A stretch of 64,000 nucleotides of DNA from Camelus ferus (Eukaryota): contig NC_045696.1 in NCBI RefSeq assembly GCF_009834535.1, positions 64,606,001 to 64,670,000 of the forward strand, read 5' to 3'. The notes beneath the pieces were generated by a model, which was not told the DNA's origin, made no database searches, and saw nothing but the letters and a program-made list of their open reading frames with translations. Made by a program: the position numbers and the translations under genes. This document shows, piece by piece, positions 1 to 64,000 of the stretch. Every line of letters begins with the position of its first letter. Positions within the stretch are counted from its first letter, which is position 1.

Positions 1-626
1 TTGCCAGATGGGCATCTTGGGAAGAATTACTTCTTAGCCCCAAGTTGACCCTGCTGTAATTTACATTTACTTCAGCATCTTTCTGAAGTGCAGATCATCG
101 GCAATTCACGGAGCAGCTCTGACCACAGTCAGGCTCACAGGGATACTCATGAGAAGTTTTTCCATTTAAGAAACACAAACAGCTCCATCGATCTTACTAA
201 CACCCTAGAGGTAAGTGTGAGAACAATCAGAATGGTCTTGGGGTTGGAGTGAGGAGAAAGGATGGCATAATGATTCTTGAGTTGTTTCCTGACTTTGCCA
301 AAAAGCATTGCTGGGAAGTGGAAACTGGGCGTGGTGAAATTCTCCGTATCTTAGAATGTCAGTATCAGAAGGAAACTTAGCGATTATCCAGTCCATAACT
401 CTGTCAGTCTCGGAGGAAAGGAAGTGACCTGTCTAGGTTCACACATCTCGTTGGTGGCAGAACCAAGTCTGGAATTTAGATCTTCCAACACCTAGCTCTG
501 TGCTTAGTAAATGCTCTATAAATAATAAGGCCTTGGACTGTGTACCCCAAACAAAATTACTATGAGTAAAACACATGATGTGTATACGGTGTAAGAAGAT
601 AGAATGAGGAGAGTTGTAACAATGAC

Positions 627-1049
627 TGTGTTAGTCAGTCCAGGCTGCTGTAACAAGATATCATAGTCTGGGTGGCTTCAAACACAGAAATTTACTCCTG
701 ACAGTTCTGGAGGCTGGGAAGTCCAAGATCAAGGTGCCAGTGAATCCTGTTCCTGGTGAGGACTTTCTTCCTCCTGGCTTACAGATAGATAACCACCTTC
801 TTGCTGTGTCCTAACATGGCCAGGGCAGGGATGTGGGCAGGTACAGGGTGGAGAGAAAGAGAGAACACGAGAGACAGTGAGCTCTGGTGTCTGCTCTAAC
901 AAGGACACTAATGCCATTGGAATATACCCCATCCCTTACAACCTCATCTAACCTACTTACCTCCTCACAGACTGTATCTCCATACAGTTACACTGGGGGT
1001 TAGGGCTTCAACATAGGAATTTTGGAGAAGCACAGTTCAGTCCATAGCA
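627..1049 (-). mobile_element. MaLR solo LTR, MLT1A/B-like
   Basis: TG...CA ends; typical MLT1 blocks (cagttctggaggctgggaagtccaagatcaaggtgcc; ggggttagggcttcaacata...cagtccatagca). Subfamily from recall only. Confidence 0.85.
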
Positions 1050-1399
1050 GTAATTGCTGTCAGACTAGCCCTTAGCCTTCTGTCTTTCCATCTGTCCCAT
1101 GATCACACTGATAATTTAGATGACATCAGGTACTTGCTTTCACTACCAACAACAAAGACCCTGCTGTTGAAAGGAAAGAGGAGGCAAATGCATCTATCAG
1201 TAATGGCATCTTTCATCTATTTTATTTTCTGTGGTGTTTCCTTATGAAGAGAGAAAAGGTCCACAGGAAAAATCAACCCAGTGTAATAAAACCACCAGTG
1301 TAAGACAAGCCAGTGTAAGAGTAACATTGATGATTCTTAGACAAAAGGAAGCATCAGTGTTAGCTGAGTTGAACTGAGTAGTTGTACAAACTGAGAAAC

Positions 1400-1731
1400 T
1401 GTATAGATCCCTTATCTGCAATTCCAAAATCCAAGAAGTTCTGAAATCTGTCTGTTTTTCTGTAAATGTGCAGCTGACTCACTTAGTGGCAAAACCTGAC
1501 CTGTCATAATGCAAGACTGTTTAGTCTTACTTTTCCCACTTACTGAAAACATTCAAATGTCTTATTGAAGGACCAATAAAATAGTAAAGCATTTGATTGT
1601 GGGATCCCATCCTAAGTCCTGTTGGGGTAGTTATAGTGTATTAAGAAAGGTACTGAACTATCTTTCTACAATCCAAATGAGTATGAATTCTTGGAAACCC
1701 AAAGGTTCTAGATAGGAAAATAAAGTGAACC
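1400..1731 (-). mobile_element. Tigger-family MITE, MER46C-like
   Basis: Left end atcccttatctgcaattccaaaatccaagaagttctgaaa resembles a MER46C/Tigger4 terminus; degenerate counterpart near 1690-1730. Confidence 0.55.
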
Positions 1732-2504
1732 TTCTGTTCCGAGGACTGAAGTCATGTGTGTTATGGTAGAGGGAAAAAAAGGCAAGGCTAAGCAGAGGTG
1801 ATTGTTATTCCAGAGTTTGCAGGAAAGGAGCTTTTGCCAAAGTCGTCAGAACAAGTCTGGGTGAGAAGGTGGCCGAGTTGTGCAGAATTGACAGTCCTAC
1901 ATCTGCTAGACTCCAATTACTGCAAGTGGGGTCATGGGATTCTTCAAATGAAACTTTTAGGTCAAAATATATGGATCTGTGTTGTGTACGCTTCTGAGGA
2001 GCAGAGCAGTGGTGTCTTGAAAGAGCGATAGAACGTGTCATTTCAGGGGTTTGGCGATGCTGTCTCATCTAGTACTTGACCTGCAGGGAGAGGCTGACTT
2101 TCTGCTGTTTCCTTCTTATTCATCTCTTCTTGTTGGAATTTTGCCACATCACTTGACCTATCGGCCTCCTTTTTTTTTTTTTTTCATTAAATGTAGATAA
2201 TATAAATAGCCTCCCTTACCATCTTCTGGATCAACATATAAAATATTTTTTAAAAGACTTAAAGTCCCAGACAGGCCTTGTTTGGAAGGTTACTTGATAG
2301 CACAGCCCTCGGTTCTAGGGCAGTGACTTCTGGGCTGGGGGTTAGGAGTCATCCTTGATATTAATTTCCATTGTGATATTGCGCATGACTTGTTTTCTCA
2401 TTGGAAAAAAAAAAGGCTTGGAACTGGTGATCCTTGAGGCCTCTTTTATGGTTAATACTGAAGCTGTAAATAACAAGATGAACAATGGTAATTATAACAA
2501 AATC

Positions 2505-2740
2505 CAAGTTTGTTGAGCGGTTTATGGCTTATAGACAACTTTCACATCCGTTAGGTCGTTGGATACAACAAGCCTGTCAGCATATGCTGGGCAGCTAGAT
2601 ATTATTACTCTCTTCTGCAGAAGTTCAGAGAGAAGGGAAGTTACTTGACCAAGGTCACAGGGAAAACTAGTGTCTAATAAGGAAAGGGCCAGACGCAGTC
2701 CTCTGACTCCCTAACTGCCTAGCCTGGGTTCTTTCCACCC
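2505..2740 (-). mobile_element. MIR SINE (diverged)
   Basis: Antisense MIR core gaagttacttgaccaaggtcacag and attattactctc. Boundaries approximate. Confidence 0.6.
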
Positions 2741-3414
2741 TGCAGGCTTCAGAGTTGCCTTGCTCCACAGCATCATGGAAATGCATGAAAATGCATGCAC
2801 GCTTGTGTGTTCACAAGAAAAGGGTGTGACTTATGGCCAGTTGTAGGCAAATTACTCATACCCTGCTTTGGACTTTAATAGTTGTCAGTGCCAGGCTCAG
2901 AGCTGGGGCTTGGGCAGTTCCAGGAGATGTGAAGCAGTGAGCATGACAGGGCCAATGACATGCTTAACCCAAGCACACTGGGAGCAGAAGGGGGCGAGGA
3001 AACTCAGTATGGACTGAGGTGCCATGGGCAGGTAGCTGGAGTGGTCCCAGAGGGAACAACACACTTGTGACCTGCCTCCTGTTGAAAACTTTTCTAAAGC
3101 CTACTGTGTGGGCCTGGGTTGAATAGTCTTTTCTACATTTTGACCGTATTGTGTTTGGAAAGAAAATAGCGAGGCAGTGTTTTAGCTTTTGTTAATGAAG
3201 ACATTGGTTTCCCTTGCTAGCTGAGAAGATATTGGCAGATTTCAGAAAATCTCCAAAAATTCAGATTAGCAATTTCGGAAATGTATGAGAGAGAAGGATG
3301 GAAAAAGGAGAATCAGACCTCTCTGGCCTTGGATTCCTCATCTGTAAGTGAGCCTGGCATTCAAGGCCCTCTGCCGTCTGACTCTGACCTTCCATAACAC
3401 CAGTCCTCTGGAGA

Positions 3415-3713
3415 CAGTTGCCCCTTGGTACATGCAAGGGATCGGTCCCAGGACCCCCTGTGATACCAAAACCTGCTTATGCTTGGGTCCCTTACATAAA
3501 ATGGCACCACATTTGCACATAACCTTCGAACATCCTCCCATATACTTTAAATCATCTCTGGATTATGTGTAATACTTAATACAATGTAAATACTGTGTAA
3601 ATAGTTGCCAATGTGGCAAATGCATTCTTGCTTTTTGGAACTTTCTGGAATTTGTTAATATTTTCAACCTGTGATTCATTGGATATGGAACCTGTAGGTA
3701 TGGTGGCTGACTC
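3415..3713 (+). mobile_element. MER2/MER2B (Tigger-family MITE)
   Basis: cagttgccccttggta...caggaccccctgtgataccaaaa...catcctcccatatactttaaatcatctctggatta...ggctgact, with degenerate inverted termini. Confidence 0.8.
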
Positions 3714-4279
3714 TACTCCAGAAAACCCAACTTCTCTCTTATCCATGAGGCATCCTGACTGTGTTTTTTGTCTCTAAGCTCCTTTCTCCTTGATTTGTTC
3801 TCTTCACTAATTCTCTCTGTTTTAAATGCTGAGGAGCTCTCCCTGAACTTCCTAACTGGAAGCTGGCTCTCTTCCTTCACCTGCTGGTCACCTGTTTGAC
3901 TTGCAGATGCTGCTGATCAGTTTCCACCTTGCTTGTTTCATATCCCGTGCTGTTGCCCAGCTGGGATCCTTGATGACGGACACATCTGTCCCCTCCCCAG
4001 AGCTGTGCATTTACTCCACAGTGAAGTAAGAGCTCAGTAAATATCTGAAAGAGTTAAAGGATAAATGAGGTCCTAAGGTCCCTCCTATCCCCAACTCTCT
4101 ATGATTTAAAAGCCACATGATAATACCTGTTCTGAAGCAAGGTTAACAAGAACCCACTTTTAGAAGTAGGATACGTTTTACAAAGTTGAGGGCTTATCCA
4201 GTCAAAAACTAAACTGTCTTGCCTGAATTACTGAATTACTCTTACTTCTTTAAAAAGAAATCCACTCAAAGGTAGGTGC

Positions 4280-4510
4280 CATATGGTAGAAAAAGTACTG
4301 CCTCGGGCGGATTACTGTTGAGGTCCTGTTTTGTGACCTACTAGCTGGTGTGACTTTGGACACGTCACATCCCTTTTGTGAGTCCAGTTCCTTCAACCTG
4401 GAGATAATGAGATCTGTCTCACAGGGTTGTTGGGAAGGGTTAATGTGGTAATGGATGCCTAAGTGCTTTGCAAACTGAAAAGAAGTCCATGTATGAAATG
4501 GTTATTATCA
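4280..4510 (+). mobile_element. MIR SINE
   Basis: ctactagctggtgtgactttgg...tctcacagggttgttgggaagg...aagtgctttg, collinear with the MIR consensus. Confidence 0.7.
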
Positions 4511-5836
4511 TCATTAACATTGTTATTATTTTGGAAATCACTTCCGTGGAACATAAATGCAGTCTCCAGAGCTCCTTTGAGCCTCTAAGTGTGCAGATCG
4601 TATTTAGAAGTTTATATCATACCCGATATGGGGTTGAACAACAGCCAACTAGTGCTAATAGCCCTGGGTTCTTATTTACGGAGTGCCTTTCCTTGGAGCT
4701 CAAGAGCTGTTAAAAGCTGGTTCCATCATCCTCAATCAATTTCCATTTAGTCATTCATTCAACAAATATTTACTGTATTCCTACTAAGTGTCAGGCAGGA
4801 TTTGTCGGGGTGGGTTGCTGATATTAAGGTCCTGTTACATTAGGGGAACTGCAGATGACACAGAAGAAAAGGGACTTCTAAGAGCCAGATGGGAAGGCAG
4901 GGTGGGGTCCGGGGTGCAGCTCAGAGCTACGGTAAAGCGGTGGCTGATGTACTAAGAATAATCGTTTCAGAAACTGAAGCTGGGCACCTTTGGTCTGAGC
5001 CACGTCTTCATCTACAGCAAACTGTGCCTTTGCCTGATTTGCCCATAATGAGAAATGATGTCAGTGACTGAAAGGCACATTGTGTGACCCGAGTTACACG
5101 GGTTAGGTTTCTAAATTGCTTTGGTCGGCTCAGTTTCAGACACTTTGGAGAGAAAAGTTTCAAACTAGCCTATTGATTGAGAGAGATGTGAGTCTGTCCC
5201 AGCGCTGACTCCAGCAGGGCCCCGCACCTGGCTGAGACACATTTCACACAGTTGTAGTTTCACTTTTATCCTCCAGAGAGAACTGGCTCTTTCTTCCAAG
5301 TGGAGGATTTTTAAGATGCTGGGATGAAAGCTCCCCTTTCATGTGTGGGTGACTCAGAGCAGGGAGTCAGCAAGGATGTGGTGACCAGCCCAAGGTGCTA
5401 CAAAGGAGCATGAGGCATGTTTCCCGTTTTCAGCCTTGTAGCCTCTCAAAGACACTTCCTATCAAGGGCTCTGAGCGAGCCTCTGCAGTTCTAGCCAGAA
5501 TAGGGAAATTGCATAGATCACTTGTACCACTTCCAGTGGCATGATTGTTATAGGGAATTTGACACATTTGCTGAGGGATTAGGGACCAAGAGAAAGATGT
5601 AGACATGATAGGACCTTCTCCCTCTAAGAGCCCACTACAGGGTGATTAAGAACATACAAAACTAATTGGAAGGGGCTGTTCACTCAACAAACTGTTCTTG
5701 ACAGAATTTGTTTATCTGAATTATAAATCTTTAAAGAGTAAAAAGGAATTTGGTGGCATCTGGAAAGTTCTTCTGTTTTGTTTTACTTCTAGAACATGGA
5801 ATTTGGGATAATTTTGTAGGTAACTAAGAAGAATTG

Positions 5837-6228
5837 GGATGAAATGTTCAGTTTGATATAAAGTTTCAGTTATGAAAGATGAATACGTTCTAGAGATCTG
5901 TACAACATAATACATATAGTATACACTGTACAGTATAGTAACTGTGCTGGGTTGTGCACTTAGAGATTTGTCAAGAGGGCAGATCTCATGTTAAGTGTTC
6001 TTATCACACACATACACACACAGACAAAACAGACAACCACCACTACCACCAACAAAAATAAAGGGACACAAAGAAACTTTTGGAGGTAGTGGATATGTTT
6101 ATTACCTTTATTGTGGTGATGGTTTCAAGGATGTGTGCATGTGTTCAAACTCATCAAATTATATATGTTAAATATGAAGTTTTTTGCATGTCAGTTATAC
6201 CTCAATAAAGCTGTTAAAAAAAAAAAAA
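5837..6228 (+). mobile_element. Old L1 3' end (L1MB-like) with poly(A)
   Basis: gcagatctcatgttaagtgttcttatcac...gaaacttttggaggt...ttatacctcAATAAA (6204-6209) followed by an A run at 6216-6228. Confidence 0.85.
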
Positions 6229-9200
6229 GAGTGGAAGAGAAAGGTGCATTCCAGAGGTGAGCAGTGTCCTAGAGACAGGGAAGCAGAAGCTGCTCCCGGA
6301 CACCTGGAGGGGTCCTGTTAGGACAGACTGGAGGGCAAGATAGGCGCGCGCTGTGTGAGAGGCTTCCTCTGGGTCACCTTGACAGCAAGCTTGACCTCTA
6401 ATTCGATGCACAATCCTCTGAAAGTGCTATTTGGAAGCATTTAATGCTTGTTCACGTGCAACCTTAACCCTTGGTCTGTATTTACCATTTCACAACTCGC
6501 CCAGTCTCTTATATGCCATAGATGGCTCTGGGCAACTGGAAATCTGACTTCTTCTCAAAATAATGAGATTGAAATTCCTGATGAGTGAGGGCTCAGAAAA
6601 AAATCTGTCACAATGGTTTTTCCAGCCACTACTTTGGTTGGGATTTGCTGTAAATACTGCAAATCCTTGGCTTGCTTTTGACAAAATGGCCGTAGAAATT
6701 CAGTAACCATGATGGGTCATTAGTTTTATTTTGATAAATAATATTTTGCTTGGATGAGACCAAAAAAAAAAATTCCTCTATCTTAATTTTGACTGTATTT
6801 ATTTGAATTACAAAATCTCCTTTCTCCTTGGTTTAATTATAGGTAAATATATAGGTGTATTTTTGGAAGTAGAGTCTCCTCTTATTCTTCACTTGATTAT
6901 AAAGATTACAATAGATAGAATGCAATGTTGTCAGTGATTCAGAAATCAGTAAATGTAACTATTTTCTAGTTTTCTACAAAGCAATGTATTCCCTTTTAAG
7001 TATTTCTGTTTCAGATTCCTTAGGTTTATCAAATGAACAGCAGGCAGGAGTGTTTAAATATATAGCACCACTATTTCTGAAATACCCAGAGCCCCAAACT
7101 AGCGATAGAGCGGTGTGGAGAGTGGGCTGGCCTTGGCCCCAGGGTGCCAGTGGAATGGATTTCACAGGGACTCTGCCACTTATTTTTGTGATGTTGGGCA
7201 AGTCCCATACCCACTGTGGGCCTCAGTTTTCCTTCAGGGAAATCCTGCTTTTCCTGCCTTCACCTAATACTTAACGGGTATCTGTTAGCTGTGGTGCACT
7301 GCGTTGGACATTATACAGATGATTCTGGGGTGCTTTTCCTCACAGAGCTTCAACTCTGAAAGGGGAGCCCTAAGGGCACCCAGCAGTTTAAGTCATGGAA
7401 GAGGAACGTTTGGAGTTCTATGCGAGCCTGGGTGAGGAGCGTCGAGTTGCACTGGAGGACATGAGGTGGCGTCCTAGAGGGGCTGACACCTGTGCTGAGA
7501 CTTCTGAGGGAGCCAGAAAGAAAAGCGGGCATGGAGTCTTCATAGGGAGGGAGAGCCTCAGAGATGCACACACACAGGCAGGACACAGTGTGATGCACTT
7601 GGGAGCGCAGTAGACACGTGGTTGGAGAGAAGGTCAAGCATGGGGAGAGCAGGGACATGGGCTGGAAGTGTAGTGGCGAAGGCCCTTTGAGGCTACGCTG
7701 AGAGTAATCATAATAGTAGTGGTATATTATATCATAAAATATCTGCTGCTAGTAATAACTACCTTTTTGTTGACTGAATTGAAAATAGAAATGAACCATA
7801 TCTGTAGATTTTAAAGAAGGGCAAAATTAGCATTACAGAGTGCCTTGCTTTTTACCAAACAGTCATTTCAAATACATATCATCCCATTTCACAAATGTAA
7901 ACAAGGATTCAGAAGATCTGCTGGCTTAACTGAGACCTATTGCTGTCAAGAGCTGAGGAAGTATTTAAATGACAGTGTCCCTCCACGACATCAGATTTTA
8001 TGACTGATCATTTAAATTTTCACCAAAGTGCTTTGATAAACTTGTTTAAATTTTAGCATATTTTTGAGAATAATAAGAGTTCAACTACTTGGTAGTATTT
8101 ATTCTATTTCAATTCTCCTGAGCATAGGCATTTCAGGATATTTTTCATTTCTCGGCACAGTTTTATGAGCATTCAAATTAAAGCTATTTTTCATGTTTAT
8201 TGTCGCAGTAACATATTAAACACTAAATAGAAAAAAAGAAAAAAGATTAAAGTTAGAAATTGCAGTGGGAGAGAAGTGTTGAAATCCAGTTCACCAAAGA
8301 TGATTGATTTCAACCACATGTGAGGTTTAACCACTTTAGTTTTATTGACTAGTAACCTTGTGAACCTTAGGAATAATCATTCACAAACTTGAAGAGTAGT
8401 AAGGATTAGAAGTAATACATACAGAGTGCATGTCTTATAGAGTAAAAGTGGCTAAGAAATTGTACTGTCACTTTCCAGGCTCAGTGCCACGTGTTCTCTT
8501 CACTCCGCCTCCAGGAAGGGCAGGTGGGCAAGGGGAGTCAGCGGGACTTCTGTGGGAGCAGAAGCCCTGGGAGATGTAGAGGTGGAAGGGCTGCTGTCCT
8601 GAAGGTGGTTGCAGAACTCACAGAGTAAGGAGGAGAGAGAGAAGCACGGCTGGAAGGGCAGAAGTTGGGTCTTGCGTCATTTTGCTTAGGGAAGTGAGGT
8701 AAATGCAAGTCAGATACAGCGCTGGTGGCCAAGGAGAGAGAGAGAATCCAGGATCAGATTGCTGAGTGGGTGAGGTCAAAGGATGGAGATCTAAATTTGC
8801 ACGTGGCCCAGATGTCTTTTGTGCAATCTCAGCAGCTTGGAATGTCAAGGCAGGGACCCTCAAGGGAGCTGTGCTGGAAAGGGTAGGTCTGGAGGAAAAC
8901 ACAGGTGCAAGATTCAGTCTTTGCAGTCAAAGAGCTGGTTTGATAGGACAAATAAACACGAAAACCATCAAGGGAGAGCACGCCAAGGGCTTTAGGAGAC
9001 GTAAATAAGTTACTACTGGAAGGCACTCCACGCAGGCAACTCCTCTGCTCCAACACGGTAACAACTGCCTGAAATGGCCAAGGCCATTGGTGCAGAAATT
9101 GAAATTGGCCCCTCAGATATGGTCATGGCCGGGCCTTAAGGGGACTCCTGGGAGTGTTAAGGCCCCTTCCTCAATTCAGCACCTTTTCCCTCTTTCTCCC

Positions 9201-12200
9201 TTCACCACGCCGGCAACATTTAGACTATTTGCTTCATCTCAAATCCACCCTACACTCTCTCTCCACTTAGAGTCTAGTGCTGAAACTTTCGCTAGAAACG
9301 GCTTTCCCTTCTTCACTGGAAAGGCTTTTTCGTCTTTCAGGGTTCCTTGCCCCTTCTCTGACTGGTAAAGAAACGCACCCTCTCTCCTGGGCTCCTACAG
9401 CACGAGTTTATCCAAACACTAGTGTTGGAAGGTGTCTTATCTACCAAGTATATGTCCTTGAGGCATGTGCAAAGGCCAAACGTTTAAATTCTGGAAGTGA
9501 CTGGTTGGATTTCTAACTCTACAGCTCACGTGCTGTGTATTTTTAGCAAATATTATACTCGCTTGAAGTCTCAGTTTCTTGTCAGTGCTTTTATGGGGAT
9601 TTCATAAGATAGTGGATATAAAGCACCCAGCTCAATGTTAGACAAAAATTAAGATGTTTGTTACATTGGTATGGAATTCACAATATAAATATAAGCTACT
9701 CGAGTACGTTACCCTGGGTTTTAGGGGCTACCTTCAGCTTGAGAAAGTTGCTTGATTTCCTACATTATCACACTGTCCTTTTGAAAAATTCTGATGCTAC
9801 ACAGGAACAAGTCATTCTCTTTCCTTAGCGATAAAATGGTAACATTTTAATCTTACTGGATCTATAACTCACAAAGAAGTATTCTTAAGTTCACTTCATA
9901 AACTTAGGTGTTTTCACTATTGATTTCTCTTCTGAATTCTGATTTTCAGTACATCAGTAAGATGAGTGAACTATTCCATTTCTTCTTTTTTCATTTGCTT
10001 TCTGCTTGGCTGCATTCAGACTCCCATGGCCCTCCCTTTAGAGCCTGAATGACAGCTTATTGCAATGATCACCCTTTAATGTAATTAAAAAACAGAACTC
10101 AAGTGTAACAAGGTACCATTCCATTGGTGACTCTTCCCTCTCCATCTTTGCTGCCCCAAAATGTCTGCTTTCTGTACTTATGAGACATTACTCTTTTGGC
10201 ACTATGATAGTGCAAGTAATGCTGAATGTAGTAATAGCAAATGATTTGGCATGTGCATCAGTGTGGAAATAGTGTTTATAAATGCGCAGTAATGTATCCT
10301 GTAAGAATACATCATCTTTTTAAATGTGCTTCTCAAACATACTTATGTTCAGTTGAGAAAGCACCACATCCATTATTAGAAGGTACAATGGCTCTTTGTA
10401 TTCTGGGGGGATTCTTGATGTATGTTGCTATATTTGGCCACAGAGGCTAACATCTCACTTAAGGGGGAAAAGAAAAACCCTCTATGCAGGGAGAAAACCA
10501 AGAATTAAGGTATTTTCAGTTCCCCGCTTAAAAGAAGAAAAATAATGGTTGAGACAGAACTAAAGGAAGTGGGTAATGGGATCAAAGAGTAATATTCCAT
10601 TATATTTAGGATTCAAAACTGGAAAATCAAAATCTATGGAGTATTTTTCATTCACGCAGTACTTTGTCCGAATCATTCCTTCTTCCCTTGGCTGAGTCAG
10701 GATGCTGGTTTGGTGCATGGAGGTCTATGGGGCCAAGTTGAAAGACTGGGAATGAGGACTCTGTATGCTGTGGTAGTGGGGGTAAGGTGGGAAGTTAGGG
10801 AAATGGTATACCCAAGACCAGAAGGAGAAAAACTATAGAGTGAAGAAAGCACAAGTCTAAGAAAACAAAAGTGAAGACCTTGTTTCTGGAGATTCAGAGA
10901 GAAACAGCAAGAATAAAGCAGATCGGTGGGCAACATTGAGGGACCCAACAGTAGATCTAGTGCAGAAGAAGCTTTGCTGTATTGCTGTTCAAAGCTCGCT
11001 TTTATTTGTTCTTGGGGAATAGTGAATGAACAAGTCAACTTAACTGAGAGTTCCAGGAACAATCTGGACCACCATTCATTTAATCACTGATTCATTAATG
11101 AATTCAGGATATGGTTACTCCGTGGCTGCTGTGTGCTGGACACTGCTCTGTGATAGGAATGCCTCACCTTTAGAAAGAGACAGATATATAAAGAAGTGAC
11201 GGACAGAATGAGAAATATAGGAAATAATGTGGAGTTCAGAGAAGGTTTCTCAGGGAAAGTTTTAAGTGGATTTTGGAGGATAAATTAAGTTTCCTCAGCT
11301 GAGAAAGAGTGAGTGTAAACTCTCTATCCAATCCTGTAGCTCTATGAAACTGAGTTTGTCCTCCTTTATTTATTGCAGCCTTGAGTCATCTGCCAGCTTA
11401 GGTGGCTGTCATGATGCAGAGGGTGAAAAAGAAACAAGTGAAAGGACAGAGGGGAGAAAGGGGAAGTGAGCAGGTGTAGGAGACTGTTGATAGGGTTGGT
11501 AACTGATTGTTAGTGGTTAAATGGCATTAATGGGGCCTAGTCGAATTCTCTTTCTTCACTTCAAGCTCTTTTCTGTTTTGTGCTCAAGTACTTTGTAGTT
11601 CATCCATAAGGAATCGTCAAGTGGCAAAGAGATAGGAAGTTTGTAGTTAAAGGGACTGACTCTGGATTCAAGCAATTGCAAGCTCAGATACAAGAGTCCC
11701 CCCCCTCTGCGGGACTGAGGCTTCCTGTATGTAAACTGAAGGTGTTGCGTTAGAGGTGCTCCAGTGGCCCTCTGAGCTCTGACAATGATGCCACAAGGAA
11801 TATGACATCCCGTGTGGTAGCCAAGGGCCAGCACCACTCTGATGAGGAGTGGTACTGAGGTCCACAGACTGAAAATTCCAGGGTCAGGGCCGGAAGGGGC
11901 GCCCTACAGACTGTTTCGCCCAAGTCCTTTCCTTCACAGAGGAAGAAACCAGAATTAAGCCTCAACCCTTCCCAATATCCTTCTTATAACAGCTATTAAT
12001 TATTGATACCTTGCAGTTCTCCACAGAGGAGCAAAAATGTTTATTGGAAGAATTTGGAAGGGCTTGGGTAAGCTGAATGAAAGTTTTGCCAGTCATATTA
12101 TATGGGCATAAATTTAAAATCAGATGAAAAGCAGTAGATATTTTAAATTGAGGCAGACTTCAGATGACTGAGAGAGGGCCCCGGGGGCATTAGCAGCATC

Positions 12201-15200
12201 ATAGTCTTACACCAGCAGGGCCTTGAAATCACACGAGGACCCTCTGTGCAGAGCAGCTGTCTTGGTTCCATCTCTAACCACAGTCCTTGTCTTTGTTTCC
12301 TTAACATCTAGTCCAATGGAGTCCTCTCAGTGGGATAAAATGATTAAATAGGAAAAGAAGACGATGTGAAAAATTCTGGAAAAGACTTTTTAAAAAGACA
12401 ACAAATATAAAAATCCATTCATCGTTTTTGTATGGTAAATTGTAGAGTGTCAGTATTATCAGCAATTGGTCATAAACCTCGAAGTCCCTGTTAATAACAC
12501 CCTTTGGTTAATACACCTATGGGAGCCATTACACTATTGTATTCATTTGCTCTTATTTAATTTCAGCTGGCTAAAACTATTCATTAATCTTCTTCTCCGT
12601 TTTTAATAGTGGATTTTTGGCAATAATAATGTGGCCAGTTGCTTCATTTCTGCATTTTACTTTGCCTGGTAGCCATAACCACTAGTGCTTTGGGATTTGA
12701 ATATAAATATAAACCAGAAAGATTTTTACCAAGTTAAGAGGACTGGCAGTGAAAGAAATCTTTGTTATTATTCATCACACAAATGATACACTTCAGTCAA
12801 ACATTATGTTAGAACACATTATGGAGGTTGTTTATTACTGGTAACACATGTAGTGTAGATACCATTTTCCAGCCCTTCAAAAAGGACTTCCAGTTGTGTT
12901 TATCAAGTGAAATGAATAGAGTTCTGAAATAAAGTTTGCAGTGTCACACAAATAGGACAAGCCCTCCAACACAGAATGCATATCATTTGGAGAAGGCTGT
13001 GATGAAATGGAGCATCAGTAGACTTCTAATCTTATTTGTAACTTGCTACTTGACTTGGGAAAAGTTTTCTCCCCATTCTGCACCTCAGCTCACTTTTTAC
13101 TTTTGTGTCATAAATGTTTGAGCTACAAGATACAAGAAGTTTCTTGTAGTTGTGAAGCTACAATGTAAACACTATGAGGTCCACAGACTACTGATATACC
13201 CTAGTACCTAGAAGAGTACCTGGCATATAGAAAGCTTTTTTAATGAATTAATGACAGACTTTGGTTATATTTGTTGGTTTTGAAGGACTACTTATTCATA
13301 TGCCATTTTTACCAGAAAAAAATATTGACCATCCATGTATTTGGAATGTATTTGGAATCCATGTATTTAGGGGAGGGGTGTAGGATGAGGAAATGGCTTT
13401 ATTGAAAATGTCTGCATTCCTTTGAGGCAGTGTTTTTATAGTACATCTTTAGACTAAAACTTGATGTACATTTGGTCTACTCTCATCACCAGAACTTAAA
13501 GATGGTTGATCATCATCATGATCCCAGCCAGATTCAAAAGTTACTTTGCATATCATTTTGCCATGTTATTTCTGATCCCCAAAGTGAAAAGGTGCTAACA
13601 GTTGAAAAGTGTTAGTTCCCAGGAGTCTGTTTTGACTAATATCAACCTGTGTCTACTTGAGACCTAAGATTTAATGAGATTGCCACACCCCATTTTAAGT
13701 GGGCATTATGCCAGTGTAACAGATGGGACTTGAAGTTGTCAGTTGATGGCTTGTGTATAAACCTCTACTATTGTCAAGTGGACAAAGTTCTTAACAAGAA
13801 ATGTCAAAAATGTTTGTCATTTGGCCTCCAGACATCATGCATCATTACTCTGCAAGTTTCTTTAAACTCTTAATTGCCCCTAGGGAAATCACTATTCAAC
13901 CATGTGGGCAGGTGTTTCCTTGACAAGATACACCCAGATGACCTGCATCCTCTTCTGCCATGTCTCATCTTTCAGATTGTTCTTTACTCACCTCCACTGA
14001 GTACCTGCAACCTGAAACATTCTACTGAAACTTTATCACTTGCCATTTTCTTCTTAGGAGACTGTAATTTTATCTTTGCCTAAGGAAGAGAATAAAAATC
14101 TCACATATAGTAGGTAATCAAGTTACGTTTGCCCTTTGAGGGACAGTACCCAATCTCTACAGTGCTGTCATTCTCATATGGCTGTGTCCCATTGACTCAT
14201 CACCTTTTTGTCCTCTGAAATTTTTGTCATTTACTTTATTCTTCTTTCCTCTATAACTGTTTTTTTTCCAGCCTCCTAGACTTTCTGTGAAAGTATGGCC
14301 CTACCATTAGCCTGCCAGAGAGATACCTGCATCTAGGCCGATTATTATTTATTGGTCTTTGTCCAAGAGCAAACACTGAGCATATTTGTTAGCTGTGTTG
14401 TGATCATCTTTCTACCTCTTGCAGGTCACTGTGATCCTGTTTATGCCACTAGCATTGCTGACTGATGCCTCCCACTTGCCAAGTGAACCAGCTCTGTGGC
14501 CATGGAGGAAGCTCTATTTCATCAAACTCTCTCTCTTACTTATCAGGTATTAAATAAAGCCTTCCAAGTTCCACACACTGTTCTAGATGCTAGAGATACA
14601 ACCGTGAACACATGGACATGGTTTTTGTCCTTGTGGAGCTTAATTCTGGTGACAGTTTGGAATGATACCCTCAGTAGAGACTGTCAGCTGTTCCATCTTA
14701 TACTGAGTACTCATTTATAGTCATGAGTTGACCTTAGTATCATCGCCAGAAAGAGTTCTAAATGGTCGTTATTTTTAAAGATAGATGATCAGTTAGAAAA
14801 GATGAATAGTAAGAAAATAATTGGGCAAAAAGAAAAGCTCACAAGTCCCTTTCAGTTTGTATTCAGCACTTCTGGAAGAACATAGTGAACATGTGGGAGA
14901 GTCTCTGTGGACTGGACTGGTAATTGATTTGACACATTAGCAAGGCTCTTTAAATTGTTCATTATAATTTAATGTACTGATGTTAACTGATCCCAATACT
15001 GCATATTGTGTCCGTACATTCTAGTAGAGAATAGGAAATCTAGAGAATCTGAATGTGCACATACAGCCAGTCAACTGCATGTTCATCAGAATTTGGCTGA
15101 AGTGCCAGGTGTTGGTGGTGCTACTCTCATTCAGTTTTGTCATTTAAGTAATATGGCCTTATCATTTCTTGTTCAAACTGGGACAGTTTTTGATGGCGAA

Positions 15201-15619
15201 AGGGGGCACCTGAAACACAAGGGATCTAGTCCCATCTAATTCTTGGCATTTTGAAATAGCAGATTATCAGGCTACTAGTCTATTTTTCCTTTTCCAAGGT
15301 TATCATCAAGCAGGTTCATCATAACCAGGTCAAATGATTTCTTATTAATACTTTCAAGAAGCAATTCTGTCCTTAAATCCTCTCCCATTTGGGTTGGGGG
15401 CGGGTGGGTAGACGCTTTTCTTTTTTAACAAAGGGGGAAGAACTTGAAGGCTTCCAGCCTCTAGTTCCTAAAACCTGCAGGCTGGCTAACTGCCCAGCTT
15501 CTGTGCTTCCACCCTACACGCCATGACCTCTATCTTACACCTCACCACGTATTTAAAAATCAGTTGTTTCCATCACCTTTAATAAGCTTTATGTTTCTGT
15601 AGGGCAAGGATCGTATTTT

Positions 15620-15795
15620 ATTTATACTTTAACTTATCTGTGCCTCTCTGATGGCTCATCTTTAAAATACACGTGATAATAGTACTAAACTCAGAGAGTT
15701 TTATGAAGATAAAGTTAATGAAGACATTTGGAATCCTCATAATAGTGCCTGGCACATAGTAAGCGCTTAGTAGTGTCAGCTCAATTTTATTATCA
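15620..15795 (+). mobile_element. MIR SINE 3' half
   Basis: taacttatctgtgcctc...agtgcctggcacatagtaagcgctt. Confidence 0.8.
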
Positions 15796-15859
15796 TCTCT
15801 ATTTGTTATCACAGTGTCTGTGGTCTGTGTCACATACTCACAACATGCATACTAAATAT

Positions 15860-16330
15860 TATTAATTTGTCAAACATTTATTAGTGTTTCCTATGTTCAG
15901 GGCACCCTTTACGCTACAGAGATGAATTAGGAGCCATTTTTCAAAGGAAGGATTGGGAACAGGAATGAGATATGCACATAATTGTAATACAAAATAGAAA
16001 GTAACAAATGCTGTAAGAGAGGTTACAGCAATATTGCTCTTCCTATTAGAGAGTATTTTCATATTGAAAGGATCAGGGAAGACTGTAGGAGTGAGACAGA
16101 ATTTTCGAATTTTGAGTAATATGTAAGGTTTGGATATGTAGATGATTTGTTAGTGGTGTAAGGAGGTAAAGATACTCCAAAAATGACTGTGTAAGTAAAG
16201 ATATGGACAAGGAGAATCTTGAGGTTTGCTTAGGATAATGGCAAGTGTTGTCTAGGAGTTAAGCTTAGAGAAGACCTGAAAGGTAGTTTGGATCCAGGTA
16301 ACAGAAAGACCTTAAATGTCACACCACAAA
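15860..16330 (-). mobile_element. L2 LINE fragment (diverged)
   Basis: Begins with an antisense L2 tail-like block (caaacatttattagtgtttcctatgttcagggcac); later ggatcagggaagact. Boundaries approximate. Confidence 0.5.
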
Positions 16331-17899
16331 TTTTGCATTAGATCTATTTTCTATTTAATAAAGCACTTGGGTTTTAAAAATTCTGAATGAAATAATGAAA
16401 ATTCACAAACTCAAGAGGTTCTGCCTGTTCCCGTTCACTGTAGACAGTAGGGAGGTAGGTGTATAAGAAACCATCTTAGAGTAGATGGATCCCTCTGCCT
16501 ACAAGGCAGTACCCTTAGGTTCTGAGCCTGGTTCCGCTCCACTGTGTGACTCTTAACCAAGTCAGGTGCCCTCCTTGCCTCTCCATTTGTAAACTAAATA
16601 TTGGATGTAGATAGATAGACTCTAAAGGTGTTTCCAAAGCCTATCAAAATTTAAAGAAATCCTGAGTTTTGTGATCCCCCCCCCCAAAATATTTACTTGG
16701 GCATGCAGTCAGAGAGCCTAAAGGTTAGTAGACCCTAGGGTGTGGCCTCTGGAATCCCATACTCAAGTGTTTTAATTCCCCAGTGCTGAATGGAGGCAAG
16801 CATTGCCCAGCCACAGCTGTTCATCAGCAGGAGTCCTCCACTAATAAATGTCCATGTCTTGTTGAACCATCATGATTAATATTTGTAATCATGGCCCTAA
16901 GGCACTGGAAAAATCCCAGGATGCCTTCTGACTCACCAGAAGAAAATGGTTATAGTTTGCCTCAGGTTTCTTGCTGGGAGTACATTTCATTGTATTTCAA
17001 TGTTTTGAAAATTGGGACTAGAAGGCTACTGTGGAGGGATCTTTGTGTAACCTGGAGTGTGTGATTAATCTTCACATCTCTCTCCTTAGTCATTCGATGT
17101 TAGTTTTTTAGATCTATGTTTATGCCTGAGAAGAAGACTGTTATTCTCAAAGAGAAATTATTCTTTTAGGAGAACTGGGATTATTGAGAAAAAAAGTAGT
17201 AAATACACTTTTTCCCTATTAAACATGTTGCAGATAAATTAAGTATAGTGTGGGCTTTTAAAATATTCTGATATGAATAGTACTTTAAGGGATTTTTGGC
17301 TTTGCAACCTTCTCTAGAACCTTATACAAGAAAAACACTCCTCCTCTGCATCTTTATAAGAATGATGAAGTATACAGCTTTAAAGTGCTTTTTATCATTA
17401 AAGTGCCTCCCCACCTTTGGGGACTCTTGCTTCTTGGTAGATTGTTGCAAAGAAGCTAAAAGAGCACCTCAGAATGTCCTCGGTGGCTTTGTTCGGCGCC
17501 TGTTGGTGGAGCAGTTTTGAAGTGGAGGCCAAAGGGATCTCAGTGAAGCAAGGAAACTCGGTCTGAGTAGCAAAGAAGCGGGAGAATATTAATTTTTGGT
17601 GTCTCCAGGAGTATTCCCACTCCATCCCCCCCCAAAAACAAAAGGAAACAAAGATGCGAATGCGAAGAGAAACAAAGTCAGTGGGGGAAGTGGATAGAAG
17701 AGGAGGAAGCAGATACATGAAAAGTTACTGCAGCAACTAGGAAGAGAACCCCAAACTGTGACCATTAAATAAGATTCGTAAATACCCTCCTCTTTTCTCC
17801 TTTCTGCTTGTAAATAAAACCATACCCAGCTCGGAGACCCCTTCCATAATCCCGCCTAGAAAATCTTACTGGATTGATGCACAGTCCCACTCCAATCCA

Positions 17900-18100
17900 T
17901 TTTCTAGTTTGCAAAGGAAAATCCGGTCCAGCGTTTATTTTTAGCAGCGCTCCCTGTGACCGAATGCTCCAGCTCTTCAGCGGGGATAACTGAGGACCGT
18001 ATTGGGGAGAGAAGCAGAGAAGGGCGGGGGAGCGGGAGGCGGCGAAAAGGAGAGGGGGGAGGCCCTGCGCATGCGCGCCAGCGCCTATGCAAATCTGCTG
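17900..18100 (+). promoter_or_regulatory. FGF12: FGF12 isoform B promoter (GC/CpG-rich, no TATA box seen)
   Basis: Local CpG enrichment; GC box GGGCGG 18022-18027; NRF1-type TGCGCATGCGC 18066-18076; perfect octamer ATGCAAAT 18087-18094, immediately before the recognised 5' UTR. Confidence 0.8.
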
Positions 18101-18190
18101 TACATCCAGAGAGCAAAGTGGGATGATCTGTCACTACACCTGCAGCACCACGTTCGGAGGACAGCTCCTGCTTGCAGCTTCCGGACCCAG
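18091..18190 (+). other. FGF12: FGF12B 5' UTR exon (non-coding first exon; start approximate)
   Basis: Matches my recollection of the human FGF12 variant-2 5' UTR (aaatctgctg...gagcaaagtgggatgatctgtcactacacctgcagcacc...acccag). Ends at the donor CAG|GTAAAA (GT at 18191). The TSS cannot be fixed from sequence. Confidence 0.8.
18141..18168 (+). promoter_or_regulatory. Non-canonical RE1/NRSE (REST site)
   Basis: Left half TGCAGCACC (18141-18149), 9-nt spacer, right half GGACAGCTCC (18159-18168). Confidence 0.6.
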
Positions 18191-18339
18191 GTAAAAAAAC
18201 CAAAAAACTGAGCGGGCACCGTGCATGCATATCAGTACCAGGGCTCAGCCTATCCCTTGTTGAGGCAATCTGCTGCTGCTGCTAAGTGTCCTTTGGTGGC
18301 TGATTGCAGCTTCAAGGTTTAAGAAATCCCATCTTTCAG
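18191..18339 (+). other. FGF12: 149-nt 5' UTR intron of FGF12B
   Basis: GT at 18191 and ...atctttcAG ending at 18339; candidate branch point CTGAT at 18300-18304. Removing it gives the recalled mRNA junction acccag/gaagcctgagggg. Confidence 0.8.
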
Positions 18340-18482
18340 GAAGCCTGAGGGGAAGAAAGGAAGTACGGGCGAAATCACCAGATTGGCTTCCCAGGTTTGG
18401 GAATCTGAAGCGGGCCCACATCTTCCGGCCAACTTCCATTGAACTTCCCAGCACTCGAAAGGGACCGAAATGGAGAGCAAAG
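18340..18482 (+). other. FGF12: FGF12B second exon (5' UTR plus start codon)
   Basis: Acceptor ctttcag|G and donor AAG|GTATGT; sequence ...cactcgaaagggaccgaaATGGAGAGCAAAG. Confidence 0.88.
18470..18482 (+). CDS. FGF12: Fibroblast growth factor 12 isoform B (FHF1B), first coding segment M-E-S-K plus first base of E; remainder outside the window
   Basis: ATG GAG AGC AAA G|gtatgt with good Kozak context (-3 G, +4 G). FGF12B begins MESK-EPQLKGIVTRL, which fits this phase-1 junction. Confidence 0.88.
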
Positions 18483-21096
18483 GTATGTGGCTGTCCCCAT
18501 CGGGGGACTTCCCACTGCATGTGCCTGTGGTCAGGGCAGTCTTCAGCGAGGGGACTGCAGTGCTTGGGGAGCGAGCATCATACTAGGTCGATAGGAGGAG
18601 ATGCTATGTCCGTTGCAGCACTAGGGAAGTGTGGCAGGAAGGCGACTTCTTTTTAACTCCGACAGCTTGGAAGACAGTGCTTAATACTCCATCAGTTGCG
18701 TAGTGAAGTGTGATGAGTTTTTTTTTTTCCTTTTTAGGTAGGGGGGTGGAAAGAGTCTTTAGATGGTGGGGGAGGAGAGATGTGTTGATAAAGCAATTTC
18801 TGTAGAATGGATGGGTTCAAATAAATATATTTCATTTGCTTTCGGATTGCTGACAGGCACGTTTGTATCTGATATCCAATAATGCATTGCTATAGAAAAA
18901 AATGTTTGGATTTCTCCACCCCCACCCCATGAAGATGGTATTTCTGGATGTGTATGACCACATCCTACTGCATTTTGAATATATATCGGCAGAGAAATTG
19001 GGTCTATTTGAAACAGTGTGCGTTAGAACTGACCTCTAAGAAGAGCAGTGTATCGGAGTACTGCTTGGCTCCAAGCATGATGCATATACTAGTTCTGGAT
19101 GTGTATGTATTAATATTTCTCCTCATAAGCAAATCTGTATAATGTACACATACTAACTGGTAAACGAACTGTAAAAATCAACTTCTGCTGTTATATTTAC
19201 CTCATAAACAAAATGACTATTAGAATTGTAAGATTGAGTTTAACTCCATCTATGCAGGTCTCTTCTTCCTCCTCCTCCTCCTTAAAACGCCCACCAGCTT
19301 GCAAGAGTCTTGAGTGATGTGGTCAGACATCCAGTAGAAATATTGGATGTATTTAATTCTGCTGAAAGCAGAAGAAATGATGTCAACTTTTATGAAACTA
19401 TATTCATTACCCAGAACTCGAGAAGCTATATTTGAAATGAGGTTTTATTTTTAAACCAAGAATGTCAGTCATTGTGGTAATGTGCTGAGGATCAGGGAGT
19501 GGTGGTGGGTTACCTATTTCTGGGCTGATTAACAACACTGGAGTGTCAAATGATAGCAGGTGTATGCTCAATGAAGTAGCTTATTAGAAGAGTTAAGTAT
19601 TTGAACCTAGGTAAGCATTTATAATATGAAAATAACTGACTCAACATGGATTCAGACAGGCTGGCAAATTTTAATTTAGACAACTTATTCTGATTATTTG
19701 CTGGTGGGCAGTTTCTTGACTAACAATGATGTACATACAGGAGAGAGCCCATGTCTATAAATATACATGAGGCATCTGTTTATTAACTCTTATTGTAGAA
19801 TCCATTTTAGAAAGAGAAGCCAAATCTTAATTCAGAGAGGTCTGTAATATTTTAGCTGATTAAGTATTTCTGGAATATAAGATTGACAACAGAGTATCGT
19901 TTTACTAAGCTTTTTTTTTTTTTACATAGAGGACACCTGCTATTTGGTTATTAAACTTGATTATTTGGCAAAAGTTCTTGGTAATATTTTTGCCCCAGTT
20001 TATAAACCAATTTCTAGACCATTATAAAAAGAGGATGTATCTCTTAGTAATAAATTTTTATTTCTTTCTTTACCCATAAAATATGCTACATGTCACTCAA
20101 AGTTCCAGGTGGTTATGTCTCTGATAACAGTAGCATTCAGGCTATTCTGCCAGTCTTGGGAGTTAAGAAGAGAGAAAGAATCTCAGAAGTATATCTGGGA
20201 AGAATCAGGCCAGAAGTTCTATAACAATCCAGATAGCAGCAATAGAGGCGTAAATCCCAGCGTTGACCTAAAAGCAACGAAGAATTTTGCCCCAAGCTCA
20301 TGCTGTGGTCATTATGCAGAGGTACCATAATTTCTCCAGGCCAAAGGCATGATGAAAGTCCTTATGCGTGTTAGTTCTTGGACTTCCTTTTCATAACTGA
20401 ATTAGTCAGGTAATGATCATATGAAAAATGGCTAATTATTTACACATTGGCCTCACTTGCTAAGTTGATGTAAATGGCACAGTTAAAAATGGCAACTAAC
20501 TTGAAATTTTTATTATAGGAGAAAAAATTGTGTATTAAAAGGAATGTATCCATATCCCATTTGAATTGGTACATCTGAAATACTTCATGCTGCCATGTAC
20601 AAACTTCTTCCCCCAACAGATTCAAATTTAATTCTAGGAAGGCATTCTCAAATGTAAGCACATGTACTTTTTTTTTTTTTACTGGAAACCTTTTAATACT
20701 CAAAAAGTATTATTACATGATTCAGTTGAGAGTTCAAGAGTTCTCCATCCCAGAAAAATATCTAATGGCCCATTTAATCTTAAATCTTGTTGCCAGCATT
20801 TGACAACCTTTGTGTTTCCTCCAGCATTTGAAAACCTTCCTTAGAGCACTTCTTCCAAGTCTCCAGCAAGTTGAGCTTCAGTTATTCACAAATAAGATCA
20901 ATTTTTTTTTTGCTTCCTGACTTACTGCTTTGCATCACTTCCTGTTATCAGAGTAAAGAGAAAAATAAATCAATTGACCTAGCAGTCAATTCAGTGATGT
21001 AATTTCAGTGATCTTTCTGTACCATGGTAATTAAGATTGCCTCAAAGATTTGGGTTGGTGCACAGTCTGGACAGCTTTGACAGAATTTGTACCTTG

Positions 21097-21845
21097 CAGT
21101 GGTTCACAAACTTTGTTGCATGTTAAAATCATCTGGCATGCTTTTAAAAAACCCTCATGCCTGGTCAAACCCTATACCAGTTACACCAGAATGTTAGGAA
21201 AGGAAAGAGGCATATGTTCAGCCGTGTTTGAGAACCACTCATTTAGACTCTTGATAATAAAAAATGCGGTTTGAAGACTAGCCTTGTAGAATTGCAGGCT
21301 CTTGATCTTGACTCCAGGCTTACTGAATCAGAATCTGATTTTTAACAAGATCCCTAGGTTATTCGTACCCACAGTAAAGTTTGAGAAGCATTGGTTTATA
21401 GGGAGGAAAGAGGTTCTCCTCTCTCTCTCCAGAATGTCTCTATTTTTCCCCTCTCCTGTCTGTACTCCATCCTTTCTTTGTCTAGCCAGGTTCTCAGTCT
21501 CAGGCCGGCCTGTTAGAAACACCTGTGGAACTTTTAAAGCGTCAAGAAGCTTAGGCCACACCTCTATTAGATATTCTGGTTTAACTGGCTCTGGAGTGGG
21601 ACCTGGGCGTAGGTATTTTTAGAAAGCTACTTAGGTGATGGAGATGGATAGCCAGTGTTAACCACTGATCTAAGGTAAGACCTTGCTACTCAAGGCGTAA
21701 TCCATAGACAAGCAGCATTAGCATCATCTGGAAACTTGTTAGAAATGCAGAATCTCAGGCCTTGCTCTAGACGTACTGAACCAAATCTTCATTTCAGCAA
21801 AACCCGCTTGTCATTTGTATGCACAGTACAGTTTAAGAAGCACTG
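21097..21845. mobile_element. Cluster of about four MER5-family (hAT-Charlie) MITEs
   Basis: Approximate copies: 21097-21240 (TIRs cagtggttcacaaac / gtttgagaaccact), 21290-21393, 21484-21667 and 21681-21845 (cttgttagaaatgcagaatctcaggcc). Confidence 0.8.
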
Positions 21846-23829
21846 CTTTAGACGTTAGGGGACTGATTGCATCTACGAATGACACTGCTCTGGGCATGTC
21901 AGTATAGAAGATTTGATATCTTGTAACTAATCAGTATGGAAACTCCTGGATACGTGATCATGTTGTAAGTTTTTGGTTTCTTTTGGAAAGAATGGAAATT
22001 AAATTGCAAAAGAGAGTGTTTGCTTCATGGTTATATCAGAAAATGGACTCACTTTTAAATACCCTCTCTGTTCTTCCTCCAGCCATTTCATTTCAATCCT
22101 TTGATTATCTTTAAACACTTACTCTGTAGGTTCATTCTGAGCTCCTGAAAATGTCCTGGTATTAACCCATGGTAGTGTGATACTAGACTGCTGAAATCAA
22201 GGTGTAGCTTATAGTGAACATAGCGTTACCCTCGTCCCATTGTCATGTGCCTCTGTTCAATTCTTTTGAGATTCATGTGAGATGCTCCTTGTTCCGCAGC
22301 ATCTCCCTTGACCTCCCTTACATCTAATTAATATTTACTGGCATGCTTCTCATGACCTAAGTCCTTATTTGCCCCTCACATGCTGCATTTCTTACAGTCA
22401 GCATTGTAATTTTTGTGTTCTTTATTTAAACAAATATTTACTGAGCATCTGCTATGTTCCCAATGTCCTTAGTTCTGAGAATAAAAGAAACTAAGGTTCA
22501 ATCTCCGATCTTCAAGATCTCATTCTCATATATCCACTAATATATTAACTTTCTTGTGGGCATAACGTGAACCTCTAATGTTCCCACAGCCACCCAGGTG
22601 CCTGCATCAGATAAAACATTTCATTTACATAGTAGGGACTCAGATTGTATGTGTTGAATTGGATAGCCTTAATTAGTTTATCGTGCCATGCTCATGCATC
22701 CAGGAGACTGTAAACTGGGAGAGGTGAAAGACGTTTGGCTACCAGGAACATCAGTTTGATTCCAGATCATAGAAGGCAGTAACCTGACCTGCTTTCTTCA
22801 CCGAGAACTGCACATGTGTTCCCAATGAAGATTCAACTGTGTTCTGAGTTTCACACCATCATTAGAGTGAGGCCAGGGGCATGAACTGATGTATGTAAGT
22901 TACAGAATAATCATTTCTCTGAAACTAGAATGGTTCACCCTGCAGGAGAGAAAGGAAATGTCTATGTAGTAACTACTTTATCGGAGCTGGGAAGTGATTT
23001 TAAGGAAAACTACTTTGTGGTTATAAAACAAACAACTAAAACTCTGAAACCATTGCAGAATAAGCAAAATATAATTCAGCAGAAAAACGTAACAGAATGG
23101 GCATTGAACATAGGAAATCCCTGTTCTCATCTGAGCTCTAATGGTATAACCTTGGACAAATCACTTTTCTTCTCTGAGTCTCAAGATTCTTAAATATTAA
23201 AGGGAGTTCATTTCATTTAATTCAGAGTATTTGCTGAGTTGCCACACTGTTCCAGGCTCGTGGTTAAAAGCAGGGGATGGACATATAAACAGTGTGCTGG
23301 GTTGCCCTCCGGGAGCGTACAGTCTGGGGATACATCAGCAGACTCAGGAGCTGACAGCTTCTAACATTGCTGTACGTCTCTCCTCCATTCATCTCTCAGA
23401 GTTCTGGTAGGGTAGCAGGGCACTAGAATATAATCTTAGAGTGATTAATGGCCTCTACAGAGACAGTTAACATTCCACAGCAGTAATGCCTGCTTTTTGT
23501 TACACTTTTAGTTTCTTTAAACAAAACTGTTGTGTGGGAGAACATCGGAACCCTTGCTAATCAGCATCTACTCTAGAAGCTGTTCCGACTGGCGGGCTCC
23601 CTGGCTGGTAACCGATTGTCTGTGTTAGGTGGTTATTATGAGGCTGGTTAGCCTTAGTAGTGAGTCTGGAGGTCGCCAGTTAGTTATCTCCTGTCACTCC
23701 CTTACTCCCTGTCCTTTTATGCCTTTAAGCTTCTGACCCTATTACGTGTGTTGTTTTGTGCCTACTGAGTGACTAATAATGGTATATTGGATTTGTTAAT
23801 ACTTGCTTTCCTGATGTGTCACATATTAA

Positions 23830-24000
23830 TAGCCATAAATAACATTCACGAGATACTCTGTATTTTTCCAAAGGGCTTTTAATATATGTTATTTTCCTTA
23901 AAACCCTGCGATTAAGTATTTTAACTTCATTTTGCAGATAACAAAACCGAGGCTCAGAAAGACTAAGTGACTCAGGCAGCTCATCTTTATTTCTCTGTAG
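23830..24000 (-). mobile_element. MIR SINE
   Basis: cattttgcagataacaaaaccgaggctcagaaagactaagtgact. Confidence 0.65.
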
Positions 24001-26689
24001 AATAAGAATTACTATACCTACCCCAAGCCCCATAGCATATAATACCATGATTATGAAATTAAGCTCATACCAATAAAGCATTTAGAGTGTAGAATCATAG
24101 TCTTTCATTATTATTAGCTGTGTTTGTCTTTTCATTAGACTGAGATCCTGGGGGCAGGAGGAGAAATTAATCCTTGCCATTTTTGTAGTTTCAGCAGCAA
24201 GCATACTGCACAGACACCCAGCAAATTGTCTCCATTGACTTCTGCAAAGGATTTAATTTACCAAAAGGGATTTTGTTTGTGTTTATTATGTATTTTTTGT
24301 AGTAACTCCTCAGAAACGTGAATATGTCTCTGTGTTGCTGGGACTTAGTTTCAAGGCAGTTGTATAACATCTTGTGGGTTTGGGGATGGAGATACACTGG
24401 GTCAAGTATTACACCTTGGTTGGGTTTAAAACATAGACTGTAAAATCTGACCACTAACAGGATTTTCAGTCAGTGGTGCACATCTGAATCACTGGGTATC
24501 CTGTGGTACCCGGGACTCGGATATTTAAGAAGCAGCTCATTTGATTAGGATGTGCACTCTTAATTAGGACTCAACAGATCAGCTACAGGACAATTAATAG
24601 GAAAGCTGTAACATGTACCTGTGCCCCCTGTCAGAAATAATACAGGACTCCTGCTGCCTGGACCTTGACTTTTATCATTACCCTCTTTAGTGTTAGGAGA
24701 CTGTACATGTAGAAGGGAGGAACTAGTTCCTGTACTACAGGCTTGGGTTAGGAAACAGACATGTAGATGGATGGCGAGTGTCTGAGGCTAAGAAGACACA
24801 TTACTTCCCACAGTGTCTTCGTCCTCATCAGTATCTTCGCACGCAGAACGTGGATTTTATTCCAGGATCTGTGTCTTTACTTCTAATTTTAGTTTGCTGT
24901 CCTCTCCAGTTATTGTTTGAAACCGTCTCTGTCGCCTTGTCTTTGGGAACGTGGGACTCCCATCCAGGGAGGCCGTGGTATTTTGCTGCTGCGATGCATC
25001 TGAGGGCACGCTGGCCGAAGTACCAAAGAATACCTGTTGCCTCTCTGTAGATTTTTTCTTTATTACTTTTTTAAGCAAATACTGTGCCTGGGTTTTTACC
25101 TGAAACAGATCCTACCACCAGATTCAGATATCCGTGATTCAGAGAGCACAGATCATTAAAAGTGGGTTTTAAATATTGTTTTTAATAAAAATAAAAAATA
25201 AAAAAAAAGGAAGGGAAGCTGCTATTCTGTGGTTAGGTTTTTCTTTCTCTCCTATTTGTGGACTGGCCATTAGCCTGAGAAGCAGCCCAAAGAGATTAGA
25301 CTGCAGGAAAAAAATCTAGAAGCCTTCAGAGGCCATTCAGATGATAACTAAACACATCAAAGTTTCCCTTAACTAGCAGGCAGGAGGAAGCAGAATGCCA
25401 TCAGCCAGTAACATGTCTGTCTTTCCCTTCTCCCGTTAATTCCTACAGTTATTACCCATGTGAAACAATGGGGTTTTTCTTCGATTCCTCAAATACTGAT
25501 AACATTCAAACATGTTTACCAAACCCCATCACAAGACAAATTTGAAATTCCTTTTTCACTTTTTGAAAACCAAAAATCTAGATGTTTCTGAGTTGAAAAA
25601 AAAGTCAAGATGTTTTTGCCTTTGGTCTCATTCACATACTAAATTGGGGTTAGATGCTCTACAATTTAGAGAACTTCACGAGACTTATTATGTGATTATT
25701 CTAATTATTAAAAATCAGGAAAGTTTAAAATTAGATTACTTAAGCAGTTTTTGTTTCTGCAAAGGCACTTCTTTCCTTTCAAAATATTTTTAACATTTCC
25801 AGCACCATTTGAAATTGAATTTGCTTTACTTTTTTCTCCCTTCTGGGATTTGAAAAAGAAATATTTGCTGTGTGTCAAGAGATAGGTTGTCATGTAAATC
25901 TTGCTTTATTTGCAAGCCTACAAATAATTCAAAATGAGATGACATGGACTTTACATCAGCATAAAAAGCAAACTGATAATGCAAATGTAGCAAAATGCTT
26001 AATAACACTGAGGAAGACAACGAAAGCAATTTTAAAATGAGATGATTTATTTAATAAGCAGTTTTTATTGAGTTCCTATTATGTGTTAGATTCTCTAAGG
26101 CTGAGCTTTTTAAACTGGGAATCTATGTTCTGGTGGGATTATGAGATGGTATACAGAGTGATTCACTGAGGCACGGAAAACATGGTGCGTGTTCTGATGA
26201 GATAAAACTAATATTAGACTAGATACTGGAAAACCTAGTCCCTCTATTCAATGCAGGAACTTTGGGGAAAATCTCTTTCTACTCCTCTCTGGAGCTTAGT
26301 GTCTTAAACCTTTTTTTTTAAATAAAAAAACTCTGTTTCCCTATTGATTTCTACCTTATTACAAAGAAATTGCTTTTTCAGCTTGTTCAGAGTCTTCCTT
26401 TACTTGATTTTAAACTTGATGTCTGTAGAAAACAGGGTGGTCAGTAATTACCACATTAATTTTTAAGGGCCTAGTGTAGTTTTCAACTAGCTTTTTAATG
26501 CTGTGAGTTGTGTGTCTGAATTTGTTGGGTCTATAATTGGACTGAGCAATTAATTTGGTTCCATGTGAGAAAGTACTAAGACTGGGGGAGAATGGCTACT
26601 TGGCCAGAGTTTGTAGATTACCTGACGATCACACACAGGCCCAGGTATGTCTGAACTGATGGGTGGTTGCAGTGGCCTTGAAGAAAAAA

Positions 26690-26830
26690 AGATCGTGGCT
26701 TGGGAGTCTAGAGACTTGAACTTGAATCCTAATTCCTGCCCCAACTCATTGTGTGAGTCTGAGCTGGTCACTTCCTTTCTCCGTCCTTGTTTCTTCATCT
26801 GTGAAACAAGGGTGGATTAAAGGCAAGATT
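26690..26830 (+). mobile_element. MIR SINE
   Basis: ggcttgggagtctagagacttgaacttgaatcct...gtttcttcatctgtgaaac. Confidence 0.6.
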
Positions 26831-27789
26831 CTTTTCATCTCTGGGGTTGTAAGAACTGGCATTTGTGAGGTGTTCATGTAGGGACTACAGTGATGATGTT
26901 CTGTTTAAGGACTTATGGATGGGCCTGGGTCTCTGCTACTTCTTTGGCATTTTTGCTCATCAGATTGTGCATCATGTTTTTGTAATATTTTTCTCACCCA
27001 GCTCATGTGTCTTTACAAATAAGATTGGTTTATTTGTACATCAGTCATATGTGAAGTTGATTTGGTGATATGATTTTATCCTCTCTCCCAACCCTAACCT
27101 GAGTGTTTTACTGACAGTATACAAAGAAGATTTGATTTCCTTTTAGTTCTCAATCATTAGTAATATATTATTCAAAAATAATTGCTCTCAGTCCTTCATT
27201 GTCTTCAGACAACTTAAAAACACTTTCTCTCTTCTGATGTTTGATTGGCTACTGATCATTTTAGATAGAAGAAGCCTTTTTTACTTCCAGGTAAAAGTTA
27301 CCCAAGGTCTAAGAGTTTCATCATTAATAAGCTGAATTTCTTGAATGGTGCAGAGAATAAAATTTAGTAATGGAAGGAAATATTTCCTTTAACAGCCACT
27401 AACATGTTTGTGAACATGAGTTATAATCAGAAATACTTGTGATATGACAGTAGTTATAAAAACCAGTAATGTGGATATATGGACTGATTACAATAATATG
27501 AAATTTGTTTGTCCATGGACAAAGAATAGATGGTGATATGTACAACGGCAATATTTGGGTAATGACTATTGGATGGTGAGGGTTTTTTCCTTTCTCAAAT
27601 CTTTCATTGATATTTTATTACATTTTTTTCAATAAAGCATCGTCTACTAGGTATTGGGCTCAGTTATAAACTTTTAAACAGATCTACTACCTAAGCTGAA
27701 CTCAAGCAAAAATCTTCATGCTTCATGGTTTCACGCTTTATTCATGTGAGATGTTGAAGGACATTGAGGAGATAACTGAGTCTTTTGAT

Positions 27790-28150
27790 ACCACGCCTGT
27801 GTAGCTTTTACTGCATATTGGGCATTTTACACATAGTGACTCATTTAATCCTCCTAACAATCCAATGAGGCAGGCACTATTGTTATCCCTATTTTAGGGG
27901 GTAGAAAACCCTGGCATAGAGACTTTAAGTAATTTTTTTTTCTCGAATTTTTTAAAACATTTTTTATTGATTTATAATCATTTTACAATGTTGTGTCAAT
28001 GCCATTTGCAGCAACATGGATACTCCTAGAGAATGTCATTCTAAGTGAAGTAAGCCAGAAAGAGAAAGAGACTTTAAGTAATTTGACTAGATTACACCAC
28101 TCGTATGTAGCAGACAGGCTTCAGTCTGTGAGCTTAACCACCATTGAATA
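27790..28150 (-). mobile_element. MIR SINE interrupted by a young L1
   Basis: tcatttaatcctcctaacaatccaatgaggcaggcactattgttatccctatttta...ggcatagagactttaagtaatttgactag once the insert is removed. Confidence 0.75.
27936..28066 (-). mobile_element. Young, very short L1 with 5' inversion (twin priming)
   Basis: Identical 18-nt flanks AGAGACTTTAAGTAATTT (27918-27935 and 28067-28084). An antisense L1 tail is joined at 27998-28000 to a sense-oriented ORF2 C-terminal piece (MPFAATWILLENVILSEVSQKEK). Confidence 0.92.
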
Positions 28151-29464
28151 TCTAAGGCATACTTTGCTCTGGTCTGGTGAGTCAGTTAACCTTCCGTTGT
28201 TACTGAAGACTAGTCCAGCTGTGTACATGCACATAAAATGTGTGCAGCTTATTAGCTGTCAGGATGCTGATTCCCATTGGCTCAGGCTCACCCAGCCCTG
28301 GGCCCAGCGAGAGCCAGACTTGGGGAAGCATGAGGAGTTCCTGCCTGCCCTCAGGGGGCTATGAGAATGCACCCAGTGCTCTCCTGTGCCTTAGGTTGGC
28401 TTCCAACCCCGGGAGCTTATTAAGTAAATAAGGGGTTGCACCTTCCTTCTCTCCTCTCACCTTGAAAAGCTGCCCTGCTTATGTGCGAAGCTCAGTTGTA
28501 CAGGAGAGATTACAAGACCTGAAATGAGACACAGAGCTAGCGACGTCTTAGTCCCTCTGACTTGGGCAAGATGTGTCTGTGTGTCTTTGCTTCCTCATTT
28601 GTACAATAACTCTTTCAAGATGAATGGGACAAATAATATAAATATATAATATATAATAAGTGTAAAATATAATACAATATATAATACATAATAAATACAT
28701 ATTTAATATTTATGTGAGAACTCACCATAAAATCAGTGGTCAGTGTTAACAGCTGCTGCTGTTGGGATGGTTCTCTGACCCTTAGGCTCACTGCTCCCTC
28801 TCTTCCTATATGGGGCTGGATTCTTGCCTCAAACTCCTCACTGTCCCGTTAGCCCTTTGCATGAAACCAGATGCAGCTTTCAGTGTCCTTCACACCACGA
28901 CATGTGACCTGTCCTGATGCAGGACAGGATCCCTACCTGATGCTGGCCACCACTGCCACCTTTCTTACTCCCACAGCCATGTTCCTTCCTTCCCTTATTG
29001 TCGCCCCTCCTTCCTACTTGGACCCCAGCTGTGATTGGCCTAGAATTGATTCTGTTCCTTCACACTTTTTTTTTTTTTAGATTGCTGACCCCTGCTGCTT
29101 CATTAGTTTTTCTTTCATTCTGTCTAGTTCTAGTTCATTCATTTTTTCCCTCTGGTTGGAAACACCAGAATGCCATGCAGCTATGGTATATGGTTTAAAA
29201 GGATAGTTTTTAAGACCTACTGGTTTAAGTCATGCTATAAAAATTAAAGAGTAGTAACCAAAAAAATGAAAGAAATTCACTAATCTTTTTGATCAGTTTT
29301 ACTTATTTGCTCCCATTGTCTGGCCTAAAATGAAGTCGAGTTTCTTCAGAAGAGAACTTGACTGTTGTGATAGGAACGTTGACTGACATTGTTGATTGGG
29401 TCTAGGGATCATGCTATCGTTCGGGTCAGAAGAATGAGAACAGCTTTCTGCCCAGTTGTACCTG

Positions 29465-29654
29465 GTCATGGGTTTTCAACCTTAAAGTATGGACCGTAAT
29501 GACCTGTAGGCTTGTTGAAACAGATTTCTGGCTCTCAATTCTGTGGTTTCTGACTCAGTGGGTCTGGGGTGGGCCTGAGCGTTTACATTGTCTAACAGGT
29601 TCCCAGGGGATGCCGATGCTGCTAGTCAAGGGATCATATTTTGGGAACCCCTGG
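29465..29654. mobile_element. MER5A MITE
   Basis: gtttctgactcagtgggtctggggtgggcctgag...tctaacaggttcccaggggatgccgatgctgct. Confidence 0.85.
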
Positions 29655-31159
29655 TGTGTCTCGTAGTCTAAGATTCTCTTGTATTTGGGTATTGTATCTA
29701 GAAATACGTGTACATTTTGCTGAGCATTGAGGAATATTAGAAAAAGGGGTCCTGGAATAGCATTCCCGTGAGGGAACTCTATAGCTTAAAAGAGTAAGCA
29801 AGGTCACATCTAGAAGTCACCCCAGTATCACCCATACCCGTACACACATTAGTTAATTAACACAAAGATGTTATTAGTAATGTGTACAGATAACGCCTGT
29901 TTGGAATTACCCATTTATCTGTGCCATGCCCATTGCTTATCACCAGGATTAGAAATGAAGAAAGACAAAGTTTCTGACCTTATGACGACCTCACAGACTA
30001 GCTTTTGAAGATAGACCCAGAAGCCTAGGAAGAGCTGACAGCAGGCGATGCATGTAAAAATTTAGATTAAATTTCAAGTTCACTTTTAATATCATATCTT
30101 CTGTGTGGATTGCTCTGGCTAGGTGTTACAGACTAGGACCCAGTGAGTAAGACAAGATTTATACCCTCTGCTGTTAGACCAGATACGGAAATACAATCTG
30201 TGGGAATACAGAGAAAGGAGTCGGCATTTGAGCTTGGTCTTACAGGAGAGGTGGAACTGAAACATTGGAAAAATACTCCAGGCTGATGTAATAGTATAAG
30301 CAAAGATACAGGGCTATTAATACACATGTGGCAACTAGGAAAAGATTAAGTGGTCGGTTAATTAATTCGTGTATCTAGCAACTATCTGATAAGCTGGGCA
30401 GTGTTCTAGGTGCTGAAAATAGTAGTGACACGACAAAGTCCCTGCCCTAACGAAGCAGTTAGGGTCTGGGGACAGGATGCAGTCAGCGATGAATCCTGAT
30501 GGAATGAAAGCTTAGAAGAAAATTGTAGAGGCCTGTTACAAATTACATGATGTAGATGATGATAACTTACATTTCACAAATATTGGTATCAATTGTCTTT
30601 TAAAAAAATAGATTCCAGGGCTTTTATTTGAGTGCAATTCTATTTGCAAAGCTTCAGTTATTCCCTAGCTTTTCAAGAAAACATCATTACACAAAGCAAG
30701 GTATACCTATAAGCACACTGCCATGGCCAGAAGAAATGCTGTTGTGATCCAGTATTCTGCTCTATGGCTTTTGCCAGTCTCTGCTGCTGACACACTTCCC
30801 TTGCTTAATGGAACAGTGAGTTTCATGTCTATTCACTTTTGGCTCTCAATCCCCTGAAATTTTTGCATTGAAATTTTACAGAGTGGTATTTTAGGGGAAA
30901 GTTCCAAAAATATTTTTGAAAAGTGTCAGGCTCAAAAATTGCTTCCCAATGATCTATAAATTATTATCAACTCTCAGAATTATAATGATAGGACAAATGC
31001 TATACTAATATGCATGTATTTTGCAACTGTGCTGTATGAAGTTCCTCAAACGCTCCTTAAGTATATGAAGAATAATGTAAGAAATATGTTTGTCTTCGAC
31101 CTTACCGTCACTCTTTCAATAGTGTAATTTGATATTTTGGCTGTCTTTCTTTAGAGAAG

Positions 31160-31420
31160 ATAGAGACATTAGAAGGAACAGTTTCTGAACCCAATTCTGG
31201 TTTTGAATTTTGTCTGTTTCCTGGGGGAAGATACTGTGCAAGGTTCCTAATCTTCCTAACTCCAGCTTTACTCATTTGTATGATGGAGATAATAATAGTA
31301 TTTATTCATAGAATTGTTTTGAGAATTAAATGAAATGATGTATGCAAGTGTTTACCACACTGCTTGGCATATAGTGTTTACCACACTGCTTGGCACTACT
31401 CAACAAAATGTAGCTATGGT
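31160..31420 (+). mobile_element. MIR SINE with an internal tandem duplication
   Basis: ggagataataatagtatttattcatagaattgttttgagaattaaatga...; a 23-nt unit is repeated at 31347 and 31373. Confidence 0.75.
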
Positions 31421-32029
31421 TAAATATCTCAAAACTGCCTCATTAAAACCTCCAGTACAAAATCATAGCCATGGCATTTGCAGAGTTTGATGGATTTAGG
31501 TTTGCTTAAAGGTGTAACTGAATTCCAAGCATAATACTTCCAGTCTGAGCGTTTAGTTGTAACTCAGCATAGAGCTGTAAAATACGGTAGCCCCACAGAG
31601 ATACTGCTTTTGGATCGAAATCTTAAAACTGTTTCAGGTAGACAGCTCCTTGCCAAACTGGACAGCCATAATCAATGGCTGAAGTCGAGAATACTGCCTT
31701 GAATCGAGGTCTCAGCCTGGCTAGTGAAAGATTTATGAACAAGATTTTGAAAATGAAGGTCAGCAGATGATTTTCATCTAATAACCATCAGGAGTGGCTA
31801 GACAGATGGCAGAGACAGCCTTGCCTTTGCTCTGAGCAACCTCTTTTGAGCTCTGCTGACCATTGACTCATGTCTCAGTAAAGAGGTGAGGGTACTGGGG
31901 AACAGCACCTCCTCTGCTACTCGTTCCATCAGAAATGTTTCTAGAGCAAGAGAGGTGTAAGGATAATCCCTCGTGATCAAATTTGAGGTGATGTCTTCCT
32001 TTTTCTTTTTTTTTCACTAGTCATTTTGT

Positions 32030-34340
32030 CACAGTTATGGAGAGTGTATTATCAAAGGTAGCTGTTCCTTGTCCCCTCCCTCGACTTTATTTTTCTCTCC
32101 AGAGGCAGTCACTCTCAGCTCTTCTTGGTATTTACCTCTGTATTCTGAATAGCATTCTCTTCTTACTGTCTCTCAGTTTCTCAGCACTATTTCTGATGTC
32201 TCATGGTAAGAGTGAAGTTTTCATCTCTTTCATCATCACATTCTCACCACAGCAGACATTCCTTGCGTCTTCCCTGCGCTGTTACATTGTTATTTTGGTT
32301 AGATCAGTATTTAGTAGTTACATTATTAAGACTGTGTAAGTGCTTTCCGTGACTAAGGCAGGTGAGACTGTGACTACTCTTCTCCTTTCTCTTAAGATTG
32401 TTTCCTCTATGGGTGACAGTTGTCTGCTTGTTTGTTTGTTCAGCTTTCTACATACCATCCACTATTTAACTCTAAGTCTCTGCTGTCGTTCTAAATCTCA
32501 TCTCCAGACATTCGGACACACAGATACTCTATCAAGTCCATCTTCTTGAAGTAATCTCTCGGAACCTTCTGGCTTGGTTCTGTCTGCGCACTTCTTTCCT
32601 TTTGTGCCCCGTGTGCTGGTTGGACCCTGGGATCTCCCTTTCCATCACCCTGGAAAATCTCTGCGGGCGTCTTTCCTTGGATCTCCTGTTTTCCTGTATC
32701 CTCTCTATCTTTCTTTCTTAGTTCACTTCCTTATTTTGGTGAAATCAATTTTCTAGTACTTTCTAAGAAAAAGGATACGTAGTAGTTAAACTTTCTGGGC
32801 CGCTGCCTATCTGAAAATATACCCATTCTTTCCTCATATTTGGACAAAATTTGGCTATGTTTGGATCTCTAGAGTGAAGATAATTTTCCTTCAGAGCTTA
32901 AGTGACACCACCATGTCTTCTCCTTTCCCCTTTTGTTGTTCTGGTCTGATGACATTCTGATTCCTTGTTTTTTACACATGCCTTATTGTCTCATTTTTTT
33001 TCTTTGAAAAGCTCTTTTTCCCAGAGTTCTGAAAATTTACAAAGATTTGCCTTCTTGTGGTTTCATTTTCACCCATTACGCTGGATACTTTGACGGCTGC
33101 TTTAATGTGGAAACGTATTCTTTGCATCTAGAAGATTTTCCTGAATTTTTTTTTCCCTAGATGATTTCCTGTTCTGTTTCTTTGTTGTCGTCTGGTTCCA
33201 GCTTTTTGGAAATCTTGTTACTTAGATATTGATATTCCTGAATTTCTTTAATGTTTTATTTTTACTACGTTTTATTTCCTATTTTCATCCCTTTTGCATT
33301 TTCCCCCTATTTTCTAGGCGATAAGCTCATCTTTATCTTCTTTTCCTTCTGTTAGATTTTATTTTTAATTTCTATATCAGACTTTTAGTTTTCAAGATTC
33401 TTACTTGTGGTTTTTCTCTGACTGTTTGATTTTACATTATGCTGTCTTGTTTCACTGAGGCAATATCTCTAATACCTTGTTAGGACTATTAATGGCATAA
33501 TTTTCAGAAGTTATTTCCCTCTATAACCTTTGTTTCCAGTTAGCTTCTTTTTATTGCTTGTTTTGATTTCTTTCATGTTAGAGACTTTGTACAGATGATT
33601 TTATATTTGGTTGTCTATTCATAATTAAGAGCAGGCTAAAGGGTGGCAGAAGCTCTGTGCACATGGGTGGGGCTTACTGATGATGGTCTTAGTTACAGGG
33701 TCATCCTGGTGGGCTTTTTACTGTGGAACTCCTGGTATCAGTATCTTTAGGTCTTGCCTCTTATTATTCATAAGTTCCTCAAAGAGGACTGTTTCTCTTG
33801 CCTGAATGGTAGAGACATGGCTCCCAGGAGTCTGGGGGTCTCAGCAGTCCATGTGTAAATGTTCACTTAATCTCTCAGTTTTCAGTGTGGTACTCACTCT
33901 GCCCACTGGACAGAGAGCCTCTCTTCTATCCTCTATAGAGAACAAATCCCCAGTCAGTCTCCTGGGATTGGGGAAGGCAGTTGTCTAGGTCAACGTTTAG
34001 GAGAGTGTTTGAGGTTATAATACCTTCTTAAGAACAGACTGTCCACCAGTTCTGCTTATTTCATCCTTTCCCCTTCATCCTACTTCTAGACAAGCTTGGT
34101 GTTACTACTGTCTAAACTTTTGAAGATTCCACAGTCCAAATTAGGCTGCTTATTGCCTTTCCCCACTGCTGACTTAGCATTTAGTTTTCTCAGGTCCGCT
34201 AAATCCTTTATATCTTCACCAGCTGGCTTCCAAGGTCTAAAATGTGATGGTTGACCCATACCCCTTTATTGTACTTTTAATGGTGTTTCTGGTAGGAATG
34301 AAAGTAAAAGCCTGTGTTCTAGTTTCCCATCTTTACTTAG
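32030..34340 (-). mobile_element. Ancient L1-related element, HAL1/L1ME-like (degraded)
   Basis: About 2.3 kb T-rich tract with recalled HAL1 antisense blocks (cattacgctggatactttg...ctttaatgtggaaac...gaagattttcctgaatt; terminal ccatctttacttagaagtc). Family and limits approximate. Confidence 0.65.
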
Positions 34341-37039
34341 AAGTCTTTACTTTCAAAAGATATGAAATAATCTTGTGGAAAGATCATCTCGGCTCAGAGG
34401 CTGTGGAGATAGCATTTTGTGGAATTCTCCACGGTGCCCTGGCTGACCTCTGTTTATCCAGCATAGTTAGGTTGCCAGACATCAGAGTCATTAAAGTAGT
34501 CTTCCCATGAGAAAATACCATGTGAATACCTCAAAAATAGGTACAAGTTTAAGAGAACTACCAAGATCATGTCTAGACTTTTTTTTTAATTGCCCTGACA
34601 TACTAATTTATTCATTCTTCCACTGCACTGGCATCCACTGGACATGGCATTGTTGGGCGTAGGTAAAACGCTGAATAAGGCACAGTTCTGACCTTGTGAA
34701 CCTTCCACACGAGTGTGGAAGACAGACAACACTGCTCAAGATGCAATATGATAGATGCCGTAATGGAGATGTTAACAAGAGCTAGCCGCTCTGTGGGATG
34801 GAAGTGATTAAGTCTGCCTTCAAATTCATGATTGGAATTGTGTCTTAGCTCTCACGGTTCAAGCAGTAATTTCCCAGAAAAATTGTCTTGCCAATTTGTA
34901 ACTGGCCAAGTTACTAACTTCCCAGCACTGTGAGAGAGTCTTTATGGCCAGAAGGGATTTTACAAGTCATTTTTAGCTGTTTCATTTTACCTGGAAAACT
35001 GAGGCCTAGGGAGAAAAGTGGCTCAGTCCTGGTAAAGTAAGGAATAAAACTCAATTTCTTGAATCCCATACTATTTTCTGTCTTTTAAGGCATATTGAAG
35101 CCCCACCCTAAAGCCCAATTATCTATAAATATGATTAAAAATTTTAATCAGTGGCTCTGAGTCTCAGCAACCTGGAAGTACCGGTTTTGAAAACTCCTGA
35201 GGATTTCTTTACAAATTGTAGTTCAAATGACAGAGCTATGCTTTGAAAGCAGGTACAGGACTCCAGACTCTTTCATGTAACGTCACAAAGAGAGAATGGC
35301 CTGGAGTTCTCACTACTTACCTTGAAAGCAGGGCTAGTTCTTAAACTGGAAGAATAGAGCTCTTTTTATTTGCACAGGCTAATACTGATTGAATTTAAAT
35401 TCACCCAGTAGATTCAGGAGACAACTTCCCAAATGAAGCTTTGGTTGCACTATTTTACGATATATTTTTGAGATTTTCCCATGTTTACATCATCTTGAAA
35501 GCACACAACAGATGTACAGATGTAGAATTTAAACATTTTGGAGAGGCAGAGAATGTGGTCTTCAGTGAACATTTAAGAATGTAATGTATTCTGTTAAATT
35601 ATATGGTTTCATGACTTAATTAACTATTAGCAAATGCTATATTATGGGGAAGCTAGGAACTATAAAAAAACATTGTTTGATAGTTCTTTATCAGTAATAT
35701 AATACAGTATTTACATTATTCATTAAAAGCAAAACACAACAACCAGAAAGAAATCTTAACAGTGGCTTCCCAAAGTACATTAACTTTTTATATTCACAAA
35801 TAATTAGATTGTAGTTTTCTTAATAAAGTTTTTCTTGGTCCTTCTCTGCAGAGAGAAGCCTTTGCCCTCTCAACTCTCCTGCAGTGTGGGTTTCTTCCTT
35901 CACTGTAATCTGGGTACATGTCAAACTTGTTTTCTAGGCTGTGAGCATCATGAAGGCAAAGGCTACATCTTTCTTGTTTATAATCCCAGGGACTTGGCCA
36001 TATTAGGGTGATTTCTATTAACAGTAGAAAGTTAATTGAACAAAATTATAAGGCCCTTGATATATAATAATATTTACTTATTTGGTGTTCATAGCAGTTT
36101 TCATTATATCCTTGGGTATGAAGTAGCTAATGACCCAGGGTTGACACACAGCCTCCACTTCCCTTTCCTTCCTTTTTGAACATTCCTCAATCTCACCATG
36201 AGCCCAAATATAGCTCTGTAAGTAATGGATCATATTCTCTGCGACTTAACTTCTTGTTGCCCGTGGAAGACAGCTATTGATCTTCTCCCTATGAAGTCTG
36301 GTTAAGCGTAAAAACTTCCTCCTCTACCTTGTTAGAAGCTGTTTCTAAAAATGAGAAACGAAACAGTCTCTTTACTGTTCTCATCCTGTCCAGTGGGGTG
36401 TGGCATGACCTTTCATCTTTGCGCACGTGCCTTGTCCCCGTCTTGTTCTCTTCCCTCCCTTCATCCTGGATGTGGCACCAGCTGGCAGCTCCCTCCCGTG
36501 AAGACTGCTTTGCATGCCTCATATTCTAATTCTTGTCTTTAGCTACCTCGGGGAACGGGGAACGGACTGTCCTGCTCCAGACCTTTTGTGAGTGCCAGCA
36601 AAGGACTTCCCCATCAGTGGAAAGCGGTGGCATTTCCAGAGTCACGACTATCGTAACTGTTGTTCTTTAAGAAACCCTGGGATTTCTACGTTTCTGGGGT
36701 TTGGGGAGAAAGGTGTTTTAGTTCCCTCAGCTCAAAAGTAGGGGCTAAAATAAGTAATGAAAGCCTTTCTTGTCCTTGATGTCTGCATCACTTCGCTGGA
36801 CGTGCATTTCCGTGCTTTTTCTCACTTCATCTATTACTTTTGCATGGTTTATTCATCCGGTTAGTGTCAAAGTTCTTTCAAAATCAGCCTATTTATAAAC
36901 CCTTCGCAAAGTCACTAGGACAGACCCCTTTGAATCTTGGCTTAATAGGATACAAATGAGGGTCAGAGGGGAATAATTTTTTCCTTTGATTGTATCTCTG
37001 GAACAGATTGCTGTGGATTTATGTACACAGACTTAAATT

Positions 37040-37230
37040 TGTAGTAAGAAAGTCCAGGTTCAGATTTGGCTCTGTGACCTGGGATATGCCGCTTTACCTT
37101 TCTAGGCCTTAGTTTATTTTCACTGCAAGTAAATGTCCTGTCCCTGGGGCTTGGAGAAGGATTCAAGGAGAGCGGGGATGTGGAAAGTGCTTTGTAAACT
37201 ATATAGTACTATATAAAAGCAAGTTGTTAT
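37040..37230 (+). mobile_element. MIR SINE
   Basis: ccaggttcagatttggctctgtgacctgg...ggccttagttt...gaaagtgctttgtaaact. Confidence 0.65.
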
Positions 37231-40200
37231 TAATAGAGGTCTGACTATTCCCAATTGTTTCTGCTTGGTCAGTTAGTTCTGGATGAATAAATCGGGGAGG
37301 ACAGGAAGGGAGGAGGAAGCAGCACTGGGCTAGGAGTCGGGTGATCTGGAGTCTGTCCTGGTCCTGCTCAGCACTCAGTCACCGGCTTGATGTGACCTTG
37401 GCAAAGTCACTGCACCTCATGTGCTTCTATTGCGTTATTGGTAATATGAGGTGGGCTAGAGAAACGATGATATAGACTCTCTTCAACTTGGAAAAAATCT
37501 AGTTTTTTTAGCCTAGCAGATAAGAGAGTATTATTTGTTTTATGGTGTCATTTTGTTTAGATTGCTGATTCAGAAGTCTTACCCATTATGAACCAAATTC
37601 CTGTATTTTGAATACATGATTTTAAGGAATTATTTTAAAGAAGATACCAAGGCTTAATCCTTCAAGCACTGAAAAGGAGCTAATGGAATCTCCTGTCCAC
37701 TGAATTTTTCTGTTGTCCCTGGGAGGAATGTGTAATAAAGAGGAGGCTACTAACAACAGATGAGATTCTGGATGAGAAATTGATTATGTCCGTGACACCT
37801 AACACATATTTTCTTGTGATATATTCTCTAGCAACTTTAATTTTTTTCCTTCAAAAATTATTGAGTATTTGTTACAAATTTCTCACTATGCTAAGCCCTA
37901 TAGATACACAAGTGAGTGAGACAATCCCTGTTAGAAGGGATGGGTGACCTAATGTAGGAAAGAGCATAGGTTAGAAATTGTAAGAGAAGTGAAGCAAAAT
38001 TCCAATCGTGCAGGATAAGGAGAGGTTAGTTTTGCTGAGGGAGATGGAGAGAAGGTAAAAAAATGCAGCATCTTTAAAATGCTGTATAGATTATAAATGT
38101 TTTCCCATCTACTATTCTATTTAAATGTTGCACAGACTCTGAGAGGTATAGAACAAGATATCTTTTGGAAATCAATTTGAAATCCCAAAACTCCTGAAGC
38201 TCAAGGAGTGTAGAGAAAATATCAGTAAGACATACTGTTATTTTTTAAATTAAGGTGGGTGCCTATAATCAGCCCTTAAATTTCTGAAAGTTTTGCCCAA
38301 AGTGACTTGGACTATTTTTTTTTTTTATATTTGAGCATGAATATCTTCCTATTAACCATCCCCTTTTTAAATGAGGAGACTATAAGAAATGCCCTAACTT
38401 ATATAATGTAGGTATTTAAGTCTATGTATATTTTTAAGGTGAATTTATCTGATACTTAATAGCACATCGGTTTGTGATCAGAAAGCTAAAAGTAGTTCAA
38501 TTACCTAACTTGATAGATAATGAATACAGTATGCCCTTAAAAAAAAAAGTTATTTTCACCAAAGAAGTGTCTTGCCCAAGTACAAAATCAGGATTATAAT
38601 CATGGTCTCCTGGACCAGGTTTTTGCAGCCATACCACAACCCAGAGTCTGTTTAACGACTGCAGCAAGTAGACTTCTTTTGACATCAGAGATTCCAAAAG
38701 TGGTCTCAGTCTTTGTTTTGCTCTTCACACAGTATTTTTCCTTGAACGCCTTTTAAAATAATTAATGCTATGTCCGAAAGTTGCTAGAACTATGCAATGC
38801 TACCATTTTGAAGAACTGTGACTCTTGTGGCACTAAATGGTTTCAATAATGCATCTACTCAGGTATGTTAAGTGACTTCCACTCTTAAAATGAGGAAATA
38901 GGTGCTGAGAAGTCATTGCTTCTTTAGTGCCTTATTTTCAGTGACAAATCTTTTAAAAATTGAAATATGTCTTTTTATTATGATGCTACAGGGCTTTACT
39001 TAGGTTTGTTTTATTGCAAAGTAAAATTCTAATTTTATTGAATCTGAGCGCATTAAGTATAACAAATCTTAAATTTCAGTAACTGTGGGTAAAATTTATT
39101 TAAAGATGCATAATTTTCTGGGTTCATGAATGTGATCTATATGGCTATATTCTGTATTATGTAGATATTTTTAAGACATTCTGTCCATTTTTGGACTCAG
39201 CAGTTTAGAAGGACCTAGTAAAAATAGAGTATGCATGTAAAATGAGCCCTTAAATGACAGGTTAAGGAATTAAAGTTGCCTAACCTGAAAAAGGGAGAGA
39301 TCAGGAAATGTGCTAATTACCACCTTCAGGCTTCTGAGTGATATTATGAGGAACCCAATAGTTTCCCCTTCCCCTCAGAAAGGAGAGATTTTGGTTCTGT
39401 GTTAGTGGTGATGGGATGGAGCAGGGATTCAGCAATTAAGTCTTGCTGAGTCTTCATTCAACTTTAAGACAAGAGTTGATTACCATTAGGTTTTTAAGTT
39501 ACCTTACGTCCGAATACAGTGATCTCACAAGTCATCTTTAAGTTCTGTTGTTACCTTTGGGGCAGAGAGATTCAAACAAATTTCTTTTGCAATGAAAACG
39601 ATCCAGTACAATGAAATAACTGATTCCGAAGACGTGGGAATTTCTCACCAACCCCTCATGCTACAGCCAAGGAGCTGGAAGCTCAGAGAGAGAGGGGTGG
39701 GGACGGAACTTGCGTGGAGCGCTGTAGACTGTTACGTCAGGGCTTTCCCGCCCCTCTGCCCTACTTCTGAGTACTTGACTTTCATGATCTAATGTGCAAG
39801 TGGAGTTGCTCGGTCACCACACAAAGTTAATGATTGGGAGGGAAGGTCAGGCTCAGGGTAACTTGGGAAATGTACCTCTTTCCAAGTAGTGAGGTGATGA
39901 CTTATTCTGTTAGGTCAGTGGCTTTCTGCCAGTGTGGAAAAGGACGAATAGATTTGTTGATTAGCAGTTAGAAATTATGAAATTTTTGTTATGTCCCGAG
40001 ATCATTACGCTCCTCTCTCACAAGCTAGAAATGAGTGTGTAGGAGTAGGTGTCTTGCACCCCACCACAACTGTTATTACTTAGTTATTAGTTGGAATTTT
40101 TCACACCCAGCAGTAATGTCAGCATCCCACCAGGTACGGCTTTCTGAGAGCCGTGATCACCAACCGACTTACTTCTTTTCTGTGACTTCAAATTGCATAG

Positions 40201-41379
40201 GAAAGGAAAGGGCAGAGAGGTCCAAACAGGCTTCCTTGTTGTGAAGAACACTAAGTACAACAAAATGCCAGAGTTGCAAATGGCATGGATGTGACTTTAC
40301 CCGACCTCTCATCTGACAGATGTAGAATATGAACCCAGAAAAAAAAGATGTGACTGGTATTTGGTGGCAGGTGACCATTAGAAACCAGAAATGAAAAGAA
40401 AGAAAACTTTTGTAGGTTACAAATGTGTTACGGGTCTCCATCGGGAGATAGTGATGGCAGGTTTCTAAAGACTTAAGACGAAGTTGTCACACACATGTTC
40501 AGACAGGATGAGGGAAGACATCTCATAACACATAATTCTCTTACAGTATTAACGTAAAAGTTTTTCTGAAAGGGTTGAAAGGAATTAATATTTTAAGAGG
40601 GAAAAGAGTATGATGAGCATCCACAGAGGTTGAGGGGGTGCTGACAACAACTCAGTCTTCTCACCAGTGTTGTATGGTTTCTCGTTAAAAAATAGGAGGG
40701 ATTATCACCTTTGGGGAGAACATGAAAAAAAAAAAAACAGTGAGCTCTCTGTTGCCATTTGATCATCTTTGGCAAGCATCTGGCCTCAAATCTCCTGAGA
40801 ACCCCAGGTAAATGGTGGAGCTGGCAGGGATATTAGAGTTCATCATTCCTGCTCAGTGTAGGACTCTAATCCATCTTTTGGATTAATATTTAAATTTTCA
40901 TTAAATCTTTGTCTTTTCTCTCCTTGCTCTTGGTAGCAAGCAAGCACTATTGGAGCCAAAGTCTGTGTTTAGTTGCCTTCATGGCCTTCAGGTCTTAAGG
41001 ACAGTGTCCCCCACACAGTTAATACTCAGTTCATGTTTTTGTTACGATTGCTGTGTGTGAAACTTCACTGTTCTTTCTTTTGGTGTTAGGTCATGTTGGT
41101 GTTTGGAAGAGACTTAAGAATCTGGTGTAATTCCTACATTTTATAGTAGAGACCAAGACTAGGACGGGTCCCTATATAAATTTATGTAGCTACATAGACA
41201 CAGACCATAAACAGAACTTAGACATATCACCTTTTTTATCTCTCGGTCCAGAACACCAAATCTGTAAGTAAACAATTTTAGTAGAAAAATTCATACATGC
41301 AGTTTTGATGAGCAGCCGTATTACCTGAAATTCAAGACTTTAGTAACCCCATTATTAAAGTAGTTGATTTAAGATTTAC

Positions 41380-41885
41380 TTCATTCATTAACATTTCTTA
41401 GAACCCGTTGTGTGCTAAGCACTGGTTTACATAGGAAAGTGAAGAAAATCAATGCAGTTTCCTGATTTCATGGAGTTTGTCCTGTGTTGTGAGTGAGAAA
41501 CAATCAATATTCAGATAATAAAAATAATAAAGTAAAAATAAATTAAATAAATAAATAAATAAAATTAAAATAAAAATACCATGGAAAAAAAAGTTAGAAG
41601 GGTGAGTAGGGAATTCTAGGAGGCACTGAGGGGTTCATTGAGGGTTTTAATTAGGTCATGGAAGGCCTCACTGAAGAGGTAACATTTGGGCAAGGACCTG
41701 AACTAGGTAAGGGATCAAGCAGTGAGCAAGCAAGGGCCCATCTGGGGGAACAGCATTCAGATGGAGGGAATAGCCAGTGCAAAGACTCTGAGGTGGGACT
41801 GTGCCTGCCAGGTTTGTTAAGTAGCAGGGAGGCCTTTGGAGTCAGGCAGGAGAGAACACTGGAGTTGAGGGTTGGGGAGGCCACG
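41380..41885 (-). mobile_element. L2 LINE 3' part, with an A-rich simple repeat at ~41516-41578
   Basis: ttcattcattaacatttc...tgtgctaagcactgg; ggaaggcctcactgaagaggtaacatttgggcaaggacctgaa; tagccagtgcaaagactctgagg. Confidence 0.8.
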
Positions 41886-44800
41886 GTACGTCTCTGTCCT
41901 CCTGTCCTATTTCTCCTGCTGGTGGCCTCCACCGCAGTCAGCTCTCAGATATACAAGAGGACACCCCTGGGACTAGCCAGCCCACCCCCTCCCTTACGTA
42001 GGGTGCTTTCCGCCATGACCAGCTCCTTCAGACAGCAAACCCCTGAGTCTGCTGGGTTAACAGTGAGTGCTCCAGCCCTCTGAGCTGGGGCTGGGAGTTG
42101 ACCTGCTTGAGAATGCCCTTGTATACCGGAAGTCTGTGACAGTACAGATAATTTCCCCTTGGAAAATGTGGACATCTTCTGGCTGATAGGAGAGACAGAA
42201 ATGCAAATGAGTTTGCAAGAGGGGGAATTCTCTCCATCCCAGTTTCCAAAAGCAAGTTGAGTCCAGTGGATACCCCTGAAGAACTGCTGGAGACCCAGAC
42301 CCTGTTTCGTTTTTAAAGGAGCTGTGTGTTTTTCCACAAGGTTCCTCAGAGCCCCCACAAATAGCCTTTGGGGATTCATTGCATTACTAAGTCTCTGCAT
42401 TAGCCTGCTTCTTCTGGAAAAAACTAATCCCACTGCTTCTGTCAGCAGGAGAAGCCAGCCCTTGGGCTGGAACCAACCACACTGAGAACAAACTGAGAGG
42501 TGGGGGAGAGCGGGGAAGCCCTAAAAAACAGTTTCCGATCTTCAGGGGGGGTGGTGCCAGCACCCCTGGGAAATGCTCTGCTTAGGTAGACCCAGAGAAA
42601 GCACCCGTGTCTATTAGTGCCCATCATAACAGCTTTCATTAATACATTGCTCTTTACAAAGCATTTCTCTAGCCCTCATCTCATTGTCTCCTCTGCAATC
42701 CAAATGGCCTTGTTATCAAGATGATGTCTAGAAACCAGCAGCTCTGCATCCCCCAGGAGCTTTTCAGAAATGCTCCATGCAGACCTACTAAGGTAAAATT
42801 TGCATTTACTAAGACCCTTAATCCTTTAAAGTTTAAGAAATTTTGCTACGTGGTCCATAAGACAGCCACTTCTCCCCATCACAGTCAGGAAATGGAGGCG
42901 CAGCATGGTCAGGTGACTGCAGCAGGGTCGCCCACTTTGTAATGGCGAAGTGAGACCTCATACCCAGGCTTTGTGCCTCCTGGTCCAGCAATCTCGAGAT
43001 TGCCATCACTTCTTCCCTCTCTGTAATCCCTCTGCAGCTTACCTGCGACATACTAGCTGCAAAAGAATGGCAACCTGTCTTCTTGGAAGCTAGGCTATTA
43101 CTTTGTTCTCTCCATCGACGTCCCTGGGCCCCTCCCTCATCTGCTTGCTGCTTCTAGAAATGCAAACACCCTGAGAAGCTCTGCAGCATTGCCCACAAGG
43201 AGCCAGTAACCAGAGAATCTGGTAAGAATTGCTGGCATCAGCCACTTGCACTGGGCTTCTCTGCAAAACCTTTCCAGCTTCACTGAAAGAGAGGGGTACA
43301 AATTCAGAGCAAGACAACCGAGGGAACACAGCTGGGACATTCTGATGGGTACGAGTGGGTTTTTCCACTCTTGCTCACGGTTATAGGACGGCCAGTGACG
43401 TCTGGCTCAGTATGATGGAAAGATGAGTTGAAGCGCTTATGGCTGCAGAGCGCGCCCCAGTCTGCAGAGCGCTCCCCAAGCCCGCCATTCACCACAGCTT
43501 AGTGCAGTCTGGAAAATGCTCACATTCCCGTTTTAAGGCTGTAAAACTATGTCTAGATGTCTCTTACGTGCACGCAGAAAGTGAGTGCTTCATCCTTTTG
43601 CTGACTAACTGACCCAACAGGTAGGCAAAACCGAGTCTCTTAGTAAACAACACTTCATCTTCAGGAATCATGCTTCGGGTGAGGAAGGGTTCTAACAGAA
43701 TTGTAAAGCTGTGACTCATAGATCCTGAGCTATGATTCTTAAAGTAACTAAAGCTCACTAAGCCCCCAGGGAATCTTCATGTTGTATTAGCTCAGTCAAA
43801 AATGATACGTTTACTGTGATCCTACTGTGTGCGTGCTGGTCCCCACAGCAGGTGGTAGGAAGGGCTCAGTAATGAATGAGATCCTCTGGGAGAGCCTGCC
43901 AGTTAACGAACGTACATACATGTATAGGACCCACTCTAATTGGAGACGAAGGGACACACCTCCCTCCACCCAAAGAATGGAGGCTTAATCTTTGGAGCAA
44001 CATTTGAGTTCCTTCATGACAGAAGGGTAGGCTTTGGACATTCAGAGTCTCCAGAGTAGGGAACTTCATGGGGGGTGGGTCAGCGTGCACAAAGGTTTGT
44101 CTTTGGAGCAGCAAACGAACAATGCATTGAATATGTCTTGTAATCTATTAAGTCAGGGGCAAAAGAAATAAGCTTTTATTTTCTTTCAACTAAATCAATC
44201 TAAATATGAGTTTCTTTCCCTCTCCCTGTTGGGAAATTCATTTTTGGGCCTCGTTCCCCTCCTAAGGGGTGGGGTCAGGGTCCTGCCTGGGTCTTATCCT
44301 TGACCGCTGTCTGTCGAGGCACGAGAATCTTTACTGCTACCAAGAGCTCTTCTTTGCCTGGGGTTCTGCTCGCCAGGCAGCCCTCACTCCCCAGAGCATA
44401 GCTGCTCCCTCCACCTGCTTCCCCTCCACACTCTCCTCCATGTGGCTTCAGTCCTGGGGGAAATTTTTCCCTCTCATCTAGATGTTCTTACGAGACCCTT
44501 TTCATAGTCTCCTCCATGATTTTGTTCTTTTCCAAGAGCTAAGATCCTCAGATAGCTTCTGTTTTCCTTGCTGGAAAAATCCCTGAGTTGAGGAAGCACT
44601 ACCTGAAATGACCTACTTCACATAGCGAAGGAGAAGAAGAAATGCAAGTTAATATTTCAGTAAACAGCCGCCCACCTTCAGAGTTCCTGGGCGTGAGGTG
44701 GGCGAAGGATGACGGTGGGTGCTCCCCAGGGATGCTTTGTTGGGGGTGGGGAAGAGGAAGCAGGGGGCCCCTTCCACTGACTCCTTGGCTTGACTGACTG

Positions 44801-45764
44801 AGACCACAGAGCCAATATTTTGATCAGGACCTCAACTTTCCAAACCCTTTCATCATAGATGAACTTGCCTCTGCCTGCCTGTTCAGGACAAGAACTGGCT
44901 CTCCCTTCATTTAATAAGCTGGTCAGCTTTTCCCCTGGATCCTGTCACCTCCTGTGTCCTGTGGGGGCTGCGTCAGCACCACAGCCCCTGGTCTCTGGGC
45001 TTTTCATCCCCTCTCTCTGCTGACTTGGCTTATCAGCCTGCTCAACTCTGTCCTACTGAAAAACCACACCGGCGTGAAAAGTCCGCTTTCCCGTCCATCT
45101 CTTTCTAGTTCCTTCCTTACCTCTCTCCTTTCTTCATGACGTCCCTGATTGTGCCGCTGACTTTTGCCTCCGGGATGGAGGAGTGTCTGGGAAACGGCCT
45201 GGGCAGCTCCAGTCTTGGAGAGACACGTGGGCCCTGCTGCTTCCTGTAAATTCTCAAAAAATATGTTGTCAGCCTAAGTCTCAAGTTTGTAATTTCTAAA
45301 ATGATAACAGAGAGGCCAGTCTTGAAGTCCTCTTGTCAGGATTCAGGAAAAATGTAGGTAAACCGCTTAACACAGTCCTGGCATAGCACGTGCACTGAAG
45401 GCACGGCTATTATCATTCACACTCGTGGTGTCCTTGGCCCGAAAACCTGTCCTCTCCCTCGCGCATCCCTCCCGGTTACCTGGCGGACTTCGGCTTCTCC
45501 TTTACTACGCTGTCCTGTGCTGGTACCTGCTCCCACCCCTCCCCTCCCCTCCCCTCCTAGTCCAGTGTATCCTCACCAGTCTCACAGCACCTGGGGAGTT
45601 GCCTTGAGCGATGTTGGATCGTCTGCCTCCATCTCAGCAGTGCTTTGGGGGCTCCTTGAGGACAGTGACTGTGGTGTCAAGTCTCCCATCTCCACGCCCT
45701 CATTCAGGACCTGACATGTTGTGAACACTCAAATGTTTGCTGAATTTAGTTCTGTTTCACAAAT

Positions 45765-45955
45765 ATTTTAATAATGCTTGTTCTGTGCCAGGCACTTGAG
45801 AGATATTAATTTGCTAATCTTCATAACAACACTCTGAGGTGGGCACTACTGTCGTCATTCTATCGATAAGGAAACTGAGGCACAGGGAGGTTAAGTTGCC
45901 CAACACCACACAGCAGTAAGTAGGGGAGCTGAGATTTGAACCCAGGCCGTAGCCG
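45765..45955 (-). mobile_element. MIR SINE
   Basis: gataaggaaactgaggcacagggaggttaagttgcccaac...gagctgagatttgaacccaggc. Confidence 0.85.
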
Positions 45956-46676
45956 TCAACCATTTCTGGGTTTAATACTTTCTGCCCTGGGGTAATAGGA
46001 TAGGCCCTGTCTGCTTGAAGATTATCATGAAGACTATAAAAGGCATCAGTGAACTTTGTAAATTGCAAAATGTTGAATAAATAAGGGAGATGAGTTCTTT
46101 GATTCATGTTGAAAGTGCTGTAAAATGTACATCACGACGCTGACAAAAAAGAGATCGATGTGATGGTGACACTTAATGAAAATCGGATGATTATTGTCAC
46201 AATACTTTCTTTACCCAGATTTTAAATTACTGAAAGAAGAAACTACTATTCATATTTTCTTTACCATCAAAGGAAAGCAAAATACGGAGAAGAGTTTAAC
46301 ATGTCACCTCTGGAGTGCAGTACCACAGTCTTTTTCCTGCAAGGATCAGTTCCACTTGTGAGCAGCTGTTTAGAGCAGATGAACTTCCTAAAATGGCCCT
46401 GGAGAGAAAAAAGCAAACAGGCAGCTGCTTGACCTTTTTCCAAATGAAAAAACAAACCCTGATCAGTTGGTTTTGATTGGCACGTGTGGAGGCTTTCATC
46501 AGTTTTTATACCAAATCACCCGTGATGATTACTCACTGCTCACTAACGTTATACCACCGGTCTTGTGGCTCTGATGTGTGTTTCCGTTTTAGCTCCATAA
46601 ACAGTCAGCTGTGGACAGCAGGTGCTGGTGCTGTGCCAGGGCTGACCTACGGGGAGAGGCAAGAGAAAGTGTTCTT

Positions 46677-46849
46677 AGTGTTTCTACAGATCACCTGTGC
46701 TGGGATTATCTGGAAGGGTTGAATCAGGCAGGTTTGGGGGACCCACCCTGGACCATGGGCTCAGAATCTCTGGGAGAGGATTCCAAGGTGCTGTGTTGAG
46801 AGCAAGCACCCCCAGTGTGACTTGTAGAACAACACAATTTAAGTGTCAC
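46677..46849. mobile_element. MER5B-like MITE abutting an MLT1 LTR
   Basis: gacccaccctggacc...tcagaatctctgggag...caagcacccccagtgtga. Confidence 0.5.
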
Positions 46850-47245
46850 TGTCTTGGCTCAAGCTGCCTTCACAAAACACCACAGACTAGGTAGCTTAAA
46901 AACAACAGACATTCCCTTCTCACTGGTTCTGGAGGCTGGGAAGTCCAGGATAAAGGTGCCAGCAAGGTCTGGATCCCATGAAGGCCTGCCTTCTGGCTTG
47001 TAGACAAACACCACCTTCTTATTGTGTGCTCACGTGGCCTTTCCTCTGTACGAGCATGGAGGGAGGGAGGGACTGAATCTCTTTTTCTTCATGAAAGGAC
47101 ACTAATCCCATCGTGAGGACCCCACCCTCCTAACCTCTTCTAAACCCAGTCACCTCCCACAGCCCCAGCCTCCAAACACCATCACACTGGGGGTTAGGGC
47201 TTCAACAAATGAATTTCAGGAGGGACACACATTCAGCCCATTACA
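46850..47245 (-). mobile_element. MaLR solo LTR, MLT1B-like
   Basis: TG...CA ends; gttctggaggctgggaagtccaggataaaggtgcc; ggggttagggcttcaacaaatgaattt...acattcagcccattaca. Confidence 0.88.
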
Positions 47246-47929
47246 ACCACTGAGGTGGGACCGTGGCCTTTGACAGTGTCATGGAGGGTGGGAGGCTCTA
47301 GGACTTCATCTGACATTTCCCTGAAGATTGACAGATTCTCTTCTTCCTGCTGGTTGTAATTGATTCGTTGATGTTTAGAACCGCCCAGGAGCTTAGAGAC
47401 TGAGTTTGCATTGGAACAAAAAGATATTCTGTATTTGTTTTGGCTCAGTTGTGTCAGTGATTTCATTTTTGTTCCCTGTGCCTTAGTAGGAAGGATGTTC
47501 TGGATGACCAACATTTGAGTTGCTCGAGGATGATAAAAGTAAGCCTGGCAGAGCAATGGTTAAAGAGGTGATGTCTTAGGCAGGGCTGTGGTCACCTCCT
47601 GAATGAAGGCAGCTGCCCCCTGGAAACTTTTCCCCCCAGACTTTGTAACAGCTGCTTAATATAGCAGGGAAATGCTTCTTTTTAAAACCCTGTTAGGAGG
47701 TACCGGTGCAGATGAGTGTGTCCTCTCTGACATCTTGGAACAGTTTTTCCTGTCATTGATCACCCCAGCATAATAACCATGATTTTACAATGATGGCAGC
47801 AGCAGATCTCTTGAAATCACCTAACGCTTTGGCTGCTGCCAGAGCACGCCGCCAACTCTCAGTGTTTGTAGGTGTTTGGGATCCAATCCTTTGTCTAAGG
47901 ACACAGACTCTATTACCCGGTAGGTACAT

Positions 47930-48420
47930 CACATGCGATGCTGCAATTCAGCTCTGACCTTCAGCCCCTCGGTTCAGCCCCTCTCTCTTGAGGAAATCAT
48001 CCACTCCTTGTCTTCCCCTGGCTGCTATATTCCTATGGCTTGTATGTCTCTAGGTCAGAACTTTCTCCTGAACTTCAGACTCAGCACCCCTCAGACTCTG
48101 CTGGCCCAGATGGAGGTCTTGATTTTCTGCCCAGTCGCTTGCCTTCCCCTATTTTCTGTCTTGCCAAATAGCACCAGCTTCCCAGATGCTCACAGCAGAA
48201 ATGTAGTTATCCTCAGGCCCCTTCTTTCCTCACCCAGTCTGACCCCATGCACACCTCTGTCACCTCTAGTTTAAAGTACAATGTCCCTCTAGCTCTGTTC
48301 AGTTCAGATGCGCATCCCCTCTAAACTTGTCTCCTGAGACGGTTGCCTCTCTGGTCTCCCTTCTTCCGACGGTGCCCCTTCTCCCTGCTGCGTCTACAGT
48401 AAAACACAAATTCTGTGCTC
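47930..48420 (+). mobile_element. L2 LINE internal fragment
   Basis: agaactttctcctgaacttcagactc...aaatagcaccagcttcccagatgctca...gttatcctc, collinear with L2. Confidence 0.6.
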
Positions 48421-50058
48421 TGTATTACACTGAGCCGGGTGGCTTGCAGTCAGGAACAGTGCTGAATGAATGTAATGTTTACAAGTCATTCCTGACCTGA
48501 CCACGTTACTGAACAATGCATCAACTTGAGAGCTTGGCCAGCTGCGTCCAGCACCAGGCCCTTATCGAGTGTCTTTATGTAAATGAATTACTGAGCCTAA
48601 TTTAGGGCAGCCTCCACGTCTTCCCGTTCTGGAATCCTGGCAGCTCATCAGCTGGGATCTTAATCACAGGGTCACTTTTGTTTATTATTACAAGTCTAAC
48701 ACCAAACTGCCAGGCTAATAGTAGGTGCCTGTGTTTTCTGTGGACTGAATCAGTGCAAGAACTTGCTTCCTTATGGGCTTGAGAGCCGAGAGACCCGCAG
48801 AGCGCACTGAAGAGAACTCCGTCGTTTATACACGTACGCGCTGCAGCTAGAGGAGAAGCCGCAAGTCGCGCTGTGAGCCCGAGCGTGTCTGTCTGGGCTG
48901 TTCCCATGCCTCTCACGTCCCTGCTGGGTTTCCTGCTGTGCCGTCGCCTGTCTTTTCTGCGGCTGAGTCTCCTTCTGTCTGCACCAGAGGGCTCACCTCA
49001 CGGTCTGCCCTCTGGCTCCCGCCATGTCATGACCTGAATAAGCCCTGCAGTCACTTCCTCGTCTCAATGATTTCTTCACTTCCCTTTGCTACCACCACCT
49101 CCCAACCAAGGGCCACCCCCTCCTGCTCTACCGCCTGACTCCATGTGGCCCACAGCCCCTCGAGCACCTCGTCAGCCTGGGCCCCGGGCAGAGTCTCTTG
49201 TCCCCTTTGCACCGTCTCCTGCTGCAGCAGTCACCACCTTTCTGGCCCTGTTTTGTTCCTGGTTGTGGCCTGAGTTTCATCAATCTTGCTCCCTCTAATT
49301 CTTTGTCTGACAGACTTGAAGCAGTGATGCTTACTTCCAGATTTTGCTGAGGGTCCAACAAAATCCCTCCCCTGCTGTATCTCTACTGCTGCCTTTTAAA
49401 AACTGCTTTATTAGCACGGAGGGAATGGGGCATGTGGATGAGCTATTTTTTAATCTATTGACGGAAGAAGCCCACAATACAGGAATCTTTTGCCAACCCA
49501 GGGGCCACAGTAAAGGCTTGTTTCTGCTACTTCCGTCTTTTAAATTGCGAGGTTTTACTAGCACACGTTCACCTGGTGGCAAAGGGAATGGGAGGGAGAA
49601 TTTTATGCTCCTCTAGCTCAGGAGGAGTTACTCTCTGGTCCCCCAGTATTTCATTACTGTATGGAGAGACCCCATACAGAACAGTAATGGTTTAGAAGCT
49701 TTAGAACAATAAGGTGTTTGGCCATTAGTTCTGATTCCTGGCTGTGGTGGTGGGATTGGGGTGAGAGCTGGGGTGAGCTCTTGTATGAGAAGGTGAATCC
49801 ACATCTCTGTGATCTGAAGATGCAGCAGAACTGTTTATCTTATGAGGCAAGTCCAGATTTTCTGCTTGTCTTTCCCTGCCCCACCATGCGCATGCCACCC
49901 TCCAGCCTTACCCAGCTGCTCGTGTCGCCGTGCAAGTCTGACCTTCCGTGCTGCCTTTATTTCCTCTATGCCCTTACTTTACCAGGATGCTGCTTAGTTT
50001 TCTTCATATTTCTTTTGTACTTAAAATACTTGCCGCTCTCCAAAGCTGGGATCTAGAT

Positions 50059-50465
50059 CAGTGCTTCTCAGAAGTGGTCCCCAATCCTGCAGCATTAGCT
50101 TCATGTGGAATTTACTAAGAGTGCAAATCTCTTTGCATATATTAACTACTATATATAAAATAGATGAACAACAAGTTTCTTCTGTATAGCACAGGGAACT
50201 ATATTCAATATCTTGTAATAACTTACAGTGAAAAAGAATATGAAAATGAACATATGTGTATGTTCGTGTATGACTGAAGCATTATGCTGGGCACCAGAAA
50301 TTGACACATTGTAAACTGACTTTACTTCAATTAAAAAAGAAAAGGAAAAAAAGAGTACAGCTCTCAGGCTCCACCCTAGACCTCCTGAATCAGAAACTGG
50401 ATTCTGTGCTTCAGTAAGCCCTCCAGCCAATGCTGAGGTACACTCGAGTCTGAGGATCTCTGCTC
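50059..50465. mobile_element. MER5A MITE split by an L1 insertion
   Basis: cagtgcttctcagaagtggtcccc...[L1]...ctcaggctccaccctagacctcctgaatcagaaact. Confidence 0.8.
50132..50350 (+). mobile_element. 5'-truncated lineage-specific L1 3' end
   Basis: ctgtatagcacagggaactatattcaatatcttg...ccagaaattgacacattgtaaactgac plus A-rich tail; decayed 15-nt TSD aagagtgcaaatctc (50117-50131) / aagagtacagctctc (50351-50365). Confidence 0.9.
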
Positions 50466-51029
50466 TGGAGTGAATTCCACGCCTTCCCCATTCCCCAGTG
50501 AGCACTGCAAAAGGTCCTGTTACAGTGGATGTAAGAGGTTGGGCCTGGGCTGGCTTTCAGGAAGGCCCCAGAATTCTGTATCATGCCATGGAACTGACCC
50601 TATTTTAATTTATTTCATAAACGGTTGTGGAGAAAACCTTACTAAATGCAAGCAAATATGGTGGGCTTTGAGGAAATTCCACACATGACTCAGTCGTGAA
50701 TTTTGCACATATATGAACTGCAGGGGAAGGAGGGAGGTTTAAGGTTTGCTAACAACTATGCAGAAATTGTCAAGTGATCTAAGAGGAGCTGAGACAGTTG
50801 AGTGGCGGGAAATAACGTTTCTTGGTTAGGGCATGGGGACATGGATGAGTCTGAGTCATTTAAGAATGATCATTAAGTTCAGGTAATGAGAGGACAAGGT
50901 TCGTCCCTGACCTCGGAAAGCTCACTAGGTGGGGGAGAAAGATGCAAGCACAGTTGTGGCTACCGGCATGAGAAGCATTCTAGGCTGGAGTCGGTGTGAG
51001 CTCTGCAGCCAGCTTGGCGTCACGTGCTG

Positions 51030-51240
51030 CACCTGCCATTTCCCAGCTGTGTGATTCTGGGCAGTGTAACCATTCTGTCTCTGCCCCGGTTCCCTCACCT
51101 GTGATGGGGAGTAATGGAAGGACGCACAAGGTAGTGAAGACTAGCACCCCCTGATCGGGGATAACAGATGACAGGCTCTGGGAACATTTAGCCTGGCACA
51201 TAGGGAGAGCTCTGTAGGTGTTACTGGTGTTGTCACTCAG
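51030..51240 (+). mobile_element. MIR SINE
   Basis: ctgccatttcccagctgtgtgattctgggcag...gttccctcacctgtgatgggg...gcctggcacatag. Confidence 0.75.
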
Positions 51241-52334
51241 TATTGTGATAGCGACTCATTTAACTCACCCGGAAGTGGGTGTTCTGTGGGGTTAAGTGCT
51301 CTTATGCTGCTTTACACGTAGTGGACTTGCTCTAGGAAGCACAGAGGCAGTAGGCCCAGCTAGGCTCTGGGGATTACTTTGTATTGGTCAAGAACAGCGC
51401 CTGGACATACTGGATCAGGAAATGAGTCCGATGGCTGTTGGAGTCTCCGTCAGTCTGTTTCAAATTTACAGGCTAGTCTTGCCCAATTCAGGACTTCCAA
51501 TGCCAGGCAGCCCACTCACAGGTACAACCTTTGTGTAAAATACAAAACATGCTAGAAGCTGTCTTTTGCATCACCCACAGGCCCCTGAGAGGGGCAGCTT
51601 GCACTGAAAAATACAGAGAGAGGAAGGTCACATTGCATTCCCGTTGGATGCCAAGGCATTCTGCTCAGGCACAGACCAAATGGCTTTTTTTCAATTTCCG
51701 AATTTAGAGTTTCCTATTCTTTGAAGTCATTTGCATCTTCCTGTTAGAAGAAAAGGGGAAAAAAAACCAATGTACTGAACTAGCTAGTTAAATGATTAAA
51801 AAATATTGGTCATTGAAGCAATTGGAAATACAGCTCAAAGAGAAGGGAGTTCTCTGTGTGCGTGTGTGAAATGCCCTTGGCCAGCGCTTTCCTGTGCAAT
51901 CACTGCACGTCCTAGAGTTTGCCTGCTACAACTTCTCTGGCCTAGCATTCGGCAGAGGTGAGATAAGGAATGGAGAGGAGGAGGGAAGTGATCTCAGTCC
52001 TGAAGTTCACAAGGTGTTATAAACACTAGGCTCAGGGTGGCCTACAGATCAAGGCTCAGTCAACTGAGTGCGGGAGCTGAGGGAGTTGTGCGCTGATGGT
52101 CAAGAGGGTTATAGTTTGAAAGGTGAGGAAGCAATGAGACCATATTTGCAACAGTATCTTTCACGTGCGTGTTGGGGTAGTGGGCTTTCCATACTATACA
52201 AAGTCAAACAATCTCTGTGGCACGTGTTTGGGCTGGGGTCGGAGGACGGCCTGTCACTACGGACGGAGCAAATCCAGACTGTGGCCCCGGGGCTTGTTAG
52301 ACACTGGAGAAACACTGTGTGTCTACTCAGACGT

Positions 52335-52740
52335 TGTATTAGTTTGTTAGGGATGCTCTAACTAAATACAACATGTTGAGTGTCCCAGCTCTGGAGACCA
52401 GAAGTCCGAAGGTCTGGGTGTCAGCAGAGTTGGTTCCTTCTGAGGGCTGTGAAAGAAGGCTGCTATGTGCCTCTCCCCTAAGCTTTGGGTGGCTTGTTGG
52501 TGGTCTTTGCTGTTCCTTGGTGTGTAGAAGTCTCACCCCATCTTCGCGTGGTATCCCCCGTGATACACGTCTGTCTCCAGTTTTCCTGGGTTATGTTGGA
52601 TTACAGCTCATCCTCATGACCTCCTTTAGTTTGACAACCTTTGTAAACATCTCATCTACAAACCTGGTTACCTTTTAAGGTACTGGGGAAGTCAGGACTG
52701 CAGCACACAAATTATGAGGAAACACGCTGCCACCCACACA
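52335..52740 (-). mobile_element. MaLR solo LTR, MLT1C-like
   Basis: tgtattagtttgttaggg...tctggagaccagaagtcc...ggtgtcagcagagttggttccttctgagggctgtga. Confidence 0.8.
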
Positions 52741-55700
52741 CTCAGGTGTAATGAACCCACTCTAATTCAGTCCCATGTACTATTGGGTGGGGAGAGCCAT
52801 GGACGATGGAACAGGAAGCCAGAGGGGATACTGGCTCTACCTCCAGCATGCAGCGTGACTCAGACACACGGAGTCTGAGGCCCCTTTCCCCGCTGTGAGG
52901 AGAGGGCTGGTGGTGTTCTCTTAGATCTTGTCTCGAGTCTTTAGGACTAGTCTGCACATCTCTCTGAAGTTGTCCTGGCCTGTCTAGGAGGTCTTAGCTG
53001 GTGCATAGCATCACACTTACCCTTTTGGCTTCTAGTGATATGAGCCAGGCCAGGGACTGCCCCGACAGAGGCTTACAAGCACTTAGGACCACAGAGGAGG
53101 AAGAACTTATGCTTTTATTAGAACTTAGATTACTTTTATAATCTTCAGATTTTGTGGATGTTTGATGGGTTTCCAGCAACGCCTTCATCATCCTCTACAT
53201 TCTCCATATGAACAGGCTTTGTCAAAAATGTAACCTCTTCAGTCTGACATTACCTAGGATAATGTCATTCTGAACAAGCCTGACCACCTGAGGTAGTGTC
53301 TTGGGTTTAGGAACCCACTATGGACACTCCTGGATGTCACCAAATCTTCACAACTGATGCAAATGGTGAGCCACACTGCACGAACCTGAGTTGTTTTTAT
53401 TGACCTGCTCAGCCATTCTTGAGTGCCCATGAAGCACACCTGGAGAAGGTTAAATTTTAAGCATTTTAAGTAATCTGTTCTGTATGTACATATGACCTTT
53501 ACATTCTTGATTTGTTTTTTACTGTTTTGTGTATACTGTATCAGAGCATGCATTTCAAGTATTGTAAATTTAGTATCTATGTGTCTTGGGCAAGATGCTT
53601 CACCTGTCTGAGCACCAGAGTCCTTATCTATAAAATAGGCATAAAAATCTCCGTTGTGTCCCCTTCTTAGGATTGTGAACATGGATCAGCTGAAATGGTG
53701 GATAATGACCAAGGGTGGATGGAGAGACCATCTGTCCCTGTTTATGTCTGTTGTCTTGGGGTAGTGACTAATAGCATCTCTTTGTATTCCCCAGAATGTC
53801 TGTTTGCATAATGAATTATATGATCATCGTATAAAATAATGAACATGAAGATTCTTGGTTTTATCATTCATGTCACTGTATAGATGATCTTAAATTGCAG
53901 TACTTAAATAATCTCATTTAAAAATTTTTTTAAAAATACTTTTCCTTCTTCTCACTGTGCAGGACAGAATAACCAACTTAACATGAGCTCTGTACACCCA
54001 GATGCTTTCATGTAATTGATGTCAGGAGCCACGGGGTGCCCCTGGTGGACCCTGCTGCTACTTTGCCCCAGGACCATCCCAGGCCCCGCCAGCACTCAAG
54101 CTGTCCACAGACTTCAGCCCCTCAACTAATTTCCCCCTACCAATTACTCTACCCCTGGGACACAGAAAGATACTGTTTTTCCTGGTTTACCCTTTCTTTT
54201 CTGCCCCTAAAGACAAGTACTCAGGCCCTGTCCATTTTGAGGATAAAATCCCTGAATACACTGGTAGACAGATGGTGATGAAGAGAATAAAAATGTGGGA
54301 AGGCTGCAAAGCTTAAGAAAGGATAAGATGTTCTAATAAAGTCCCTGGTCTCTATTTCTCTATTCTCTTTCTATGACAGTAACTGCAAACCCCATTGGGC
54401 TTCTCCCTTCTGCATTTGTGCCTAAGGCTGGAACACACCACAGTTCTTTTTTCCTTAGACTCCATTTGCTCCTTTGGGAAAAGCATGCCTCCCTCAATGT
54501 CTTGTCTCTCAACCAATTGCTGACTAACAGGTTATAGCCTTTCCTTGAAGGAGAATTTGCATCTGTTTGAGGATTTACAGACTGGAGGAAACTCATTTAA
54601 CAAGGACTTTTATTCATCTCGTCGCGTATTTCTTATTACTATTATCACTAAAACTTTTAGCAGTGGATGGAAAGCCAATTAGGGATCACAAATTCTACTG
54701 CACCTCCCCACCATGGTACCGCTGAAGAAAATGGAAGCTCAGAGATTAGTAACTATCCATTTATCACGGAGTGGGCCACATGCTAGGGCTAAAGGCTTAA
54801 TATTTCATCCTAACATACTACTCACAGTCATTTATTTATCACTTTGTTTTTCTACGATGTATTAGATATAATGAGTGTTGGCCAATGAACGATGAAATTC
54901 TAGACGGATTGTATAATTTCTAAACACGTGTCGCAAATGTTTAGCCTCTTCCTTCCGTGGGCCAGACTTTGGCGTCAACACTTTTGACCTTCCTGAAGTT
55001 TTGATTATTTACAACACAACTGGCCACAGTCTACAGCATGTAATAATTTGTCATGTAATGATTATGTAACTATCATGTAATAATTATGATGTGTAATAAT
55101 TTGTCATGAGGACGATAGCTACTACTTAGGTTGTTCTAGGGATTAAATGAGATAGGGCGTGAAGAAGCCTGAGCATGAATGCGAATTACTCGGGCTGCAA
55201 AGCTGGGAGGAGGAGTGATTACTTAGGGAGAGAACCTAGTCATGAGACACCCAGCACTGACATTGAATGAGCTGGACTCTAGGATTGGGTGATTTGGAAA
55301 GGTCTGTGGATATAGTCTTCATGAATATAGGAGGTCTTCTGTAGTTCTATGTAGGCAATAGCATTCTTTGCATTTTTCTTGTTAACACAATAGCCCTCTT
55401 TGTGGTTGTCCCCTTTCTGGGGTTCCTCTAGGCGACCTGCTGGTGCGACCATGTTACCTGCTGAGAGTAAATCAGTGATGAGAACGCCTCCACGTGTTCA
55501 GGAGGTGAATCGCCCGGATTTACTCATTTCATGGACCAAAACTACCCGTATAATTGTCCATTCTCTATCAAGGCCTGATTCAGACATCACCCTCCCCCAG
55601 CCAGAGCCTTCAGCTTGAGGTGATGACTCCTCTAAACTATGGCATCTGTACCTCTCACATGCATGCATGCCTCTTACTACTTTTTGTGTTATGCTCTAGT

Positions 55701-57299
55701 CTGTATCTTATTTTTCTCTGTGTCTCCCAGTGTGCCTTGCACAGAATCTGACACATGTTAAGAGCTCTTGAAACTGACTTGAGCAGGGGGATAGGGCGAT
55801 GGAACTCCGTGGATCAGGGCCAGACCTTTTACTCTTCGTGGAACACTTCCAGCTCTTCTTCTCAGTGCCAAGGATTCTGAACTTCATTTTTGTACCTGAG
55901 CTGCTTATTTCTATGGCCTTGATGGATTCCTTGGCAGCAACTTGGTGGCAGAGAGACTCAGAAATATTTATGGAAATTTAAGCAAACTGATTAATAAAGG
56001 AGGCAAAAAGAAGCCCACACAGTCTTCTCTTGTGCTCTGTTTCTTTTAAAGAAGCCTGTTTGTGTTATCACTTCAGCAGTTTGGTAAACAACTGTGCCTT
56101 CTCACTGATCTGTCCTGTTGTGCTTGCGGTGGTAAAATGTGATGATTAGTCATGGATAAAAGCTGTATGCATCTTTCCAAGCTGCTTAACGATATGTATG
56201 CAGGACTTTGAGGTAAATAGAGATGAGTGCATGAGTATCTGCTTGGAGTGACAATTTTAATGTGTTCACCAACTTGGAATTTTCAGGTTTGCTCATACCA
56301 AATTAAAAAAAAAAAGTTCTGACACTAGTAATTTTATTTTTTTATTTTTATTTTTTTTTGGCAGCAGGAAGAACCCAATTTTTCAAAACTTCTGTAAAAA
56401 ATCCAGAGCTGTCTTCAGAGTGGTTGGTCTGGGAGGTGTGTGCTGGGAATGTTGCCTCTCTACATCTTCTCCCACCCGGTCCTAGGCCCTTCTCACAGCT
56501 CTGGGGCTCTGGTGGACGCAGAACACTTCCATGTCCTTTCTGTCATTATCATACTCATGCAGTTTGTTAAAAAAGACTGTTGGACTAGAAGTCAAGAAAG
56601 ATTGATTCTAGTTCTGGTTTGACCATTAACTTGCTACAACATTGAGTAAGCCAAACTCTTTCCCTGGGTCTCAATTTCTTCATGGGTGAAATAAAGGAAT
56701 TTGTCCATAGGAGCTCCATGGTATGGTCACCTAAGGATTGACAGGTTTTTTTTTTAGTCTAGCTTGTAATGAAAAGTTATTTATTCCATTAAAGTTAACA
56801 TAAAATCACAAGATTTTAGCACTAGGTATGGGCTTGGTCAGCTACAGTTTTCTTACATGATCTTGGAATTTTATTTCTTTTTGTTGGCCAAGATACTTCA
56901 CTAAATGCCTCCACTTCACAATAGCCTTCAGCTTCTCACCTAACTGGAGGAACATTTCTAATCTGTAAGGGCTATCCGATTCAACATCTACTGTGATCTT
57001 TATAGGAAGTGTGTGGAGTATGAGGGAGTGTATTTCATGTCTGTTTTGCCAGAAAGGGTTAAAGTCACCCGACTGGCTCCAAGTCACACAGCTGGTAAGT
57101 GATGGTGGTTTTTTCCACCTGCTCATCCAATGCCTTTTTGCTAGATATTGGGTATTTTGACCTCTTAGGTAACTGATGGTTAGAGAACATAACTAATCCA
57201 TGGAATTTCCATTGAAAGCCTCATGAACTTTTTGTCTTTAAAGACTGACTTCTACAAATCCTGTTTTCCTAATCCAGAAGGAAGAAAGAGTGGAGCATA

Positions 57300-57960
57300 T
57301 CATCTCTGAAAAGTCTCTTAACCATTCACCTGGTCCCCTGACTGCCACTCCTGTCTCCTCCAATACATCTTCTACACTGCAACCAGGGACATTTTCCCCA
57401 AAGCACAAAAATAATCCTATTACTCTCCTTTAGTGTTTTCCAACTGTCTTCCTCGAAGCTCTCTCAATTCCTTCACTTGGTGTATAAACCATTCATAGTC
57501 TGGCCTGTACTTCCTCAACAGCCCCCTCCCCTTTCCCATTTCCATGCTGTCCATTCATTTGCTCAGAGCTGACTTTTACACCCACGATATTCCAGTTTTC
57601 ACGCTAGGATGGAGATGAAAGGTGATAAATGAGATAGAGCTAGGTGATGCCCTGTCTGAGATAACCATCTGCCGTCAAGCTGAGCCGAATGTCATGTGTT
57701 TGACACTGCACATCTCAGATTGCCCTCCCGTTTCACCGCTCCTCCTCCGACCTGGAAAACATCTACTCATCCTCAGAATTCAATCTTTATCACCTCTATG
57801 ATACCTCAAGGAGAATTGAACCAAACTATCCTTTTGGCCCCCATTGTACTTTGTACATGAAAGCACCCATGACACTTTAACCATGTTCATTGGTGTACTC
57901 GACTGCAGACACCTCGAAGGTAGGAAATTCAATAAATATTTATTTAGTGCTTTAGCAGTT
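57300..57960 (+). mobile_element. L2 LINE fragments
   Basis: ccaatacatcttctacactgcaaccagg...; catctactcatcctcag...; ttcaataaatatttattta. Interrupted; limits approximate. Confidence 0.5.
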
Positions 57961-59443
57961 GTGAGTCAAAGTACTGCACAATCAAAAAACCTCTGCCCAG
58001 GTATGCAAGACCACTTACTGTACTTATACTAATTTTAGAAAAGTTGATCTGCCTGTAGATATATCCCAGCGATATATCCTTTGTGTTAGATCATTTGCCA
58101 TTTCAGCAAAGTATGTGAGACTCTTGACGGATACTGTTGGCTTCACGTAGCCTTCACAGAACAGCAGAAAGTGGCAGCTACCGGATGGGTGAACCAGGGC
58201 CTTGTGTACGCTGCAGCCATTTATTTACGTTGTACATTGACCTTCGTATGGCAGACATACAAATGAGGAACTATCTAGATATGGGCTGTGCTTTTTGCCC
58301 AAATTAGGCTATTTTAGATCATCTACTATTATGTTATTTAAGAAAAATGAACATTTACATACAATTCTAGCTTCATTAGAAATGTAAGCTTTATTTTTAG
58401 AATTTTAAAAATTGCTGATTTTTATAAAACAGCAAACCTAAATACAAGAGGAAAAGATGAAAATGCTAGTATTAAAAAAAAAAACTAAAAATTTAATTCT
58501 GACCAGGATTGCTTCTAAACTATTGTTTGTGCATATTATTCAATGAATCTGTACAAACCTACCTACCTTCCATTTTGCAAAGTACAGCAGAAAACTTGAT
58601 AGCAAATGAAGATATGATCACTAGTGTTGAGACCCATGCTGTGGATTCCTGCATTTCTAATAGGTGTTCTACTCTGAACTTAATCCCTACATACACCTTG
58701 TGTACTCAGTTGAGATAACCTTTTCTGTTACCCTCCAGACACAGGCCCAAAGTCACCTCCTTTAAATGCCTTCCTAGTTAACCCCATCCATCTTTAATGC
58801 ATCCACATCTCCTTAGAACCTGGGGCACTTTTTGGAATTCTCTTCATTTCTGCTGGTTTGCGTGTTTGATGTGTTTGCCTTCTGTCTTGTTTTCCTGCTT
58901 ATTCAGTCAGTTTTTTCACACTCCAGCAGAGTGAGATCTGTCATGCATCCATCTGTCTGTCTGCCTTCCCTTATTCTCAGACTAAATTATGTCCTCCCCC
59001 CCAGTAATTCTTCAAACTAATCAAGATTTATACTCTTATATTTAAATATTGTATTTATTTGATTTATTCCTAACTCCTTGCTGGATTATGAGGTCCATGT
59101 GAGGAAGTTATGTGTCTTTTCTGTTCACAGCTGGTGCCAAGATAACATCTGTTAAATAATAGTTATTATTAAATGTATTATAGAAAATTTGGAAAATTCA
59201 AATGCACATAAAGAATAGGGGAAAAATCAGCTAATGGCTAATAAGTATCAAATAACCAAAGTAACATTTTTGCTATGTATTCAAATTCTATGTACATATG
59301 TATCAGTGTTTGTTAAAAAAGGAGTTATACACTATATAATATTTTACTTTTTATGCATCATATCATGATCTTTTTATTAAGTCACCATGAGTTATTTACA
59401 TTATCATTAAAAATCTTGTCTTTAAAAATTATCCATATGTCCT

Positions 59444-60287
59444 CAGTTCTCAAACTCTTTAGACTTCAGAATTACTGAGGATTCCAGTGAGGTTTGTTTG
59501 AGTTGTTATCTATTCATATTTACCTTGTTAGAAGTTAAAACTGAGAAATTTGAAAGAAGTAATTAACTCATTAAAAATAAGTAATAAAAATAAATGACTG
59601 TATATTCATTTCAGCAACATATTTTTATTAAAAGAAGTATATTTATCAAATCAAAAATGTTGGTATGGAGAATAACGTTGTTTTATATTTTTGCAAACTC
59701 TTAATGTCTGACTTAATGGATGACAGCTGGGTTCTCATATCTGCTTCTATATTCAATCTGTGGCAGATACTCTTTTGGTCAAAGTATATTTGGAAAATTC
59801 AGCCTCACACAGATATATCATTGGAAAATGGAAAAATATTTTAATAGTTCTTTCAAATAATTGTGGATAGTCTTTCTTAACACTATATCAGAACTCAAAT
59901 AGTGATGTTTTCTTAAAGGTTAATTTCAGCAGGGAATTTGAAGTCATGCCCAGGGAACTGTTTATACTCTTTTGCATTGCTCTGTCTTCCATTTTGAATG
60001 GATCTCTTACCCATGCATTATGTCTTACATACCTAATGGCTACATCAGTCATTTGGAAAATACTGGTTCACTGAGTAATGAAGATCTTCCAACTGTTGAC
60101 ATAGTTCATTATACCATGTCATCATATGTCACAGTGGAGCCTCTAGAAAACACATTATCATAGGGATTGATAATGAAAAGGGCAAATAATACCTTAATAT
60201 TATTGCAGAAACTGTTTTGACTTTTCAGACCCCCTGGAAAGATTCCAGGGACTTCTGGGATTCTCTGGACCACATTTTAAGAGTTGT
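59444..60287 (-). mobile_element. hAT Charlie1-family deletion derivative
   Basis: Left terminus gttctcaaactc...aattactgagga; right terminus gaaaagggcaaataataccttaatattattg...ttttgac...gacccc...ggaccacatttt, matching recalled Charlie1 ends. Confidence 0.75.
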
Positions 60288-60565
60288 AGCAATCTATCAG
60301 ATTCATGTCAGTATTTAACTCTGGAAAATTCTCAGCAGTTTTAACATTGCTTCTCTTTTATCAATTTTGGGAATACCTATTGTATATACTAGAGCATGCT
60401 TCTCTGTTTTGCATTTTCTGTTATACTAATTCTGAATTCTATTTCAGCAATGCTAAATTCTACCGTAACTTGAATACTATTCAAGCTCAACTACTGAGTT
60501 TTTATTTTATTTTAAAGATTTCATCTTTTTTTCTTTGCCTATTCTTGTTTCCTAACTGCCCATTC

Positions 60566-61035
60566 TTTTTTTTTTTTTTTTTTTTGAGTTATAGTCAGTT
60601 TACAATGTTGTGTCAATTTCTGGTGTACAGCACAATTTTTCAGTCATACATGAATATACATATATTTATTTTCACATTCTTTTTCCCCATGAGGTACTAC
60701 AAGATCTTGAATATATTTCCCTGTGCTATACAATATAAACTTGCTCATCTATTCTATATATACCTGTCGGTATCTACAAATCTCGAACTCCCTGTCTGTC
60801 CCTATCCACCACCCTTCCCCCAACAACCACAAGTTTGCATTCTATGTCTACAAGTCTGTTTCTGTTTTATATTTAAGTTCATTTGTCTTCTTTTTTTCAG
60901 ATTTCACATATGAGTGGTCTCATATGATATTTTTCTTTCTCTTTCTGGCTTACTTCACTTAGAATGACATTCTCCAGGAGCATCCATGTTGCTGCAAATG
61001 GCATTATGTTGTCGGTTTTTATGGCTGGGTAGTAT
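60566..61035 (-). mobile_element. Lineage-specific L1 3' end (ORF2 C-terminus, 3' UTR and poly(A))
   Basis: T20 tail at 60566-60585, then gagttatagtcagtttacaatgttgtgtc...ggcttacttcacttagaatgacattctccaggagcatccatgttgctgcaaatggc. Confidence 0.92.
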
Positions 61036-61036
61036 C

Positions 61037-61169
61037 TTTATTTTTATTTTTATTCTTTTAGTGGGGGAGGTAATTAGATTTTTATTTATTTTAATGGAGG
61101 TACTGGGGATTGAACCAGGACCTTGTGCATGCTAGCATGCACCCTGCCCCCGAGCTGTACCCTACCTCC
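61037..61169 (-). mobile_element. tRNA-derived camelid SINE (vic-1 type)
   Basis: The reverse strand reads gggtacagctc...catgctagcatgcacaaggtcctggttcaatccccagtacctcc (A/B-box-like head) followed by an A-rich tail. Confidence 0.8.
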
Positions 61170-61954
61170 TACAACTCCCTGTTCTTATTTCATAAATGTC
61201 AGTTCTTATATCATGATTATTAATCTTTTTTAAATCTCTGATGATTTTAATACTACTTTTTAAAACTCTTAATCAGATTTATCTATTTTCTCTATTTTAT
61301 GGGTATGATATCCTGTTTGTTGGGTCAGATTATTCTATATCACGTTGCTAGGCTTTTTCATGTGCTTTAAAATTCTTATTTGAGATATTTTCTCCTTTCT
61401 GGGAGTTTCTCTCCAGTTCTGTAGGGGAGTTTTGCATTTTCTTGGATCTGGGTTCTACAGAATGCACAATTCCAAATCATGTCTTAACAACAGAAACTTA
61501 GTTTCTGTTTGAGTTTGAGTTTCTCCTTTGGGGAGAGTGCAATTCCAGGTCTTGCATCTTTGAGTCACACAGACACAGATCCCCTTTTTACATGGATATT
61601 TCTGCTGCTTCCCACAGAGTGGCCCTAGGAGAGCGGGAAGACATTTTCCATCTGTTTTTTTTTTTTTTTTTTTTTTTTTTTGCAGATGGGCAATATATTC
61701 CCGGCTTCTGGATTCATTTGGGGAGTCCAGCTCTGTCCCTCCTACCATGCATTGGTCATATTTGTTCCCCACTGCATGTTCACATTAGGATTCCTGACCC
61801 AATGTCTGTATCTGTTCCCAATCCCATATGGACTAGTAGCTTTGTCCCTAATTATTACTATGGATTACCTCTTTCTGTCATGCAGAATTTTTCCGTTGTT
61901 TTTTTGAGAGGATTCTGTTTCAATTACACATGATTTATCTTTTCATTTCTTTTT

Positions 61955-62184
61955 TTTTTTTTAACATTTTTTATTGAGTTATGGTCATTTTACAATGTTG
62001 TATCAAATTCCAGTGTAGAGCACAATTTTTCAGTTATACATGAACATACATACATTCATTGTCACATTTCTTTTTCACTGTGAGCTACCACAGGATCTTG
62101 TATATATTTCCCTGTGCTATACAGTATAATCTTGTTTATCTGTTCTACAATTTTGAAATCCCAGTCTGTCCCTTCCCACCCTGG
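61955..62184 (-). mobile_element. Young 5'-truncated L1 3' end
   Basis: Perfect 17-nt flanks TCTTTTCATTTCTTTTT (61938-61954 and 62185-62201); tail aacattttttattga shared with the 27.9 kb copy. Confidence 0.92.
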
Positions 62185-62544
62185 TCTTTTCATTTCTTTT
62201 TGTTATTTACATTTTCAGTTATTTCTGATTTCAGAGTGGAAGAGGGAATTTTGGGTATGTGCTTAATCTGCCATCTTGACCCATTTATGAGTTATAAGAA
62301 TCTATCAACGTTTATTAAACTGATTCCCTACTCTTGTTCATTTAGGTTGTTTCTAGTTTCTTCTTGTAACAAACATCACAACGATAAACATTTTCATAGC
62401 TAAGTGTTTGCATGTGCCCATTATTATATTCTTAGATTACATTTTCAGAAATAAAACTACTGGTGATTTTTACCTTTTCATTATTCATGTCTGATGGTGT
62501 CCTTCTTCCAGATTTTCTTTACCTTTTTATTATCTTCAGGAATA

Positions 62545-63000
62545 TGGCCTTAACAACATGGTGTGCTGTTAAGATGTGTCAATATCTAACTCCTAACTCC
62601 TGCTTACCTCTTCAGCCTCATAGTCCACCACTGTCCTGCATTCACCACACTTGGAATTCTGCAGATGTACTGTCCTCTGTTATTCACCCATGTCTTGACC
62701 TATGCTGTTCCTTCCATCAGGGATACTTTCTCCCTATCTCTTTGCACAGTGATCTGCTCATCCTTTAAAACACTGCTCAGGTGAGCCCTCTGCTGTGAAG
62801 TCCTCTGTGACCTTTCCAGAAAGCGTTTCCCTCTTCTATGCTATTACAGTTCTTCTGTTACAGCATTTACTAAAGTTGTTTACATGCTTGTCTCCACCAC
62901 TAAGTTGAGAAATCCTTGAGAACTGTTGTTTGAACCCCAGCACTTAGCACAGTGCTTGGTACATAGAAGGTACTTGCTTGGTGAATAATTGATGAATGGA
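62545..63000 (+). mobile_element. L2 LINE 3' end
   Basis: tatgctgttccttcc...ctcatcctttaaaacactgctcagg...ccccagcacttagcacagtgcttggtacatagaagg...tgaatg. Confidence 0.85.
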
Positions 63001-64000
63001 TATTCTACAACTTGGTGAGTAATACCATATTGATTCATATAAATTTTTTTGTGCTTCCCTAACCACACAGTAAACTTGTTTGGGCTGAGAACTGTGTCAT
63101 GATATTCTCTCTCTATCTGGTCTGTCTAGTCTGTCATAGTCTTTTCATCTCCAATCTACTAATGCAGTGTCAGTCATATTCTTAGCACACTCCAAATATC
63201 TATGCTTTGATTGACTATTAGGTACAGTAACAGCATCAGTGGGTTTAAAAAAGAGTTACTGTGGGTTCTGCTGCAGGTCATCACATGCCGGACCGTCAGC
63301 TCGTGTGTATTCAACACCCACCTTCCTGGAGTCTTTTCCCTTTCTTGGTGTTGTCAGGTTAAACAAGGGCTTTGGACTTGAGGACATCCAAGGCAGCTTC
63401 CGGCTCTATTAATTTGTCTTCTTACCCACAATTACAATTCTATGTCCAAAACAGACTATGCCCCCTCTTCTATGAAAAATGAGTGAGCACTCTGTTTCAT
63501 AAAAGCTCTTGTTTGTCGTATATTTTTAGAGTGCTACAAGAGGAGTCATAACACTTGTATTTGTGTTTCAACTTGCATCCGGAGAAATGACTTACACAAT
63601 TTCTGGGAAGAAAGCTTGTAAACTTGAAATATTCTGACTTCAAATGAGCACACATCTATATTTCTGGTGATTTTGGAAATGATAGCAAAAATGACAAACT
63701 CTTTGCTGCTTTCTACAGTAAGTTCAGAGGGTGAAAATAAATTTTTAAAATTAGGAAATCTGAATAAAACTGAGTAGAAAACAAATATAAAACTCAAGAT
63801 AGCATCCTTGATTATGGAATAGGAAGATGTTATAAAATGATACAACATCCTTTATTTTATTACCACACTGAGAGATACTGTTTGGGGTTTATTTATTTCT
63901 AAAAATCTTTATATTTTCCACTTCACGGCTAGCTTATACTGTTTTTGTTCTAATTACATGGGAATTGAAAATTATTTCTTAGTAGCATTAAGTGATGTTA

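Follow-up and report, generated by a model that had tools for sequence, protein, structure and literature searches.

FGF12 tunes sodium channels, both neuronal and cardiac. Duplications of FGF12 overlap clinically with gain-of-function variants (PMC7278552), and this resemblance suggests that the dosage of the gene matters. For the paralogous FGF13, a variant in the 5' UTR lowers translation and causes disease (PMC8241442). Among 2,915 catalogued upstream open reading frames (uORFs), 1,335 (45.8%) show constraint at the level of the ORF, and PhyloCSF exceeds 10 for 74 (2.5%) (PMC13275300). A kept layout without a coding signature is a common pattern, and the uORF described here belongs to this ordinary class.

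We analyzed a stretch of 64,000 nucleotides from Camelus ferus (NCBI RefSeq assembly GCF_009834535.1, contig NC_045696.1, positions 64,606,001 to 64,670,000 of the forward strand), called the window below, with positions counted from its first letter. The FGF12B leader in the window has the arrangement of a translated AUG uORF, namely a leader AUG whose frame is closed by a stop ahead of the CDS. We assign a probability of roughly 0.55 to the reading that this uORF, which is long and starts at an AUG of the spliced leader, acts in cis to reduce FGF12B output. An earlier note on the window had offered three roles (a translational brake, a micropeptide, and a vestige or readthrough source of an N-terminal extension), and the brake appears to be the most plausible of them.

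Anatomy of the spliced FGF12B leader

The ATGs at 18087, 18123 and 18470 and the TGA at 18440-18442 were all found in the window sequence (Table 1). Read without splicing, the uORF frame stops at the exon-1 donor. After removal of the 149-nt intron (GT 18191 to AG 18339), it extends over 56 codons from 18123 and 68 codons from 18087, and it is in phase with the FGF12B ATG at 18470, from which the TGA is separated by 27 nt. The 56-codon spliced form from 18123 to the TGA, in phase with FGF12B, had been described in the earlier note and agrees with both the sequence and the orthologous records; the nine sense codons that the note counted before the in-frame ATG 18470 are present as well, and no start or near-cognate codon occurs among them (ATG, CTG, GTG, ACG and TTG checked). 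The splice junction in Camelus is presumably that of the human, goat, mouse and rat spliced records. The contexts of the three ATGs are weak for 18087 (-3 C, +4 C), adequate for 18123 (-3 G, +4 A) and strong for 18470 (-3 G, +4 G). ATG 18087 had been correctly placed in frame but treated as a conditional start, whereas it is the start used both in the goat model and for c3norep242, the human entry described below. The uORF stop lies 40 nt from the exon-2 donor, which falls under the 50-55 nt between stop and junction in the usual rule for nonsense-mediated decay (NMD).

Table 1. Features of the FGF12B leader and its flanks, in window positions.
Feature	Position	Strand	Basis
GC box and GCGCATGCGC palindrome in a promoter-proximal, CpG-rich stretch	18022 (GC box), 18067-18076 (palindrome)	+	Motif positions
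uORF block 1 (exon 1), 104 nt, from the upstream ATG	18087..18190	+	Sequence and human catalogue/goat model
Second in-frame ATG, opening the 56-codon form	18123..18125	+	Start used by mouse/rat model
Intron 1, 149 nt, donor CAG/GTAAAA, phase 2	18191..18339	+	Junction inferred from orthologous spliced records
uORF block 2 (exon 2), 103 nt, ending in TGA 18440-18442	18340..18442	+	Sequence and human catalogue
Spacer, 27 nt, nine sense codons in FGF12B phase	18443..18469	+	Sequence
FGF12B start, MESK plus one base, then donor AAG/GTATGT, phase 1	18470..18482	+	Identity from rat record name and human table row
Start of intron 2, non-coding, conserved like the uORF (internal control)	18483..18653	+	Comparison with P0014 and P0015

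Upstream of the uORF, the CpG o/e over 17960-18159 is 0.72-0.88, and we take the palindrome at 18067-18076 to be of the NRF1 type. An ATG inside this palindrome opens a 42-codon out-of-phase uORF (18071-18345, spliced), which would matter only if the TSS lay further upstream. Elsewhere in the window, copies of an A/T-rich repeat are found on both strands (27933-28069, 50170-50308, 60550-61005 and 61940-62147), presumably resembling an L1 3' end of camelid type. Intron 2 also contains seven stop-to-stop frames of 130-207 codons (41655-61933), none of which is coding-like by eye, and the stretch from 42 to 53 kb is more GC-rich (about 0.43-0.52).

Orthologous records and prior cataloguing

The uORF is already known as an entry of a human Ribo-seq catalogue. 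Its human orthologue is the GENCODE Phase I Ribo-seq ORF c3norep242 (FGF12, biotype uORF; Sandmann et al. 2023, PMC10032668, supplementary file 2, row 4795), which is listed with 68 codons from the upstream ATG in blocks of 104 and 103 nt, as 'conserved', with one MS study, and with PhyloCSF of -15.39 in primates and -300.40 in mammals. The 'conserved' class of this catalogue denotes amino-acid similarity across aligned regions, not selection (PMC10032668). The catalogue is divided into 3,085 replicated and 4,179 non-replicated ORFs (bioRxiv 2021.06.10.447896), and given this split the 'norep' in the identifier suggests that c3norep242 is probably non-replicated, that is, called in only one of the seven datasets. 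Intron 1 is 160 nt long in human and 149 nt in the window, a difference of 11 nt, and both uORF blocks are equal in length. The human leader keeps this frame, as the earlier note had supposed.

The spliced peptide is also found in other records. A UniParc entry, identical to the window at 61/68 residues, begins four residues ahead of the upstream ATG, and by eye its last 68 residues are the c3norep242 peptide. The goat model AB1E18_000324 is a 68-residue spliced peptide with 62/68 identical residues, while mouse mCG1038122 (EDK97703.1) and rat EDL78133.1, the latter named 'Fibroblast growth factor 12, isoform CRA_d', have one 56-residue sequence in common, with 46/56 identical residues. The goat, mouse, rat and UniParc peptides all span this junction and have their final residue in common. 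At F23, K41 and V54 the window agrees with goat and differs from human and rodents, which would point to Cetartiodactyla. The last 12 residues are invariant among the window, goat, human and rodent peptides.

In the published literature, we found no paper discussing the FGF12 uORF or c3norep242 and no functional study of it. No match to the uORF was present in the supplements of Crowe 2006 (PMC1402274; 2 files) and Mackowiak 2015 (PMC4568590; 9 of 16 files), and two FGF12 papers (PMC5586455 and PMC12934767) are, in their available portions, not about this uORF. In the JGI metagenomes, 0/595 pattern matches were confirmed and no exact match was obtained. What is added here to the catalogue entry is a control that shows conservation at the DNA level, and a lineage in which stop and frame are lost.

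Conservation of the DNA and of the start-stop frame

The Logan records P0014 and P0015, each an ORF in unspliced genomic sequence that runs from intron 1 through exon 2 into intron 2, could be used as a control within the same record. In the uORF frame, 25/28 and 20/22 residues matched the window in P0014 and P0015, respectively. When the initial 171 nt of intron 2 were translated in an arbitrary frame, 50/57 and 52/57 residues matched, and this pseudo-peptide is as conserved as the uORF piece (P-value = 1.0, Fisher test). Because intron 2 is equally conserved, the high identity of the uORF peptide would be a by-product of DNA that is conserved in any frame. The 3' half of intron 1 (18246-18338) and the start of intron 2 (18483-18653) are about as conserved as the exons in both records, which suggests an uncharacterised element with a role near the promoter or in splicing. 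Conservation for the sake of RNA structure was rejected (MFE z = +0.21 for the leader; in Rfam only one chance match, E 0.96).

Six records other than the window cover exon 2. Four of them (human, goat, mouse and rat) are intact and two (P0014 and P0015) are broken. Mapped onto the three phases of the window, with one spurious 5-residue block of P0015 matching 18627 left out of the count, both broken records have Trp at the stop position and a shared loss of one nucleotide just after it; near the start of exon 2 each has an indel of its own, +1 in P0014 and +2 in P0015. These changes were read from proteins rather than DNA, with coverage that maps to 18225-18653 of the window and does not include exon 1; the changes common to both records are more likely to be real, and the unshared indels may be assembly errors. 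P0015 has a net shift of +1 and is out of phase with FGF12B. P0014 has a net shift of 0, but its +1 moves the frame into the phase of a TGA found at 18406-18408 in the window. The earlier note had proposed a search for species lacking the TGA; such records do exist, but because both are frameshifted neither reads the uATG frame straight into FGF12B, and no open fusion was obtained. If the uATG and the junction are kept in these species, the indels of P0015 would produce a uORF overlapping the FGF12B start out of frame, and those of P0014 a shorter uORF. As read from these two records, at least one lineage does without the layout.

The choice of records is biased both ways: intact ones are easier to find, and it was their frameshifts that made P0014 and P0015 long ORFs. 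A rough frame-blind model, with an assumed indel rate and biased because the intact records were found for being intact, gave 2.7-3.7 ORF-breaking events expected on the tree of the intact records and a probability of 0.02-0.07 for no break. The uORF frame is possibly under weak selection. We also shuffled the spliced leader, in two versions, 5000 times each with dinucleotides preserved. Among the shuffled leaders, 4.8-6.3% had an ATG-started uORF of at least 56 codons ending before the main ATG, and in 1.8-2.2% such a uORF was in phase; 56 codons free of stops in one frame or another were present in 73-76%. The layout is mildly uncommon by chance, not striking.

These data bear on a passive origin of the uORF, in which the frame is open since the block of promoter, leader and intron is conserved for DNA or RNA reasons, and occasional translation has no selected effect. 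The intron-2 control, the frequency of long open frames in shuffles of this GC-rich leader and the broken uORF in 2/6 exon-2 records are all what such an origin predicts. Against it, no break was seen in goat, human, mouse and rat compared with about three expected (a rough and biased figure), and translation of the human orthologue is on record in the catalogue. AUGs that are kept in a 5' UTR, one of them in adequate context, are moreover unlikely to be silent, and the leader keeps two. On balance we regard the passive origin as somewhat unlikely. A further proposal, which we hold to be doubtful, is that selection has preserved the layout across the majority of placental mammals to limit the dosage of FGF12B, and that it was rebuilt in one lineage.

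Absence of a selection signal on the peptide

The residue differences from the window comprise 15 distinct changes, every one of which could arise by a single base change in the window codon. Over these changes BLOSUM62 averages -0.8, compared with -0.59 to -0.70 (sd 0.4) when point mutations were simulated at random, and 63-73% of the simulations were as conservative as the real changes or more. Conserved peptide uORFs (CPuORFs) combine high amino-acid identity with low Ka/Ks. High identity was found here (46/56 to 62/68), and low Ka/Ks was not indicated by three proxies (mammalian PhyloCSF of -300.40, a neutral BLOSUM spectrum and an equally conserved intron). Judged by these proxies, the peptide is probably not selected. 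On the other side, no more than 48% of true short CDSs have a positive PhyloCSF (bioRxiv 2021.06.10.447896), and mouse and rat are identical over all 56 residues, with a probability of about 0.08-0.13 under DNA-level scaling (distances assumed). Searches with the uORF peptide gave no Pfam family (0/4 proteins matched), no usable match in the ESM Atlas and two weak unrelated matches in the PDB; an AlphaFold model had a mean pLDDT of 46 and, being built from a 3-sequence alignment, carries little weight.

If the 56 or 68 residues formed a functional microprotein, whether one that works in trans or a nascent peptide that stalls the ribosome, this would account for the 'conserved' class and the MS study of the human entry, for the identity of mouse and rat, and for the 12 invariant residues at the C-terminus. 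The same C-terminal stretch is equally conserved in P0014 and P0015, where the ORF is broken. Together with the strongly negative PhyloCSF, radical changes that all lie one base from the window codon, and the lack of a Pfam family, an Atlas look-alike or a meaningful PDB match, this makes a microprotein very unlikely, and the micropeptide function raised in the earlier note is disfavored by the PhyloCSF value, the neutral-looking changes and the conservation of the flanking intron.

Searches for an N-terminally extended protein

A present readthrough product or an ancestral coding stage could make the uORF the source or the vestige of an FGF12B protein longer by 66 or 78 residues. In favor of this are the phase of the uORF, the open 27-nt spacer and the two records that lack the TGA; in-phase placement has a prior of 1 in 3, and both TGA-less records carry the -1 deletion after the stop site and a further upstream indel. 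Related FHF paralogues use long alternative N-termini, as from coding exons of the FGF13-V/Y and FGF14-1b type. A weak internal GT at 18363-18368 (GAA/GTACGG), of phase 1 like the true exon-2 donor, could in principle join the early uORF to the FGF core before the stop. The leaky-stop readthrough motif is TGA-CTAG, and the context found here is TGA-ACT, as the earlier note had already pointed out. Skipping of exon 2 would break the frame, since the phase is 2 at the end of exon 1 and 1 at the end of exon 2. Pairing the exon-1 donor with each of 15 acceptors gave no open frame into FGF12B.

Searches for longer proteins joining the uORF peptide to the FGF core gave none among two candidates, and four matches among 8000 scored were all without FGF core; these are weak negatives because the word-based protein search missed the rodent peptide at 82% identity. 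Of seven HMMER matches, one was real (the rodent peptide), and we attributed the others (P0005, P0006 and P0008-P0011), which match at 36-46% identity in 4-8 stretches each, to noise from repeats. The Pfam, PDB and HMMER searches with the uORF peptide returned no FHF match. Two records, yak P0013 and ENA P0012, contain exon 1 only, followed by unrelated sequence without FGF core or window match. P0012 (window 18054-18191) covers exon 1 with 11 upstream codons and continues past the donor into sequence absent from the window, which may be another exon located downstream or may reflect a chimeric contig. Selenocysteine at the TGA was also rejected; the TGA-less records carry Trp, not Cys, and FGF12 is not known to be a selenoprotein.

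With the stop kept in 4/6 orthologous exon-2 records, frameshifts in the two without it, a stop context of TGA-A, no coding signature, and neither an open fused frame nor a fused protein on record, the extension suggested in the earlier note is highly improbable, whether as vestige or as readthrough product.

Proposed mode of action

The cis-acting brake would work as follows. The uORF sits inside a promoter-proximal block that appears to be conserved at the DNA level. A fraction of the ribosomes that scan the leader would start at 18087 (weak) or, chiefly, at 18123 (adequate), translate 68 or 56 codons and terminate 27 nt before the main ATG. Few of the post-termination ribosomes would be expected to reinitiate at 18470; reinitiation being poor, FGF12B would therefore probably depend mainly on leaky scanning past the two uATGs to the strong ATG 18470. 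The net effect would be a cis-acting drop in FGF12B output, perhaps with some NMD via later junctions, and it would be the act of translation that matters and not the peptide. Reinitiation is best after short uORFs that end about 78 nt upstream and has also been seen after 126 codons and over 6-243 nt (PMC6614817), and for DENR-dependent CDS translation spacing is predictive while uORF length is not (PMC6547434). Because of these two observations, the brake may be weak.

Should the doubtful proposal of a brake selected across most placental mammals hold, human uATG-loss variants would raise FGF12B and could mimic FGF12 duplication epilepsy. If the human spacer is open and in phase, as in the window, a single stop-loss would yield a 66- or 78-residue N-terminal extension with altered sodium-channel effects. 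The uORF would then be a target for reading unsolved non-coding variants.

Comparison with known systems

The closest described system is the human entry itself. c3norep242 agrees with the window in gene, in its two blocks of 104 and 103 nt, in its 68 codons and its end, and in 61/68 peptide residues, and it differs in the intron (160 nt compared with 149 nt). The gene models mouse mCG1038122, rat CRA_d and goat AB1E18_000324 translate the same spliced uORF; the rodent and goat models are automatic predictions, not protein evidence, and the rodent model starts at the second ATG. The CPuORFs reported with ESUCA (PMC7530721), for example that of FGF9, are similarly long and have high amino-acid identity between mammals. 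They require low Ka/Ks (PMC7530721), however, whereas the proxies for the FGF12B uORF point to conservation at the DNA level. The ORBL-class uORFs (PMC13275300; ORBLq > 0.9, a layout retained more than in matched untranslated ORFs), for example c8riboseqorf102, resemble it in keeping start, stop and frame across several placental orders with negative PhyloCSF, and differ in that the layout of the FGF12B uORF is broken in two records. In the paralogue FGF13, control by the 5' UTR acts via PTBP2 binding and not via a uORF; the likeness to FGF12B is that the 5' UTR sets the protein dose, with neurological effects (PMC8241442). About 3,000 such human uORFs have been catalogued, the FGF12B uORF among them, and the class is an ordinary one. 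Within it, the FGF12B leader uORF is a sensible target for reporter assays and a site at which to look for non-coding variants.
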